A stretch of DNA of 64,000 nt from a virus. Its lineage: Duplodnaviria; Caudoviricetes. The notes under the pieces are model-generated. The model made no database searches. It was not told the DNA's origin and was given only the letters and a program-made list of their open reading frames with translations. Shown piece after piece: positions 1 to 64,000 of this stretch (positions are counted from its first letter, which is position 1; each line of letters begins with the position of its first letter). The DNA is taken from IMG/VR virus record IMGVR_UViG_3300020366_000001, positions 32,001-96,000 of that record, one strand, 5' to 3'. The position numbers and the translations under genes were made by a program.

Positions 1-113
1 TGACTAGACAGACACTTATTGATTACAAATGGCGGATAGTTTTTATGGTCGTCTGGATCCCAGATGTCTTTTTTAGACTGGTTAATGGAATACAGGTAGT
101 CTTTGAGTTCCAA
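1..113 (-). CDS. gp62: Clamp loader small subunit gp62, N-terminus (runs off the window)
   Basis: Manual translation from TTG at 113 gives (M)ELKDYLYSINQSKKDIWDPDDHKNYPPFVINKCLSS, matching the cyanophage gp62 N-terminus. It lies downstream of gp45/gp44 and is not in the ORF track. Confidence 0.85.
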   Translation of the reverse strand, partial: MELKDYLYSINQSKKDIWDPDDHKNYPPFVINKCLSS

Positions 114-256
114 TGTCGAATCACTCCACTAATAATAAAAAGGTTAGTAACCAAGTAAGACACAAAAATAAGGGTGCGTATGCCAGCGATAGTATCAGCC
201 TCTCGGTCTGTGCGTCCATACTTCTCACCTAATGCCTTAGCCCAGATTCGCCACAT
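23..256 (-). CDS. Small hypothetical membrane protein
   Basis: MWRIWAKALGEK...IRTLIFVSYLVTNLFIISGVIRHWN has one TM segment. Its 3' end overlaps gp62. Confidence 0.65.
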   Translation of the reverse strand: MWRIWAKALGEKYGRTDREADTIAGIRTLIFVSYLVTNLFIISGVIRHWNSKTTCIPLTSLKKTSGIQTTIKTIRHL

Positions 257-592
257 TCACAGTTTTCCACCCACAACACCATCGAACACTGCTTGTTCAC
301 CATCATAACCATCTTCTGCCCACTTCAGATGCCAGTAGGTCATCTCAATGACAGCATCTTTATCCAGACCAGTGAGGACAGTCTTACCCGTAGGGGTAAT
401 CTCACTGACACTGCTAGTCAATCCGAATCGTGTTTTGAAAAAGCGAACCTGTCCAAGACGTTCTTCACCTTCGTAGTATGCCCAGTTAGTAATCCACGTG
501 GCACCAAAAGGAAGTTTAAAACTAGAAGGTTCTGACTGGACCGAAGACTGTTCGACCTGAGGAATTGAATCGATAGATTTGAGTTTTTCCAT
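257..592 (-). CDS. Hypothetical cyanophage protein (start uncertain)
   Basis: ORF abuts the next gene and ends in DGVVGGKL, a C-terminus typical of a cyanophage family. Confidence 0.65.
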   Translation of the reverse strand: MEKLKSIDSIPQVEQSSVQSEPSSFKLPFGATWITNWAYYEGEERLGQVRFFKTRFGLTSSVSEITPTGKTVLTGLDKDAVIEMTYWHLKWAEDGYDGEQAVFDGVVGGKL

Positions 593-728
593 TAGTTAAA
601 GTAACAACAACTTCATTTCCCTGCAGCATAGCTGTTGCTACATCTACACCGAATGTTTGGATAACACCAGCAGCAGTGTCCACGATTTGAGCACGACCGC
701 CTTGAGCGCGAGCAATAATGTTACCCAT
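522..728 (-). CDS. Small beta-rich hypothetical protein
   Basis: MGNIIARAQGGRAQIVD...; the ATG is coupled to the dam stop (TAATG). Confidence 0.65.
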   Translation of the reverse strand: MGNIIARAQGGRAQIVDTAAGVIQTFGVDVATAMLQGNEVVVTLTNGKTQIYRFNSSGRTVFGPVRTF

Positions 729-1588
729 TATTTGTACCACTGTTTACTACTATTATCTATACTGTAATTACAGAGCAATAATTCCTTACGCTTATCCTGA
801 TCAGCACCATAGGATCCAGTGGAACGCATCGTGTACGTCAGATCCCATTTAAGTTTGCCAAAGTTAGGATACAGTTGCTCAACTTCAGGACAACTGTTGT
901 AAGTAATCATTGTCTTACCTTCAAAAGGATTGATGATGTCTGCCATCCGTTGATGGTCAAAAGACTTATGGATATCTCCTTTCTTACCGTAGAGATTATC
1001 TTTGATGAGATACGGAGGATCTAGAAAGTTGAATGCTTTCTCATCGATCGTATTCTCATAATCCTTATTCTTGATAATCCACTTGCGAATCAACTGGTGA
1101 TAGTAAGTCAGCGAGTTGATTCCGTTGAGCGAGAAATTCTGTCGCGATGCTTGCTTAGAAAAAGACGAAGCTTCCGAGAGACCAGAGAAGGAGCATTTGT
1201 TGCAAATGTAAAAATTGACTGCAGTGTTGTAAATGCTGGTGGTATCATTTAGTGCTTCCTTTGCTCTAAGAAATGCTTCCTTGTGCTGCTTATCCTTGTC
1301 GTCCTGCTCTTCGTGCCTATCGCAGAAGACCTTGATCTGATGCAGGTGATCCTGCAGGGTAGGTCCAAGGTCCCTCAGGACGATCCAGAAGGCATACAGA
1401 GGGTAGTAGAGGTCGCTCACGACCACATTCATATCAGGGTTTGCCTTGGTGACAGCAATCGCCATAGAACCACCACCGAGAAAGGGTTCCACATAGGAAT
1501 CATACTTCTCAGGAATATAGTCCCACAGGAACTTAGTAGCACGTGACTTGCCACCAGGATACCTGAGAGGAGTTTTGTACTTTTTCAT
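728..1588 (-). CDS. dam: DNA adenine methyltransferase (Dam/D12 class)
   Basis: Motifs PLRYPGGKS, EPFLGGGS (SAM binding) and LDPPY (catalytic). Confidence 0.93.
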   Translation of the reverse strand: MKKYKTPLRYPGGKSRATKFLWDYIPEKYDSYVEPFLGGGSMAIAVTKANPDMNVVVSDLYYPLYAFWIVLRDLGPTLQDHLHQIKVFCDRHEEQDDKDKQHKEAFLRAKEALNDTTSIYNTAVNFYICNKCSFSGLSEASSFSKQASRQNFSLNGINSLTYYHQLIRKWIIKNKDYENTIDEKAFNFLDPPYLIKDNLYGKKGDIHKSFDHQRMADIINPFEGKTMITYNSCPEVEQLYPNFGKLKWDLTYTMRSTGSYGADQDKRKELLLCNYSIDNSSKQWYK

Positions 1589-2388
1589 AACAAAGGGATA
1601 GGTACCAATTTGGTATTGAAGATGTCAACGTTACGTTCAAACACAGGGTACGCTTGGCATACTCCCATCTCTGACGTGCAGTCTTCCATCGCCAACCAGT
1701 TCAGATCATCTATAATATCATATCCAATGCTAACCCGCCACCCTTTATAAGGATGCGGAATGACCCGATGCAGCAGTGGACCAGGACCGATGTAGTGCAA
1801 CCCTTGAGAATTAGGAATCCTCAAAGTAATATCAGTATCGTTTAATGGGTGTTGAGTTCTATCCTCATTCTTAAGATACCAAGTTGTGATATCATCTCTC
1901 TCCTCATTTGAGGTTGGAATTCTATCAGCAAAGATAGTATCTGTGGGACGATCACTGAGGTGAACAAATCCGTGGTAACGACAGTAACTATGGTTGTGCC
2001 AACCAAGAGAAAGTTTACCAAGATCTTCGTATCTGTGTACGTTCAACCAAGCGTGAATCCACAGAGGTTGCTTCTTCAGTTCTGGATGACTTCTAATCTG
2101 CTTAAACAATTGCATCCACAGATTATAGAAGTGAGGCATAGTAGATGACAGAGTAATAATGTTATAAGCATTCTTACTCAAAGTCATATCCCAGTCTTCC
2201 TCCTTCACATTCTTTCCAGACATTGCCTGCAAAGACATTGGTAGGATTCCTGCTTTCCAGAGACCATAACACGTACGTGCTTCAGTCAATAGACCTTCCC
2301 AATCGCAGCGAACGTAATCCTGCTGTGTAAGATCTAAAAGATTCTTGCAACTATAGTGTCTTTCTCTCGCGATTCCTTCTGGTTTCAT
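1585..2388 (-). CDS. Putative 2OG-Fe(II) oxygenase-like protein
   Basis: WLNVH...WHNH...HGFVHL...LLHRV...RVSIGYD fits the DSBH pattern HxH...H...R. Confidence 0.6.
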   Translation of the reverse strand: MKPEGIARERHYSCKNLLDLTQQDYVRCDWEGLLTEARTCYGLWKAGILPMSLQAMSGKNVKEEDWDMTLSKNAYNIITLSSTMPHFYNLWMQLFKQIRSHPELKKQPLWIHAWLNVHRYEDLGKLSLGWHNHSYCRYHGFVHLSDRPTDTIFADRIPTSNEERDDITTWYLKNEDRTQHPLNDTDITLRIPNSQGLHYIGPGPLLHRVIPHPYKGWRVSIGYDIIDDLNWLAMEDCTSEMGVCQAYPVFERNVDIFNTKLVPIPLL

Positions 2389-2491
2389 TGATGTACTTGT
2401 ATTGTCGTTCGGGTTCGTCTTTAAGACGTTCTAGCATTTCCTCCATCATAATAGATTTAGGATCTTTTTCTAAGAAATCTAAGAGACTCAT
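2351..2491 (-). CDS. Small hypothetical protein, 46 aa
   Basis: Manual translation: MSLLDFLEKDPKSIMMEEMLERLKDEPERQYKYINETRRNRERKTL. ATGA overlap with the gp44 stop, and it fills the gap. Confidence 0.55.
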   Translation of the reverse strand: MSLLDFLEKDPKSIMMEEMLERLKDEPERQYKYINETRRNRERKTL

Positions 2492-3432
2492 TCTTTGAAC
2501 TGACACTCAACCATAATCTGTGTGAGACAAGCAAGGATATTAATTTCCTGGTCCGCAACAAACGCAGATTTATATTGATACTCAGCAATGATAAGAACCA
2601 ACTGAGGAATAGACTGACCAACTAGTTCTTGACTCAGAACTTCATAGACCTTACGGAAGATAACGTTAGGATCATTATCTAGATTCTCAACCACCCAGGT
2701 TCGGACAGTATTGAATTCTTTTCGCTTGACTGCTTTAGTCAGTGCAGAAATATCAAGGTCAGCAATATCAGCAAGGATACCACTATCAACTTGACCACTA
2801 GCAGAGTGACGCTGCAGTTCGTTAAGAGTGCGACGCCAATCGGGATAGTGCTTCTGAACAAGTTTGACGATAACTTTGTCATCAGCAGCAACACCATTCT
2901 CCTTCAGGATCTGACGGAGACGCAAGAAGAACTGACCTTGCAGTTCCATCTTCTCAGTTTTCTTGACAGTAAAATCAAAGACTGAACAGCGAGACTGCAG
3001 TGGTTGAATGATCTTGTTCTTGTAATTACAAGTAAAGATAAACCGACAGTTGTTTTGATATTCTTCAATAGCAGCACGAAGTTGTGACTGTACATCAACA
3101 GTCATATTGTCTGCCTCATCAATGATGACGCACTTGTGCTTACTACCTGTCAGCGAGATTGTACTTGCAAAGGTCTTGACCCTGGTTCGTACCGTATCAA
3201 GATACCTCCCTTCGTCACTACCATTGATAACAATGCTGCTGACACCCAACTCATCACAAAGAGCTCTGGCAATCGTAGTCTTACCCACTCCCGCAGGTCC
3301 CGACAAGAGAAGGTTTGGAAATTCACCTGCATCTACAAATTCCTGAAATGTTTTTTTAAGAGAGGTAGGAAGAATACAGTCTGCAACTTTCTGCGGTCGG
3401 TATTCTTCTACCCAAAGAAATTTCCTGTTCAA
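2488..3432 (-). CDS. gp44: Clamp loader large subunit gp44 (RFC-like AAA+)
   Basis: LWVEEYRP, Walker A GPAGVGKT, IIDEAD, SRC motif. Confidence 0.97.
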   Translation of the reverse strand: MNRKFLWVEEYRPQKVADCILPTSLKKTFQEFVDAGEFPNLLLSGPAGVGKTTIARALCDELGVSSIVINGSDEGRYLDTVRTRVKTFASTISLTGSKHKCVIIDEADNMTVDVQSQLRAAIEEYQNNCRFIFTCNYKNKIIQPLQSRCSVFDFTVKKTEKMELQGQFFLRLRQILKENGVAADDKVIVKLVQKHYPDWRRTLNELQRHSASGQVDSGILADIADLDISALTKAVKRKEFNTVRTWVVENLDNDPNVIFRKVYEVLSQELVGQSIPQLVLIIAEYQYKSAFVADQEINILACLTQIMVECQFKE

Positions 3433-4100
3433 GGTTCAAGTGCGATGTAATAGGTCAGAGGAAGTTCAGAGTGATTCCACTCAGAGATCAGTCGCGAAGA
3501 AACACTGACTTTGTAGTCACCTTCGTAGACTCGCAGGTTTTCCACCTTAAAGTCCAGGGAGTATTCATCGTCGGCGTTACCAGACACCACTTGATCATAC
3601 TTGTTTGAGGTTTCGTCTTCCTTGTCTCGTACTTGAAGAGTGACATTATCTTGCTCACTAACAACAGTAAAGTCAGGCAAACCATAGACAGCGGCAGCTT
3701 TGGTAAGAGAGTAAAGACTGTCGTGAGTAACTTCAAAATTGATATTACCGCCAGGGAATTTGATGTCACGATCAGGTGCTGCCTTCATAGTAATCTCAGG
3801 ATCACTGAAGTAATACTTGACGCGACGACCACGATTAGAGTCACGGATAGTGACGTAGTTTGGATTATCGAAATGCAAAACAGGATTGTCGAAAAGACTC
3901 AGACCAGCAATGAACTGGTTGAGATCATAGATCGCAAAATCCTGAGGGAAACTCTCATCCACAGTAGCACGTGCAAAGATGTTCTCTGCATTACTGATAG
4001 TGCGAAGAGTGTTACCCGCTTTCACCACAATACTGGTGTTGATAGTAGCAAAGTTTTTCAGAATAGAAAGAGTTTGCTTGGAGAGGGTAACGACGTTCAT
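3429..4100 (-). CDS. gp45: Sliding clamp gp45
   Basis: LSKQTLSILKNFATIN...FAIYDLNQF...YYIALEP. Confidence 0.96.
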   Translation of the reverse strand: MNVVTLSKQTLSILKNFATINTSIVVKAGNTLRTISNAENIFARATVDESFPQDFAIYDLNQFIAGLSLFDNPVLHFDNPNYVTIRDSNRGRRVKYYFSDPEITMKAAPDRDIKFPGGNINFEVTHDSLYSLTKAAAVYGLPDFTVVSEQDNVTLQVRDKEDETSNKYDQVVSGNADDEYSLDFKVENLRVYEGDYKVSVSSRLISEWNHSELPLTYYIALEP

Positions 4101-4381
4101 TGAGGATATGTGTCAGGAGGAGTAGAATTTTTATCGTTGAAATGCATTAGCAACACAGCATAATGCAGGATTTTCATAATGTCTCGTCGGGCAGTTCCTT
4201 TCCTATCATATCGAGACGCATACTTAAGGATGTTACTACGGCAGAAAGACTCACCATCTCCACACGCTTCGATCAAATCAAGAGTTTGGATAGAGTCATC
4301 ACCTTGTGAGTAATGCTGACCATAGGTGCTAGTAATGTATTCTCGGAGTTCTCCAAGAATACGATCTTCACTGTACTTCAT
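4097..4381 (-). CDS. DUF3310-like protein (T7 gp1.7/SaV-like)
   Basis: HY...IQTLDLI...FCRSNILKYASRY.RKG..RRDIMKILHY pattern; start taken at MKYSED. Confidence 0.7.
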   Translation of the reverse strand: MKYSEDRILGELREYITSTYGQHYSQGDDSIQTLDLIEACGDGESFCRSNILKYASRYDRKGTARRDIMKILHYAVLLMHFNDKNSTPPDTYPQ

Positions 4382-4640
4382 TATCAGATGGGGGTTTAGA
4401 GGATTCAAAAGGACGGCGAGTTGCATTCTCAATGACAATGAATGCTTCTTTGTTGTACTTACGTGTACCTTTAGGGGATTGCCATTTTTTGTTGTAGTCC
4501 TCGCCTACATCGATACCACTTACACAAGTGCCACCGATTTTAACAACGATCTCATCAGAGTTATCCCAGTTTAGTTCTTGGAGGGCAACTCCCAGTTGCC
4601 CTAACCATCCACCGCTTGCCATAACAGAATCGTTTTCCAT
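4368..4640 (-). CDS. Hypothetical cyanophage protein
   Basis: Compact ORF in the operon between cobS and the DUF3310 gene. Confidence 0.7.
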   Translation of the reverse strand: MENDSVMASGGWLGQLGVALQELNWDNSDEIVVKIGGTCVSGIDVGEDYNKKWQSPKGTRKYNKEAFIVIENATRRPFESSKPPSDNEVQ

Positions 4641-4646
4641 AGTATA

Positions 4647-5678
4647 TCACACGTTCTCGGGAGTTTCAACTTTGTCGTCGATCTTGGTGTACAAGTCCAG
4701 GAAAGATGCCTTAGTCTCATCATCGAAACGATTCAGGCACAACTGCAGTGCTTCCATACGATCATTGAAGATGTCATAAGCACGAACAATGTGGACAAGA
4801 CGACGGGTGCTGATGATCTCATCGATGCCACCTTCAAAGAAAGTCTTGCGGATGATGTCTGCCCAGTCTGCAAGTCTGTTAACAAACTCAGTGTCCTTAC
4901 AAAGTTTGGAAAGGATCTTTGCTTCAGTAACAGCAGAAGGATACTCCTGCTCAAAGGTCACTGGGAACCGCTCAAGGAATGCTTCGTTGAGCACATTAGT
5001 TCCGATGAATCGTCCGTCTTCTGAACCTTTGCCTTTGGTGTTGGCGGTTGCGAATACGTTGAAACCTTCTGCGGGCGTAACGTATTTGCCAATCTTCTTG
5101 AGGAAAACTCCTTTTCCTTCGAGAATAGATTGAAGACAGAGGATTTTGTTTGAGGCGAGGTCGATTTCGTCAAGGAGCAGCACAGCACCCCGCTGCAGGG
5201 CTTCAATGACGGGTCCGTTGTGCCAAACAGTTTCGCCATTAACCAGGCGGAAACCACCAATAAGGTCATCTTCGTCAGTCTCGATTGTAATGTTTACACG
5301 AATGAGTTCACGCTTGAGTTGAGCACACGCTTGCTCTACGCTGAAGGTCTTACCATTACCAGACAGTCCAGTGATGAAAGTAGGATAGAAAGTACCAGAC
5401 TTGACAATCTTCTTAACTCGATTGAAGTTACCGAACTGGACAAAGTTAGGATCAACAGCAGGAACTGCGCTCACCATTTCAGTGAAAGATTCCTCCAGTT
5501 GTTGACGTGCTTCCTGCACGGTCAGATCCCAGGTACCACGCTTGACTTTGAAGTTCTCAAGTTTACGAGTGACAGTGGGATATGAGATACCCTCTTCACG
5601 AGCATATCGCTTGACTTCAGTAGCAGTAATGTTGTTGCCGAATCGGTCGCGGAGATCGTTGACGACTTTGGAGGACAT
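4647..5678 (-). CDS. cobS: CobS-like / MoxR-family AAA+ ATPase
   Basis: Walker A GLSGNGKT, LLDEID, ATANTKG, NEAFLERF, ISTRRL, plus an N-terminal HTH-like segment. Confidence 0.9.
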   Translation of the reverse strand: MSSKVVNDLRDRFGNNITATEVKRYAREEGISYPTVTRKLENFKVKRGTWDLTVQEARQQLEESFTEMVSAVPAVDPNFVQFGNFNRVKKIVKSGTFYPTFITGLSGNGKTFSVEQACAQLKRELIRVNITIETDEDDLIGGFRLVNGETVWHNGPVIEALQRGAVLLLDEIDLASNKILCLQSILEGKGVFLKKIGKYVTPAEGFNVFATANTKGKGSEDGRFIGTNVLNEAFLERFPVTFEQEYPSAVTEAKILSKLCKDTEFVNRLADWADIIRKTFFEGGIDEIISTRRLVHIVRAYDIFNDRMEALQLCLNRFDDETKASFLDLYTKIDDKVETPENV

Positions 5679-5700
5679 TGGGTTTGTTTCGTATGTACGT

Positions 5701-5745
5701 ATTATAGTGGCAAAGAGGGGGGAGGGACACCCCCCGTAGACAGTT
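5701..5745 (-). promoter_or_regulatory. Putative early promoter (AACTGTCTAC-N29-TATAAT) upstream of cobS
   Basis: TATAAT at 5701-5706; same upstream motif and spacing as at 7883-7927. Confidence 0.65.
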
Positions 5746-5747
5746 GA

Positions 5748-7859
5748 TCAAGCGACCATCTCGATGAATGAGGAGAGAATTTTCTTCTTCACCTTTGCTC
5801 CACCGAGAGATTTCTTAAATGCATTCTTAATTTGAGTCTTAGTTGGAGAATCAGGGACAACAAAATCATCAGAAGCGTGGAGAGACTTGACGCTAAGCAC
5901 GTATGCTTTGTCATATCCAAGACCATTGCCAAGGATTGCGGTCTTATCCTTACCGAACTTTTTCTTCAATGCTTCGATGTCTTTGATGTCGCAGTATTGT
6001 GCTGCATAACCCAACCATCTTGACGCTTCACGTTGAGGGACAATACGGAAGTACAGAATGTTAGTGTTGGAAAATGTCTCCTTCACATCTTCTACCCAAA
6101 TCTTGATGTTTGTGAGAGAGCAATTAGTAAAAGGAGAATACGTTCTGCCTGTGGTGCGATTCCGCAGAGCAGCACGATTTTCTACAGAGCGAATACCGTA
6201 GATAGACTCATCCTTATATGATTTATGTGTAGTTGTGTAAGCACCAGCGTGAGATTCACCGTCTGTCAGGACAATGACATTCAATTTCTCCACACCAAAC
6301 TTCTGTTTCATATAAGGAATGATGGCGTGGAGTCCAACAATTGCCTCGGAAAGAGGGGTACCACCAAGACGCAAACCAAGAGGATAACCAAGACCTGAGT
6401 AACCAACGAGACGATAAGAACCATCATATGCTTGGAAGAATGCACCAAGACGGAACAGATACTTCAGTTGATCTTCAAAGTTACGAGTCTCAGTAGTAAT
6501 ACAATTGATCAAACGAACATTGTCGTGGAAGGCATACTTGTGCGCCTGGGTACGCTCAGTCACAGTCATCTCACCACCCCACTCTGTGCTGAACAAATAT
6601 GCATTGAAAGGAATCTGACACTTCTTACAGAACCAAGCAATCTGAGCAAGTTGTTTAACAATGTCCAGGCAGATAGGTGCAATAGATCCAGACCAATCAA
6701 CCAAAGCAACCAAACCGTGATTCTTACCATCAGGAAGGAGAGTCACCTTCTTGAACAAATCTTCGTTATACTTGTAAGTGTGTAGTTTAGCGGTGTCAAG
6801 AACACCAGTACGAGAAGTCTGTGCACGTGCATACGCTGCTGCAGACTTCTTACACTCAAATTCTTTTACGAGGTAATTAACTTCTCGCTGGGACTGCTTA
6901 CGAAATTCTGCAAAGCGATTGTCGCATTCTTCCACACTTTGTGGATAAGCATCAGCGTAATGATCACCGCAGCGAGAAATAAAATCTTCGTTAGTGACAA
7001 CCAGTTTTTCATATTTGATTTCAGGTACTTCAATGTAATCTACTTCTGCGTATGATTCTGTACGTGCAAGATTTTGCAGTGCTTGCTCTAATGATTTAGT
7101 AGTTTCAATTTCTGAACCTTGTTCACCAGCACCAACAGTTTGATCATCATAATCAAGTCCTTCATCTTCGTAGGATTCTGTGCTCTCAGATGAATTTGAA
7201 TCACCCTCTTCTGAACTATCGCCCTCAGACCCTTCAGAAGCGTCTGAATGAGGTAGGGCACTACTTCCACCTTGCGACCCTTCAAGAGGCATAGGAGCGG
7301 CATTCTGCTTGGTCTCCTGACCTTCCTTATAAACCCGATACAATTCTTGTGCAGCAGAGACCACATCGGAGAAGGTCTCGCAATCAGCAATCATCTTGCA
7401 AACATTGATCTCCGCAGGAGTTTCAAATGGCACATCAGCAACACCTTTGTAGTGAACATTGATACGATCAGGGAGACTGAGATCACCAAGATCGCGATCA
7501 GAAATTTCAAAGAAGTCCCGATCGTGCAGTTGTTGATATCCTCTATAGAAGCATTTATTTAAACCAGAATATTTCCGCTTCATCATCTTCTCGATGCGAA
7601 CATCCTCAACGATATTGATGTAGTCCTGAGGCACACCGTGGATATGCATATCCTCATTAGGTGTGAACAGAGCGTGACCTACTTCGTGTCCGACCAGCAG
7701 ATCGTAAATATCATTAGTGATGTCCTTCCAAATAGGAAGAGTCAACACACGCTTAAGCACATCAAAAGAAGCAGTAGGAACTGCCTTGTGCTGCACTACA
7801 AGGTTCTCAGTAGCGAGCAGACGAGCGAGGTTACCCTTGATCTCGTGCCTGTTGTACAT
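5748..7859 (-). CDS. CobT-like protein: HExxH peptidase-like domain, acidic linker and VWA domain
   Basis: GHEVGH; Ser/Glu-rich linker; MIDAS DWSGS and LTDGE; adjacent to the MoxR ATPase. Confidence 0.85.
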   Translation of the reverse strand: MYNRHEIKGNLARLLATENLVVQHKAVPTASFDVLKRVLTLPIWKDITNDIYDLLVGHEVGHALFTPNEDMHIHGVPQDYINIVEDVRIEKMMKRKYSGLNKCFYRGYQQLHDRDFFEISDRDLGDLSLPDRINVHYKGVADVPFETPAEINVCKMIADCETFSDVVSAAQELYRVYKEGQETKQNAAPMPLEGSQGGSSALPHSDASEGSEGDSSEEGDSNSSESTESYEDEGLDYDDQTVGAGEQGSEIETTKSLEQALQNLARTESYAEVDYIEVPEIKYEKLVVTNEDFISRCGDHYADAYPQSVEECDNRFAEFRKQSQREVNYLVKEFECKKSAAAYARAQTSRTGVLDTAKLHTYKYNEDLFKKVTLLPDGKNHGLVALVDWSGSIAPICLDIVKQLAQIAWFCKKCQIPFNAYLFSTEWGGEMTVTERTQAHKYAFHDNVRLINCITTETRNFEDQLKYLFRLGAFFQAYDGSYRLVGYSGLGYPLGLRLGGTPLSEAIVGLHAIIPYMKQKFGVEKLNVIVLTDGESHAGAYTTTHKSYKDESIYGIRSVENRAALRNRTTGRTYSPFTNCSLTNIKIWVEDVKETFSNTNILYFRIVPQREASRWLGYAAQYCDIKDIEALKKKFGKDKTAILGNGLGYDKAYVLSVKSLHASDDFVVPDSPTKTQIKNAFKKSLGGAKVKKKILSSFIEMVA

Positions 7860-7882
7860 CGGTGTCCGTCTCAGATGCATAT

Positions 7883-7938
7883 ATTATAAGACCCCCGACG
7901 GGTGTCGGAGGTACGTAGTAGACGGTTTACCAACTGTC
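7883..7938 (-). promoter_or_regulatory. Putative early promoter with palindrome GACAGTT-N4-AACCGTC and TATAAT
   Basis: TATAAT at 7883-7888, AACCGTCTAC 29 nt upstream, imperfect palindrome at 7921-7938. Confidence 0.65.
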
Positions 7939-7949
7939 TGCGCCTTGCC

Positions 7950-8138
7950 TTAGCTTGACGTAGTGCCTGTGGTTTCAGTTTTCTTTTTGGGTCCTTCTTT
8001 GAGTGTTGCCAGTTGGGGACTATCATTTTTCTTGTGCAATGCGGCAATTGCTGCAGTAGCTTCGGGAGTTTCTTCCCACTCCCAGGTGTCACCTTTGGTG
8101 CTAACGAAGGTGTGTTTGACTGTGGGGATCGAGGCCAT
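7950..8138 (-). CDS. Small hypothetical protein
   Basis: MASIPTVKHTFVSTKGDTWEWEETPE... Confidence 0.55.
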   Translation of the reverse strand: MASIPTVKHTFVSTKGDTWEWEETPEATAAIAALHKKNDSPQLATLKEGPKKKTETTGTTSS

Positions 8139-8697
8139 TAATGATATGTATATTACCTGCAAGAGCAATCCTATCAGACTCCGACTCATTTGGCAAGACC
8201 AAATGCTGCATATGGGCAGGAAAGATAATCAGATCGCCCTTGGCAGCAGTGATAGTAGCAGAAGAATTATAGTGAGTCTGGTCACAGTTCCAAGCACCCA
8301 TAAGATTTCCCTCGGCAAAAAACTGTGGATGCTGAAGAACCAATCCAGTAGCGTTAGTGAAATACCAAACAAATACAAGATCAGCACCAGGATGAAAGTG
8401 CCTTTCGTGACGTGCACCAGGAGGAAGAATGTTAACCCACCACGTAGTCATCCTCATAGGGATGGGAAGGGTCTCAATAAATTTTTCTAAAACTCTAGGT
8501 TGTTCGTTTTCGTTCTCCTTACTCCAGATATACTGCGGTTTAGATTGCCAACCGTCAAGAGCAGTTTTCTGGTGAGTAGGAACTGTTAAAGATTTCCCTT
8601 TCCAATACTCAACCACGCCATCGGGAACAGGTAAGTGCGTTTTGAATAAAGGAGTAGGGAAAAGAGGAATATAATCTAGTTGAGTATTAGTCGTCAT
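8101..8697 (-). CDS. 2OG-Fe(II) oxygenase (TIGR02466-like)
   Basis: LFPTP, WVNILPPG..H..HFHP, GDLIIFPAHMQHLV.PNES..RIALAGN. Confidence 0.85.
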   Translation of the reverse strand: MTTNTQLDYIPLFPTPLFKTHLPVPDGVVEYWKGKSLTVPTHQKTALDGWQSKPQYIWSKENENEQPRVLEKFIETLPIPMRMTTWWVNILPPGARHERHFHPGADLVFVWYFTNATGLVLQHPQFFAEGNLMGAWNCDQTHYNSSATITAAKGDLIIFPAHMQHLVLPNESESDRIALAGNIHIINGLDPHSQTHLR

Positions 8698-8866
8698 CGA
8701 TGGCGTTCAAAACCTCGTCAAGGTCTTGGATGTGTGTGAGGTTAAAAATCATTTCTCCGAGTTGATTGACAACAAAAGGAGATTCAGTACGAGCGGCAAA
8801 GGCGAGTGCTTCACGCAGATGTTGCTGTGCTTGTGCAATTTCTGCAGTGACTTGTTCAGAGATCAT
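8687..8866 (-). CDS. Small helical hypothetical protein, 59 aa
   Basis: Manual translation: MISEQVTAEIAQAQQHLREALAFAARTESPFVVNQLGEMIFNLTHIQDLDEVLNAIDDD. ATGA overlap with the gp46 stop. Confidence 0.7.
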   Translation of the reverse strand: MISEQVTAEIAQAQQHLREALAFAARTESPFVVNQLGEMIFNLTHIQDLDEVLNAIDDD

Positions 8867-10617
8867 TCTTCGTTAAGGGGTAAACTTTCTGGTCCTCCAG
8901 TTTCCAAAACTTCCATCTTGGAAAAGTTTTGCGGTTTAGAAAACTGCAATACTCTCTGGAATTTATCGTTTAAGTTATCTCTATGTGAAATAACATACAC
9001 ATTAGATTTATCATTGAAAGTTCTCAAAATGAATGACAATTCATCGGAACCTACGGTATCAAGTGATCCATCAAAGATCTCATCGAGGATGAGGAGGTTA
9101 GTATCCACGCTATTCTTAAGCTTAGCAACAGCACGCCAAGTGAGCAACAGACTGATATCAATACGAGCTTTCTCTCCCTCTGAGAAATTTTCATAAGAGA
9201 ACTCATCGATGTAACGTGACTTCAGAACTTCTTTGAACTCTTCATCCAGAGTGAAGTTACAGAAGAATTGCAACTTATTTAAGTTCTGGTTGATGAGTTT
9301 GTTCATCACTGGGAGATACTTCTTAATGATTCTAGTTTTGATACCAGAGTCCTTAAGAAGCAATCCCGCTGTGAGATGAAGATCGAGTTGCCTCTTAGAT
9401 TCTACAAGGTCATTGATCACAACCTTCAGAGTCTCCTTCATCTCGTACAGCTTCTTAGCTTCTGCATCGACAGAGGAATCGTCTTCCAGCAGGTTTTTGA
9501 TATCCCGCTGCAGACTTTTCCTCTGCCCATCCAGCGTGGTTATCACCCCCTCTTGTGTGTATACGTTTTCTGTGCAAGTACGAATGGCATCTTGATACTC
9601 CTTTAATTCATTCAGAGGTGAAACAATGTCATTAAGACGGTGATCGATGTCAGCATACGCTGCTTCGATCTCTCGGATCTTTCCATCAAGGGTTTCGATC
9701 TGCTCAAGTTTAAAGTCTCCACTAATCGTTTGCTTACACGTCGGACAATGATCCGTTTCTTGATAGAAACGTTTGTCTCCCGCGATTTTAGAAACTCTGC
9801 GTTGTAAACGTATACGTAGATCCTTTAGATCATTGCGACGCTTCTCTGGATTATCCAGAGCAAGGACCTGCTCAGTGATCTGTGCAATCATTTTGTTAGA
9901 GTCAGAAATTTGTTCTCTGCACAGTTCCTGCCGCTTAAGAATGTCACGCAGTTTAGTTTTTCGTTCTTCGATATCTTTGTTTTTCTTCTCCTCTAGTTGC
10001 TCTAGGAATCCTGTCTGTAGTTCAATCTTCTCTTTAACACTCGTAGAATTCATCTCGTGCACGTGCACGCTTTCTTTGATAGATTTTGTGCGGGTCTTAA
10101 GAACCTCGTTCATTGATGAGAAGACATTAATATCTAGCAGATCTTCAATGATCTCTCTACGCTGTGCCAAAGGAAGACGCATAAAAGGCACGAACGTAGA
10201 AGAACCAAGAACTACAATCTGAGTGAAAGACTTGTAGTTTAGTTTAAGGATATTTTTTTCTAAGTTCTTTTGTTGCTCATTAGCATTTGAGTTCTGATCA
10301 AACATCTTACCGTTCTCATAGATCTCAAAAATATTTGGTTTGATACCGCGCCGAATCAAATATTGTTTCTTTCCAATCTGAAACTCTACCTCAACCAAAG
10401 TGCCTTTCTCGTTGACACTGTTGATGAGTTGCGCTTTGTTAATTTTACGGAATGGTTTTCCAAATAGACTAAAGGTAAAGGCATCTAGAATTGTAGACTT
10501 ACCAGCACCGTTAGTACCAACAATTAAGTTTGTACGAGACCCTGTGATATTAACTTCAGTAAAAGAATCACCCGTGCTCAGGAGGTTTTTCCATCGGATT
10601 TTTTGGAACAGGATCAT
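8863..10617 (-). CDS. gp46: Recombination nuclease ATPase subunit gp46 (Rad50/SbcC-like)
   Basis: GTNGAGKS, zinc hook CPTC, FSEGEK signature, LILDEIFD. Confidence 0.96.
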   Translation of the reverse strand: MILFQKIRWKNLLSTGDSFTEVNITGSRTNLIVGTNGAGKSTILDAFTFSLFGKPFRKINKAQLINSVNEKGTLVEVEFQIGKKQYLIRRGIKPNIFEIYENGKMFDQNSNANEQQKNLEKNILKLNYKSFTQIVVLGSSTFVPFMRLPLAQRREIIEDLLDINVFSSMNEVLKTRTKSIKESVHVHEMNSTSVKEKIELQTGFLEQLEEKKNKDIEERKTKLRDILKRQELCREQISDSNKMIAQITEQVLALDNPEKRRNDLKDLRIRLQRRVSKIAGDKRFYQETDHCPTCKQTISGDFKLEQIETLDGKIREIEAAYADIDHRLNDIVSPLNELKEYQDAIRTCTENVYTQEGVITTLDGQRKSLQRDIKNLLEDDSSVDAEAKKLYEMKETLKVVINDLVESKRQLDLHLTAGLLLKDSGIKTRIIKKYLPVMNKLINQNLNKLQFFCNFTLDEEFKEVLKSRYIDEFSYENFSEGEKARIDISLLLTWRAVAKLKNSVDTNLLILDEIFDGSLDTVGSDELSFILRTFNDKSNVYVISHRDNLNDKFQRVLQFSKPQNFSKMEVLETGGPESLPLNEE

Positions 10618-10870
10618 CTTGAGGTGGAATAACTAATTCGTCAGGAGTAATAATACTGTACTTGCAGTTCGCTGTTTCGCAAGTTGCGATCAGAGTATGG
10701 TCATCAATTTCCTGAACCGACATAGGCGGGAAATCTTCTGCTTCCAGGAGTCCAGCATACCTCATTGCGTCATCTTTGTCAACAAAAAGGTACAGCACGT
10801 TTTCACCGTCAGCGTCGTGAACTGCGTATGCTCCTTCTTCTTGGTGTTCTGACAGCGTTAAGAGGAACAT
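10568..10870 (-). CDS. DUF3110-like protein
   Basis: VLYLFVDKDDAMRYAGLLEAEDFP resembles cyanobacterial DUF3110. Confidence 0.65.
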   Translation of the reverse strand: MFLLTLSEHQEEGAYAVHDADGENVLYLFVDKDDAMRYAGLLEAEDFPPMSVQEIDDHTLIATCETANCKYSIITPDELVIPPQDDPVPKNPMEKPPEHG

Positions 10871-11913
10871 TAAACCACTTCACAACTTTCAATATATAGG
10901 GATTTCATCAAATGTTTCAAATCTGACTTGTCTACGGGAACCTCTACATCATCGAGATACTCATCTAGTAGTGTCAGAGTATCCTTCACATCAATATCAT
11001 CTGCTTCAGGATCATCAAAGACTCCAACTTTTTCTACAATCTTGACATCCAGTGCTCCAGCATCAATAACACTGTTGAGCATATGTTCAAACTGTGTGTA
11101 GTTAGTCTTCTGTTCTACGATAACCTTAACATACTTATCAGTGTAGAACGAGGGATCAACATCTGCTGTGTTCTTAGTGTCATCCCAATATATTTTTGCA
11201 AAAATCTCATATGGATTCTTAACCATCCGATACTTTAAAGTCTCAGTATCAAAGATGTGGAATCCTCTTACATCCCCGTAGTCATTCCAGTACAACTGAT
11301 ACGGGTTGCCTAAGTAAGTAACGTTACCTTTACTGTTCTTGTGGTGGAAGTGACCACTCAATACAGTATCAAAGTTAGCAAATAGGTTAGAATCCATTCC
11401 GTGCTCATAACGGAATCCAGGACGACAAAGATAACCATTGAGTTCAAGGTGACCCATTGCAACCTTTGAGGTGCTGTTACGAATGGTTTTAATGGACAGG
11501 TCATAATTCTCTGGGCAAATCCAAGGTACAAGTAGAATACTCGTTCCACCAATATTTACTTCTGTCGCATCCTGGTAGCAGTGCACATTGTCATACTCTG
11601 TAAGCAAAAGATCTAGAGTGTTGACATCGTTGGTGTTCTTATAGTATGCTGTATGGTTACCAACGCAAGTGTGTACCGTGACACCCATATCACGTAGGCG
11701 ATCGTAATAATTTTCTTTCGCCCACTGGAGCGTCACAAAATCGATACTCTTACGATTGTCAAAAGTATCTCCTAGATCCAAGACCGTTGTGATCTTGTGC
11801 TTCTTGAGATAGGGGAAGAAAACGTTATCGTAAAACTTCTGATAGAAGTCTAGATAAATTTGACTTCCCTTGTGACTACCAAAGTGTTGGTCGGTGATTA
11901 CCGCAACCTTCAT
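10870..11913 (-). CDS. gp47: Recombination nuclease subunit gp47 (Mre11/SbcD-like)
   Basis: ITDQHFG, LGDTFDNRK, GNH and SGHFH phosphoesterase motifs. Confidence 0.96.
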   Translation of the reverse strand: MKVAVITDQHFGSHKGSQIYLDFYQKFYDNVFFPYLKKHKITTVLDLGDTFDNRKSIDFVTLQWAKENYYDRLRDMGVTVHTCVGNHTAYYKNTNDVNTLDLLLTEYDNVHCYQDATEVNIGGTSILLVPWICPENYDLSIKTIRNSTSKVAMGHLELNGYLCRPGFRYEHGMDSNLFANFDTVLSGHFHHKNSKGNVTYLGNPYQLYWNDYGDVRGFHIFDTETLKYRMVKNPYEIFAKIYWDDTKNTADVDPSFYTDKYVKVIVEQKTNYTQFEHMLNSVIDAGALDVKIVEKVGVFDDPEADDIDVKDTLTLLDEYLDDVEVPVDKSDLKHLMKSLYIESCEVV

Positions 11914-12401
11914 CTCGACATTCTAATTTCGATATTTTCTTTGATCGAGTTCAGACCAGAATCAGAATCGTTCATACCTGCCATACTACCATCAAATCTA
12001 TCTGAGTGCAACACTTCTGAGTATCCGCAACGTTCGATAATCTTAGACTTGATTTCTAGTTGCTTCTTTTCTTTCTGGATCTTACGGAGAAAGGCGTAGT
12101 AGATAATCTGGGTGAAGTACGCGAAAGGGTTAGAAGACTTGGCAGGATCAAAGTTGTCCACGTACTGCAAGCAGTTTTCAATACCATCGCAAACCATATC
12201 CTCTCGGAACATATAGTTGACGAAGTTTGGTTTGTATGATAGATGCGTTGCAATCTTCAGAAAACACTCCGCAATATACTCTGGGAGACGAGGACGAGGG
12301 AGATCATTCTCAAGAGCAAAAGCCACCTTCTCCCGATACTCGACAATAGCAGCGAGAAACTCTTTATTGTTTACATAGTATTCGGTCTTGACTTTTGCCA
12401 T
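11910..12401 (-). CDS. gp55: Late sigma factor gp55
   Basis: YVNNKEF, LSYKPNF.NY..REDM..DGIE, NPFAYFTQI.YYAFLR.I.KEK. Confidence 0.96.
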   Translation of the reverse strand: MAKVKTEYYVNNKEFLAAIVEYREKVAFALENDLPRPRLPEYIAECFLKIATHLSYKPNFVNYMFREDMVCDGIENCLQYVDNFDPAKSSNPFAYFTQIIYYAFLRKIQKEKKQLEIKSKIIERCGYSEVLHSDRFDGSMAGMNDSDSGLNSIKENIEIRMSR

Positions 12402-12423
12402 ATGTCTTGTTTTTAATGTACTT

Positions 12424-12432
12424 ATTATAACA
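12424..12432 (-). promoter_or_regulatory. Extended -10 promoter (TGT-TATAAT) for gp55
   Basis: Minus strand reads TGTTATAAT, about 23 nt upstream of the gp55 ATG. Confidence 0.55.
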
Positions 12433-12446
12433 CACTGCGCAAGGGC

Positions 12447-12475
12447 TTGACAGACCCTCTGTATATCTCTATAAT
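12447..12475 (+). promoter_or_regulatory. Consensus sigma70 promoter pointing antisense into the uvsW region
   Basis: TTGACA (12447-12452), 17-nt spacer, TATAAT (12470-12475). Confidence 0.75.
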
Positions 12476-12500
12476 AACAGTGTCGCTGTTGAGAAACAAA

Positions 12501-12920
12501 CTAGGTTCTATAGAGCTTCTCAAATAACTTTCTTGCTTTTTTAATTGAACCTTGGTGTCCCATCTCTCTTGAGGGTTTGATGCGATTCGGGACGGAAGCG
12601 CGATACACATATTCAATATTATCATCATAGAAAGAAACGATTGACGGACTCGCTTCAGTCATCGTTACTATTTTATCACGATGCATAACAAACACCTCGT
12701 GTGGTTCCATACAGGACTTTAACCATAAGTCAAGTTTGAAACCTTTCATAACAGTATTTTTATCAGGACCCTCCCGCGAGTTTGCAGATTCAACTTGCAT
12801 AGGGTTCTGGAGGAGAACTAATCCAGGATTGTCATCGTCATATGAGACGATTGAGATTATCTCCTCACCAGTTGTTAATTTTATAATTGCAGTAAATGGA
12901 TCTGATAATGGATCTTGCAT
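12501..12920 (-). CDS. Conserved T4-like hypothetical protein downstream of uvsW (small beta-barrel-like)
   Basis: AIIKLTTGEEII...LQNPM..., at a syntenic position. Confidence 0.75.
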   Translation of the reverse strand: MQDPLSDPFTAIIKLTTGEEIISIVSYDDDNPGLVLLQNPMQVESANSREGPDKNTVMKGFKLDLWLKSCMEPHEVFVMHRDKIVTMTEASPSIVSFYDDNIEYVYRASVPNRIKPSREMGHQGSIKKARKLFEKLYRT

Positions 12921-12923
12921 AGG

Positions 12924-14381
12924 CTAGAAACGCGATCGTACTTTAATGATTTCATAGTCAAAATTTTCGGAAGCATAAATTTTGATTCGTTCTTCAAAAT
13001 GTTTATATGTAAAGTTCTTCCATTCTCCCCGCGTGATATCATCAGCGATATCATAGAGAGTTGCTACGTGCTTATCTTTAGACTTTCTCAACACCCGTCC
13101 AATGGACTGCAAGTTGCGAATACGCGACTTGGAGGGTGAGGCAAAAATGACGTTGTGTAACTTTTTGATGTTGATCCCTGTAGAGAAAGTTCCATACGAA
13201 GCAACGATTACTGCGTTGCTCTCTACCTCAGTGATCCTGCGGACTTCTTCTCTATCCTCTACATCAACACCGCCGTGAACGAAAAATACTTTCCGCTCTG
13301 TGCTATTATTTATCAACTTATAAAGTGGTTCTCCGTGACGCTCCACGTAGTTGAACAGAACTAGCGTGTTTCCTGACAAATCATTGACAAGATTTTTGAT
13401 TAGGTTGTTCCGTTTTGGGTGTGTAATCAAGTAATCAATCTCATCTTGATACGAATCAAACGTACCCCATTCGTGCTTGAGCACTAGACATTTTACTTTA
13501 AGTGGAGTAAGATGACCGTCTTGCATAAGGTCTTTTGTTTTGACCAGTTGTTCACACGGTCCAAAGAGTCCTTCCAAGATCCACTTGTGAGTGAGGGTGC
13601 CGTCAAGCGTACCTGTAAAACCAATCCTATGTTTACACCCGTGCAACTTAGTCATAATCTTAGTTAGGGATTTGGATTTAAACAGGTGCGCTTCGTCCCC
13701 AATTACACAGTCAAATTTTTCAAACCACTTGCGCGGTTCTTTGTAGATGGATTGCCAAGTAGTAATTACTACGTTAGAATCAACGTACTTATCCGCTCCT
13801 GCATAAATCTTGTGACAATGCTTTTCGGCATTCCAACCGTACTCTTCAAAGTCTTTGTACATCTGTTCTACCAAACTTGTGGTTGGAACAATGAGCAGAA
13901 CTTTGCGACCTTGAGCAACGTGGAATCTTGCGATGCCGTAAACCATCAGAGACTTGCCACTAGCAGTGGGAGACAGCAGCAGTTTGCGATTATATTTCAA
14001 CGCTTTGTAGACACCTTCAATCTGGTAGATTCTGGGTTCCAGATGGGTGATCTTCTGCATAAATGTACGAATACCAGCTTGAGTGATATGCTTGTTTTCT
14101 TCGTACGGCAATCCAAAGTATTCGTTATCCTCAAACTCCAGAGAGTATTTCATCGTACGGCACCACTCGTAGATGTGTTCCGTCAACCCTCCGTAGATCT
14201 CACCATTGCCTGGTGAGTATAGACGAATCTTTCCATCCCATACCCTATTACGATACAAGGGCATAAATTTTGCTTCGGGAACCTCAAAGGTAAAATACTC
14301 TGAGAGTTCCCTATGAATATGAGGTTCTGCTTTAACTACGTTGTAGACCTCATTTTTCTTTTGGAGTTTAATGTCCGCCAC
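12924..14381 (-). CDS. uvsW: UvsW SF2 helicase
   Basis: WDGKIRL, SPTASGKS, GDEAH, GFTGTL, QSIGRVLR; GTG start chosen. Confidence 0.96.
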   Translation of the reverse strand: MADIKLQKKNEVYNVVKAEPHIHRELSEYFTFEVPEAKFMPLYRNRVWDGKIRLYSPGNGEIYGGLTEHIYEWCRTMKYSLEFEDNEYFGLPYEENKHITQAGIRTFMQKITHLEPRIYQIEGVYKALKYNRKLLLSPTASGKSLMVYGIARFHVAQGRKVLLIVPTTSLVEQMYKDFEEYGWNAEKHCHKIYAGADKYVDSNVVITTWQSIYKEPRKWFEKFDCVIGDEAHLFKSKSLTKIMTKLHGCKHRIGFTGTLDGTLTHKWILEGLFGPCEQLVKTKDLMQDGHLTPLKVKCLVLKHEWGTFDSYQDEIDYLITHPKRNNLIKNLVNDLSGNTLVLFNYVERHGEPLYKLINNSTERKVFFVHGGVDVEDREEVRRITEVESNAVIVASYGTFSTGINIKKLHNVIFASPSKSRIRNLQSIGRVLRKSKDKHVATLYDIADDITRGEWKNFTYKHFEERIKIYASENFDYEIIKVRSRF

Positions 14382-14814
14382 TTCTAAATTTCTCCCACTC
14401 AATAGCGTTTTTAATTTGATATTGACGGGCAGAGATTTGTTTTAGAACAGATTCTAAAAAATACAGAATCATTTCAAAGTACTTTATCTTCGCAGTAACC
14501 TTTGCAAGGTCTTCATCTGCGTCAAGAAACATCTCCACTTCATCTTTGGTCGTCAGCTTTAGATCAAAAGGAATATCCTTGTATGCTGAAGCAGGCGCTT
14601 TCTTTTTGTAATACATCCATTTTTCTTTGACCAAGAACTTGTACGCAAATTCTTGATCGATCATCTTTGATTTGTAATCGCAATACAACTCCAGGTACTT
14701 AGAGTGTAAGTATGGAGTTTCGTTGCACGCTTTTAAAAAATCAGGATAACCATCATTACCATCTAGGATAGTGGAATCAGACTTCCACATCTCCTTCAAA
14801 TTATCAAGGGACAT
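14368..14814 (-). CDS. uvsY: UvsY recombination mediator
   Basis: PYLHSKYL...YQIKNAIEW.KF; lies between gp3 and uvsW. Confidence 0.88.
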   Translation of the reverse strand: MSLDNLKEMWKSDSTILDGNDGYPDFLKACNETPYLHSKYLELYCDYKSKMIDQEFAYKFLVKEKWMYYKKKAPASAYKDIPFDLKLTTKDEVEMFLDADEDLAKVTAKIKYFEMILYFLESVLKQISARQYQIKNAIEWEKFRSGGH

Positions 14815-15325
14815 ACTTTTGTGATGATGTATTTAAGAATTCATAGAACGAGTATTTGAATGTCACCGTTCCTACTAAGTATTCTACATCGTTTGCTCCC
14901 GCGTTGAAAGGGAGTGTAGATAGACTTACGGGAAATAAGTCGGAGAAATTGACAACAAAATTGGTATTAAATTGGTTGGTGAGAACGAACAGTTGAGCGT
15001 TACTCATTACTGCATCGTCCTTGTCATCTGGTTCGTACGCCAATGTCGTATCGTTAATCCAGTTCCAGATAGACAAATAATTTTTTAGATCTTCATCAAC
15101 TAGAAACTGCACGCTCAAGTCACCAAAGGTGGTACCGCCTGCAGCAGGGATAGGAAGACGACGACGTGCCGTACTTACTTCATTGACAACACCAGTGATC
15201 TCTGGGATGTTTGCTGCCTGACAGAAAAAACTGCAATGCGGAAACTTTTCAATCTTCAGTTTAAATCCAACTGGAGATAGAAAGTTTCTGTTATCAGGTT
15301 GTTCTGCCATCCATTGTGCAGACAT
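14804..15325 (-). CDS. gp3: Tail completion / sheath stabiliser gp3
   Basis: NRNFLSPVGF, FFCQAANIP, FLVDEDLKNY, LFPVSLS. Confidence 0.9.
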   Translation of the reverse strand: MSAQWMAEQPDNRNFLSPVGFKLKIEKFPHCSFFCQAANIPEITGVVNEVSTARRRLPIPAAGGTTFGDLSVQFLVDEDLKNYLSIWNWINDTTLAYEPDDKDDAVMSNAQLFVLTNQFNTNFVVNFSDLFPVSLSTLPFNAGANDVEYLVGTVTFKYSFYEFLNTSSQKYVP

Positions 15326-15349
15326 AATCTCAGACGACCACTACATTCT

Positions 15350-15356
15350 TATTTAT
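15350..15356 (-). promoter_or_regulatory. Late promoter ATAAATA (gp3)
   Basis: T4-type late -10 box about 25 nt upstream of the ATG. Confidence 0.7.
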
Positions 15357-15562
15357 CAGGCATTTAAAACCCAATTTTCAGCATAGTCCTCAGCGTCACA
15401 ACGATGGACAAACTTGCGGAGAATTAAAGTTTCAGTTGGTTCTGTTTCTTGATCTATACCAACTACAGCATACCTACTAGATCGACTGGAAGTTCGCACT
15501 ACAGTTGCTTCCTTCATTCCATTGTCACTGAAATACGTTACGATTTTTTCTTCTACTTGCAT
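15356..15562 (-). CDS. Small hypothetical protein
   Basis: MQVEEKIVTYFSDNGMKEATVV...AEDYAENWVLNA; the upstream extension of the track ORF is spurious. Confidence 0.6.
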   Translation of the reverse strand: MQVEEKIVTYFSDNGMKEATVVRTSSRSSRYAVVGIDQETEPTETLILRKFVHRCDAEDYAENWVLNA

Positions 15563-15577
15563 ACAATTTCTAGACAT

Positions 15578-15601
15578 AAAAAAGAGGGGCATACGCCCCT
15601 C
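15578..15601 (-). terminator. Rho-independent terminator after gp23
   Basis: GAGGGGC-GTAT-GCCCCTC followed by TTTTTT. Confidence 0.88.
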
Positions 15602-15627
15602 CAGTATAACGCAGTACTTGCGATGGA

Positions 15628-17067
15628 TCACATAAGGTTGCGAACCAGGACGCGACGATAGTACTGGTTGCGACCCAGACCGTTGGCACCCAGCAGATCT
15701 TCGCCCACAGCAGAACCATCTGCTTTGAACACGAAGGGGTTGGCGACCATACCGTAGCGGGTCTTGAAGCCGATCTTCGGCTGGAAGGAACCCTGATCCA
15801 CGGCGCGGACCATTTGCAGGGGCACGTAGGGGCAATAGAAGAGACCAGCGTCATAGGCGCTAGTGCCCTTATAACCAGCAACGTAGTAGTGGTCGTCAGA
15901 CAGGTTAGCGGAATAAGGATCCACATAGACCTTGACGCCACCGTTGAGAGTACCAACGAAGGTGTTGCCAGTGTCATCGGGCAGACCGTTGGTGCTCAGG
16001 GCGGGGGTGTAATCAAGCACACCAGCCATATTCAGAGCGGAAGCAACATCAGCAGAGCAGAGGATGAAGTTGCCCTTCCCTCTACGAGTTTGCTGTGCAA
16101 TAGCGTTGGCGTCACGCTCGATCTGATAGATCAGACCTTTGAACTTCTCAACACTCCAGCGACCGTTAGAGTCGGTGTCAAGGTTGAAGATGCCAGCGTT
16201 AGCAACGTTGTTCTGAGCACCGACCTTTGCTTGGAGATACACAGTACGGATCACTTCGCGGTTGATTTCAGCGAGGATCTCCGAAGACAGGATGTTGGAG
16301 AGTTCAGTCTCAGCATCCAGACCGTGGATCGCCTTGAGGTCTTGTGCCAGTTCCAAGGTGTACTCAGCTTTCAGAGCACGGGACTTGGCAGTGACCGACA
16401 CCTTGTCGATCGAGAATGCCATCTCGCGGAAGTCAGGAGATCCAGCAGATCCCAGTGCTTCCAGGTAGTCACGAGCAGAACCTTGGGTGTTCTCGTAACG
16501 GAAGTTACCAGAGGCATACGTGGTGCTATCGTTGAGGATAGCGGGGTTGTTACCTTCAGCAGTGTTGGTAGCAGCTGCAGCAGAGCCACTTCCATCGCCA
16601 CCACCACCTTCGCCAACGTGACCAGCGAGGGGGTTGTAGGCAGCACCACCAGAAGCATCGCCCACGGCAGAGAAACCAGGGTTAGGCTCGTTGAACAGTG
16701 CTTCTGCGCCGTCGCGATCGTTGTAGTGCGACTTCATTGCGAAGATCAGTCCAGTAGGACCGCTCATCGGTTGCACACCACACACGTCATAAGCGACGAG
16801 GTTAGGCATAGAACGACGGATCAGGCTGATCAGGATCGGGTCGAAACCAGCGAGACCAGAAGAACCGTGGGAAGATTTAAGACCGTCTGCACCAACGCTG
16901 TTGATGGGGGCGGCTTCGTTAAGCATTGAATGCTCTTCTTTCAGAGCACGCTCTTGGTTTTCAAGGAGTTGAGCGGTAACCTGCTTACGGTGTGAATCCT
17001 TAATCTCGGAGAGATCACCGTGATTCAGAACAGGTGCCCACTTCTCCTGCAGTTGACGGGTGTCCAT
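15628..17067 (-). CDS. gp23: Major capsid protein gp23
   Basis: LISLIRRSMPNL, GVQPMSGPTGLIFAM, KSRALKAEYT.ELAQDLKAIHGLDAE, FQPKIGFKTRYG. Confidence 0.99.
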   Translation of the reverse strand: MDTRQLQEKWAPVLNHGDLSEIKDSHRKQVTAQLLENQERALKEEHSMLNEAAPINSVGADGLKSSHGSSGLAGFDPILISLIRRSMPNLVAYDVCGVQPMSGPTGLIFAMKSHYNDRDGAEALFNEPNPGFSAVGDASGGAAYNPLAGHVGEGGGGDGSGSAAAATNTAEGNNPAILNDSTTYASGNFRYENTQGSARDYLEALGSAGSPDFREMAFSIDKVSVTAKSRALKAEYTLELAQDLKAIHGLDAETELSNILSSEILAEINREVIRTVYLQAKVGAQNNVANAGIFNLDTDSNGRWSVEKFKGLIYQIERDANAIAQQTRRGKGNFILCSADVASALNMAGVLDYTPALSTNGLPDDTGNTFVGTLNGGVKVYVDPYSANLSDDHYYVAGYKGTSAYDAGLFYCPYVPLQMVRAVDQGSFQPKIGFKTRYGMVANPFVFKADGSAVGEDLLGANGLGRNQYYRRVLVRNLM

Positions 17068-17103
17068 TTGCGGAATAGTTAGGGTTTGAATTTAATATAG
17101 AAA

Positions 17104-18195
17104 TCAGTTCTTATGAGAAGAAATTGCATTCAGATATGCTTGCATAACTGGTGCATACTCTTCAGAAACACCTTCAACAGGAGTCTCGACTTGCTCGGTT
17201 ACAGTAGCTTTGCTTTCCGAGAAGTAAGAACCCTTAATGGTGTTCAGCTTTTCTCTGTAAGTCTCTTCATCCTTGAAGGATACCGCTTCAGCGAGAGAAG
17301 CAAACTTCTCTTTCTGAGTGTCGGTGAGACCTTCGCTCATTTCGGCAACAATGCCGCCACGAGTGAATTCAGAGATGCGGGATGACAACTTCACATTCGC
17401 TTCAATCTGTTCGTTGAGGCGATCTTCCATTTCACGAAGGGAGACGTTCATAGATTCCAGAACATCTTCTTTGCCCTCAGGCACATCAATGTAGTGCTCA
17501 TCAAACAGGGACTTAAGTCCAGTGATGAACGACTCAGTGATCTCAACTTTGAGACCAGTGTCGATGGCGACTTGGTTCTCTTCGAGCCAACGCTCAGAAG
17601 TGTACTTCATCATTCCATCAACTTCTTCTGCCAAGGATGCACGAACTTTCTCGACTTCCTCAGCAAGCTTGGTGTTGTACTGTGACTCAAGTTCCTCAAC
17701 AATCGCACCAATCTTGGTCTTGACTGCTGCCTCAAAAATGGTGGCTGCCTTTTCAAGGAACTTCTCTGACAGTTCTTCGCCTTCTGCGAGTGCTGCAACG
17801 TCAGCACTGAGGTCCACTTCAATGTCCTCGCGACGGGTACCGTAACCGATTTTAGAATCGAGTTTGGGTTCAGAACCAGCAGGCTCATCTTTGCCATCGC
17901 CACGTGTCTGACCGTCAGATACGGCACCCTTGGTGGCGTTATCTTTCAGTTTGTTGGAATCATCTTGAGGATGATTGTGCGTGGGAGTAGGACCACCGAG
18001 ATCAGTAATAGACTGACCAGGGACCAGGGATGGATCGAGTTTGCCAGGAGTTTGATCGCCAGGTGCTGCTTTCGCATTCACTGCAGTTTTGGACTGAGTG
18101 GAAGGTGCAGCGGGCTCCGAGCCAGGCACCGTGCTGCTGGGGAGTTCCATTTCTGAAACCATCTCCTCAAACTTTTCGTTAATCAATTGGGACAT
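17104..18195 (-). CDS. gp22: Prohead core scaffold gp22
   Basis: KAATIFEAAV, WLEENQVAI..GLK.EI.ESF; position between gp21 and gp23. Confidence 0.93.
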   Translation of the reverse strand: MSQLINEKFEEMVSEMELPSSTVPGSEPAAPSTQSKTAVNAKAAPGDQTPGKLDPSLVPGQSITDLGGPTPTHNHPQDDSNKLKDNATKGAVSDGQTRGDGKDEPAGSEPKLDSKIGYGTRREDIEVDLSADVAALAEGEELSEKFLEKAATIFEAAVKTKIGAIVEELESQYNTKLAEEVEKVRASLAEEVDGMMKYTSERWLEENQVAIDTGLKVEITESFITGLKSLFDEHYIDVPEGKEDVLESMNVSLREMEDRLNEQIEANVKLSSRISEFTRGGIVAEMSEGLTDTQKEKFASLAEAVSFKDEETYREKLNTIKGSYFSESKATVTEQVETPVEGVSEEYAPVMQAYLNAISSHKN

Positions 18196-18237
18196 CGGAG
18201 TTAAACCTCTAAGCTTTACTTTTATTATGTCTAGAGT

Positions 18238-18245
18238 TATTTATA
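18238..18245 (-). promoter_or_regulatory. Late promoter TATAAATA (gp22-gp23)
   Basis: Exact T4 late consensus. Confidence 0.8.
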
Positions 18246-18247
18246 AA

Positions 18248-18892
18248 TTAAAGAGAGTTCAAGAAATTCTGGAACACTCTGAGTTTCCGCGTTTCAATTT
18301 CGCGGCGCTCACTTTCAGAAATGAACTTTTTATATTTAGCAACTTTAGATTCCTTAACGATACCGTTATCCCAGACCCACTCTTTACCTTCAAAGATGCC
18401 ATTGACAAAGGCATCAGGTGCGGAAGGATCGGCAACAATATCGGCGGCGGTTGCTAGCATAAAGTCATCTCTGACATAGTTAGCATCTTCGCGACGCTCC
18501 ACAGAACCAAGTCCACGTGAAGAGACGCCGAGTTTTACACCTTCATCTAGTAAGTTCTTAGCGATCCTACCCATTGGGGTGTCAAGGATTTTTGCCCTGC
18601 CAATAAAATTACTTCCCTCTTTTTTGAGAGAGGTAATACGATGAGACACGCGATCGAGATTGATGGTAGGACCATCAGGATGACCAAGCTCTCCAACAGC
18701 ACGAGAATTATTCACGTGTTCTTGGATGTACTTGTTCACTTCGCGCTCAAGAACAGACATCGGATAAACCCGACCATTGCGGTTCTTCAGTTCTGCCTGA
18801 AGGAAAACACCTTCAATATAATGAGACTTCTTGCCGTTTTTTTCTTCGACTAGAAGATTAACCTCTTCAATCGTTTCCGTTATCAGTTTCAT
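18248..18892 (-). CDS. gp21: Prohead protease gp21
   Basis: MKLITE, NRNGRVYP, GELGHP, LGVSSRGLGS, DIVADPSAPDAFV. Confidence 0.97.
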   Translation of the reverse strand: MKLITETIEEVNLLVEEKNGKKSHYIEGVFLQAELKNRNGRVYPMSVLEREVNKYIQEHVNNSRAVGELGHPDGPTINLDRVSHRITSLKKEGSNFIGRAKILDTPMGRIAKNLLDEGVKLGVSSRGLGSVERREDANYVRDDFMLATAADIVADPSAPDAFVNGIFEGKEWVWDNGIVKESKVAKYKKFISESERREIETRKLRVFQNFLNSL

Positions 18893-19085
18893 CGGTTTCG
18901 GGTTCTGCGGTTGCTTCTGGTTCTGCAAAATAAGTCTTCGCTAAGACATCAGCATAGTTGTCTAAAGTCTCTGCGGACTTGCCATACAGCATTTTGTTGA
19001 TGGCATCTACTGCTGCAGCACGATTGCCATCAGCAATAGCATCAACCGCCGCACGTGCGGAAGCTTCGGGTGTATTTGAATCCAT
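18867..19085 (-). CDS. Small acidic prohead-core-like protein (gp67/gp68 position)
   Basis: Located between gp20 and gp21, preceded by CTAAATA at 19106-19112. Confidence 0.65.
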   Translation of the reverse strand: MDSNTPEASARAAVDAIADGNRAAAVDAINKMLYGKSAETLDNYADVLAKTYFAEPEATAEPETDETDNGND

Positions 19086-19108
19086 AATAATGACCAGAAT
19101 ATTTCTAT

Positions 19109-20698
19109 TTAGCTATCCAGATCGCTAGACCCCGTAGTGGCACCTAGGTCTGGTTGATTTTCAGGTAGAGCTGCATCAATTGGAACGATCGAAGGGATGA
19201 TTCCAGCAGACCTTTCTGCTTTAATTTGAGCTTCAATTTCTTTCTGCTCAGACTCAGTTTGATGCAAGATATTTGCCTTGATATACTCCGCAGAGAAATA
19301 ACGACCGAGGTATGGTTCCATCTTGACTGCCAGATCCATACGATTGCCGATGAGCTCTGCTTCTTTTAGTTCGTTAAAATGATTGTCGAAGAGGAAATCA
19401 TATTGGATATGCTCACGCATATCTTCCCACTCTTCAATGCTGATGACTCGTTTCAGAACGAGTTGAGTCTTCAGAATATCATCAAACAGAACAGAAAACT
19501 TTTTACGGAGGCGACCGACGAACTTGGAAAATTTAAGTTCGTCACGAAGAATCTCATTACTTCTTCCGAGACTAAATCCTTTTTCTCCATCTAACCGACT
19601 CGGGGGTAAGTTGAGCGATTTAAAGAGCTTCGTTCTGAAGTACTCTACATCTTTTAATTCACCAAGGTTTTGCCCGCCAGGCAGGGTAGAAATTTCGGTA
19701 CCGCGCCCTCCCTCGCGGCGAGGAAGCCAGAAGTCTTCCAGCATAGACATATGCTTTTTGTCATCGCGAATCTCACCCGTGTTAGCATCATAAACCAGTT
19801 TGTTGCGATACCGATTCATCACATCGCGCAGGTATTGTTCCGCCTTATTCTTCGGCAGATTACCTACATCGATGTAGAAAATCCTACGCTCAGGTGCTCT
19901 ACTCAAACGGTAGATAACCAAAGCATCTTCGATCATTCTCAACTGGTTGAGAGACTTGATCGCTTTATGTAAGAACGACAGTGTGGTTTTTTGGTTGAGA
20001 TCCATCAACCCCGAATTGGTGTGAGCAATAGCATCCATCGCAATGCGGATACCTTTTTGCTCGGGTCCATTCATATTGAGGAACCCTTTCGGATTGTAGA
20101 TATAGTACTCTTCGTGATTACCAAAATCGTAATCAAGAGCAGACTGTTCTCTACCGAGACGACGTGCCTCGTTAGGATCTTTATCGTTCTTCTTCATCTC
20201 CCGAACTTTCTTGATCTTTAGAGGATCAATGTAACGGAGTTCGGTGATACCCTGCTTAGGGTTATTTAAATCAATGACTTTATGATAATATAATCTGCCA
20301 TCGATATACCAGCGTCTAAAAATTTCGTGAGATTTGCGGTCAAAATCAATAAGACGTTTGACGTTTTCAAATTCTTCGCGAATTTTAGTCTTGATGTTGT
20401 CTCCAACCTCAAGGTTAGACAACTCAATCTGTACAGGTGTGTCGTTCAGATCTGAAATAATGGCTTCATTAACCACCTCGTCGATGGCAGTATCGACTTC
20501 TGGGTGTAGCGCCATATCACGATAGCGGCGAATCAACTCGTACTCGTTACGAGCTTTCGCGCCGCCATCTAGATCGACATATTGTCCAAAATAACCACCA
20601 GCAATTGTGGTGATAGAATCATCTTGTGACGGAGGGATCGGGGACTGACCCTTCGGTCCCTCCTTTCTCTTAATTGAGAATCCAAACAACTGAGCCAT
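19109..20698 (-). CDS. gp20: Portal protein gp20
   Basis: MAQLFGFSI, WYIDGR, YRLSRAPERRIFYIDVGNLP, EDFWLPRREGGRGTEI. Confidence 0.99.
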   Translation of the reverse strand: MAQLFGFSIKRKEGPKGQSPIPPSQDDSITTIAGGYFGQYVDLDGGAKARNEYELIRRYRDMALHPEVDTAIDEVVNEAIISDLNDTPVQIELSNLEVGDNIKTKIREEFENVKRLIDFDRKSHEIFRRWYIDGRLYYHKVIDLNNPKQGITELRYIDPLKIKKVREMKKNDKDPNEARRLGREQSALDYDFGNHEEYYIYNPKGFLNMNGPEQKGIRIAMDAIAHTNSGLMDLNQKTTLSFLHKAIKSLNQLRMIEDALVIYRLSRAPERRIFYIDVGNLPKNKAEQYLRDVMNRYRNKLVYDANTGEIRDDKKHMSMLEDFWLPRREGGRGTEISTLPGGQNLGELKDVEYFRTKLFKSLNLPPSRLDGEKGFSLGRSNEILRDELKFSKFVGRLRKKFSVLFDDILKTQLVLKRVISIEEWEDMREHIQYDFLFDNHFNELKEAELIGNRMDLAVKMEPYLGRYFSAEYIKANILHQTESEQKEIEAQIKAERSAGIIPSIVPIDAALPENQPDLGATTGSSDLDS

Positions 20699-20727
20699 TA
20701 TATTTTGGAGAATACCTAATACTTAGG

Positions 20728-20735
20728 TATTTATA
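20728..20735 (-). promoter_or_regulatory. Late promoter TATAAATA (gp20)
   Basis: Exact consensus 30 nt upstream of the ATG. Confidence 0.8.
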
Positions 20736-20738
20736 GAC

Positions 20739-21329
20739 TCAGGAAATACCGTTATCGTACTTCTCGGAATTGCTACCAGCGGTCCAGTACTGGACTTGGA
20801 ATTCAACAGTGAATTCTTCAATCTGATCATTGCTGTCATAAGCAAGATCAATCTGGGAAACCTGAGTAGGGAAGCAACCCCACAGTTTGTAAGACTTGAC
20901 ATAGTTGTCTGCCTTCTCTTCACCAGAGCGACCGAGTTGGTGAACAACCAGATCCTTGGTGTATCCATCAGCAGCACTGTCAGGATTGACGAGTTCTGCA
21001 ATGTTTTCTTCGTGAGCGTTGATCTTCTGTAACCAACCCTCAAACAGGTTGCGCAGACGGAAGTTGGTGTCGTTAATGATGGTGACACTCCAAGTGTCGA
21101 AGGTTCTGTCGCCAGCAACCTTTACGACACGCCCTCTGAAGGGCACGTCGATAACACCAAGGTTAGATGCGGGGAGAGCAGCTGCCTTGCAAAGGAAGGA
21201 ACCGAGTTCTCTGTCAGACTGGGTAACACCCAGTCCAGACGGCCAATCTAACTTGACACGGAATAGATTTGGTTTGACTCCACTCTTTACTTTTGAGAGG
21301 AAGTCCTTAACGTTACTTGAGACTGCCAT
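20739..21329 (-). CDS. gp19: Tail tube protein gp19
   Basis: FLCKAAALPAS, PFRGR..KVAGDRTFDTW, IEEFTVEFQVQYW; CTAAATA at 21353-21359. Confidence 0.97.
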   Translation of the reverse strand: MAVSSNVKDFLSKVKSGVKPNLFRVKLDWPSGLGVTQSDRELGSFLCKAAALPASNLGVIDVPFRGRVVKVAGDRTFDTWSVTIINDTNFRLRNLFEGWLQKINAHEENIAELVNPDSAADGYTKDLVVHQLGRSGEEKADNYVKSYKLWGCFPTQVSQIDLAYDSNDQIEEFTVEFQVQYWTAGSNSEKYDNGIS

Positions 21330-21371
21330 TGGTTTTTATACCTCTATGAGTTTATTTAGAAAGAGAGTGGA

Positions 21372-23552
21372 TCATCTGCCGATGATTTCATCGAACGAAA
21401 CACCAGTGCGGGTAGCAACGAAGGTGATCGTGATGAAGTTAATCGAGCGAGAAGGCTTCAGATAGATCTCAGCAACGAATTCGTTACGGTCGATCACATC
21501 GCCAGTGTTGTTGGTCTCATCGCAGACCACCAGATAATCGGTGACGCCGCGACGTGCTTGGACTTCGCGGAGATAACCACCAACAGCACCAGAGAAACTG
21601 GAGCGAGTGATTTCGTCGTTCAGATCGAACAGCACGTTCTTAGCGAATGCTTCGATTTGCTTCTCCACCACCAGGAACAGGCGACGAACGTTGATACGGT
21701 CGAAGGAAGAAGGAGTGCTGAGTGCGGTCTTGTCACCAAACAGGACGGTGCCGCGACCAGGGAACGTGGAGATAGGATTCACACGTGCCTGATACAACTT
21801 ATCGCGATCAGACTTAGCAGGAGTGTAAGCAAGTTTGATCACGTTACGAATGACGCCACGGTTGAATCCAGCAGGAGAGAACCAGGGGTCAATGTTGCGA
21901 GCAGTTTCAACACACAGACCAGCAACGTCGCCATTGCAAGGCACGTAGCGATAAGTGTCATTGAAGCGATCGTAGATGTACTTCCAACCGCTATCAAACA
22001 CAGCGTAAGAAGTAGAAGAACCAACGCCATCGAAGAAGTCGATTACGTTGTCACGTTGGGCAGCAACGTTAGTAGCGAGAGTACCGAGAACTGCGCCTCT
22101 GTAAGGAGAGACGAACGCCATACAATCCTTACGTGCAGAAGCGATATTCACGCACTTCTGAGCAACGGTGATCGAATCAACGCGAGCAGCGAGGAGAGGA
22201 CCAGCAAGGATGAAGTCAAGACCGATGGACTCAGTATCAGCGAAGTAATCGTAACCAGCAGTCAGATCACCAGCATCAACAGCATAACCATCAACGCCAC
22301 CAGCCATTGTGTAGGACTGATAACCGAGCATCGTGTAGTTGCGTCCAGACTCGATACCAGATCCCCAGATTCCAGTGGTGTAACCACCATAGGAAGCAGT
22401 GGTGTTGGTGGAGTCGTGCTTACCCCAGTAGAGATAAGCAGAACCAAAGCGGAGAACGTTAGCGTAGTAGTTGTCAGCGCCTTCGGTAGTTTGTGCCAGA
22501 GCGGACTTAGACAGATTCTGGAACTTCTCCAGCATACTGTTCTTAGAACCAGTCAGTCTGCCAGTGGCATCCAGAACCACAATGCTCAGTTCGTCATACT
22601 TAGAACCGAAGTTGGCAGCGTAGGTAGAGGTGCCAGGGCGGGACACCAGGGTGTTCCAGTTGATGTCAGTGCCAGACAGTTTGACGTTATCCCACCACTT
22701 CGTAGCAGCGGAAGTATCGAAAGCAGTCAGTTCAGTGACAGCAGCGCCGTCAGCGTGAGCAGCAGCTGCAGTGCCCATTGCACCACGGGTGACTGCCAGT
22801 TGAGGTGCAGAACTAACATCGGTGACAAGAACGATCTCGCTGCCAATCAGCAGATAGTCGTTATCAGCAATGCCAGTGCCAGAAGCAACAGTGATGGTTG
22901 CATCGCCAGCAGCAACAGCACCGTTCAGAGTAGTAGCGGTGCCACCAGTCTGTGGAACGAGCAGGTTGCCAGTACCAACAGCAAAGTTGCCGTTGGTTTC
23001 AAAAACTTTGAGTGCAGCAGATCCTGCAGCAGCGGCAAACAACTTACCAGAAACACCGTTAGCGGTGTAGACGGTAGTGCCAGCAGCGGCAGTAACAGAA
23101 GCACCAGCGGTCAGATCGAAGTCGTAACCGTGGTCAACAACGTGAACGCTAATGTTGTTACCATAAGTACCAGCGCTCTTGGCAGCATAGTGCCAGTTTT
23201 GAGCACCATCGAAGTGGTTGGTAACGTACTCGCCATCGTTCTCGATGAGTTGAGCGGTAGCACTATCGGTAACTGCGTTAACCAGAGTGCTTGCGCCAAC
23301 ACGAACAACTTGCAGTTGTCCGCCATAAGAGAGGAAGTTTGTAGCGGTGAACCAGAACTCCGCATTATCTGCATTGGGAGCTCCAAAAGTCTCAAGGAGA
23401 CCTTTCTCGTTCAGAATGTTTGTAATTTCGTTTACTGGACCTCTTTCAAAAGGTCCAACAATTGCACCAACGTTGTCGATAGTACTATCGATACGTGCGT
23501 TGGTTAGGTCGCGTTCTTTAATAACAACGCCAGGTGATACTTGCCCTGCCAT
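21372..23552 (-). CDS. gp18: Tail sheath protein gp18
   Basis: SPGVVIKERDLT, PWFSPAGFNRG, FDRINVRRLF, KPSRSINFI; ATAAATA at 23593-23599. Confidence 0.98.
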   Translation of the reverse strand: MAGQVSPGVVIKERDLTNARIDSTIDNVGAIVGPFERGPVNEITNILNEKGLLETFGAPNADNAEFWFTATNFLSYGGQLQVVRVGASTLVNAVTDSATAQLIENDGEYVTNHFDGAQNWHYAAKSAGTYGNNISVHVVDHGYDFDLTAGASVTAAAGTTVYTANGVSGKLFAAAAGSAALKVFETNGNFAVGTGNLLVPQTGGTATTLNGAVAAGDATITVASGTGIADNDYLLIGSEIVLVTDVSSAPQLAVTRGAMGTAAAAHADGAAVTELTAFDTSAATKWWDNVKLSGTDINWNTLVSRPGTSTYAANFGSKYDELSIVVLDATGRLTGSKNSMLEKFQNLSKSALAQTTEGADNYYANVLRFGSAYLYWGKHDSTNTTASYGGYTTGIWGSGIESGRNYTMLGYQSYTMAGGVDGYAVDAGDLTAGYDYFADTESIGLDFILAGPLLAARVDSITVAQKCVNIASARKDCMAFVSPYRGAVLGTLATNVAAQRDNVIDFFDGVGSSTSYAVFDSGWKYIYDRFNDTYRYVPCNGDVAGLCVETARNIDPWFSPAGFNRGVIRNVIKLAYTPAKSDRDKLYQARVNPISTFPGRGTVLFGDKTALSTPSSFDRINVRRLFLVVEKQIEAFAKNVLFDLNDEITRSSFSGAVGGYLREVQARRGVTDYLVVCDETNNTGDVIDRNEFVAEIYLKPSRSINFITITFVATRTGVSFDEIIGR

Positions 23553-23635
23553 CTTGTATGTCTCCTGAAAAGATTCCAGTGTAGTCTTAAGTTATTTATT
23601 ATTTTAGACCTTTCAAACGGGGAAACAGGACGTAA

Positions 23636-23869
23636 TCACCAATCTGGGTATTCCCAACCTCTCTCAAAGGCACGACTAGATCGTCTATACCCTTTGTTTC
23701 TTTGGATGGTGCACTCTTTGCATTCGTATGAATATGACGATGGGACTGGTCCTTTATCTTTTCTTGTACGATAAAAACCATCTACTAGATCTTTTGTCTT
23801 TCCACAGGTTCTACACTTCCTTTCAACGAATAGTAAGTGCTCTAATGAAAAGTCGTTATCTAGATCCAT
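23636..23869 (-). CDS. Small zinc-finger protein
   Basis: RKCRTCG...FY...YECKEC (two CxxC pairs). Confidence 0.7.
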   Translation of the reverse strand: MDLDNDFSLEHLLFVERKCRTCGKTKDLVDGFYRTRKDKGPVPSSYSYECKECTIQRNKGYRRSSRAFERGWEYPDW

Positions 23870-23873
23870 CGTA

Positions 23874-25538
23874 TTAAACAAACGGTAGCATATAATCCAC
23901 AGAATACTGTTTCGATCCATACTCATCTACCTGCCATACATTTCCATCTTCATCGACGATAGTTTCCTCTTGCAAACCATTATCCATAAAACCGAATGGT
24001 GCCATATCCTGTTCGATTTCATTCTTGCGTTCGTCGTAGATTCTCTTCCTAATATCTTGATCTGACATTTCACGGAAGTAATCTTGCATAACAATCCACG
24101 CAAAGATCACGTTGCACATAACAAGGTCATCGTGATATCCTTCGTCTGCTTCAAAAGAATCTTTCTTCTGAACAAATGTGGTTAGTTCGGCAATGGTTTC
24201 ATAATCATTGATCATCAGTTTATCTTCTTCGATCAATGCTTTGAGGTTGGAACAACCAATCTTCTTCACAGTCTTAGACATCTTGACACCTAGTTGTGTC
24301 TTGCCACCAGAGAATCCCATACCTAAGATCTGTCCAGCACGTCCGCGCATTGCGCACATCAGAACATTGTCGTATTCCAGATCGTAGTTGATAATAGTTG
24401 CAACCTGATCACCAATATCGTTGACTTCAACACATATAAAAGCGCTGTTGTAATTTCTGGCAACGTCTACTATAATGTTCGGGAAGAGGAGGGGTTTGAT
24501 TTCGTTATTACGATACTTGCCCACCATCCTATATGGAAACTCTGTTGTATCAAAGATACAGAATGCAGAGTAGTCTAAGGATGAACCCCGTGAAACATCT
24601 ACTGTTATTACATAGTTGTGCCCCTCCTTGCGTGGCTCATATATGTCGAGTCCCGCGTTCCTTGTGATAGGGGTGTCAAAAGACAGAGACTTAAGTTTAC
24701 TAGGTGCGATTAAAGTGTCCTGCGACCCTAGGAATTCGCACTCAAACTCTTGAGTAAACTGTCGTTTGGAAGTGTTACGAATGGTCTGTTCCTTCCATTT
24801 GGCATCTCTACCAGGAACTTCTGACCAGTGTACTTCCGTTGTTACATATTCGTTTCTATCCTTCAGGGCATCGTTCCACATCTTGTAGAACATATTCATC
24901 CCGTTGGGAGTAGAAATGATAATTACTTTTGATTTCTGACCTGAACTAATCGTCGGATAAACGGAACTAAAAAACTGATCGCAAATATGGTTGGGGATAA
25001 ACGCAAATTCATCAAGAAAGATAACGTTAAAAGACATACCACGGACAGCAGAGGCACTAGTAGAAGCTGCCATAATTTTTGATCCATTTTCTAACTCCAG
25101 TGATCCTCTGTTCCACGCTACAATCCCCTGCTGCATCCAACGCGGCAAGTTTTCATAACTTAACTGCAAACGAGATAACATCTCACGTGCAGTAGCTGCT
25201 TTGTTTGCAAGAATAGCGATATTAACGTTATCATTAAATAACGCATAATGCAACAGGTAAGTCGTCACAATAGTGGACTTACCTGACTGCCGTGGAAGTT
25301 TGGCAATGTTAAATCTATGCCTGTGAAACTTCCACATCATTTCTTTCTGAAAGTCATACATCTTGAAAGGCACGAGACCTGTGTCGATGTTGACGATCTT
25401 CAAATATTTGCCAGCAAAATATACAGGGTTATCCCTGCACTTAATATACTCAGCAACTTGTTCTTTGGTAAAGTTCTGAGTAGTATTAGCTTTCTTTAGA
25501 TTGGGATTACCAAGATATATGTCACTCTGTGCAGGCAT
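23874..25538 (-). CDS. gp17: Terminase large subunit gp17
   Basis: YLGNPNLK, PRQSGKST, FLDEFAF, STPNG, HDDLVM. Confidence 0.98.
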   Translation of the reverse strand: MPAQSDIYLGNPNLKKANTTQNFTKEQVAEYIKCRDNPVYFAGKYLKIVNIDTGLVPFKMYDFQKEMMWKFHRHRFNIAKLPRQSGKSTIVTTYLLHYALFNDNVNIAILANKAATAREMLSRLQLSYENLPRWMQQGIVAWNRGSLELENGSKIMAASTSASAVRGMSFNVIFLDEFAFIPNHICDQFFSSVYPTISSGQKSKVIIISTPNGMNMFYKMWNDALKDRNEYVTTEVHWSEVPGRDAKWKEQTIRNTSKRQFTQEFECEFLGSQDTLIAPSKLKSLSFDTPITRNAGLDIYEPRKEGHNYVITVDVSRGSSLDYSAFCIFDTTEFPYRMVGKYRNNEIKPLLFPNIIVDVARNYNSAFICVEVNDIGDQVATIINYDLEYDNVLMCAMRGRAGQILGMGFSGGKTQLGVKMSKTVKKIGCSNLKALIEEDKLMINDYETIAELTTFVQKKDSFEADEGYHDDLVMCNVIFAWIVMQDYFREMSDQDIRKRIYDERKNEIEQDMAPFGFMDNGLQEETIVDEDGNVWQVDEYGSKQYSVDYMLPFV

Positions 25539-25694
25539 TTATTCTTCTAGAAATTCGGGTTCATAAAGAGGGCAGGGTTCTTCTGCCAAGGTTTCATTCT
25601 TTTTCTTTTGGAGTTTGCGCTGTAGTTCGCGCATCTCCTCTTCCTCTAAAACCTCTTGAGCCATTCCCCAAGAGTTAGTCTGATTGTTGTTCAT
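25539..25694 (-). CDS. Small hypothetical protein, 51 aa
   Basis: Manual translation: MNNNQTNSWGMAQEVLEEEEMRELQRKLQKKKNETLAEEPCPLYEPEFLEE. The stop abuts the gp17 ATG. Confidence 0.55.
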   Translation of the reverse strand: MNNNQTNSWGMAQEVLEEEEMRELQRKLQKKKNETLAEEPCPLYEPEFLEE

Positions 25695-25914
25695 CGGGTT
25701 TCGTAGCAGTAGCGTGTTCGATGTTGTATTCTTGCATCATAGCAAACAACCTCACCTTCATAAGGTGCAACCAATCCTGCTCTTCAGCGGGGCGAGCAGG
25801 AGATCCAGGCCATTTTTCAATAGAGTAGCAGACGTGTGAGTACATCGCACGAACTTCGTCGATGCCCATAAACATCTGCATACACCATTCATCACTATGA
25901 TCGTAGTCGTCCAT
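25675..25914 (-). CDS. Hypothetical cyanophage protein
   Basis: ...WPGSPARPAEEQ..L..MK.RLFAM; coupled to petE. Confidence 0.7.
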   Translation of the reverse strand: MDDYDHSDEWCMQMFMGIDEVRAMYSHVCYSIEKWPGSPARPAEEQDWLHLMKVRLFAMMQEYNIEHATATKPDEQQSD

Positions 25915-26237
25915 TAGGAAACGTGTACAGTACCGATCATTCCCGCACCTTTATGGGGATCACACCAGAAGGTGAAATCGCCAGACTCTGGGAATGTCAC
26001 TTCAAAACTTTCTCCACCTGCAAAGGCGAGACCATCGTGAGACCACTCAGGGTGATCTTCAATAATAACATTATGAGGAGGAAGCATACCGTTGACAAAA
26101 GTAACGGTGTCACCTGCAGAGATATTAATTTCTGAAGGTTCAAATACTAGGTTGCCATTAGCACCCATAGTAACTTCTACTGCCCACGCAGGAGCAGCGA
26201 GGAAAAGAACAGCAAAAAGAGAGATAATAAATTTCAT
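25914..26237 (-). CDS. petE: Plastocyanin
   Basis: Signal peptide (APAWA); copper ligands PHNV and C-D-P-H-K-G-A-G-M. Confidence 0.96.
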   Translation of the reverse strand: MKFIISLFAVLFLAAPAWAVEVTMGANGNLVFEPSEINISAGDTVTFVNGMLPPHNVIIEDHPEWSHDGLAFAGGESFEVTFPESGDFTFWCDPHKGAGMIGTVHVS

Positions 26238-26437
26238 TTGTCGATGTATTCTTTGATAACTTCTAATTGATCGTGATAGTGGGAGATCTGATCTAGTTCT
26301 GCTTCGATAGCAGACATAACGTCAGGGTGTTCACCAATACCAACTGGGTTGGCAAGGTAAACCTCAACGTTCATTCTGTGCTTTTTGATTGCTCCCATAG
26401 CGTGTGCTTTGAGAGCATCTAACATTTCGCGTCTCAT
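26234..26437 (-). CDS. Hypothetical phage protein
   Basis: NVEVYLANPVGIGEHPD motif; ATGA coupling at both ends. Confidence 0.75.
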   Translation of the reverse strand: MRREMLDALKAHAMGAIKKHRMNVEVYLANPVGIGEHPDVMSAIEAELDQISHYHDQLEVIKEYIDK

Positions 26438-26892
26438 AATAGGGTACCTCTTGTTCTACGAATTTCGCGCAGTTCTTCAAAGTCTTTTTGTTTGGTTCCA
26501 CCGTCATACGACCAAGCGTAACCTTCATCAATCATCTGTTCATTTAGTGATAATTCTGCATCTCCAATATATAACCAACCAAGAAGGCGACCATACTTAC
26601 CCACGCCACCAACCAGTTCAGTTCTAACAGTAAGTTCATCGTCTCCACTGATAGCACCATCTAACTTATCCTTAAGCCAGTTTGTTGCGTCAATACCGAG
26701 CGCTTTTTCTTCAAGGTCTCGTGTTCGTTTTTCTGGGGTATCAACCCCAGCAACTCTAACTCTCTCCTTTTTATAAAGGTCAAAACCGAGATCGATAGTA
26801 ACATCGATGGTGTCTCCGTCGAGTACTTTATCTATTGAGACAACTCTAAAGTTGTAACAACTCTTACGACTCGGGGGTGTCATCGCTCCCAT
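26434..26892 (-). CDS. Thermonuclease (SNase-like) protein
   Basis: VLDGDTIDV, RVRVAGVDTPE, KYGRLLG, LNEQMIDEGYA. Confidence 0.88.
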   Translation of the reverse strand: MGAMTPPSRKSCYNFRVVSIDKVLDGDTIDVTIDLGFDLYKKERVRVAGVDTPEKRTRDLEEKALGIDATNWLKDKLDGAISGDDELTVRTELVGGVGKYGRLLGWLYIGDAELSLNEQMIDEGYAWSYDGGTKQKDFEELREIRRTRGTLL

Positions 26893-27028
26893 CTTCTAGT
26901 TCCTCAAAGGCATACTTCATAATGGTATATATGTAATAAGCAACTCCTGCCAAGAGTATCACTAGCATCCAGATGATACTCCAGGTAATATCGTTGGGAT
27001 TTGCCAGGGGGCGAAGAAATAAATTCAC
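26864..27028 (-). CDS. Small single-TM protein, 54 aa
   Basis: Manual translation: (M)NLFLRPLANPNDITWSIIWMLVILLAGVAYYIYTIMKYAFEELEDGSDDTPES. GTGA overlap with the zwf stop. Confidence 0.65.
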   Translation of the reverse strand: MNLFLRPLANPNDITWSIIWMLVILLAGVAYYIYTIMKYAFEELEDGSDDTPES

Positions 27029-28371
27029 GCGGGGAAATCCCAATTAGTAATAAAGTCTATCTTATTGCAAGGTCCCCAAGTTCCACTATCGTAAAGGTAA
27101 GGAGCAGTACGAACAGGGCAAGACTCACCAGTGCAAAGAAGATCATCTACGATTCTCCAAGACTCTAAAACTTCATCAGCGTGGACAAAGTGTGATTGAT
27201 CTTGGTGAAGAGCAGCATATAATAAACGAACATATCCATCCATAGCACCTTCAGGATATGGGTGAGTGAGTGTTGCAGTCTCTACATTATTAGTCAAACC
27301 AGGAGCCTTCATATCGATACGAATGTCTAGGTGAGGATCTGGTTGGAACCTCATCACAATACGATCGTTATATTCGTGTCCCTCAAAGATTTGAATAGGT
27401 GGTGCTTTGAGTTTAATAACTACCTCAACACACTGATAAGGCATTCTCTTACCAGTCATAAAGTAGAATGGGACATCTTGCCATCTCCAGTTGTCGATGT
27501 AGATATCACCTGCCACAAACGTTTGAGTCATCGAATGTGGATCAACACCTTCTTCGGTGCGATAGGATTTATATTGTCCCGTAAGTAATTTGGTTCCTAG
27601 ACGAGCAGCAGAAAGTACTTTTGTTTTTTCTCTGCGAATCTCCCTAGCAGTATTTTTGCTTGGTGCTTCCATTGCAATCAATGACAAAACCTGTAGCATA
27701 TGGTTTTGTAGCATATCTCTTACAGCACCAGCACCATCATAATATTGTGCTCTACCTTCACACCCAATAGTTTCAGTTGCAAAGATCTGTACTTCTTCTA
27801 TGTACTGACGGTTCCAAAGTGGTTCCAGAAGAATATTGCTAAACCTTGTAGCAAGAATATTGTTGACAGTATCTTTACCAAGATAATGGTCAATGCGATA
27901 GATCTGTTTTTCGCGTAGATGTCGCTCAACCACAGACTGTAAATGATTAGCAGATTCAAGGTCGTGCCCAAAGGGTTTCTCCACAACCACACGCGATCTT
28001 TCTGGGTTGTCGAGGAATCCTGCTTCTTTGAGATTGATGATAGCATCCGCATAAGTTTCTGGCGGTACGGATAAAAAATAAGTAGTATCTTCGCTAGGAT
28101 CGTGTAAATGATTTAGACTTTCTTTGCAGGATAAATCACATTGGATAAAATCCATCCAGTCTGTAAATTCTACTGGATAGTCTCCCAATCTTTTCAACCA
28201 ATCTTCTTTGGTGAGTTCTCTGCGAGATGCACCAACAATCAATAGATTGGGTGGTAATAGATCTTTGGACCATAGATCATATAATGCTGGAATTAGTTTT
28301 CGCTTTGCAAGATCTCCAGTTGCACCAAAGATAACAATACGTCTACTAATGGGCGGTTCCGTTTCCGTCAT
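27025..28371 (-). CDS. zwf: Glucose-6-phosphate 1-dehydrogenase
   Basis: IFGATGDLAKRKL, EKPFG, YRIDHYLGK, RDMLQNH; start placed at MTETEPP. Confidence 0.97.
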   Translation of the reverse strand: MTETEPPISRRIVIFGATGDLAKRKLIPALYDLWSKDLLPPNLLIVGASRRELTKEDWLKRLGDYPVEFTDWMDFIQCDLSCKESLNHLHDPSEDTTYFLSVPPETYADAIINLKEAGFLDNPERSRVVVEKPFGHDLESANHLQSVVERHLREKQIYRIDHYLGKDTVNNILATRFSNILLEPLWNRQYIEEVQIFATETIGCEGRAQYYDGAGAVRDMLQNHMLQVLSLIAMEAPSKNTAREIRREKTKVLSAARLGTKLLTGQYKSYRTEEGVDPHSMTQTFVAGDIYIDNWRWQDVPFYFMTGKRMPYQCVEVVIKLKAPPIQIFEGHEYNDRIVMRFQPDPHLDIRIDMKAPGLTNNVETATLTHPYPEGAMDGYVRLLYAALHQDQSHFVHADEVLESWRIVDDLLCTGESCPVRTAPYLYDSGTWGPCNKIDFITNWDFPA

Positions 28372-28477
28372 ACTTTTCTGTGTCATAGTAATCATTTTCA
28401 CCTTTTCGTATCCCGAAGTATATCGTGGATAGTACAAAGGGTATTGCTCCCCAAAGAAGGACATCAGAGAAATTCAT
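28346..28477 (-). CDS. ndhP: NdhP-like small subunit of photosynthetic complex I (NDH-1), 43 aa
   Basis: Manual translation: MNFSDVLLWGAIPFVLSTIYFGIRKGENDYYDTEKYDGNGTAH. One TM helix plus a C-terminus matching the NdhP pattern FG..xG.YDT..Y.GNG.AH. Confidence 0.8.
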   Translation of the reverse strand: MNFSDVLLWGAIPFVLSTIYFGIRKGENDYYDTEKYDGNGTAH

Positions 28478-28616
28478 TTTTATCGCTTAGTCCAAGGGAC
28501 CGTAAGTATTCAATCCACCAATCGGGATTTTTCCTAGTTTTCCAATTCGGAACAGGTTTACCCTGCTCCGAATAATGTTTATATAGTACATCATCTATAG
28601 TCTGTGCGATCTCCAT
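28464..28616 (-). CDS. Small hypothetical protein
   Basis: MEIAQTIDDVLYKHYSEQGKPVPNWK...PDWWIEYL; likely start at 28616. Confidence 0.6.
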   Translation of the reverse strand: MEIAQTIDDVLYKHYSEQGKPVPNWKTRKNPDWWIEYLRSLGLSDKNEFL

Positions 28617-28800
28617 ATTCCTCTTCCTCTTCATCAACATCCTCATACGGGTTTGCCACGTAGGGTCCTCGTTTTCGTAGAGGTTCTTTTCTGACATAAT
28701 CCGTTTCAGCATTTACGGCAGACAACCAAACAGCAACTTTCATAACAATGAAGATGATAGCAAGGGGGGATAGGCACGCTACCAAGATGACTGGTTTCAT
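28591..28800 (-). CDS. Small single-TM protein with acidic tail
   Basis: VILVACLSPLAIIFIVMKVAVWL...DVDEEEEE; coupled to the gnd stop. Confidence 0.7.
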   Translation of the reverse strand: MKPVILVACLSPLAIIFIVMKVAVWLSAVNAETDYVRKEPLRKRGPYVANPYEDVDEEEEEYGDRTDYR

Positions 28801-29843
28801 CTTACGTTATGCCCTCCGAACATCTTCCTCATACCATTTAGTACCTTGTCCCCAAAAGTGCCCAGGTTGCGAGACGTAAAACGCTCAAACAACGCCGCAC
28901 TAATGACAGGAGTGGGTACACCCAAATCGACAGCGGCATTAACAGTCCAGCGACCCTCACCGCTATCGGAAACTCCTCCATCGAACTTACTAAGCTCTGG
29001 ATCGCCCCGAAATACATCCGCAGTAAGATCAAGTAACCAACTGCCAACCACGCTACCGCGACGCCATAACTCAGCCACTTCAGCACAATCAATATCGTAC
29101 TGATAATTTTCTGGATCTGACATTGGAGCGACTTCTGCATCTCCTTCCATAACATAACGAGATCCTAAATCTGCATTGTGTAAGATATTAAATCCTTCAG
29201 CATACGCTTGCATAATTCCATACTCAACACCGTTATGGACCATCTTCACAAAGTGACCTGCTCCGCTAGGTCCGCAGTGTAACCAACCGTACTCTGCAGA
29301 TGTTGCACCCGAATAAGGGTCTGTTCTGGGAGTACTCCCGATGCCTGGTGCGAGTGCCCTGAAGATAGGAGCACAGACGGATACTGCTTGATCTGCACCA
29401 CCAACCATAAGACAGTATCCACGCTCCAGACCGTAAACACCACCACTAGTACCACAGTCAAGATACTGGATGCCCAGGTTCTCAAGACGTTGTGCTCTCC
29501 TCCTGGTATCCTTAAAATTGGAATTGCCATTATCAATAACAATATCGCCAGGCTTAAGAAATGGTAGTAACTCATAGATAGTTGCTTCTACAGTTTCTGC
29601 TGGGACTACCAGCATAAAAATGCCAGGGGTGGATGAAGAGTCGCCAAAAGTTCCGCGACCAGTGTGTACTACTTGAGCAAGGCTTTCCAGAGAAGTGGTA
29701 TATCCACTGATATAACCCTCTTCATATTGCTGCGCAGCTTTTTGAACATTGTTACGATAACCGTGTACTTCAATTCCAGCTTTGATCATACGGCGAGACA
29801 TACCCTCGCCCATACGACCTAGACCAATCATTCCTACTTTCAT
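28797..29843 (-). CDS. gnd: 6-phosphogluconate dehydrogenase (short form)
   Basis: GMIGLGRMG, IDNGNS, DCGTSGG, GHFVKMVHNGVEYG, SDSGEGRW, FGGH. Confidence 0.97.
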   Translation of the reverse strand: MKVGMIGLGRMGEGMSRRMIKAGIEVHGYRNNVQKAAQQYEEGYISGYTTSLESLAQVVHTGRGTFGDSSSTPGIFMLVVPAETVEATIYELLPFLKPGDIVIDNGNSNFKDTRRRAQRLENLGIQYLDCGTSGGVYGLERGYCLMVGGADQAVSVCAPIFRALAPGIGSTPRTDPYSGATSAEYGWLHCGPSGAGHFVKMVHNGVEYGIMQAYAEGFNILHNADLGSRYVMEGDAEVAPMSDPENYQYDIDCAEVAELWRRGSVVGSWLLDLTADVFRGDPELSKFDGGVSDSGEGRWTVNAAVDLGVPTPVISAALFERFTSRNLGTFGDKVLNGMRKMFGGHNVR

Positions 29844-30070
29844 CCTTTAACCTCATTTTGAAAATATTCTGGGAGTGGACATCCCTTAAAATCATTTACA
29901 GTATCAACTGCTAAGACAAACATACAGGCAAATCCTAAACAGAAGGCAAATAACATTTGAGGAAAATTGTAATTGCCCATATGTGCGGTTGGATCTGGAG
30001 GATCATTGTGAGGATGAATCATCCTCTCTATTTCCTTCCGTCTCTTCTTCTTTTCCTCTTCGTTTGGCAT
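29840..30070 (-). CDS. Small membrane protein
   Basis: TM segment MLFAFCLGFACMFVLAV; coupled to gnd. Confidence 0.65.
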   Translation of the reverse strand: MPNEEEKKKRRKEIERMIHPHNDPPDPTAHMGNYNFPQMLFAFCLGFACMFVLAVDTVNDFKGCPLPEYFQNEVKG

Positions 30071-30218
30071 TGTGATCTCCTTTAGTGAAGGGTTCCCAAT
30101 GTTGCCATCCGTAATGATGAACTGCCCACATACCTATAACAGGTACAAAGACGAGTGCTAAGCACATAGTGCCTAGCGAATATGGGTTGTTTAAAACCCA
30201 CCTAGCAAAGTGTGGCAT
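30003..30218 (-). CDS. Small membrane protein
   Basis: MPHFARWVLNNPYSLGTMCLALVFVPVIGMWAVHHYGWQHWEPF. Confidence 0.65.
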   Translation of the reverse strand: MPHFARWVLNNPYSLGTMCLALVFVPVIGMWAVHHYGWQHWEPFTKGDHNAKRRGKEEETEGNREDDSSSQ

Positions 30219-30355
30219 TAAAGCAAGATAGCACCAATAACGAAACCTTTTCCGAATGCAATCCAAGCAATCTGATAATCAGATAGTTTAAACTTTCGTT
30301 GCATTCTCCTCATCATCATTTCATCCCAAATCAGAATGTTTTTGATGACCTTCAT
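30218..30355 (-). CDS. Small protein with C-terminal hydrophobic segment, 45 aa
   Basis: Manual translation: MKVIKNILIWDEMMMRRMQRKFKLSDYQIAWIAFGKGFVIGAILL. TAATG coupling; TTAAATA box at 30370-30376. Confidence 0.65.
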   Translation of the reverse strand: MKVIKNILIWDEMMMRRMQRKFKLSDYQIAWIAFGKGFVIGAILL

Positions 30356-30376
30356 TATTTTAGCTCCTTTATTTAA

Positions 30377-30781
30377 TTACTGCACGCCAATTTTGTTGAT
30401 AAACACATAAACGGTGTATTTGTGACCGCTTGTGCTTGCAGCAACAGTGATTGGAAGATTGGAAGCTTGATCTTCTACTACTTGACCTTCAAAGTCAAAC
30501 TCACCAGATCCACCTAGGACCATAACGGTGTCAGCAGCACGTTTCACATCGATGTGATTAGAAGAACCTGCATTGCTGTAGATGACCTTAGCAATCTCCA
30601 TTTTTGCAGGAACTTGAGTTCTGGTTGCAACACCTTTGGATCCACTACCTCCAAAAGAATTGTCACCAGACTCTACAGTTACATCAAAAGAGAGATCAGC
30701 GTGTGTGATGTCAACAGTATTCTCTGTGACAATCTTGACAACAGCGTGACGCTGTGTGTTTTTCAAGACAGTTTTGGACAT
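30377..30781 (-). CDS. Hypothetical beta-rich protein, late-expressed, possibly virion-associated
   Basis: 134-aa ORF preceded by CTAAATA at 30802-30808. Confidence 0.7.
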   Translation of the reverse strand: MSKTVLKNTQRHAVVKIVTENTVDITHADLSFDVTVESGDNSFGGSGSKGVATRTQVPAKMEIAKVIYSNAGSSNHIDVKRAADTVMVLGGSGEFDFEGQVVEDQASNLPITVAASTSGHKYTVYVFINKIGVQ

Positions 30782-30800
30782 TTTTCGTAACTACTTTGTA

Positions 30801-30944
30801 CTATTTAGATTTGGACCACTTGCTGTGAGACCAGCAACCATCGCGAACTCCGTACTCTCTCTTAAGATTTGGGTTAAATCTTTCAGACAATTTTCGCATT
30901 CCCGCCTTCTCCAAATCCGCAAGGATTTCTTTAAAAGGACGCAT
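30801..30944 (-). CDS. Small basic hypothetical protein, 47 aa
   Basis: Manual translation: MRPFKEILADLEKAGMRKLSERFNPNLKREYGVRDGCWSHSKWSKSK; downstream of TATAAATA at 30971-30978. Confidence 0.45.
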   Translation of the reverse strand: MRPFKEILADLEKAGMRKLSERFNPNLKREYGVRDGCWSHSKWSKSK

Positions 30945-30987
30945 ATTTATACTCTAATGTCTTCTTTCATTATTTATACCCTAAATA
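30944..30987. promoter_or_regulatory. Divergent late promoters
   Basis: Minus-strand TATAAATA at 30944-30951 and 30971-30978; plus-strand CTAAATA at 30981-30987. Confidence 0.7.
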
Positions 30988-31011
30988 TATTGAGGGTACA
31001 TCTCTATAAAA

Positions 31012-31506
31012 ATGAACAGACCACTATTATTGTTGGGAGTACTTACGTTAATCGCTGCTCCTGCACGCGCCGATATAACTCATAGACTCTCCTCAAGTGT
31101 GCAGTTAAGAGTAGATGCTGCGGCAACCGTAGCAGATCGAATTGGTTCAACCTTCAGTATTTCTGGTACAAATATTGATACTACGGACGGTAGTACTGCA
31201 AACACAGTTTCTGCTGGTACTATTACCTCTGGTGTATATTCTCCAGGAACTATTGCAGCAACCCAAGACACTCCAGGGGCTGCATTTTCTTTCCAACAGT
31301 CTTATACTCAGGCTGATGCAGTACCGACTTCTGCTGTAAGTATTGGTGGTGTTCCGAATTTCGGTTCAATTACGAGTACTGCAGCTGGCACCGCTGGCGA
31401 CCTAGCTGGAACAATTACCAGCGCTGGTTTAACTACCGTGACCGCAGGTGGAGCTGGTACTACTGCTACGGGACAATTTGTTTCGGAGATTACTGTAGGC
31501 AATTGA
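31012..31506 (+). CDS. Exported Thr/Ser/Gly/Ala-rich beta protein
   Basis: Sec signal MNRPLLLLGVLTLIAAPARA|DITH... Confidence 0.85.
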   Translation: MNRPLLLLGVLTLIAAPARADITHRLSSSVQLRVDAAATVADRIGSTFSISGTNIDTTDGSTANTVSAGTITSGVYSPGTIAATQDTPGAAFSFQQSYTQADAVPTSAVSIGGVPNFGSITSTAAGTAGDLAGTITSAGLTTVTAGGAGTTATGQFVSEITVGN

Positions 31507-31515
31507 TGCAAAAAG

Positions 31516-31998
31516 GTGATCGTGATGAAAAAGATATCTTCGATCTCTTTGTTTGCACTGTGTGTGGTGGGTGTATTTGTCACACCTGCAAGTGTGCAGG
31601 CGGTCCCCGTGGTCCCAAACTTCACACAGGGCTCAATGACGAGCCACACGGAGACAACCTCCAAAGTGACTGAAACGATTAACTCTATAGATTATTCAAC
31701 AGGATGGGAATACAGTGTAAGCGGAGTGAACATCACAAACGATGGTCAAAGATTAAATCCTCCAAGTACAACTTCAAGCGTGATTGTCAATCCGATGGGC
31801 GGTGTAGAAGGACAAGTGACTTCATCCGCCGCTGCGTTGGACTTCAGCAACACAAACAACTTCAAAATAGCAACTCCAGGGGAAGCGTTCCAGTTCACAC
31901 AACACTACCGTGGACCAGGAGTAACGAACCAAACTGTTATTCAAAGGATAACGGAAGTTACAAGCGTAACCGACACCACAAGTATCTTTACCCAATAG
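31516..31998 (+). CDS. Exported Thr/Ser-rich beta protein
   Basis: Signal MKKISSISLFALCVVGVFVTPASVQA|VPVVPNF; ATG alternative at 31525. Confidence 0.85.
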   Translation: MIVMKKISSISLFALCVVGVFVTPASVQAVPVVPNFTQGSMTSHTETTSKVTETINSIDYSTGWEYSVSGVNITNDGQRLNPPSTTSSVIVNPMGGVEGQVTSSAAALDFSNTNNFKIATPGEAFQFTQHYRGPGVTNQTVIQRITEVTSVTDTTSIFTQ

Positions 31999-32999
31999 CA
32001 CTATGTCTAACTCAACTTGCGATTGCCCCTGCCACTCTGGCGGCAGATGTGGGGGGTGTAAGTGCAACAGCTAATCCAATCGCGAATAGCTCTGGCTCAG
32101 TGACCAACCAAGCCATTCAGGTTTTGCAAGGTCCGTATATCACTAACACATATGGGGGTGGAATTAGTTGTCAAGGACCAACTATGAATTTCACCCCATA
32201 CATTACTCACTCGCAGAGTAATAAAGATCCGTTTGAACAAAGATATTTTGAACCTCAATACGACAACAGAGATTTTGAAGGTCGAACTGTTGAGGTGCAG
32301 AAAGTTGTAAAGAACTGGCCTTGGGAAGAGTGGTACGACAATAGAACTTATACTGACGCAGAGGGTAATGAAGTTCGTGCATATGAAGATGGTGCAGATA
32401 TGCCCATTACTATTATGGAAGTTCAACCCGATGGAGTTCCCGACAATCCTGGCTCAGTGTTATGGGATAAACCAGTAAGAACTGGTGAGAAAATTAACTA
32501 TAGTACCAACATAGGTTTATCTGCTACGTTATCACTACCTCTCGATGGAGGATTGCAAGAACGTTGTAAGGCAGCAGCAGATACACACAATCAACTACAA
32601 ACTCAACTTGTCGCTAATAAGCGATTAGATTTTGAGATTGCGAGACTAAAAAATTGTGGCGAGTTAAAGAAAGCTGGAATATATTTTAGACCAGGAACAA
32701 AATATGCTGTTATTTGTTCTGATGTAATTGTCACAAATCCAGGCGGTGTAATCCCACCACATCGTCATTCTATCCCTTCGGTTTCAGTGCCGAACGCAAC
32801 TTCTTTATCGCCTGATTCCGATCACGCTGCTCAGCAACCCGCTCCCGCAAGGACAATACCTGGGGCTTCTTACCCCGTAAGGCAGCAACCTTCTTCATCA
32901 CCTTCTTCACAGTCGGTTTCACCACTTTTAACAGAAGATCAGCAAGAGGTTTTGCGAGCAGTGCCGAGGTCGTTGCCACAACCGCAATGGCCGCGGTAG
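31995..32999 (+). CDS. Exported protein with an outer-membrane-efflux (TolC)-like beta-hairpin plus helix; start uncertain
   Basis: Signal-like IALCLTQLAIAPATLA|ADVGG; PTMNFTPY...IGLSATLSLPLDGG followed by a helix; four Cys. The frame is open from 31704. Confidence 0.75.
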   Translation: MALCLTQLAIAPATLAADVGGVSATANPIANSSGSVTNQAIQVLQGPYITNTYGGGISCQGPTMNFTPYITHSQSNKDPFEQRYFEPQYDNRDFEGRTVEVQKVVKNWPWEEWYDNRTYTDAEGNEVRAYEDGADMPITIMEVQPDGVPDNPGSVLWDKPVRTGEKINYSTNIGLSATLSLPLDGGLQERCKAAADTHNQLQTQLVANKRLDFEIARLKNCGELKKAGIYFRPGTKYAVICSDVIVTNPGGVIPPHRHSIPSVSVPNATSLSPDSDHAAQQPAPARTIPGASYPVRQQPSSSPSSQSVSPLLTEDQQEVLRAVPRSLPQPQWPR

Positions 33000-33525
33000 T
33001 CGTTACCGCTTCTGGAGCAGGTAGATATTTTTCAGTCCAAGGAATTTCTTCTGCGGGCGGTTCACCTACCTCCTCAACTATCTTTTCACAGACCTTCTTA
33101 GACTCGTTATATTTCTCATCGAGTCCACAAGAGGGTCTTTTTGGTATCTGGGGAGATGGTGCAGCAGGTGCTGATGTATCTTCTGGTGGTGGGGGAGAGA
33201 TCTTTGGTAGAGGAGGTTCCGTAGATTCAATGACTAATCGATTGGCATCGTAATCAATAGGATTGAAACTAGGAGTACCTGCATCACAAAAAGTACGAAC
33301 ACCATCTTTGTCTTCGTCCTTTAGTGTTTGGTTTTCATTACTATCAATATGTGCCTCAACGCAACCAGGGATATTGACAATAGGCACACCAACTCCCGAC
33401 ACGACTGGTGGTGCAACTGGTAGCATTGTGCTAGGAGGTGCAACTATCCATTCGGGCAAGACATTAACTTGAATATCTCTAATGTCGATATTCTTAATGC
33501 CAATGTCTATTTTTGGGATACTCAC
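32770..33525 (-). CDS. Pro-rich protein with a C-terminal membrane anchor and basic tail
   Basis: TTTAAIAVVATTSALLA then PLADLLLKVVKPTVKKVMKK; Cys pairs. Confidence 0.8.
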   Translation of the reverse strand: MSIPKIDIGIKNIDIRDIQVNVLPEWIVAPPSTMLPVAPPVVSGVGVPIVNIPGCVEAHIDSNENQTLKDEDKDGVRTFCDAGTPSFNPIDYDANRLVIESTEPPLPKISPPPPEDTSAPAAPSPQIPKRPSCGLDEKYNESKKVCEKIVEEVGEPPAEEIPWTEKYLPAPEAVTTTAAIAVVATTSALLAKPLADLLLKVVKPTVKKVMKKVAALRGKKPQVLSLRERVAEQRDRNQAIKKLRSALKPKG

Positions 33526-33767
33526 AGACCAGGAATGGCAGGCATTGAGGTGCTAACACCACCCGTAGCGCTAGGCATCTTAGGCATAGCACCACTGATC
33601 ATTCCAGGAAGAGCATCAGTAATAGCTTCAGTAACTGCCGCAGTTGCTTTTTCTCTTGCTGATTCAATCAGAGAATCCTTGTTAAGGTATAGGTAAGCAC
33701 TACCACCAACAACGGCAGCAGATACACCAAAAGACGCAATAGCAAGTATGTTGATAATTTTTTGCAT
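33522..33767 (-). CDS. Small protein with an N-terminal TM anchor
   Basis: MQKIINILAIASFGVSAAVVGGSAYLYL; CTAAATA at 33789-33795. Confidence 0.75.
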   Translation of the reverse strand: MQKIINILAIASFGVSAAVVGGSAYLYLNKDSLIESAREKATAAVTEAITDALPGMISGAMPKMPSATGGVSTSMPAIPGL

Positions 33768-33777
33768 TGTAAGTACT

Positions 33778-34290
33778 TCACTGTACTTTATTTAGTAGAA
33801 GGATTGCATTTTCCAGTTCTTCTTTATGATTCCACTCATCTTGTGCAACAGCAGCAATCTCTTTATCTTCTGGATGTGTCGCAAGATATTTAATATATGT
33901 CTCGAAAGCGTGCTCTTCTACTTTGACACTAACATCGTAAGCATTGCGAGGAGATACCCAATAATAAACCACGTTAACCCAATAGTAGATAAGGACGAGA
34001 TGCTTGGCAACAAAACGATCGATAAAATAAGCGTTGCCACCCCTACTTTCCATAAGTTCCAAATGTTCTGTTTCATTTAATGTCTGAGCAAAATGTTCTT
34101 TCATCAAATAGATATGTTCTGGTCCTCGCAATCCCAGAGATTCTCTGAGATGTAGTACACTCAAAAAAGCAAAATAGGGTGCCCGAGCAATTTCCTCAAG
34201 CACCCAAAAACGTTGTATTTCCCTGCCACGGTACAGAAAATCTAGTACCGCGACAGTCACGTTGAGAACGACCGTGTTAAGAGTCTTCAT
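33778..34290 (-). CDS. ptox: Plastoquinol terminal oxidase (PTOX)
   Basis: Di-iron motifs LEEIARAPYF, NETEHL, EEHAFETY, DEWNH. Confidence 0.93.
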   Translation of the reverse strand: MKTLNTVVLNVTVAVLDFLYRGREIQRFWVLEEIARAPYFAFLSVLHLRESLGLRGPEHIYLMKEHFAQTLNETEHLELMESRGGNAYFIDRFVAKHLVLIYYWVNVVYYWVSPRNAYDVSVKVEEHAFETYIKYLATHPEDKEIAAVAQDEWNHKEELENAILLLNKVQ

Positions 34291-34846
34291 CTACTTGGAT
34301 AGGTTCTTCTATACAATCTTTATACATCTTAGCAAGTTGTCCACCTACTTGCTCTCCTTGTTCCGAACTAAACATAGTTACGAATCCAGCGAGTGCCCAC
34401 CCAACAAAAGGTATTCCAGAAACAAAAGAAGCAGCTGCAGAACCCATACTAGCTCCTACAATCTTTCCTGTTTGTTTTCCACCACCTTCCGCCTGCAAAC
34501 ACGCTACGGTTTCGGCACTTAACTTTTTTCCATCAATAACTACTCCTCCCTCACCTGTATGTTTTGCACCGTCCATAGTATATTCTTCATAGGTTTGGAT
34601 TTGTTGTCGCTGTAGTCCCAAGAAACCAGATGGTCGATCGGAAGTTCTATTCTCGATCATCACTTTAGGATCGTTTGCACGATACTGTATTCTATATCCA
34701 TCTTTACTTGCCTCAACAGTGTAGGCATTGTAATCTTGGGTTGGCAGATTAACTACAGGCAACCCATTTCGTTGAACTAATAATCCTATCATTCCGACGT
34801 GTGACACTCCAATGAGTGCTCCCAATCCTATAGTGAACCACTTCAT
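34277..34846 (-). CDS. Membrane protein with glycine zipper
   Basis: N-terminal TM; GKIVGASMGSAAA...IPFVGWALAG...GEQVGG flanked by Cys. Confidence 0.75.
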   Translation of the reverse strand: MKWFTIGLGALIGVSHVGMIGLLVQRNGLPVVNLPTQDYNAYTVEASKDGYRIQYRANDPKVMIENRTSDRPSGFLGLQRQQIQTYEEYTMDGAKHTGEGGVVIDGKKLSAETVACLQAEGGGKQTGKIVGASMGSAAASFVSGIPFVGWALAGFVTMFSSEQGEQVGGQLAKMYKDCIEEPIQVDEDS

Positions 34847-34850
34847 AGCA

Positions 34851-35270
34851 TTATCCTTTCTTGTCCGTTGTCGGGGGTTGCAACACTAACGGTGCCTGTT
34901 CAATACGAATAGTTTGAGCAGGAGCTGTTGCCGCCGCCTTTTCAATCAGTCTCTCCATATCTGCTTTGGAGATAGAACCAGGAGGCATTTTCATAGTGCC
35001 ATCACCACTTTTTTTAGCCGTTTGAACCCCGAACGTAGCTAAAACCCCAGTAAACACGCTGGCTATGAAAGTTGGATCGATTTTCTGTTGTGGTAATCCA
35101 GGAATAGTAACATAGTTAAGAGTAAGAATTCCGCCACTCCAAACTAAAATACCTAATCTTACCAAGGTACTGAGAACCATTAACTGTTCATCAGCATCTT
35201 GTGCTTTTTCTTTTAATTTACCAAAGGGACCTTTAGGTTTGGTCTCTGGTTTCTTCTGTTCTTCCGTCAT
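34851..35270 (-). CDS. Two-TM membrane protein (holin-like topology)
   Basis: TM1 VRLGILVWSGGILTL, TM2 FIASVFTGVLATFGV, charged termini. Confidence 0.75.
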   Translation of the reverse strand: MTEEQKKPETKPKGPFGKLKEKAQDADEQLMVLSTLVRLGILVWSGGILTLNYVTIPGLPQQKIDPTFIASVFTGVLATFGVQTAKKSGDGTMKMPPGSISKADMERLIEKAAATAPAQTIRIEQAPLVLQPPTTDKKG

Positions 35271-35679
35271 TTTCTATCTCCGCATTTTTGAGCATTTTTG
35301 CAAGTTCTGCGGTACTTCCAACAAACATTGTGTTGTTCACAGTAGAGGGACCACGGGCATCTTTGCCCTCTTTCACTTCCTTGGTATCTTTCTGTAACTT
35401 CATCAACTTGTCAGTTGTGTCCGCTACGTTCTTAATCATTAAGGCAGCAACTTCATATGCTCTCGGATGATCCGAGGATGCCGCGACATCAAGAATACCG
35501 TTAAGTGCTTCCTGACCCTTTTCAATGAGAGAGTACAAATTGCCACGAGTATATTCGTAGTCCTTTGTTACATCCTCAGCCCTTTCGGGTTTTTTAGGTT
35601 CAACAGTCGCTTCAACAACATCAGCTTCCTCTTCGGGAAGATTTAACAGATCTTTCATATTATCTTCTAGTTTACTCAT
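35233..35679 (-). CDS. gp16: Terminase small subunit gp16
   Basis: DYEYTRGNLYSLIEKGQEA, HPRAYEV, FVGSTAEL. Confidence 0.95.
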   Translation of the reverse strand: MSKLEDNMKDLLNLPEEEADVVEATVEPKKPERAEDVTKDYEYTRGNLYSLIEKGQEALNGILDVAASSDHPRAYEVAALMIKNVADTTDKLMKLQKDTKEVKEGKDARGPSTVNNTMFVGSTAELAKMLKNAEIENDGRTEETRDQT

Positions 35680-36470
35680 AACGCTTCAAATCCTTCATTG
35701 AAACCGAAGTTATCGTCAGGGTGCACATATGAATCATCAGCTGTGGTAATCTGACCATCGCCATCATAATCCTTTTTCGCTTTGGGAGTATATGTGAGGC
35801 GAGTATTCTTGCGACGGGTACCGTCTCCAAGATCTCCAATTTCTGCAATCGATTTTTTGATGACGCCAATATTGGTCATAGGACCATAGAGGTATGTCTT
35901 TACAGAAAACTGCAGACGATACTCCAGGTAGCGGCGCTGTCTAAAATCCCCATCATATTGATCAGTGTAATCAACACTGTTGAGAACTACAGGACAATCC
36001 TTTACTTCATCCATATCAGGAATCATCTTGATAGGAAGATTGAATGATGGTTGAAAGTAAGGAAGAATCTGTTCTAAAATAGCAAGACCGTCATCTTGTG
36101 ATTTTGCCAGAATGCCTAATTCAAAACCAATATTATATGGCACAGGCATATATTGTTTACGTACTCCACCAGTAGCATCGTCAGTCTTTCTGTAAGTCTG
36201 AACAGGACTAGTTTTACGAGTAGCATCGTATGTGTAACTCGTCATCTCAAAGTACATTCTAGGAAGAGTCATCTGAGACTGTTTATCCAGATTCGGAAGA
36301 TCTTCTAGACGTGCCAAAAATTTGTCCCTAGGACCATATGCCAGGGGGACTTTTTCTCGGACGATTTCATTACCATTTTCGTCCAGGTCACGGAGTTCGA
36401 CATTATTGAAAATTGTGCCGAATGCGATAACCGTACGACGAATGGTACCGTTATAAAAGTACTGTAACAT
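35676..36470 (-). CDS. gp15: Tail terminator / sheath stabiliser gp15
   Basis: FGTIFNN, VPLAYGP..KFLARL, LPRM.FE, EQILPYFQP. Confidence 0.95.
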   Translation of the reverse strand: MLQYFYNGTIRRTVIAFGTIFNNVELRDLDENGNEIVREKVPLAYGPRDKFLARLEDLPNLDKQSQMTLPRMYFEMTSYTYDATRKTSPVQTYRKTDDATGGVRKQYMPVPYNIGFELGILAKSQDDGLAILEQILPYFQPSFNLPIKMIPDMDEVKDCPVVLNSVDYTDQYDGDFRQRRYLEYRLQFSVKTYLYGPMTNIGVIKKSIAEIGDLGDGTRRKNTRLTYTPKAKKDYDGDGQITTADDSYVHPDDNFGFNEGFEAL

Positions 36471-37333
36471 TAGAAACTACCTGTCTTATTACCGATTTCG
36501 CCAAAGGGATTTCTCTCAGAGAAGTCAATGACATCATCTGCTTTGAATTCAATTGTGGCGTTATCGTCATACTGAACACTCTCTATAGTGATAGTAGTAA
36601 ACGATTGAATGGTACCGCTGCCATTTGGACCAGTGATGACTTCGTTCTCTTGGAACGATCCCTTAGGATAGACAACGGTAAGTTTACCAGTGCCAGCATC
36701 AAAGTCTACAACAGTACCAGAAGCACCACCAGCGGACGTAAAGTCTTCACCCTCAGAGAAGGTGCCAGTCACATTGGTAAGTGTGATTGGGAAGGTATAT
36801 GCTTCTCTTTCTAACTGATCAACAGCAGCATCGCCAGTATCAAAGAGAGTGTTGCCACGCTCCATAATCTCAGCGGTGATTGTGTAGAAATACACTTTCC
36901 CCAATTGGAAGAAAGGCATTTCTTTCTCAACGAATTTGATCTCATAGTTATCCCCTGTTAAGGGATAGTGAATGATGTCACCTTCGTTAGGACGATCAGG
37001 TAGTTGTGGATTAGCAGCATCAACTTCACTCCACCTGTTGACAGAAACAACAAACGTTGCTTCGTCGGTGATGCGAAGACCGAACTTGGATACAAGTTCT
37101 GCTCCCATTCCACCAAATCCTTCTACATTTTGCAGAAGCATTTCTACAACATATATATCCTCAAACTTCGATAGAATGACATCATTCAAGACATCATCCT
37201 TGATCATCACCCGAGGAATGTATTTGACATCACTGCCAAATAGTTTGATTTGCTCATCTACAAGATCTTGTACAAGACCCTGCTCACCTGCAGTGCCACC
37301 GTGTAACGTTGGGAAGTAAGGACTAGTAGGCAT
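36470..37333 (-). CDS. gp14: Neck protein gp14
   Basis: EQGLVQDLVDEQIK.FG.DV.YIPR, SKFGL, RPNEGD, FSERNPFG. Confidence 0.95.
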   Translation of the reverse strand: MPTSPYFPTLHGGTAGEQGLVQDLVDEQIKLFGSDVKYIPRVMIKDDVLNDVILSKFEDIYVVEMLLQNVEGFGGMGAELVSKFGLRITDEATFVVSVNRWSEVDAANPQLPDRPNEGDIIHYPLTGDNYEIKFVEKEMPFFQLGKVYFYTITAEIMERGNTLFDTGDAAVDQLEREAYTFPITLTNVTGTFSEGEDFTSAGGASGTVVDFDAGTGKLTVVYPKGSFQENEVITGPNGSGTIQSFTTITIESVQYDDNATIEFKADDVIDFSERNPFGEIGNKTGSF

Positions 37334-38136
37334 TATCCGATCAGATCAAGGGGAGGAAGAGCGTAAGTAGAAAGGATCTGTTCTTCTATCTTTTCTAATT
37401 CAGCAACTGCTTCCGTGTAGATTTTATCTCCGTTAAGAGTAATTCCACCAGGAAGTTGAACGTTGTTGTACTTAGTCAAGTTAGTACCCCACTGCCGTTT
37501 TATAAGAGCAGTGAGATACTTTTTGAGGAATGGATCGTTGTAGACTTGAGTGTATGTGTTGGGATCTAAAGCACGATAACACTCAATGATAAGGAATTCT
37601 CCTTCTTTAATATCTTCAGATGCTGTATCAAGATAGAGACGATCTTGTCTCTGGTTAAATCTATACTGGATAAACGTGCCGTTGTTCAGCACAAAATCAA
37701 GAGTCTCCAGATAACTCTTGGTCATATAATAGTTGAGGATATCAATAGACCCAAAGTGATAGAGGTCGTTAAGAAAAATTTGATACTCAATCCCAAAAAG
37801 ATTACCTCTAATACCACTAGACTTAATACCAAAAATGCGATTAATCCCATAAACGTGTTCAGGGACAGGGATATAGTTATCCCTTTCAACCCAGTCGGTA
37901 GAACCCACCGTGGTAGTTTGGTTTGACGTTTTGAATCTAGTGACATCATCAGCAGTTATTTCGTGTTTCAACAGCATCTTCTCTGTGCCGTTGTAAGTCC
38001 ACTCAGCAAACTTCTGTAAGGCATCATCAGTCAGGTCATCAATCTGCTCAGTTGCCACATTCACCTGCAGCACAGGTTGACCTAATTGCCTTAGACAATA
38101 TGCTTGTAATTCAGCTCTCGTACTTGGTGACGCCAT
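37333..38136 (-). CDS. gp13: Neck protein gp13
   Basis: YCLRQLGQPV..VNV, LKKY.TALIKRQWG.NL.K, LPGGITLNG. Confidence 0.95.
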   Translation of the reverse strand: MASPSTRAELQAYCLRQLGQPVLQVNVATEQIDDLTDDALQKFAEWTYNGTEKMLLKHEITADDVTRFKTSNQTTTVGSTDWVERDNYIPVPEHVYGINRIFGIKSSGIRGNLFGIEYQIFLNDLYHFGSIDILNYYMTKSYLETLDFVLNNGTFIQYRFNQRQDRLYLDTASEDIKEGEFLIIECYRALDPNTYTQVYNDPFLKKYLTALIKRQWGTNLTKYNNVQLPGGITLNGDKIYTEAVAELEKIEEQILSTYALPPLDLIG

Positions 38137-38141
38137 CACAC

Positions 38142-38180
38142 AAAAATACCCTTCATATCTATTTAGACGTGAAGGGTATT
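38142..38180 (-). promoter_or_regulatory. 11-bp hairpin with late promoter CTAAATA in its loop, upstream of gp13
   Basis: AATACCCTTCA / TGAAGGGTATT perfect inverted repeat; loop CGTCTAAATAGATA. Confidence 0.75.
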
Positions 38181-38198
38181 GAGGTTATGATGTGATGG

Positions 38199-38426
38199 TC
38201 AGGAAGGAGTAGTCTCTGTGAGGAGTTCTCGTTCGACTTCTTCAGATTCTGCAACGGGTGCTTGCTGATCTTGCAGAATGTTCAAACCCTCAACAGCGCC
38301 TTGAAGCTTGAGATAACGCTCCTTTGCAGTATTGAGTTTGGTCTCCATCTCTGCAATTTCCTTCATCAGATCTTTCATCTGCGAAGAAAAATTAACAATT
38401 AGTTCTTCGGTATTCATCGTGGACAT
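38199..38426 (-). CDS. Small coiled-coil protein
   Basis: Heptad pattern ending in KERYLKLQGAVEGL. Confidence 0.75.
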   Translation of the reverse strand: MSTMNTEELIVNFSSQMKDLMKEIAEMETKLNTAKERYLKLQGAVEGLNILQDQQAPVAESEEVERELLTETTPS

Positions 38427-38430
38427 TAGA

Positions 38431-38461
38431 GAAAAAAAGAAGGGGGCGTAAGTGCCCCCCT
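38431..38461 (-). terminator. Rho-independent terminator after the 1792-aa structural gene
   Basis: GGGGGC-ACTTAC-GCCCCC followed by TTCTTTTTTT. Confidence 0.75.
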
Positions 38462-38503
38462 AGTATAGAGTATTTAGTTGTCTTCGTCAATCGGTTTCCC
38501 GAA

Positions 38504-41500
38504 TTATGCCTGAGACTCACTCCAGGAAATACGACCCGTGACGGTAAAGGGTGAGGAGTTGTTCACACCCGTAAGGTCCACAGGTTCGGCAACCACAGTC
38601 AGGAGGTCAGGTCCGTTCGGGAAGATACCGTCGCCACCAAGGATGGAGTTACCCATCTCAATGATAGAACTAATATCGTACGAGGTAGAACCAGTACCAC
38701 GCTTACCAGTGTTGTCGATCGAACCACCAGCAGCACGGAAGGAGAAGATCTCAAGACCGCCTGCGTAGGTGTCATCCACCGTGTGCTTGATCAACTGGGA
38801 CAGTGACGGAGGTGCCACATCCAAGTAAGTATCAGACGAGAGCGATGGGTTCAGGATCAGTTTGACCTCACACTCGTGCGTGTTCACAACGTCAAGAGAG
38901 TTGAGTTGCAACTGCATTCGGTTGATGATCTCACGTTCACCCAGTGAACCAGACAGGGAGGAGTCCACAGAAGGAGACAGGCGAATAGACACCAGCGGAA
39001 TCTGCGAAGGCACCGTGTTGTCCGTACCCGCGACTGCACCAACAGCGAAGGTGGTGGAGGAAGGAACAGACGGGTTACCAACATCACCGTAGATGATGTT
39101 ATATCCTCTGTTGTACTGGAAGGTAGTGTTGCCGTTAGCATCGATGTACTGGAAGTCAACCTCCAGGCGACCAGAAGAAACTCTGGAACGATAGATCGAG
39201 CGACCATCCACCCACCAACCGTTACCAACAGTTGCCTGATACACGGTAGTACCCTGTGTCAGTTTGCTAGCTTCACTAGTTGGGAAGTACGTTCTGATGT
39301 AGAAGCGCATATTACGTGACCAACCTTCACCGATCTGCCACTGAGACAGAACCGTGGAGTTCTGGTTGGTTTGTGCACTTTGCGCAACTTCGTTGGTGAA
39401 CTTAAGCAGGTTACCAGATGCAGTGAACAGGTACGCTTTATCACTGTCGAATCTACCATCAGTGATAACGGAAGTACCCCAGTGGAACAGGGACGGAATG
39501 AACGTCGGAATTCCAGTGTTCTCAATCTCATAACGTGCGGGCAAGTTACCAGATCTGAAGTATGCTTCCGTCAAGCGGTTGTTGTGCTTGAATTCGTGCA
39601 CGTACTTCACGTGACCGTTCTGATCCTTGAATCCGAAGCGGATCTTACCTGCACCATACCAGGAGTAGTCCATATACGCCATCTGGATCTTAGTAATATC
39701 CAGAATGAAACCAGAAGGACCAGACCCGTCACAGTTGTCGTGGTTCCAAGAACCCTGAGGTGCCTTGGTGTTGATCGTCTTCGTGAGGATGATGTTGGAA
39801 GCAGTGATACCCTTGTACTGCGGTTGGATAACCAGTTGGTTATCGTTGACCACGCGGATAACCTTGTGGGACTGACCACGGATAACAATGAAGTCACCGT
39901 CAGACAGCTGCGAGAGGAATGCGGTGTCATCACCCGTAACCACGTTGTTGTTTCTAGTCACAGACACGCGACCAGTCAACTGAGTGGTGGAGGAACGACG
40001 GACACAGTTCAGAACGGAACCATCGTACTCGAAGTACATACCATTCTGGAAGTCGTACATACCGCAGCGGACATTGGAGTTAACCCAGTTGAGTACGTGA
40101 TACCCGAGGAAACCACCTGCAGCAGATGCAGTAGGTGCATTATCGAGAAGGAACGTGAAGGTAAACTCGTTAACGACAGTGGCGACACTACAACCACCGT
40201 TGTAGGAATCGTCTGTAGCATCCACGAAGCGCAGGTTGGTGCCAACCTCAAGGTTGTGCGGCAGCTTCGTCTCGACGATAACGCGGTGATAGGTCGTACC
40301 ATCCACGTAAGGCGAGTAGTATGCGCGTACAGCGGGTTGTTTCGGACAGAAGTTGATAGCGAGTGAACACTGGATACCTTTACCTGACTGGTAACGGAAG
40401 TATCTACGTGTCTGTCTAACAATCTGACCGTCAGGAGACTTACTAGTACCGATCTCCATACCACCGTCAAACGGTCTGTGGAGGAAGAATCCATCTGGTC
40501 GCACGTAAATGGCGGTGTCGATGAAGTACTCGGTATTACCAGCAGAGTTGACAGCACCTGTCGTGAAGGTTGCTGGGTCCGCGAGAAGAAGTTCCGTATC
40601 GTCTTTAATTGCAGAGATGGTAGTCTCAACAACAGTAAACGTTGTAGCAGAGTTGTTATCGATATAACGGAAAGTATCGTTAACTTTGAAGAATCTGGTG
40701 AAGGTGGTATCGGTACCAGTCACGATTCTAGAACCAGACTGAGTAGCGATAGTACCGCCGCCCACGACCTGTCCATCCATATTGGTATGGATCAGTTTCT
40801 GCAGAGGAGTCTGCGAACCACCAGTAGTGAAGTTAACGAAAGTACCTGCAACTGCAAGTGCTGCAGTCTCAGCAAGTTGGATGTGATCTTGGTCAACCAC
40901 GATCACGAAGTAGTCGCGGTTATCAGTCAGACCACCGATGGTAGTACCACCAGCATCCTGATAGATGAGACGTTGACCAGTCTTCATAAAGTGATCTTGG
41001 ATATTCAACGTGTGGTTGGTAGTATCAACGTTACCGCCGCTACCAGTGTCACGTGCGTCGAAGGTCTTAGTCGTAGGAACGATCTGGAAAGGAACTTCAA
41101 CAACCAGTTGAGTATCAGACTTAACTTCGTTGACGTTGTATGCACCGTCAGTAGCACCGAACGCAGCAGTCTGGTTCTCAAACACTTGATTACCAGAACC
41201 AGCAGAAGTAACGTCAATAGCACTTCCAGGATAGCTGAAGGAAGCAGAGTTACCCAGAGCGAAACGATCGTTAGAAACGACCTTCACGTAGTACTGAGAG
41301 TTCGGAGTCAGGTTGCCAATTGCAGTACCTGCAGTGGTGTAGAACAGACGCTCACCATCAGACAGGTTATGGTTCTCATAGTAGAAGGAGTTACGTAAGG
41401 GGTTAGCAAACGTACCAGTCATACCATAGACACCACGTGCATCAATAAGGCGATATGGTGAAGAACCAGTGCTAGACTTAATTCTGAAGCGGTTATCATC

Positions 41501-43882
41501 CACACGCTCCACATACACAGTTGCAGGGAGAGTCAACGTGGCGATATTGCTCTCGTTAGAATAGTAACGAGGATCAGCACCAGAGACCTTAGTAATGGTA
41601 ACGGAGTCGTTAGTAACGGCACCGTGAGATTCTGCGTAGAAAGTATCGTCATCATTAGAACGATCCTGAACCAGCATTAAGAATGCGTTACCATAGTAGT
41701 CTTGGTTGTAGTTCCAAACCCAGGAACCGTGACCACGATAGTATGCCCACCACCAGTCGTAACCATATCTGAAGTGGAAACCAGCGTCATTACTCATAGA
41801 GTAGTTGTAACGCCATCTGTTAGACCAGTAAGTACTTCTGTCGTACAGAGGATTCCAGCGACCATTGGTAAGAGCCGTCTCAGACTCAGGCAGATAGTCA
41901 CCATAGTTCCAACCAGGAGACCAACCCCAAACGGAGTTACCACCGTTATACCAGTTGTTGTTGAAACGACCGTCGTAATTGGAGTTATTCAGTTCGCCAG
42001 AACCATTGTACTGACGACGGTTCATCGTCAGGTAGTAACAGCGGTTCCACTGAGAGTTGGAAATACCACGGTTGCTGCTGACATCCCAGAAGTCGCGACC
42101 AGAGTTGTTGGCACCATAGTTCCACGCCATCCAACGATAACGCCAATACCAGTCCCACCAGGGTTTTTCATCGGTAAGGTATCTGTGAACCAGAGCGAAG
42201 TTATGCTTACCGTAAGTATACGTTGCAGCATTTCCTTGCAAGGAACTACCATCATTCTCCAGATTGATGATACCGTTCTGACCAGGGTTACCACCGTTGG
42301 TAGCAGCGAAGTAAGCGTTAGACAGTTTAATAACTGCAGTACCACCATCAGCGGATGAAGTAGATTCAACTCTGGTGTAGTACACACCGTTACGCTGGAG
42401 GTTTTCAATACAATAATCTCCAGGGTTCGGATAGTACAGCATACAGTATCTGTTACGAATACTGTTTGCGTTCGTACCCGTCAGGGTGATAGTGCTGTTG
42501 GTATAGTCAATGTTGGAATCATCGACAGTCCACAGTGCAGTCGGTTTGTGATCATATGGTTGGAACTCAGCCATATTCGGGTTGATAGTACCCGAGAAGG
42601 TGTTCTCATAGTCGATCACAGGACGACCATCAGGTGCCTGAGCAGTACCATTGTTAATGCTCAGAATCTTCGGAGAAATCGTATTCACGAAGTACAGAGA
42701 AGTACCGTTCTTGAATCCGTTCTCGTAAGAGGTAGACAGAACCACTTTAGTAGTGGTTGCAGGAGTGAAGTTGATCTCAAAACCAACTCCAGTGTTGCTA
42801 GGTGTAGCATCATATGCATACAACGTAGCAGGGGTGTTATCGGTAACGTAAATACGAACATAAGAGCCCGCAGTACCTTCAGTACCGTTAACATACACAC
42901 CATCAGTGTAAGCAACACCACCACCGTGGATACCATCGGCAGTAGTAGAAACACGGAATGGGTGACCGATGAGAGTAGAGCTACTCACATCGAAAATATA
43001 CATACCGTTCTTGTTCAGAACGAATGGGTCTCCACCAGGAATGTTGCCGTCAATAGAGAAGTAATCTTGTCCACCTGCATTCTCAACAGTGACGGTATAT
43101 TCAAACGTATCAGCAACGATGCCCTTATCTGTTTCCAGGGTAATGGCAGAACCCTCATAAAACAGACCAGGAATGATAGAGGTGTAAGAACCAGCAACGT
43201 TAGCAGTAATAGACTGCGTTGCACGAGACTTATACGTAAAAGTGGTCGGAGTAGGTACCGACTGAATAAGATAGGTACCCTCAGCGGTGGTTGATGCCAG
43301 ACCAGTAACCACAATAGGAATACCAGCAGTCAGAGAGTGCTCGTATAAGGTGGTAACTGTAACCTGCGAGGAGGTAGCAGTAGTAGCGACACTTTCGATA
43401 TAAGGAATCGTGGTGTCAGAAGTAGACGAATAAGTAGAAGGAATGTTGTTAACTAACTGCAGCGTCTCCCACTTAGTTGCCTGCGGACCATATTCAAAGT
43501 CCGTGTCAATCATAGTTTCGGGGTTTGACACCCTCAACTTAGACACTGGATCGACGAATGTTTCCGACGGTTCAAATTCTGCAGCGTGACTTTCGATGAA
43601 GATCTGAAGTTGATCAGTCGATGCCATCGTGCTAGTATCAGTAGCAAATTTGATGACCGTCTGTTCAAACTCCGAATTGAAGTCACAACCAGTTGTATCT
43701 GCAGTTGCTTGGAATCCCTTAGTAGGGTCCGAGAAGTTATACAGAATCTGGTTTTTTGTTACGTTGGTGATGAGCAGAACTCTCTCACCAGTAACGTTGT
43801 CGTTGATAGTTACCGTGCCTCCCGTCAACGATACGGGATCATATGGCACAAATGTATAATCTGTGACTAGTTTCTTTGCCAT
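38504..43882 (-). CDS. Large virion structural / tail-appendage protein, 1792 aa
   Basis: N-terminal LLITNVT..ILYNFSDP, KLRVSNPETMIDTDFEYG.Q.TKWE, RQTRRYFRYQSGKG; repeated beta modules; CTAAATA at 43903-43909. Confidence 0.85.
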   Translation of the reverse strand: MAKKLVTDYTFVPYDPVSLTGGTVTINDNVTGERVLLITNVTKNQILYNFSDPTKGFQATADTTGCDFNSEFEQTVIKFATDTSTMASTDQLQIFIESHAAEFEPSETFVDPVSKLRVSNPETMIDTDFEYGPQATKWETLQLVNNIPSTYSSTSDTTIPYIESVATTATSSQVTVTTLYEHSLTAGIPIVVTGLASTTAEGTYLIQSVPTPTTFTYKSRATQSITANVAGSYTSIIPGLFYEGSAITLETDKGIVADTFEYTVTVENAGGQDYFSIDGNIPGGDPFVLNKNGMYIFDVSSSTLIGHPFRVSTTADGIHGGGVAYTDGVYVNGTEGTAGSYVRIYVTDNTPATLYAYDATPSNTGVGFEINFTPATTTKVVLSTSYENGFKNGTSLYFVNTISPKILSINNGTAQAPDGRPVIDYENTFSGTINPNMAEFQPYDHKPTALWTVDDSNIDYTNSTITLTGTNANSIRNRYCMLYYPNPGDYCIENLQRNGVYYTRVESTSSADGGTAVIKLSNAYFAATNGGNPGQNGIINLENDGSSLQGNAATYTYGKHNFALVHRYLTDEKPWWDWYWRYRWMAWNYGANNSGRDFWDVSSNRGISNSQWNRCYYLTMNRRQYNGSGELNNSNYDGRFNNNWYNGGNSVWGWSPGWNYGDYLPESETALTNGRWNPLYDRSTYWSNRWRYNYSMSNDAGFHFRYGYDWWWAYYRGHGSWVWNYNQDYYGNAFLMLVQDRSNDDDTFYAESHGAVTNDSVTITKVSGADPRYYSNESNIATLTLPATVYVERVDDNRFRIKSSTGSSPYRLIDARGVYGMTGTFANPLRNSFYYENHNLSDGERLFYTTAGTAIGNLTPNSQYYVKVVSNDRFALGNSASFSYPGSAIDVTSAGSGNQVFENQTAAFGATDGAYNVNEVKSDTQLVVEVPFQIVPTTKTFDARDTGSGGNVDTTNHTLNIQDHFMKTGQRLIYQDAGGTTIGGLTDNRDYFVIVVDQDHIQLAETAALAVAGTFVNFTTGGSQTPLQKLIHTNMDGQVVGGGTIATQSGSRIVTGTDTTFTRFFKVNDTFRYIDNNSATTFTVVETTISAIKDDTELLLADPATFTTGAVNSAGNTEYFIDTAIYVRPDGFFLHRPFDGGMEIGTSKSPDGQIVRQTRRYFRYQSGKGIQCSLAINFCPKQPAVRAYYSPYVDGTTYHRVIVETKLPHNLEVGTNLRFVDATDDSYNGGCSVATVVNEFTFTFLLDNAPTASAAGGFLGYHVLNWVNSNVRCGMYDFQNGMYFEYDGSVLNCVRRSSTTQLTGRVSVTRNNNVVTGDDTAFLSQLSDGDFIVIRGQSHKVIRVVNDNQLVIQPQYKGITASNIILTKTINTKAPQGSWNHDNCDGSGPSGFILDITKIQMAYMDYSWYGAGKIRFGFKDQNGHVKYVHEFKHNNRLTEAYFRSGNLPARYEIENTGIPTFIPSLFHWGTSVITDGRFDSDKAYLFTASGNLLKFTNEVAQSAQTNQNSTVLSQWQIGEGWSRNMRFYIRTYFPTSEASKLTQGTTVYQATVGNGWWVDGRSIYRSRVSSGRLEVDFQYIDANGNTTFQYNRGYNIIYGDVGNPSVPSSTTFAVGAVAGTDNTVPSQIPLVSIRLSPSVDSSLSGSLGEREIINRMQLQLNSLDVVNTHECEVKLILNPSLSSDTYLDVAPPSLSQLIKHTVDDTYAGGLEIFSFRAAGGSIDNTGKRGTGSTSYDISSIIEMGNSILGGDGIFPNGPDLLTVVAEPVDLTGVNNSSPFTVTGRISWSESQA

Positions 43883-43916
43883 TTTTGGACCCTAGGTTCT
43901 TGTATTTAGAGGTAAT

Positions 43917-44144
43917 TCAACCACCAAGTGCGATGGACAACGCAGCGATCTGTGATGTGATACCCACACCACCGATTTTAAAAGTCTTGTTCGTGCCCGT
44001 TAGGTTCACGTCGCCACCGATGTCCAGGTCCCCAGTGATGTTCCCCGTCGCAATGTTGCGCAGGTTTCTTGACCCGTCAACGATTTCTGTGCCAGCGACC
44101 GCTAAACCGTTCTTGGCATTAAAATTGATGTTTGACGTTGCCAT
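43917..44144 (-). CDS. Small fibre-associated protein
   Basis: N-terminal FNAKNGL and C-terminal IAALSIALGG; TATAAATA at 44193-44200. Confidence 0.75.
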   Translation of the reverse strand: MATSNINFNAKNGLAVAGTEIVDGSRNLRNIATGNITGDLDIGGDVNLTGTNKTFKIGGVGITSQIAALSIALGG

Positions 44145-44203
44145 CGTGGTTCCCTTTCCCCCCGATAGTATCGGATATAGGTTTTCAAATTCTATTTATA
44201 CAA

Positions 44204-45370
44204 TCACACATTCATTGAGAATCGTGTAAATTGAATGAAAGTACCTACAGTAGACGTTGCTTTCACCAGAACATTACTGCCACTCATCTCTACATCGAAA
44301 GTAGCAACTGCATTACCAGGATTGGTGTGAACGTCAGCAAACATAGTGACGAAAGCATCAGTACCATTATGAGTCACAATGATCTCACTGGTGGAAACAT
44401 TGCCGCCATATGAAGCGTGCACCAGATATTTTGCTCCTCTTACGCTAGCACCTGCCAAGGTATCAAACGTCTCCGTGGCGCTAGTCGTAGTAACAGTTCC
44501 TGCAGAAATACCAGTGTAATCGGTGATGTTAATATGATCACTGTTATTATTAGTCTCGATTAAAACTCGATCACTAGTTTTAATTTGACCTGTAACGGTA
44601 ACAGCATTGGTAGCAATTACATCTTGCATCAAATGAATTGAAGAAGCTCTAAGTTCTAAAGATGCAGATGCTTGACCACCTCTATGCAAAGAAAGATTAG
44701 TGTTAGAAGTGCTGATCTCTGTATATGCAGCGTCTTCTTTAATGGTCAGCGCATTGTTGAGAAGACATTCGTCATTTGCTAACTGAATAGAACCCAGGAG
44801 ATCTAAAGCAGTAGATCTCAGAACTAAGTTATCGTTAGAACCAGTAATTAAAGATCTATTACTGGATGTGCCAAACACGACACTATTGGTGGGACTGATC
44901 TCAAGATCACCACCAGAAAGACTTAAAAGATTAAATGGAGATGCAGTACCAATACCAACACGGTGATTGATTTCATCTACCACAAGAGTAGAACTATCAA
45001 TAGCGATAGCACCATTAACCAGAAGACCACCCATTGTAAAGGTGCCACCCTGATTAAGTTTTACCGAATTGATGGTACCGTCAGAAGGTTCACCAACATC
45101 GATAGTGTCACCGATCACCAGTCCAAAGAAGTCAATACCTGGGTTCGGTGGATCAGAGAATGTAATCTGATCATTATTGATTTGATAAGCAACGTTCGCT
45201 TCCTGCAGAACACCACCGAGGGAGATAAGAAGTTGCAGTGGCGAACCAGGATAGATTACCTGCCCACCAACACGCAAATTGAAGATGTTCTGCACACCGT
45301 TAAACTGTGCAGCAACGTCATCCAACTTGCGGATATTACCAATTTTGGGAGTAACGCCTAGATACGCCAT
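44204..45370 (-). CDS. Tail fibre-like protein
   Basis: MAYLG..., LDDVAAQFNG, LLISLGGVLQ, RVGIGTASP; C-terminal AKYLV...SEIIVTHNGT domain. Confidence 0.8.
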   Translation of the reverse strand: MAYLGVTPKIGNIRKLDDVAAQFNGVQNIFNLRVGGQVIYPGSPLQLLISLGGVLQEANVAYQINNDQITFSDPPNPGIDFFGLVIGDTIDVGEPSDGTINSVKLNQGGTFTMGGLLVNGAIAIDSSTLVVDEINHRVGIGTASPFNLLSLSGGDLEISPTNSVVFGTSSNRSLITGSNDNLVLRSTALDLLGSIQLANDECLLNNALTIKEDAAYTEISTSNTNLSLHRGGQASASLELRASSIHLMQDVIATNAVTVTGQIKTSDRVLIETNNNSDHINITDYTGISAGTVTTTSATETFDTLAGASVRGAKYLVHASYGGNVSTSEIIVTHNGTDAFVTMFADVHTNPGNAVATFDVEMSGSNVLVKATSTVGTFIQFTRFSMNV

Positions 45371-45387
45371 TTCTTTTTAATTATTTA

Positions 45388-46368
45388 TTAGGTGATAATA
45401 AACTTACCGTCAGTGCCCACGGTATTTTGAGCACCACCAACACCAGCAGGACCCCTACTAGCATCGGCATTATTACCAGGAGTTTCATTATTTCCTGCTA
45501 ATGTAGACCCAGCGATAATTCTGGTCTGGTCGATGAAGCTTGCGCCACCACCACCACCGTGACCATTTGTATCACCTGAACCACCGCCACCACCTCCGTA
45601 GTAGCCACCACCGCCGCCACCACCAGGATAGATTAGCAGTGAACCTGCTCTACCACCTGTCAATGAACCGCCGTCTAATGCATCAGTAAAACCAGCGAAA
45701 CCTCCCTCAGTTTGGGAACCTCCGCCACCACCTCTTTGATCGAAGAGTTGACCAATTTGTCCATTAAGACCGCCACCAGCACCGCCACGTTGGTCAGCAC
45801 CAGCACCCCCGCCACCAGCTGCAATCAAAAGAGCATTTGATTGAACAGCAGAATTTCTGAAGATACCAGTGTATCCTCCACCACAACCTCCCCAACGTAG
45901 TCCACTATAACCACCTAAAGCACCACCACAGTGACCGCCTTGGGTGACCGAACCTGATGAACGGGGAGCACCACCGCCACCAACACAAATGTAATATTGT
46001 TGCGATGACTCTAGAGTTAGACCACCTGCAGTATATCCAGCACCACCACCAATAGAACCAACTTCCGCTCCTCCTGCACCACCTGCACCCCACATAGTAA
46101 ACTGAACAACAAAAACAGCATCCGCAGAAACAACAGTTTCTAAAAGATACTCACCTTGCTGTAGGGTTAAAGAACCCTGAGTGTCTAAATTGTGGTTGAT
46201 TACAGGATCACCATTTTGAGGGGTGACTCTGATTGTACGTGCTGGTTCAAAGGGGGTTTTACGAATTTTGGAGGTGTCGTAAAATGGACGCAGATGTCCT
46301 TCATCGGTCATATTGTCTAACCGACTTTCGTAATTTTCAGTCTTAAGACTACCGACCCGAAAAGGCAT
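45388..46368 (-). CDS. Glycine-rich virion/fibre protein
   Basis: WGAGGAGG, IAAGGGGAG, GGGGGGYYGGGGG. Confidence 0.8.
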   Translation of the reverse strand: MPFRVGSLKTENYESRLDNMTDEGHLRPFYDTSKIRKTPFEPARTIRVTPQNGDPVINHNLDTQGSLTLQQGEYLLETVVSADAVFVVQFTMWGAGGAGGAEVGSIGGGAGYTAGGLTLESSQQYYICVGGGGAPRSSGSVTQGGHCGGALGGYSGLRWGGCGGGYTGIFRNSAVQSNALLIAAGGGGAGADQRGGAGGGLNGQIGQLFDQRGGGGGSQTEGGFAGFTDALDGGSLTGGRAGSLLIYPGGGGGGGYYGGGGGGSGDTNGHGGGGGASFIDQTRIIAGSTLAGNNETPGNNADASRGPAGVGGAQNTVGTDGKFIIT

Positions 46369-46745
46369 TATGACTCCTTGTCGCCAATTAGAATGATTGT
46401 GACTTTATTGGCAGTATCTGCCAACCCATAGATAGCATCGTTCTCGTCTTCCAGAACGATAGGGTAATTTAGTTCTACGTAGAACGTTTCACCAGAACTC
46501 AGTTCCTGACGAACAAACTGCTGAGGTTTAGTCGCAGCATCGATAGTATCGAGTGCTCCAACATTATCTTCAGCAAGATATAAGTTGACAGTCTCTGTAG
46601 TAGTGTTTCCGTTGAAAACTACAAAACCTTTAAAATAGGTTTTAGTTTGCGCAGGGTTCACATATAATGTACCAGCAGTACCAGCAGGAACGAACATAAT
46701 GTTCTTTCCACCCTGACCTGCAAGTTTTCCTCTTGAAAGTGCCAT
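46368..46745 (-). CDS. Small beta-sandwich-like structural protein
   Basis: In the fibre cluster; CTAAATA at 46764-46770. Confidence 0.75.
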   Translation of the reverse strand: MALSRGKLAGQGGKNIMFVPAGTAGTLYVNPAQTKTYFKGFVVFNGNTTTETVNLYLAEDNVGALDTIDAATKPQQFVRQELSSGETFYVELNYPIVLEDENDAIYGLADTANKVTIILIGDKES

Positions 46746-46766
46746 TGAATTAGACCTCCGTGGTAT

Positions 46767-48140
46767 TTAGCTAAACAACCAGATGTCCCGCATTTCATTG
46801 CGGTCACTGAATTCCATATTTACGGTTCCATCGATATTGCTGCTAGCAACCACAAGGTTGTAACCAATATCAGCAACTTGGGTAGCAGGGAAAATAACGT
46901 TACCAAGACGAATCCTATGAGGTACAGTACCGTTAGGATTGACTTGAATATTAACCCCGTTAATAGATGCATTATTTAGAGTGGGGGTTTCTAATGTTCC
47001 ACTAGAAGCATCTGCTTTTAAGGAGATGCTGTTATTGATGGTAGTTGCAAAGTTAGGGTCATCCCCCAACGCTGTACTTAATTCTTGTAATGTATCAAGT
47101 GCAGCTGGTGCCGACCCAATGAGATCAGCAACCTCTTGACGAACAAAAGCTGTAGTAGCAATTGTAGTGTTGTTGGTGTTTAGGGACTGAGTAACACCAG
47201 TGGAATTACTTGCAATATTAACAGTAGTTCTATTAGATAGACTACCAATAGAATTTTCAGTGGTAATATATCCCTGAGTTGCCACCAGGATATCAGTAGT
47301 AGTCCCACCTGGGTCGTCAGCAAAAATGTGGAAGTCATTGCCATTCTGAATTAACCTTGTTTTGCCACCAGTGTCTGATGACTCAAGGGTAATAGTTGGC
47401 AGAGTTTGTGCTTTTACTCTAAGACAATTGCTAGTGCTAGAAGCACCGTCGATGTCAATCTTAAAACTAGGAGAGAAATTACCGACGCCAATAGCACCGT
47501 AACAATCAATGTCTCTGACATTTATATCGTCTGTTTGTAGTAATTCGACAGCACCAGATCTTCCATAGAAAGAACTAACAGCGCTGGTGGGTCCAACTAA
47601 TGACGAAGAGAATCCGATATGAGTAACTTCGATATTAGATCCGATGTTAGGAGCTTCATCAAATCTAATAATTAAATTCTGACTAATGAGAGTGTATGAT
47701 GCTTTATGCTGCACCAGACCATCAATAGTAACAAGAATTGCGTGAATATTTGGTGGTGCCTTGGACATCGTAAAGTCCGTTGTCACACCATCTGCAGTAA
47801 AAGTCTCAGAGAAAATCTCTGAGCGATCCATATTATTTACAACAGAATTGTTTACTTGACCGAAGAAAACATCACCTGTAGAAGGTGCTTCGGAGAAGTA
47901 AATACGGTCACCTTGAATCCAGAAAGATCCTGGTCCAGAAACCGAGCTAGCAGTATTGGGTTGCTGATAAACGCCATTCAAACTGACGTTTAACTGCATC
48001 GAACTATTGACAGTTACAACGTCATTGTTCGTTGTGCGCAGTGCAAAGTTTGTAGCAACTCCATTAAACTGACTAGAGATATCTTGGAGCTCTTGGACTT
48101 TGAATACGTACGCCTCTGGATTTAGTCCAAGGTATGCCAT
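46767..48140 (-). CDS. Tail fibre-like protein
   Basis: MAYLGLNP, LQDISSQFNG, VSSFYGRSGAV, TIATTAFV...APAALDTLQELSTALGDDPNFATTI (classic fibre motif). Confidence 0.85.
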   Translation of the reverse strand: MAYLGLNPEAYVFKVQELQDISSQFNGVATNFALRTTNNDVVTVNSSMQLNVSLNGVYQQPNTASSVSGPGSFWIQGDRIYFSEAPSTGDVFFGQVNNSVVNNMDRSEIFSETFTADGVTTDFTMSKAPPNIHAILVTIDGLVQHKASYTLISQNLIIRFDEAPNIGSNIEVTHIGFSSSLVGPTSAVSSFYGRSGAVELLQTDDINVRDIDCYGAIGVGNFSPSFKIDIDGASSTSNCLRVKAQTLPTITLESSDTGGKTRLIQNGNDFHIFADDPGGTTTDILVATQGYITTENSIGSLSNRTTVNIASNSTGVTQSLNTNNTTIATTAFVRQEVADLIGSAPAALDTLQELSTALGDDPNFATTINNSISLKADASSGTLETPTLNNASINGVNIQVNPNGTVPHRIRLGNVIFPATQVADIGYNLVVASSNIDGTVNMEFSDRNEMRDIWLFS

Positions 48141-48784
48141 TAGATTGAAACCTCCATAATGCTCAAGATACAATCCAGAGCAGATGTTGTGTCACACTTA
48201 ACTAGGATTTCATCTCCTAAACCAACATCAACTTTTGTAAGTGAGTCTCCACTAGTGTGAGTCGTGGATGTAGAGTTTGCTTGCCCTCTGTCTACGTTCA
48301 GGGTAGTATTGTTTGCACCTGTAACAGAAGTGATTTTCAGAATTTCATTATTGATTCTGATAAAATCATTTTGCACAAACTTAGGACCAGTATTATCAGT
48401 AATAGTGATACTAACAATACTAGCAGAAGTAATATTTGCTGCTAATGTATCCGTTACCGATGGAGTAGATGGACGGTATGCATCTTCATTATATTCTAAG
48501 ATAATCTTTTGTCCCTGCATAACTTCAAATGCAGATCCAGCTGGAATCGGGACATTCTTGACGATCATCACATCGTCTTTAGGATACTGAGGATCAACCG
48601 AAAAAGCAGGATACCTATTGACTGACACTTCAGCAATGACAGCAGTTTGTGTCGTATTTGCTAAGTTGCAACCAATAATAACAGTTTGCTTTTCGGTCTC
48701 GGTACCGCGAAGTTCTACCGTATAGATAGCTTCTGCGGAAGTTCCTACACCGTTTTTAGAAGTTGAGATAAATTTGTTTGCCAT
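48140..48784 (-). CDS. Structural protein with an inserted beta module
   Basis: MANKF...VIIGCNLAN...IVKNVPIPAGS...LDCILSIMEV. Confidence 0.8.
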   Translation of the reverse strand: MANKFISTSKNGVGTSAEAIYTVELRGTETEKQTVIIGCNLANTTQTAVIAEVSVNRYPAFSVDPQYPKDDVMIVKNVPIPAGSAFEVMQGQKIILEYNEDAYRPSTPSVTDTLAANITSASIVSITITDNTGPKFVQNDFIRINNEILKITSVTGANNTTLNVDRGQANSTSTTHTSGDSLTKVDVGLGDEILVKCDTTSALDCILSIMEVSI

Positions 48785-48790
48785 TTTTTA

Positions 48791-49444
48791 TTAACCCAGT
48801 GCGATAGCGAGTGCGGTAGCATCAAGACCTGCTTCCACAGACACACCAACCTGTGCAGCAAGGGTGTTCACCTCAGCTTGCAATTCGTTAATAGCATTAA
48901 CAAGGTTTGCTTTGTTCTGTGTAGTGAGGTTCAAAAGGTTACCGATGGTAACATCACGAATCTCATTAATAGCAGCAACGATACTAGACTTGGAAGTTGT
49001 AGTAAGTTGAGAAAGAACACCAATAATGATGTCTTTAGTCTCATTCAAAGCGGCAACTAAACTTGTGTGATCTGCAATATTTGCAGACAAGTTGCCAAGG
49101 TTGCCAACATCGCTATCTAATTCATTGATAGCATTAACGATACTGGTACTATCGGCAGTAGTTAATTGATCCAGATCTTTAATAATGGTATCGACAATAT
49201 AGTTGATTGCCTCAACTACGTTATCTTTATCATTAGCGGGAATTTCGCTAGTGATACTAGCAATAGGACCCAATTCAGTATCTAATTCCAGCAGGCAATC
49301 AGTAATCGTTTGGGCAACTAAATTATTTGCAATGTTTTGTGCAACAATTTTCCCACTAAAGTCACCAGCATCCGCACCGATCTCATTGATCTCGACACGT
49401 TGCTGCTCAAATGTAAATTGCTTAGTTACGTTCCTGGTTGCCAT
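48791..49444 (-). CDS. Fibre protein with LTT..K..(I/L)V.AINE repeats
   Basis: N-terminal TFEQQRVEINEI, five repeats, C-terminal ATALAIALG; TATAAATA at 49473-49480. Confidence 0.82.
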   Translation of the reverse strand: MATRNVTKQFTFEQQRVEINEIGADAGDFSGKIVAQNIANNLVAQTITDCLLELDTELGPIASITSEIPANDKDNVVEAINYIVDTIIKDLDQLTTADSTSIVNAINELDSDVGNLGNLSANIADHTSLVAALNETKDIIIGVLSQLTTTSKSSIVAAINEIRDVTIGNLLNLTTQNKANLVNAINELQAEVNTLAAQVGVSVEAGLDATALAIALG

Positions 49445-49480
49445 TCCATTTACGGCGTTGTTTGCTAGAACTTATTTATA

Positions 49481-51022
49481 TCAGGAGGTGATGAGGGATC
49501 TGTAGTACTTGACAGTATTTACAGCGTATGTAGGAGTAAAGACAACCTCAATGTTGGCACCATTATACTGAGCAGTAATAGTACCCAGAGCACCCTGAGC
49601 AATACCACCAGAAGTCATAGTGGCATACTCTTCAATGAAGATGTCAGTGCCATCGTGCATAATCAGAACTTCTTTAGTCTGAACATACACACCAGACACA
49701 ACCTGAACAACATATTTTCCGCTATAGTATGAAGCGGAATCGAAACTATCAATGACCGCTGCTTGAATTTGTGCAGTGGTCACAGTTCCTGCATCTTGAC
49801 CGTGGATATTTTTAATAGTAATCAATGAATCGGATTGATCGTTGTAACGAATTTTCTCGTCACCACCTAAACAAAGACCCATCTGATCAGATGCAGGAAG
49901 ATAGAAACCATTGTCCTGATCTGCGAAGAATGAAATACCAGGGATGGATTCTGTACCGTTACCTGCACCAGTAAAACCAGACAGGTTAGTCAGTCCGTTA
50001 CCATCACCAATAAATGCAGTTGCTCCAACTGTGCCATTAACTTGCAAAATCTGAGCAAGAGCGTTGTTTGGATCTTGCCCAATACCGATTTTATTGTTAG
50101 TAGCATCCAGTTTGAACAGAGCAACATTAGAACCAACTGGTTCCATTGTCACTACAGCACCGTCAAAAGTTACTGAAGAATTAGCCCCAGAAACGCTGAT
50201 GGTGTTTGCCTCAAGGTCTGCCAGCAGAACACCAGTATCATAAGTAAGGTCGCCACTAGTAGAACCAGTGAAAGTACCTGTTCCCAGTGCAAACTTGTCT
50301 TCGGATTCGTCATAACCAATAAACGCATTATCGCTAGTACCACGTTCGATAACAATACCAGCATCACCTGCGGGAGTACCAACAACACCGTTACCAAGTT
50401 CAATCAGTTTATCACCGACAACAGTGTTGGTGGTAGAAACGGTAGTGGTAGAACCAAGAACAGATAATGCACCGTTGATGATAACGTTATTGGCAACCTC
50501 AAGATCTTCGGTAGGTGCACCAACACCAATACCAACTTTACCTTGACCAGTGATAACAATAGCATCTACTAGACTATTAGCAGACGATCCAGATGTACCG
50601 CTAGCAGGAGCAGTTTTTAATTTAATCTGACCACCAGTTGCAGCACCAGTACCAGCACCACCAGCAATGATCAAATCAGAACCAGAAACATCAGTTCCTG
50701 ATGCATCAGCACGGGAGACTTTACCAGTAACGTTGAGAGAAGTAGCAACACTAACAGCATAGAAATTGAATGTTGCTGAAGTGTCAATTTTTGTAGGAGT
50801 AATAGCTCCTGTGCGAATAACTGCCGCACTAATTGCTTCTAGTCCGCCAGTCGTAGATAGTTTTTCGGTTGTGATGGAGTTGTCTGCTAACTTTAGGGTG
50901 GTAACAGCGCCATTCCTGATAGTTGCTGTAGTTACCGCCTGGGTGCCTACACCGCTATCGAGTTTGGCGTCACTGACCAGCCCATCATTTAAACCAGTTC
51001 TCCTGACTCGTGTAAGCGCCAT
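49481..51022 (-). CDS. Tail fibre-like protein
   Basis: AVTT.KLAD.SIT repeats, GKVGIG, DAGIVIERG, C-terminal SGKYVVQ...EVLIMHDGT; TATAAATA at 51047-51054. Confidence 0.82.
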   Translation of the reverse strand: MALTRVRRTGLNDGLVSDAKLDSGVGTQAVTTATIRNGAVTTLKLADNSITTEKLSTTGGLEAISAAVIRTGAITPTKIDTSATFNFYAVSVATSLNVTGKVSRADASGTDVSGSDLIIAGGAGTGAATGGQIKLKTAPASGTSGSSANSLVDAIVITGQGKVGIGVGAPTEDLEVANNVIINGALSVLGSTTTVSTTNTVVGDKLIELGNGVVGTPAGDAGIVIERGTSDNAFIGYDESEDKFALGTGTFTGSTSGDLTYDTGVLLADLEANTISVSGANSSVTFDGAVVTMEPVGSNVALFKLDATNNKIGIGQDPNNALAQILQVNGTVGATAFIGDGNGLTNLSGFTGAGNGTESIPGISFFADQDNGFYLPASDQMGLCLGGDEKIRYNDQSDSLITIKNIHGQDAGTVTTAQIQAAVIDSFDSASYYSGKYVVQVVSGVYVQTKEVLIMHDGTDIFIEEYATMTSGGIAQGALGTITAQYNGANIEVVFTPTYAVNTVKYYRSLITS

Positions 51023-51049
51023 TGTTTAAACAGTTTCCTATGTGAGTAT

Positions 51050-51274
51050 TTATAGTTTAGAAACTAAGTCTTTAAGTAATGACTTAATCTCCGAAATTTC
51101 ATCTTGTAATCTTTTAATATCCTCAGTATTGTTAATACTGCGAACAGCTGCTTCCTTCTGACGAAGGTAAGCATCATATGCTTCTTTATTTGTATTCACG
51201 ATGGCACCTGTAGTGCCATCCTTCTTAAGATTTTGGTGACCTGTGACTCTATAGTCACTATTTTTAGCCCACAT
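51050..51274 (-). CDS. Small coiled-coil protein following the VrlC-like gene
   Basis: VTGHQNLKKD..TGAIVN...ISEIKSLL. Confidence 0.75.
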   Translation of the reverse strand: MWAKNSDYRVTGHQNLKKDGTTGAIVNTNKEAYDAYLRQKEAAVRSINNTEDIKRLQDEISEIKSLLKDLVSKL

Positions 51275-51284
51275 TTCAAGTATA

Positions 51285-54200
51285 TTAAATGGTTGCAATA
51301 GCGCGAATGTCTCTGATTCTAGGAGGCATCGCAGGATTGCGTGATCTCATAACGATCTTGATTGCAAAGGAACTAAACTCATTCAGATTGTCAACTGTGA
51401 ATGAATACTCCTTAAAGTCTGAGGAATCTTCGGTTGTGGGAGAGAAGTTAGTTCCTGTAGTAGGAGTAACAACCACATCGGATTCGCCATACTCATTGAA
51501 GTAATTCCAGTTGATTTCACTGAAGAAGATCTGCTGCGATGCTCTCTTGATTTTGTACATAACAGCAATGTCGTCAATTTCCTGCAGGGCAGCAGCAATC
51601 TTGACCGAAATACCGTTACCAGGATTATCGAGAGAAATTTCTTTAGTAACATACGTAGCGATGTTACTAGCATTCTTCAATCTATCGGGAGTATAAAGAA
51701 CTCCATATGAATCATAGACTGCCTTGATCTGCATCGGAACTTTATAAGATTCGTTAGTCAGATCGAAACCAGATTGATAAGCACCACCTGCAACAGCACC
51801 AGCGCCAATCACATCTCCAACATTAAAAGATGATGCATTAGATGTGAGTAGCATTCTGTAGTTTTCTTGATTCCAGCGAGTAACTTGACCCGTCTTAGTA
51901 TCAAGGTTGTTAGCGAGATTATCGCCACTAGTAATATCAAATTGTGCGAGAGAAAGAGTTCCAGAAACCTTGAGCGGTAAAGTTAAACCAGCTGCATTTC
52001 CAGTACCAGCACCAGATCCATTAAAGTCATCATTGTATGTAGAAGAACCACTGAATACGGGTTCTTCACCAATAAGGAAACCGTCACCTTCAATAATTCT
52101 CACATACAATTTACCAGTGCTAGCACCAGCATCCCAGAAAGAAATAACACCTTTCGTCTTAGATGTTTTACCAGTAACTACTTGCCCAATACCACCAGTT
52201 GCTTCCAGAGCAATAGTATTACCAATAGCAACAGGAGAAGCGTTACTATCGGTGAAGTTCAGGACTACAGTCTTATAAAGTTCAACTTCCTGTGTCAACT
52301 TACCATATCTCGGTTCGTCACCCTTAGCAGACTCAACTCTGTTAGTAGTAAGAATTGCCTTAGGATTCTTAATGTTGATGATTGGAGAAAGGTTTGCATT
52401 CGTAGTAGACAATGTAGCAGCAATATTCATACTGCTGTTATTGTTCATACGTGTTGCAAACATCTTTTCATTCAACTTAGAAGCAACTACCCTTTGTGTC
52501 GGGAAGAAGTATTCTTTGTTGAAGATAATATCAACAGGAACTTCAGGAGTGTAGTCAACAACATTATCTCTAGCATCCACTGCCTTAATGGCAGTTGTGG
52601 TGATCTGGGTCTCCAGACTAGTGTCGGCAAAATCTAGAGAATCAACTTTGATGTTTGCTTTCTCGTATTTGATTTGACCTAATGCTTTTCCGTTATATCC
52701 ACCGCCAATGGTAGTACCACCAGCATTAGTAGACATCGCAACGGTATAGAAGTCAATACCAACATCAATAACTGGGAGAATTTGACGGTTGAGTGCGCCA
52801 ATTGCATAACCACCAACGGAAGCAACATCCTTCAGAGCAACAAAAGAACCAGGATTCAAACCGTGATTCTTATGACTAATCTTGACAATCTTCTGGTTTG
52901 CACCATACAGATTGCTAGTAGTTGAATTAGAACCTTCTGAATTAGTTTGAATTGGATTGCTCTGAAGTTTGCCATAACCCATATCGGTGTTGATAAGGTT
53001 GATGACACCAGTCTTATTAGCAGTAAACTGTGCCTGATAAAGATCAAACTTAAGATCTTCATACTGGTTTGCAGTCCAAAGATCAGAGTTTTGAGACTTA
53101 AACAGAGAACCAATCAGAGGTTGAGTTGTTACCGTAGAGTTGGAATTGATTTCAGTCTCACCAAGTTTTGAAACGAAAGTCTTATACTTGGTGCTGTTGG
53201 TTTCAATAACCAAAGCATACTCTCTATCATTTTCCAGATATACGGGATATTGGAAATTAAACTTGGTAGGAATAAGTGCCTTAGCGTTAGTAGCAGCACC
53301 CATTCTTACTGCAGGTTTTGTGTACTTGACGACTGCAGTAGCATTTGCCAACTGCGTTGCACCTGTACCTGTGATAAGAACAGCAGGAGCAGTAGTGTAC
53401 TCGCTACCACCCAAAGAAGGTAGAATTTCGTAAACTTTGGTATCTGTAATTTGAGGTGCTGCAGTTGCGGTAACACCACCAGGAAGTTGAGGAGACTCGA
53501 TAGTAACAGTAGTAGAACCAGGATAACCATCGCCTAAGTCATTCATTACAATATGGGACACATAACCAGAGTCAAGAACAATATTCATCTTGACAATACT
53601 GTCACCAGAACGTGCATTGTTAGCAACAGTCAGTGAAGTAATAACAAGAGGTTCACCAGCAATAAAGGTTTCTTTATTGTGATCACCCAACATTAAAGTA
53701 TAGACTTGGTTAGTAGCAAGTGTAAACTCGTTATTAACAGCAGCAACAGGAGTGTTCTGCGAATCCAAAACTCCAATAAGGGGTCCTTGTGCGTTTGAAG
53801 TGTCTCCTTCAATGATCTCATCTTTTTTGAGATTATGTTCACCACTAGTAATAACGCGAAGATAGGTGATAGGATCAACAACAACGGTAGAACCAGGAAT
53901 AATATTCTTAGTAGGTCTTCCAGCAATAGTGTCAGTGACCTTAACCGTAATTGGAAGTTTCGCATCCTTTTCTGAGAAGTAAAGATCTAAGGAAGAAAGG
54001 AAGATACCACCATCAAAACTTTCGACTCTGAACGTTTGTGCCAAAGGATCGGCAACTGCTACATCAGGGTTAAGGATGTTTTCAGTATGCTGAATACCAT
54101 CAGTTTTGTCTTCCGAATCAACATCTTCGGTAGCAATAATATCATTTGGTGCTTCTTTCTTGATAGCACTTACTTTGAATGTTTTAGTTGCAACTGACTC

Positions 54201-57200
54201 AGCATCTTTGCCATTATTTTTATCACTGGTGAAAGTAATTTTCTTATCACCAACAGTAAAACGGAGACCTTTCTCTGTGTCAAATGTCAGATCATCGATT
54301 ACTTCTTCGTAACCAGTTCCTTTGGTTGGTCTTCTGCCACCAGGGAACAGAAGAATGCCAGTAGCATTACCACTATCGTCGGTAATTAAATCATCGCCAA
54401 AGTTACGAAGTGAAGAACCAACTTCACCTGAGTAAGAACGATCAGGGACAAAGTAATTTTGTGCTGCTTGTCCATCGATGAAAACATACAATTTTGTATC
54501 TGGTTTCATCCTACGAATATGGATATTCAGATACTGCTCTTTAGCATACAGAGTCATCGAAGTGGAAACTGTCTTTCCATTCTTAGTAGTGCTAGTTTCT
54601 CCGACAGCAACCTCGGAATTTTGAGATGCAATGTTAGAAGAACTAGTAGTAGAAGCACCAGTGACTTCAGACTCAGAATTATTAGGAGCGTCAGAACTCA
54701 GTGAACTAGTATTAGAGAACTCAGTCTCATTACCAGTGGCAGCTGTCTTACTAATATCGTGGATTTGAGACATTGCTTTGTCTCCATCCTCAGAGTTGAC
54801 TTCCAGAGTATCTAAAGTCTGGTTATCATTATTGTTGACAGCAGGTGTTTGATCTTCGTCATACCAGCAATCATAATTAGGAGAAATAGTTGCTTCGCCT
54901 TTATACTTAAAGACAAGGAATGGATTAACTGCAACTGTTTCTGTTGCAAAAGTATTTTGAGCAAATACTTTCTCGGTATATGGTAAGGTAACCATACCGT
55001 GATTTACAACATAATTAGAAAGTGCACGTGCAGTAGGAGAAGGATCCTTCTCTACCAACTCAATCGTAGTTTCTTTTGACTCAGGACGTAAGGTACCACG
55101 AGTCAAGTCAAGTGCTGCTTTAAAGTCAACTGATTGTAAGTTGGAAAGAGCAAAATTTTCAAAATTGTCAACAACAAAACCAGACTTAAATTTCTCAATA
55201 CCAGTCAGACTATCTTTGATCTGGGTGTTAAGAGCAGACTGTTCCAGAACAGAAAGCATTGTGTATCTTTCAAGTCTCTCAATTCTGGTTTGTAATTTAC
55301 CAATATCGCGCATAGTAAAGCGCTTATTCTCAACTGGATAGACCTTAACCTTCTTGAGGTTATCGGTATATGCAGGAATATACAGTTTGTATACCTTCAG
55401 TGCCTCATCAGAACTTTGTGCAGACTGAGGATCATTGGAACCAGCACCTTTCTTGACAAAGAAAGTGCCATCTTTCTTCAGGTAAACAATATCGATACGA
55501 TCGACATAGTAACTATAAGTACACTCAAATGTGTAAGGGAGTGATGATGCAGCTGCTTCTGCAGGTAATGCTGCGGAAACACCACCAGCAGTGAAGACTT
55601 CAGACACATTAGAGTTAGTGTCCATCACACTGGCATTCAAATAACCAGGAATGCTGGCAGAAGTACCAACTAAAGGACGGAAATCAACTACATCACCAAG
55701 ACTCTTTTTGCCATAAACAAGTGAAGTAAATTGAGGAATTTCGTCAAACGTAACACCTGCTTCGTGCAGATAGGAATCAACAGTAAAGAAGTCACCCTCA
55801 GAATGGGAGAAGTGATCAAAACCAATAACTAAAGTTCCTTGGGGAGTTGCAAATCCTGGTTTTCTGACAATCGATGCAGTGTCGTAGAGATTGTCTCTTT
55901 GTCCATCGTCAAACAGGAAATGATCAGTGATATTAGTTCCAGTGTCTCCCAGGATGTTTCCATTTTCGTCCACTGTTGGTGCGATTCCAGGAGCACCTTC
56001 GTAAATATAGCGTAATTTATAAACGTCTGAGAAAGACTTAACTTGACCTGTAGGATTATCGTAGTCATCACCTCTTAACGGAATAATTTCGTTATCAATA
56101 TCACCAGTAAGAGAAATGCGCTTGTTTTTGACTGCAGTCTTAAGTTTTGGTTTTGCCTTACTAGTTTTGATAGTAACGCTCAACTTAAGTTTCAGATCTG
56201 ACAAGTTCAAACTTCCAGACTGAACGAAATAATCTTCGGGAAGAACAATACTAATAGCACCAGCATTGTTAGTGGATGCAGAATTCTGAATCTGCACCAT
56301 AGATTCATCAATGTATAGGAGATCGCCATCTTTCACAATCTCGCCAGTAGCACTACCATATCTCGTGGTAGTTGCACCAGAACTATAAACTTCTAAGATA
56401 TAGTCTTGTCTATTGAATGGAGCAAACTCCTGCTGACCAAAATCTAAGTTTGCACTGAAGGTAACTGTGTTATCAGTACCACTAACTGTCACATTCTCAA
56501 TAAACTGTCTTCTAGCGTAATATTTAATTCCGCTATCATCGTCTTCCTTGACTACTGATTTGATTTTGGAGTTGGGCAGAGGAAGAATGAGACTGGACTT
56601 ACCAGCATTCTCAATGAGAGCATTAATCTTAGACAGCGTATTGGAAAGGAATCCAACAATCAAACGTTGCTTCAGATAAATTCTACCAGTTCTAGAGGTA
56701 GTAGGATTGCACGCTTTATAAACCTCATACTTATAAGTCTTACCATCAGCAGTAATCTGAATGAGATCGTCTTCTTTCAGTTCATCTGCTGGACGTGCGG
56801 AATAGTTAGTTGCCTCAACATAATCAGCATCAGTCTTACCAGAATATGCAAGACCATTACTCAAAGTCTTGTAACTGGCATATTGAGTATCTGCATACTG
56901 AACATCAGCGGTAAATGTCTTATTCAGATTACCGTGCTGCATACCAATGGAACGCAGATCCTCTGTACCAAAATTCTGAATAGTATTGGTGAAAAGAACT
57001 GCTCTAACATAAGCATCAGGATCATTAGAACTGTGCACACCACCATCATCAACCACCTCACAATCTGGAGGAGATTCATAGAGTTCAATGAGTTCTCTTC
57101 TGCCAAGTTCTGTTAATTGAACTTTGTGGATATAAGCATTCTGCTCATTAATACCAATATTGGAAGTGCCTTCTTTTGACACAACCACATAGTTAGACTG

Positions 57201-59537
57201 ATACGTACGATCGCCAATTTTCAATAAGCAACCATCGCTGTACTCAGCACCACCATAAGGAACAGTGAAGTGACTGATTCTTCCAGAAATGGCAATAACA
57301 GCAGCTTTTTCGCTGTTATCCATATCAAAAATTTCTTCTCCTTCTACAAACTGTCCAATAACTCCAGACAGAGTTAAGGTATTGGAGTGAGACAATGTGC
57401 AATTTTCGGGGTCATTTTGTCCAACAGACAGACCACCTTCTACAACACCAGTAGCACCAGAGATAGAACCTTGGATATTGGAACCAGTTTCAAACAAATG
57501 ATTACCAGTAAGTTTTAACTTGGTAAACAAGATTGGACTAGTGTATGCAATATCAAACGTTGCATCCTGCATAGTAGAGGAAGCAATAACGTTTTTGGTT
57601 TTATCAAAACCTTGAGGGAGACTTCTGAATCTAAAGTCTCTAGAAATAGCACGACCAATGATCGGAGTCACTGGCATAGTGTAATCAATAATCTCTCCGT
57701 ATTCGCCAGAACCATTAGATACTGCAAAGAGAGTCAAACCATCGGTTGCAGATTCTCCAACTTTTTGGGGACCGTGAGATTGATATGAAGCGTGAATCTT
57801 CTGTAAATTATCAATCGGTCCTCGAAGGATGAATTCGTGAACAACGTGAGTGGGGTTGCCACCACTGTTCTCGTTCATTCCACCAGAACCAGTCTCAGCT
57901 AACCAAGCAAGATTGGGGTTTGTACCGTCCGTTTGATAACTAAGGTTAAATCTCGCAGCGACAACATCAACCTCGACATAAGAAGAACCATTGTAGACAT
58001 ACAAAGTTTTCTTATTGCCGTCTTTCAATTGAGAAAGGACAATATCAGTAGGACTGGTAGCGGTGACATCAATAGAATCACCTCTAGTAGTATCCTTACC
58101 AGGATATACATAAACGGTCATCAGACCGATATTGTTATCGTATGGTACTCCTCTTAACTCGGAGCAAGCAAAGAAACTCTTAGCAGTAACTGGACCACTA
58201 AGTACCCCATTGGTACCTAGATATCCATCAATAAACTTACGATAAAGATTGATCTTTTTGAATGGAGTTGATTCGCCATCTAGAGTTGCACTGATAGGTA
58301 CACTACTCTGTACAGAACGAATACCAAGACGAGTTAAACTAGTAGCATATAAACGAGTATCAAATCTCGTTTGAGTTGATAATGCTTTGTCTAACTCAAT
58401 ATATTTTGACTCTTGATTTTCAACTTCGTAACCACGAATATATGCTTTGCCAGGTCCAATACCCAGCACCATTTTATTACGTGCTTCTAAAATCGAAAGA
58501 CCGTTAACTAGATTATCTGCATCTGCAGTATAGAAACCACTGCCATCTGCATTGTAGTAATCTTTAAGATCTGGAGTAAACTCGTTAACGACATAATCAC
58601 CAGACTCATCATAAGTTCTGCGTGCCAGAATCTCTTCAATCTGACTGGCAGGAGTCTGTTTGATTTGTCTTTGAATTTTGCCCTGTTGGAGATATACCAA
58701 CTGGACGAAATTTTTATTGGAGGGAGTATCAGTAGCAAACTTCTCCAGTGCCAGACTAATTTTCAGTCTGTGAGCACCAGGAGCAGAGAAGTTAGAATAT
58801 CCCTGTGCATTATCTTTCAGTGAAATATCATCTTCAGGAGTGATGATAGTTTCAGTAATAGTCCAACCAACTTTGTAAGAAGGATTTTGACCATACTTGT
58901 CAAGAATCAGTGTTTGTTCATCATTTTGAACAAAGTGACCATTAATAAAGTAAATACCTTTCTGCACATTGACAGCAGAACCCATTCCCAGTGCAGGGGT
59001 GTTAGAAGGTTTAATGCCATCGGTACCACACACCAGAGTAGGATCGTTACTGGTGGTAGGAGTCTCTAATTTGAGTGCTTCACCTTGACGGAACTTGGTG
59101 TCAATATTATCAGCACCAGAACTGACATATTTGACGTAGATTGTGTCAGCGTCAGTGCTAGTTTCGTAAGCGTAATTATCTACAATCGCCTTAACGCCTG
59201 AGGTCTGACCCACAAGGACCAGACCCATCAGTTGCGCAATGTCATACTTAACGAAATTAATTTCGTTATTGACATTCTGAGCAACCTGAGAAATGCTACT
59301 TAACTTTACGTATTCATACTTATCGGTAAACGAAACTTCACCAGGGATCACCATCTGACCCTGTTTGAACATACTGTTACCGACCTGTTCGACTTGATCC
59401 TGCAGCATAGACTGCAGTTGAGTCAGTTCTCTCGCTTGGATAGAATATCCAGGTCTGAACAGAACCCTATAGAAGTTTTTCCCCGCATCAAAGTCGTCGT
59501 AATACGGGGACCTATTCAGATTAGTATTTTGTGGCAT
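51285..59537 (-). CDS. Giant virion structural protein, VrlC/DUF4815-like, 2750 aa
   Basis: MPQNTNLNRSPYYDDFD..FYRVLFRPG.SIQARELTQLQS, APGAHR, ARRTYDESGDY, RFTMRDIG.L..RIE.LE.YT, FKSGFVVDNF, DPLAQTF. Confidence 0.9.
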   Translation of the reverse strand: MPQNTNLNRSPYYDDFDAGKNFYRVLFRPGYSIQARELTQLQSMLQDQVEQVGNSMFKQGQMVIPGEVSFTDKYEYVKLSSISQVAQNVNNEINFVKYDIAQLMGLVLVGQTSGVKAIVDNYAYETSTDADTIYVKYVSSGADNIDTKFRQGEALKLETPTTSNDPTLVCGTDGIKPSNTPALGMGSAVNVQKGIYFINGHFVQNDEQTLILDKYGQNPSYKVGWTITETIITPEDDISLKDNAQGYSNFSAPGAHRLKISLALEKFATDTPSNKNFVQLVYLQQGKIQRQIKQTPASQIEEILARRTYDESGDYVVNEFTPDLKDYYNADGSGFYTADADNLVNGLSILEARNKMVLGIGPGKAYIRGYEVENQESKYIELDKALSTQTRFDTRLYATSLTRLGIRSVQSSVPISATLDGESTPFKKINLYRKFIDGYLGTNGVLSGPVTAKSFFACSELRGVPYDNNIGLMTVYVYPGKDTTRGDSIDVTATSPTDIVLSQLKDGNKKTLYVYNGSSYVEVDVVAARFNLSYQTDGTNPNLAWLAETGSGGMNENSGGNPTHVVHEFILRGPIDNLQKIHASYQSHGPQKVGESATDGLTLFAVSNGSGEYGEIIDYTMPVTPIIGRAISRDFRFRSLPQGFDKTKNVIASSTMQDATFDIAYTSPILFTKLKLTGNHLFETGSNIQGSISGATGVVEGGLSVGQNDPENCTLSHSNTLTLSGVIGQFVEGEEIFDMDNSEKAAVIAISGRISHFTVPYGGAEYSDGCLLKIGDRTYQSNYVVVSKEGTSNIGINEQNAYIHKVQLTELGRRELIELYESPPDCEVVDDGGVHSSNDPDAYVRAVLFTNTIQNFGTEDLRSIGMQHGNLNKTFTADVQYADTQYASYKTLSNGLAYSGKTDADYVEATNYSARPADELKEDDLIQITADGKTYKYEVYKACNPTTSRTGRIYLKQRLIVGFLSNTLSKINALIENAGKSSLILPLPNSKIKSVVKEDDDSGIKYYARRQFIENVTVSGTDNTVTFSANLDFGQQEFAPFNRQDYILEVYSSGATTTRYGSATGEIVKDGDLLYIDESMVQIQNSASTNNAGAISIVLPEDYFVQSGSLNLSDLKLKLSVTIKTSKAKPKLKTAVKNKRISLTGDIDNEIIPLRGDDYDNPTGQVKSFSDVYKLRYIYEGAPGIAPTVDENGNILGDTGTNITDHFLFDDGQRDNLYDTASIVRKPGFATPQGTLVIGFDHFSHSEGDFFTVDSYLHEAGVTFDEIPQFTSLVYGKKSLGDVVDFRPLVGTSASIPGYLNASVMDTNSNVSEVFTAGGVSAALPAEAAASSLPYTFECTYSYYVDRIDIVYLKKDGTFFVKKGAGSNDPQSAQSSDEALKVYKLYIPAYTDNLKKVKVYPVENKRFTMRDIGKLQTRIERLERYTMLSVLEQSALNTQIKDSLTGIEKFKSGFVVDNFENFALSNLQSVDFKAALDLTRGTLRPESKETTIELVEKDPSPTARALSNYVVNHGMVTLPYTEKVFAQNTFATETVAVNPFLVFKYKGEATISPNYDCWYDEDQTPAVNNNDNQTLDTLEVNSEDGDKAMSQIHDISKTAATGNETEFSNTSSLSSDAPNNSESEVTGASTTSSSNIASQNSEVAVGETSTTKNGKTVSTSMTLYAKEQYLNIHIRRMKPDTKLYVFIDGQAAQNYFVPDRSYSGEVGSSLRNFGDDLITDDSGNATGILLFPGGRRPTKGTGYEEVIDDLTFDTEKGLRFTVGDKKITFTSDKNNGKDAESVATKTFKVSAIKKEAPNDIIATEDVDSEDKTDGIQHTENILNPDVAVADPLAQTFRVESFDGGIFLSSLDLYFSEKDAKLPITVKVTDTIAGRPTKNIIPGSTVVVDPITYLRVITSGEHNLKKDEIIEGDTSNAQGPLIGVLDSQNTPVAAVNNEFTLATNQVYTLMLGDHNKETFIAGEPLVITSLTVANNARSGDSIVKMNIVLDSGYVSHIVMNDLGDGYPGSTTVTIESPQLPGGVTATAAPQITDTKVYEILPSLGGSEYTTAPAVLITGTGATQLANATAVVKYTKPAVRMGAATNAKALIPTKFNFQYPVYLENDREYALVIETNSTKYKTFVSKLGETEINSNSTVTTQPLIGSLFKSQNSDLWTANQYEDLKFDLYQAQFTANKTGVINLINTDMGYGKLQSNPIQTNSEGSNSTTSNLYGANQKIVKISHKNHGLNPGSFVALKDVASVGGYAIGALNRQILPVIDVGIDFYTVAMSTNAGGTTIGGGYNGKALGQIKYEKANIKVDSLDFADTSLETQITTTAIKAVDARDNVVDYTPEVPVDIIFNKEYFFPTQRVVASKLNEKMFATRMNNNSSMNIAATLSTTNANLSPIINIKNPKAILTTNRVESAKGDEPRYGKLTQEVELYKTVVLNFTDSNASPVAIGNTIALEATGGIGQVVTGKTSKTKGVISFWDAGASTGKLYVRIIEGDGFLIGEEPVFSGSSTYNDDFNGSGAGTGNAAGLTLPLKVSGTLSLAQFDITSGDNLANNLDTKTGQVTRWNQENYRMLLTSNASSFNVGDVIGAGAVAGGAYQSGFDLTNESYKVPMQIKAVYDSYGVLYTPDRLKNASNIATYVTKEISLDNPGNGISVKIAAALQEIDDIAVMYKIKRASQQIFFSEINWNYFNEYGESDVVVTPTTGTNFSPTTEDSSDFKEYSFTVDNLNEFSSFAIKIVMRSRNPAMPPRIRDIRAIATI

Positions 59538-59555
59538 TTCTTAGGCTCTTGTTAA

Positions 59556-61373
59556 TTAGAACTCAACGACGAGTTTGATGTCCTCAATCTGGTCAGAGGC
59601 ACGAGAGATAGCACGACGGTTCTCAATGTAAATGATATCGCCAGAGTTCTTCTCGATTTCAGGGTTAGCAGCGCCAGAAGCGAAGATAACACCGCCATCA
59701 GTCTGACCACCAGGGGTATTATATGAACTATTTACCGTAGCAGAAGAAAGGGAAGTTGCGCCACTAATTGCATCCGAACCATTGCTGAACGGATAAACAA
59801 CACCGTTATGGGTGTGACGGTCAGGAGACTGGAAGTACTTCAGAATGTTAAACTGAACACCATCCACAGTACCTTTCCAGGAAACCACGGTACCCTTAGC
59901 AGTCACAGATTGACCGTTGAGGGTGTAAGTCTGAGAGATTTCTTCGTCAACGAAGAAGTCACCAGTGGGGTTCTGAACTTTAAGTGCAGGAGTAGCACTC
60001 AGGTTGTCAGCAGTTGCAAAGTTGGTGGAGTTGTAGTTGTAAGGATCGCGGAGAAGACCGATGCGACGGAAGTCGTTATCAGTCGGGAAGTCACCCTCAC
60101 CTTCGTCATAGGTCAAGCGAGTGTTAATCATCACACGCTTACCACCAAGTTCCTCGACAGGATCAGCACCGTGACCACCTTGAGGAGGAATGATCACTTC
60201 CAGAGCGCCGCCAGTAGCGTCGCTGTTTGCGTCAATGTTGGAAGGAGTAGTCAGAGCGGCATCGCTGAAGACAGAACCAAGATTGATGGATGCATAGGTA
60301 TAACCTGTACCAGCAGCTTGGAGACTTGCCTCAACAATTGCGCCAGAATCGACAACTAACTTAGCGATACCGCTAGCACCATCACCTTGGATAGGAGCAT
60401 AGTAAGTACCAGGGTCATAGTTGGTACCACCATCGGTAATAAGAATAGTGTCGATAGCACCGTTGACCGCAGCAGAAGTAACTGCAGTTTCTTCGATGAT
60501 AGGAAGGAAGTCAGTAGACAGGAACTTCAGCACACTATCAGTAGGGATGGTGTACATATACTTCCAAACGTACGGACGCTTACCGTCAGTACGGAAACCA
60601 GGGTTGCCAGGATCTTCGGGTTCGATAAAGATACCAGAGATCGACTGAACCTTGGTGGGTTCGGTAACGGACACAACACCGCTAGGGTCGGAAGGGGTCT
60701 GACCGTTATACAAACACTTAAACACCTCATAGTTGCTGTTCATCACATAGAATGTGGAAGCAAACAGAGAGGTAGCACCCGTTGCACTAGTTTTAGAACT
60801 AGAATAATCGGGTTTGTACATATCGTACACGGTGTTCGTACCGAAGTTATAACGCTTGACCACGAAGGTCACGTCATCCTTCTTAACACGCTTAAGCGAG
60901 ATCATATCATCGTAGATCTCGAATTTCTCTTCTTGAGAATCGAAAGGAGTGGTAGGAACGTTTTCCGAACCAGTTCTCCACACACCTGCTTTGGCGGTAG
61001 CACCACTGGTATTACCAGTAGTAGTTACGCCATAAACAAAGTTGGAGTTCTGACCCGAAGCACCGTTAATATTTGAGAGAAGAACGGAATTTGGGAAGAC
61101 TTTTTGAACCGTGCCATACACGGTAGCACCGCCAGGGTAGGATGTACCCTGATAAACAATCTCTCCCTCTTGGAAAGTGTTATTAACAGCGTACAGTTCT
61201 AAGTACGCACGCCACTCTTGGGGGCGTCCAATAAAGAAGTATAATCGAGTTCTTTGGGTACCAGACTCAGCTGCTGATTCCTCACCAGGAGTCGAAGTGG
61301 TAGGTTCCGAAAGTGCCTCAACGAACTGCTGTGCATTATGAATTCTAAAGAGATCAGTGATAATTGCAGACAT
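59556..61373 (-). CDS. gp8: Baseplate wedge subunit gp8
   Basis: MSAIITDLFRIHNA, FYVMNS.Y.VFKCLYN, WKYMYTIP, PQGGHG.D...ELGG, NDFRRIGL, YIENR..I.R..DQIEDIKLVVEF. Confidence 0.92.
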   Translation of the reverse strand: MSAIITDLFRIHNAQQFVEALSEPTTSTPGEESAAESGTQRTRLYFFIGRPQEWRAYLELYAVNNTFQEGEIVYQGTSYPGGATVYGTVQKVFPNSVLLSNINGASGQNSNFVYGVTTTGNTSGATAKAGVWRTGSENVPTTPFDSQEEKFEIYDDMISLKRVKKDDVTFVVKRYNFGTNTVYDMYKPDYSSSKTSATGATSLFASTFYVMNSNYEVFKCLYNGQTPSDPSGVVSVTEPTKVQSISGIFIEPEDPGNPGFRTDGKRPYVWKYMYTIPTDSVLKFLSTDFLPIIEETAVTSAAVNGAIDTILITDGGTNYDPGTYYAPIQGDGASGIAKLVVDSGAIVEASLQAAGTGYTYASINLGSVFSDAALTTPSNIDANSDATGGALEVIIPPQGGHGADPVEELGGKRVMINTRLTYDEGEGDFPTDNDFRRIGLLRDPYNYNSTNFATADNLSATPALKVQNPTGDFFVDEEISQTYTLNGQSVTAKGTVVSWKGTVDGVQFNILKYFQSPDRHTHNGVVYPFSNGSDAISGATSLSSATVNSSYNTPGGQTDGGVIFASGAANPEIEKNSGDIIYIENRRAISRASDQIEDIKLVVEF

Positions 61374-61406
61374 TGGATTTTAGTAAACTGAGACTGGATC
61401 CGAGGT

Positions 61407-61419
61407 TATTTATATTTAG
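61407..61419 (-). promoter_or_regulatory. Tandem late promoter boxes upstream of gp8
   Basis: TATAAATA at 61407-61414 overlapping CTAAATA at 61413-61419. Confidence 0.75.
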
Positions 61420-61423
61420 TGGG

Positions 61424-64000
61424 TTAGAAAGTATTTGCGCTCATTACGATACTACCTTCAGGATATGCTTCTGTCAGATCTTCCAACCAGAAAGATCTAA
61501 TAGCGAAGTAATCGGAAGTAGCACCAGCGACGTTAACCTGATCGTAGTAGATACGTACAGCTTCGCCATTGGCAATGTCAGTTTGTATAGCAGCAGGAAT
61601 TGTTAATGTAGTAGTAGACCAATCCGCGCCATCAGAAGATGCGCTAGTCCAGAGTGCTCCTGCTTGTACATAACCACTAGTGGGAGTGTGGAGGAATACT
61701 CTCAAATCTTGATTTGGAAGTTCTCCACCGTTCACGTCATTACCTCTTATATATTCGGTGGTAATAGTCGTTCTTCCAGCAAATGCAGCAGTTGTTTCTG
61801 CTTGTGTAAATTGCCAGTAGATATGTCTATTAGCACCTGCAGTACCGCCTTGGAAAATATAATATTGCGTAGGACTTGCGAATAGAGTATTATTTCCAGT
61901 GCCAGCGCCTCCAGCGGTAAGAGAAACGTTCAATGTTTGAGCGGGAGTAAGATCTGAGAATCTAGCTCCTTGCTCGACATTATTAAGAGGATTAACTCTG
62001 GTAATTCCTACAAATCTATCCGTCATCGCTGAGGTGTAAGTCATTAACTCACACTTGTCAGTAGTGGTATTTCCGATAATAAACTGACCACCATTAGCAG
62101 GGAAACCCTTAGTGCTATTTACCAAGACAACATCGCCGCCAAATTGATTATCTAATAATAATGCTCTGGTTTGAGTAGAGAAGTGAATCTCAGAACCCTG
62201 CTGGAAATTAAATCTTGTTCTATCTCCATTATCTACAACTTGAGAGTTGGCAACATCAGGATTTTCAAAATCACCAATGGTTAGAAGCGGGAACAGATCA
62301 CTAAAGAATCCGATATCCATATCACCCATTGTGTAATTGATAGTTCTACCAGAAGCATCTTGGTAAGAACCTGCCAGTCCAGCAGCACTCTGATCTTGTG
62401 GTTGAATCTCAAACTTAAAGTCTTCGAGTTGCTTTAAGCGAGAACCAAGAGAATTAGTGGTATAGGTATCGTATCCGACCATATCAGGATTATTGTCAGC
62501 ACGCTTTTCAACAGAACCTGCGTTCATTGACAACTTAGTTTCAGTCTTCTTATGGGTAGTAATGGCACAAGTCAGACCCTGTACACCACCACTCATTTGA
62601 GACTGGGTAACTCTAGTTCCCTGATGAGCAATCTTAAGATCCTCTGGCGCAAGTTCAATAAGAATTTGCGGTTGAGGTTTCATTTCGATGTCATCAACAT
62701 CCAAGAGGTATTGATGCATCAGAGTAACTTGCTGAGACTTATTGACTAAGAATGCAGCGTGTCCAGCATTACCAAATACAATGATGTTTCCAACAGGCAG
62801 TTGAGAAGCAAAGCGGGACAGATCCCCACCTTTCTTAAAGACTTCGATGAAGGACAGAAGTCCTGCTCTGGAATCGATAGTGACAGGTTCAATACCGAAA
62901 GTCGTCAGATTTGTAATATCGAGAGGATCCTTGCGGATAATAAAGTATCCTCTAGTGAAGAGAATCTGGGGAGGAAGTTTATATCCAGAACCACCAGAAA
63001 CAATTTCTACATCGACAACTTCGCCACGTACCACCACAGCATTAGCACGAGCACCACCACCTGTAGGCGATCCAGTAGGATTGCCATTAGAGTCAACAAT
63101 TGGTGCCGTACGGAAGAGAATCTTGGGTGGTTCTCTATAGTCCTTAGAAATTTGTGGTTCTAAGAGATCATCATAGTCTGATGTAGCAAAATCGTACTCC
63201 TGACTAATATCGTTAGCGCTAGCATTAGCAGGGACAAATGCACCCCCAAGAAGATTTTCACCGTTACTCCAAACGTTGTCTTGTTTCCAGGTCTTGAATC
63301 TATCATAGTAGGCGCTATTATCTCGTTTAGAAACAACAACGGAATTAACACTACCCGCAGGCAAAACCTGTAATCCCGTTGATTCTGTACCCGCTACATT
63401 CTGAATATAGACTTTTTCACCTGATCTAAATGTAGTTAAATCGGGATTTGTGTAGGGGCTGCCATCGAGATGGTTACTGAAGAGTTCAATTGTCTTCCTG
63501 GCAGGGATATAATTCTTGACAGTAGCAGACCAAACAACGCCACTGTTCACATCGTTCTGATCGTTGTATTGGATCAGCACATCATTAGGTAGGTACTCAG
63601 AACCTGCGGCGCGTGCTGATGTTAAAGAATGGTAACGAAGTTCTGCTTCAATACGTGCAACTGCTTGCGCGTCTTGTCCTTCTCTTTGACCAGAATATGA
63701 ACCAACGTTCAGTACAACCTCATATTCATAAGATCTGAAGTACGATGACACCGTATTATCAGAATCATAACCAGAAGTCACCAACGCCTCTTTAGCAGCA
63801 CGAATAATGCTACGAGTATCTGCCTCACCATCAATCTGAATTAGATCTCCAGGTTTCAGGTTAGACTTAATTCTATCCTGTCTATTGAATAGTTTTTCGC
63901 GAAGATCATCATCAACAGTTTCTTCCACGGATAGAATATTGACATCTAATATGGATGCAGAAGAACCTCTATCCCTAGTGAAACTAAGAACACCACCTTC
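61424..64000 (-). CDS. gp7: Baseplate wedge initiator gp7-like giant protein, C-terminal part
   Basis: The frame is open to the window edge; LKPGDLIQIDGE, GGGARANAVV..GEVVDVEIVSGGSGY..PP; directly upstream of gp8. Confidence 0.75.
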   Translation of the reverse strand, partial: EGGVLSFTRDRGSSASILDVNILSVEETVDDDLREKLFNRQDRIKSNLKPGDLIQIDGEADTRSIIRAAKEALVTSGYDSDNTVSSYFRSYEYEVVLNVGSYSGQREGQDAQAVARIEAELRYHSLTSARAAGSEYLPNDVLIQYNDQNDVNSGVVWSATVKNYIPARKTIELFSNHLDGSPYTNPDLTTFRSGEKVYIQNVAGTESTGLQVLPAGSVNSVVVSKRDNSAYYDRFKTWKQDNVWSNGENLLGGAFVPANASANDISQEYDFATSDYDDLLEPQISKDYREPPKILFRTAPIVDSNGNPTGSPTGGGARANAVVVRGEVVDVEIVSGGSGYKLPPQILFTRGYFIIRKDPLDITNLTTFGIEPVTIDSRAGLLSFIEVFKKGGDLSRFASQLPVGNIIVFGNAGHAAFLVNKSQQVTLMHQYLLDVDDIEMKPQPQILIELAPEDLKIAHQGTRVTQSQMSGGVQGLTCAITTHKKTETKLSMNAGSVEKRADNNPDMVGYDTYTTNSLGSRLKQLEDFKFEIQPQDQSAAGLAGSYQDASGRTINYTMGDMDIGFFSDLFPLLTIGDFENPDVANSQVVDNGDRTRFNFQQGSEIHFSTQTRALLLDNQFGGDVVLVNSTKGFPANGGQFIIGNTTTDKCELMTYTSAMTDRFVGITRVNPLNNVEQGARFSDLTPAQTLNVSLTAGGAGTGNNTLFASPTQYYIFQGGTAGANRHIYWQFTQAETTAAFAGRTTITTEYIRGNDVNGGELPNQDLRVFLHTPTSGYVQAGALWTSASSDGADWSTTTLTIPAAIQTDIANGEAVRIYYDQVNVAGATSDYFAIRSFWLEDLTEAYPEGSIVMSANTF

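Follow-up and report, generated by a model that had tools for sequence, protein, structure and literature searches.

A cassette of three plus-strand genes, P1 to P3, which lies behind a CTAAATA box and converges on a minus-strand gene, P4, raises the question of what such a set of putative exported and membrane proteins does for a cyanophage, and of what its third gene encodes. A first-pass annotation of the window (the whole 64-kb stretch of DNA that was analyzed) had proposed that P3 is a single-repeat channel protein related to TolC and the outer membrane efflux proteins (OEP). We consider the best overall explanation to be a cyanophage-specific late envelope module in which P3 starts inside P2 and for which lysis is the preferred role, a reading that has about an even chance of being correct.

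Layout and late-type promoters of the locus

The features of the locus are as follows:

30981 to 30987, plus strand: CTAAATA, a box resembling a late promoter, 25 nt ahead of the start of P1
31012 to 31506, plus strand: P1, 164 aa, putatively exported Thr/Ala/Gly/Ser-rich protein (phrog_564, E=2.5e-68)
31525 to 31998, plus strand: P2, putatively exported DUF6322 protein, homolog of Syn9 gp166 (PF19847, phrog_650)
31704 to 32999, plus strand: reading frame of P3
31704 to 32045, plus strand: putative P3 leader, 114 aa, in the -1 frame of P2 (from the open frame and GGA conservation)
32046 to 32790, plus strand: predicted mature core of P3, homolog of Syn9 gp165 (phrog_848, E=2e-126)
32791 to 32999, plus strand: Ser/Pro/Gln-rich C-terminal tail of P3, antisense to the 3' part of P4
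32770 to 33525, minus strand: P4, 251 aa, Pro-rich, homolog of Syn9 gp164 (phrog_570, E=7e-81; Syn9, E=1.3e-82)
33522 to 33767, minus strand: 81-aa protein with an N-terminal hydrophobic segment (phrog_568, E=3e-33; Syn9 gp162, E=1e-20)
34851 to 35270, minus strand: DUF6450 protein, 139 aa, with two hydrophobic stretches, homolog of Syn9 gp161 (PF20048, E=1.4e-35)
35233 to 35679: small terminase gp16 (PF11053 match), adjoining the DUF6450 gene

The window genes are homologs of the gp161-gp167 cluster of phage Syn9, with P1 to P4 corresponding to gp167, gp166, gp165, and gp164. The direct homologs and families of the window genes, namely the Syn9 cluster, DUF6322, DUF6450, and PHROGs 564, 650, 848, 570, 568, and 2714, are all annotated as hypothetical or DUF. 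Phage records matched P3 in 438 cases, P2 in 407, and P4 in 357, all of them cyanophage-type, and a scan of genome contigs for cellular homologs returned nothing but contigs of cyanophages that had been binned into MAGs or SAGs. The co-occurrence that the first-pass annotation had proposed to check was borne out: the layout of P1-P2-P3 with a convergent P4 is kept in approximately 80 metagenomic (IMG/VR) loci, and the set is lost together in S-PM2, from which P2, P3, P4, the DUF6450 gene, and the 81-aa gene are all absent. The S-PM2 locus tags p163 to p165 were considered as counterparts and rejected, because those small genes are unrelated and the "gp16x" nomenclature comes from Syn9.

The sequence NATAAATA is the reported cyanomyovirus late promoter (PMC2984593). 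CTAAATA occurs just once on the plus strand of the 64-kb window, at 30981 to 30987, and none of the other plus-strand ORFs of at least 100 aa tested in the window had family support, so that the description of a late box heading the only plus-strand operon held. In 43 of 59 related loci, P1 begins 25 to 39 nt (mostly 29 to 35) behind a [C/A]TAAATA box. Both converging units are preceded by late boxes, the minus-strand late-like box lying at 33789 to 33795, and there is no convincing candidate for a terminator between them. These promoter patterns suggest late expression, and the genes form a conserved, co-occurring set for putative exported and membrane proteins that is probably transcribed late.

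P1 is the homolog of Syn9 gp167 and is syntenic with it; some records label it "OMP1 protein." P2 is 157 aa from the ATG at 31525, with the GTG at 31516 as a possible alternative start, and it matched the DUF6322 profile (Pfam PF19847) at E=1.3e-35 and 122.4 bits, with a gathering cutoff of 30.6. P1 scored only 15.2 bits against the same profile, and an hhalign comparison (95%, E=3e-8) identified P1 and P2 as distant paralogs. The mature N terminus and the C terminus of P2 are nearly invariant across the family. As the first-pass annotation had noted, both proteins are small and Thr/Ser/Gly-rich; they are also rich in Val, and each has a hydrophobic N-terminal segment followed by an A-x-A site. 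Signal-peptidase-like sites can be read from the sequence in P1 (ARA-D), P2 (VQA-V), and P3 (TLA-A or LAA-D), the pattern of a type I Sec signal (basic n-region, h-region, small residues at -3 and -1) is present in all three, and A-x-A or an equivalent is retained in all P3 variants. From these patterns, P1 and its paralog P2 would both be small DUF6322 proteins that are exported via Sec and cleaved.

P4 fits the earlier description of a Pro-rich, C-anchored protein on the convergent strand: its Pro content is 12.7%, it has four conserved Cys, and a very conserved hydrophobic segment (residues ~173 to 199) is followed by a basic tail. This C-terminal segment would hold P4 in the membrane. The topology of P4 is odd for a periplasm-spanning protein because its N-terminal part, 170 aa long, would need to pass through the membrane with no signal to direct it. 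The adjacent 81-aa protein is translationally coupled to P4; its Syn9 homolog, gp162, is annotated "plasmid stability." P3 overlaps both of its neighbors, P2 by 295 nt and P4, in antisense, by 230 nt (32770 to 32999). The antisense overlap spans 200 to 335 nt in most loci and 17 to 32 nt, or is absent, in some. The open antisense run over P4 exceeds in length those of synonymously shuffled P4 sequences (median p 0.0015), and no amino acid constraint was seen on the P3 C-terminal tail.

The start codon of P3

P3 had been read as a plain exported gene whose signal-like segment, as in P1 and P2, formed the N terminus. That reading stood for P1 and P2, whereas in P3 the segment (~31962 to 32045) is internal, because there is no start codon at the signal. 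Between the ATG at 31704 and a GTG at 32049, downstream of the signal segment, the P3 frame contains no ATG, GTG, or TTG. The ATG at 31704 is embedded in P2, where it is formed by the A of a Gly codon, GGA, and the TG of the conserved Trp codon TGG that follows, and it had been missed in the first-pass annotation. The remaining sequence observations on the locus (layout, box, motifs, and helix) were accurate.

Several lines of evidence bear on this start. All 60 loci tested keep the P3 frame open within P2, for approximately 105 codons (61 in S-CAM22), an extent that synonymous shuffles of P2 attain in a median of 0.35% of trials. The density of stops in the -1 frame is 0.000 in the overlap versus 0.059 in the rest of P2 and 0.07 to 0.10 in neighboring genes. 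GGA is fixed before the Trp codon in 46 of 46 loci, although it accounts for just 34% of Gly codons. The single locus without the embedded ATG, that of S-CAM22, carries stops upstream and an ATG farther on. Podoviruses build an embedded P3 ATG likewise, from TCA-TGG, and in distant relatives that have a canonical ATGA-coupled P3 start and an MKK...AYA signal, merely 25 to 52 nt are open. These results indicate that P3 is translated from the ATG inside P2, in the -1 frame, and therefore carries a leader of ~114 aa.

The leader begins with an unconserved basic stretch and ends with the signal-like segment and its A-x-A site. No selection on its amino acids is apparent, because synonymous-site identity is 0.468 in the P2 overlap and 0.44 to 0.47 elsewhere. 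Selection for positive charge was considered and rejected: the net charge of +13.5, compared with +10.2 in shuffles, was exceeded in approximately 26% of shuffles and is therefore mostly a by-product of the P2 sequence. The first ~95 residues appear to be unconstrained filler, and the end of the leader would act as a classical signal peptide cut at A-x-A, which would free a Cys-containing P3 of ~250 aa comprising a beta region and a long helix.

Initiation at 31704 has to be weighed against production of P3 by -1 ribosomal frameshifting from P2, or by AUA initiation at the P2 stop. P3 does lie in the -1 frame of P2, and an ATA at 31995 to 31997 occupies the very position of the ATG in relatives with an ATGA start/stop overlap. 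However, we found no conserved X_XXY_YYZ slippery heptamer where the overlap begins. The most widely shared positions, columns 47 and 48, precede the P2/P3 overlap, and no column reaches beyond 11 of 47 loci. In a P2-P3 fusion, moreover, the basic stretch and another hydrophobic segment would come after an N terminus that had already been exported. At the ancestral start position, 27 loci read ATA, 17 read GTA, and 3 read GTG, and therefore no start-like codon has been kept there. AUA initiation would lose the basic n-region, and it leaves unexplained the selectively open 105-codon frame and the fixed GGA. On the codon tally and the heptamer scan, both routes were rejected and are very improbable.

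A frame that starts inside another gene, out of frame, is also found in phiX174 E within D, lambda Rz1 within Rz, and MS2 L. As in those genes, the P3 frame is kept open by selection on synonymous sites, here those of P2, and the overlapped stretch is low in information of its own. P3 differs in that just its leader (~100 codons) is embedded, with the functional domain downstream in unshared DNA; in that a conserved Gly-Trp pair of P2 supplies its start codon; and in that relatives have an ordinary ATGA-coupled start, so that the embedded start replaces one that is canonical in other lineages. With GGA-TGG fixed and a 105-codon frame held open, the embedded start appears to be a clean case of synonymous-site selection. 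Database gene models of P3 disagree, with a long overlapping form in some and a truncated form without the signal in others. If P3 starts at the embedded ATG, public models are often wrong, being truncated behind the signal peptide or, in podoviruses, comprising a third of the protein.

The predicted mature core of P3 and the comparison with TolC

The core of P3 consists of a beta region, a lineage-variable insertion, and a 42-residue helix, and it has four conserved Cys; alignments show conserved Cys, Gly, and a PLD motif. The two motifs reported at first pass were confirmed in position, with PTMNFTPYITHS beginning at 32178 and NIGLSATLSLPLDGG covering 32508 to 32552, and the long helix said to follow them was modeled by AlphaFold2 directly after NIGLSATLSLPLDGG. 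The mean pLDDT of the model was 71, with values of 80 to 96 in the core and ~50 in the C-terminal tail, which is predicted to be disordered. When two P3 models were compared with the PDB by Foldseek, no match surpassed E=0.16, and VIA-align wide searches with two models gave best Z scores of 5.0 and 4.5 for matches covering only a single helix. A structure search of BFVD returned only family members ("Gp165" proteins), and sequence searches of Pfam, NCBIfam, and the PDB found no match for P3 or P4.

Three copies of P3 residues 22 to 250, folded together, gave an ipSAE of 0.59, compared with 0.00 for the best of three controls. In calibration, 20 of 30 proteins solved as one-chain pairs scored at least this high, as did 1 of 23 single-chain proteins; the calibration set differs from this fold in that a custom alignment and three copies were used here. 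The runs agreed in at least 81% of contacts, with a partner pLDDT of at least 75. Strand 149 to 167 pairs with strand 44 to 63 of the next copy, and the helices are parallel and bundled. The prediction is thus that copies of P3 associate with one another through parallel helices and paired strands, and the three-copy fold bears on self-association alone rather than on stoichiometry, a pore, or membrane insertion.

The proposal that P3 is a TolC/OEP-type outer-membrane channel, with P1 and P2 as cargo or filament subunits and P4 as an inner anchor, drew on genuine features. The order of beta strand, P-L-D-G-G, and long helix is real and resembles the beta stretch, Pro/Gly turn, and long helix of TolC/OEP. 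Two stretches of ~10 residues have alternating hydrophobicity (~32178 to 32213 and ~32508 to 32540), and the predicted sharing of strands between copies and the helix bundle recall a half-TolC that oligomerizes. The relationship itself was not supported. No OEP (PF02321) match at E≤1 was found in Pfam for P3 or any of 54 family members, and hhalign of a 69-sequence P3 profile against E. coli TolC and CusC gave a probability of 0.15% (E=0.4), in a weak comparison in which the TolC and CusC profile held just two sequences. TolC-family structures were not among the listed Foldseek and VIA-align matches to P3, and a missing match of this kind does not exclude a fold.

The predicted topologies also differ. 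TolC has two tandem repeats in which helical hairpins flank a beta hairpin, and its antiparallel helical hairpins form a hollow barrel; as a homotrimer it builds a 12-strand barrel and a helical tunnel. The P3 model is a single unit, one beta region and then one long helix, with no helix before the strands, and its one parallel helix per chain forms a bundle. The P3 core is only ~140 to 250 residues and carries conserved disulfide-type Cys. Its long strands are mostly polar or charged, which argues against a classical membrane barrel. P3 therefore has no detectable relationship to TolC/OEP, and the channel proposal is highly improbable. What remains of the first-pass interpretation is a conserved, co-occurring set of putative exported and membrane proteins and a predicted tendency of P3 to self-associate, with inter-copy strand pairing.

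Relatives in cyanopodoviruses and candidate roles at the envelope

The T7-like cyanopodoviruses S-RIP1 and S-TIP37 have a Pro-rich C-anchored protein, a DUF6450 protein with two putative transmembrane segments (2-TM), P2, and a full-length P3 with the same embedded start as in the window. In both phages the cluster lies between the tail fiber and large terminase genes, which is the place of T7 gene 17.5 (holin), and in S-RIP1 it is directly upstream of the phrog_891 small terminase. Three of the S-RIP1 proteins, P2, P3, and the 2-TM protein, have supported homology to their window counterparts; the window DUF6450 protein is 40% identical (E=2e-13) to a 58-aa S-RIP1 protein inside the same module, and DUF6450 proteins are present in Syn9 and S-TIP37 as well. 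P4 resembles the podovirus Pro-rich protein in architecture only (BLASTP E=0.5, not significant). A possible match of the window 81-aa protein to a 77-aa S-RIP1 protein was discarded because the two have no similarity. Cyanopodoviruses lack T7 genes 3.5, 17.5, and 18.5 (PMC1079782). In the accessible literature, which lists missing homologs only, we found no account of the module genes and none that identifies the lysis genes of T4-like or T7-like cyanophages.

The products of the module, five to seven genes for exported and membrane proteins, would go to the host cytoplasmic membrane, the periplasm, and probably the outer membrane. Our best guess is that they have a role at the envelope or in breaching the outer membrane, where P1 to P4 and the 2-TM DUF6450 protein most likely act at the end of infection. 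In the preferred role, lysis, a holin-like 2-TM protein would be combined with disruption of the outer membrane by P3, with or without P4. The more specific proposal, that P3, perhaps with P4, is the outer-membrane-disrupting part of an unrecognized marine cyanophage lysis system that replaces the holin and spanin genes missing from T4-like and T7-like cyanophages, is tentative and rather doubtful. If it is true, mature P3 would be a beta-sheet/coiled-coil oligomer with no solved counterpart, and a start codon concealed in the neighboring gene would determine its dosage or timing.

The module can be compared with the two-component spanins (lambda Rz/Rz1, T7 gp18.5/18.7, and T4 PseT.3/PseT.2), with which it shares probable late expression, small, apparently envelope-directed proteins, and overlapping genes. 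It includes a helical Cys protein, a Pro-rich protein, and a small 2-TM protein, and the podovirus cluster, directly upstream of the small terminase, occupies the place of the T7 17.5 holin. However, no module member has homology to lysis proteins, and neither a muralytic enzyme nor a lipoprotein (o-spanin-like) signal was found in the module. Spanins pair a lipobox o-spanin with an i-spanin that has an N-terminal TM and a periplasmic coiled coil, a combination that the module lacks. P1 has no Cys and P4 no N-terminal signal, and the sole Cys in the signal-like segments of P2 and P3 (FALC and IALC) has Leu at -1, where a lipoprotein box needs Gly, Ala, or Ser. The hydrophobic segment of P3 carries a signal-peptidase site, unlike a stable anchor, and P3 would apparently be released rather than anchored. 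P4, rather than being an outer-membrane lipoprotein, appears to be anchored through a segment at its C terminus. In the myoviruses P3 overlaps P4 in antisense and P2 out of frame, and the additional DUF6322 proteins have no spanin counterpart.

It is also possible, although we think it unlikely, that the module alters the envelope for an end other than lysis, such as superinfection exclusion, masking of receptors against loss to debris, or stabilization of the envelope until release. The evidence for export, membrane location, and co-occurrence applies equally to such functions. The module is not universally required because S-PM2 lyses its host without these genes, and accessory host-interaction genes are often dispensable in this way. 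Its restriction to cyanophages, in two unrelated families, would suit a trick specific to the host envelope. However, T4 expresses exclusion functions early, and the late-promoter boxes fit exclusion poorly. The location of the podovirus cluster at the T7 holin site favors lysis, and no similarity to known exclusion proteins was found in Pfam, PHROGs, or NCBIfam.

Another possibility is that these are virion or ejection proteins, packaged to cross the envelope at the next infection like T7 gp14 to gp16. Late promoters, the adjoining terminase genes in the window and in podoviruses, and an elongated, helix-rich P3 that is predicted to self-associate are in keeping with such a function, as is the lack of T7 genes 6.7, 13, and 14 in cyanopodoviruses (PMC1079782). 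However, tailed-phage virions assemble in the cytoplasm, whereas P1, P2, and P3 have classical cleavable Sec signals by pattern, including plain MKK...AYA forms in relatives, and conserved Cys pairs that are typical of periplasmic proteins. S-PM2 makes infectious virions without these genes. Packaging in the virion is therefore very unlikely. The T4-like and T7-like cyanophages rank among the most abundant marine viruses, and the module is a concrete, testable candidate for lysis because it is common to these two unrelated families, was lost as a unit in S-PM2, and is found at the T7 holin position.

Layout and putative promoters of the convergent cassette

The window is part of a T4-like cyanomyovirus record of 187 kb that is complete and has terminal repeats. 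Among named viruses, S-RIM12 and S-CAM22 are its closest relatives (~75% nucleotide identity across the cassette). All of the open reading frames (ORFs), motifs, and coordinates in the first-pass annotation, which had proposed a late envelope module, were reproduced on re-reading of the sequence. The features are as follows:

31012-31506, plus strand: P1, 164 amino acids; counterpart of Syn9 gp167
31516/31525-31998, plus strand: P2, DUF6322 (PF19847); counterpart of Syn9 gp166
31704-32999, plus strand: P3 frame (leader, 31704-32045; core, 32046-32790; tail, 32791-32999); counterpart of Syn9 gp165
32770-33525, minus strand: P4, convergent, 251 amino acids, Pro-rich, with a C-terminal hydrophobic segment and basic tail; counterpart of Syn9 gp164
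33522-33767, minus strand, upstream of P4: 81-amino-acid gene; homolog of Syn9 gp162
34851-35270, minus strand, upstream of P4: DUF6450 two-transmembrane (2-TM) protein; homolog of Syn9 gp161
35233-35679: small terminase gp16

The CTAAATA at 30981 is the sole plus-strand copy within the window, and in 43 of 59 related loci, P1 is preceded by a [C/A]TAAATA box, 25 to 39 nt (mostly 29 to 35) ahead of its start. The box upstream of P1 agrees with the reported late promoter of cyanomyoviruses, NATAAATA (PMC2984593). A second late-type box is found on the minus strand (33789-33795) ahead of the 81-amino-acid gene and P4, and thus two late-type units converge. Their transcripts would be mutually complementary over 32770-32999. 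None of the other plus-strand ORFs of at least 100 amino acids that were tested in the window has family support, and these ORFs overlap family-supported minus-strand genes. Antisense ORFs of 649 amino acids (21558-23507, plus strand) and 371 amino acids (15814-16929, plus strand) lie inside the minus-strand genes at 21372-23552 and 15628-17067, respectively.

Start and end of P3

No ATG, GTG, or TTG directly precedes the signal-like segment of P3. Therefore, gene callers choose either ATG 31704, which overlaps P2, or GTG 32049, which lies behind the signal. We conclude that P3 is translated from the ATG embedded in P2 (31704). The -1 frame of P2 is open for 100 to 135 codons up to the P2 stop in all related loci where P2 is nearly complete (n = 60; S-CAM22, with 61 codons, is the exception), and synonymous-codon shuffles of P2 reached the observed open run in a median of 0.35% of trials. 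Stops in this frame have a density per codon of 0.000 in the overlap, 0.059 in the remaining P2, and 0.07 to 0.10 in P1, P3, and P4. The open stretch starts a few codons upstream of an ATG that is built from adjoining Gly and Trp codons of P2. Every locus that has the Trp (46 of 46) encodes the Gly as GGA, a codon used for only 34% of Gly residues there. In S-CAM22 this position reads GGT-TAT, stops lie upstream, and a later ATG is used. In the T7-like podoviruses S-RIP1 and S-TIP37, TCA-TGG supplies the same ATG, and 196 to 202 nt stay open. Only 25 to 52 nt are open in distant relatives with an ordinary ATGA overlap of start and P2 stop and a plain MKK...AYA signal.

An AUA start was rejected because the ancestral P3 start position varies across the marine clade (ATA, GTA, or GTG) and is not conserved, and an origin by -1 frameshift was rejected for want of a conserved slippery heptamer. 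Amino acid selection was not detectable on the P3 leader (synonymous-site identity, 0.468 versus 0.44 to 0.47 elsewhere), and most of the basic character of the leader follows from the P2 sequence. We conclude that the leader, of ~114 amino acids, is filler plus a signal peptide, which is predicted to be cleaved at A-x-A because that site is kept in every variant. Spanning the signal peptide region in the third frame is a Cys-rich ORF of 23 codons (32003-32074) whose ATG lies just past the P2 stop; it probably arose by chance.

In the deposited S-TIP37 annotation (MH540083.1; record positions 39263-39415 and locus positions 3572-4303), the DUF6450 2-TM gene is missing and the P3 homolog begins at an internal Met, losing the signal peptide and half of mature P3. 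The P3 homolog in the S-RIP1 annotation is cut short similarly (locus positions 3683-4324).

P3 extends 230 nt into P4 antisense (32770-32999). This overlap is 200 to 335 nt in most loci and 17 to 32 nt or zero in some lineages, and podovirus P3 lacks the tail, which is disordered in the model. Synonymous shuffles of P4 left antisense runs of only 10 to 20 codons open (median P of 0.0015 for the observed run). No amino acid constraint is evident on the tail, and P4-synonymous sites showed no extra constraint within the overlap (0.461 inside versus 0.468 outside), which means that P4, rather than the P3 tail, is the selected frame.

Predicted fold of P3 and features of P1 and P2

The P3 family comprises 425 cluster representatives (E ≤ 0.001). 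Two Cys residues are invariant, a third is found in 90% or more of the sequences, and the CQGP motif contributes a fourth; the family also has conserved Gly and Pro residues, a P-L-D motif ahead of the helix, and a lineage-variable insertion. The AlphaFold2 model, which has good local confidence, is elongated and nonglobular, with long strands and a 42-residue helix, and no solved structure matched it beyond the lone helix. Three copies of the P3 core gave an ipSAE of 0.59 (best of three controls, 0.00). Among the calibration proteins, 20 of 30 solved as same-chain pairs reach that mark, as does 1 of 23 single-chain structures; the P3 job differs from this calibration in using a custom alignment and three copies. 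The runs shared at least 81% of their contacts, with partner pLDDT of at least 75. The modeled interface combines parallel helix packing (residues 173-207) with pairing of strand 149-167 of one copy and strand 44-63 of the next. These predictions support self-association of P3; copy number, a pore, and membrane insertion lie beyond the reach of a three-copy fold.

The suggestion that P3 is a half-TolC channel protein (OEP, PF02321) was not supported. No OEP profile matched P3 or any of 54 relatives, hhalign of P3 against TolC and CusC gave 0.15% probability, and, unlike TolC, the P3 model has one repeat and one helix, parallel helices, and mostly polar strands. By these profile and model comparisons, P3 is not a member of the TolC family. 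It may share with TolC the general idea of an oligomer made from shared strands and bundled helices.

P1 and P2, which are distant paralogs (hhalign, 95%; E = 3e-8), each carry a hydrophobic segment near the N terminus together with an A-x-A site; P2 is a clear DUF6322 member. The N-terminal ~18 residues of mature P2 (VPVVPNF.QGSMTS.TET; P2 residues ~27-44; window 31600-31650), which lie outside the dual-coding stretch, are near-invariant across myoviruses, still recognizable in podoviruses, and more conserved than the remaining P2. These residues may serve in binding or as a strand donor.

Distribution and possible role of the module

Matches were found in 438 phage records for P3, 407 for P2, and 357 for P4. 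All belong to phages of Synechococcus or Prochlorococcus or to viral contigs from marine single cells, and matches in "cellular" genomes were phage contigs. The S-RIP1 module is placed between the tail fiber and the large terminase, where T7 has gene 17.5, and the window module adjoins the small terminase gp16.

Gene order of S-RIP1 between the tail fiber and the large terminase
Gene 1: Pro-rich protein whose C-terminal hydrophobic segment is rich in Thr and Ala and which has a basic tail; P4-like build, homology unproven
Gene 2: 58-amino-acid 2-TM protein; homolog of the window DUF6450 protein (E = 2e-13)
Gene 3: P2
Gene 4: P3, full-length
Gene 5: 77-amino-acid helical protein, N-anchored
Gene 6: small terminase

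The robust description of the module is a cyanophage-specific set of predicted exported and membrane proteins, probably expressed late. Because of where the module lies, what it is made of, and the lack of known lysis genes, we prefer a role in lysis, tentatively and as a reading with somewhat less than an even chance of being right. In that reading, the holin-like 2-TM protein would be combined with an outer-membrane step performed by P3, alone or together with P4. The T7 genes 3.5, 17.5, and 18.5 are missing from cyanopodoviruses (PMC1079782), as are the T4 r genes from cyanomyoviruses (PMC2984593). Against a lysis role, the module has no muralytic or lipoprotein component, P4 has an awkward topology, and S-PM2 lacks the module. 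An alternative is that these proteins serve nonlytic envelope remodeling or exclusion. That they are virion or ejection proteins is unlikely because of their Sec signals.

P2, P3, P4, DUF6450, and the 81-amino-acid gene were all absent from S-PM2 in searches identical to those that found every one of them in Syn9. The module genes thus move and disappear together, and not every cyanomyovirus needs them. The Syn9 genes gp161 to gp167 are contiguous. In the window, a plastoquinol terminal oxidase gene (33778-34290; AOX family, E = 6e-13) lies within the module, between a 189-amino-acid gene and the 81-amino-acid gene.
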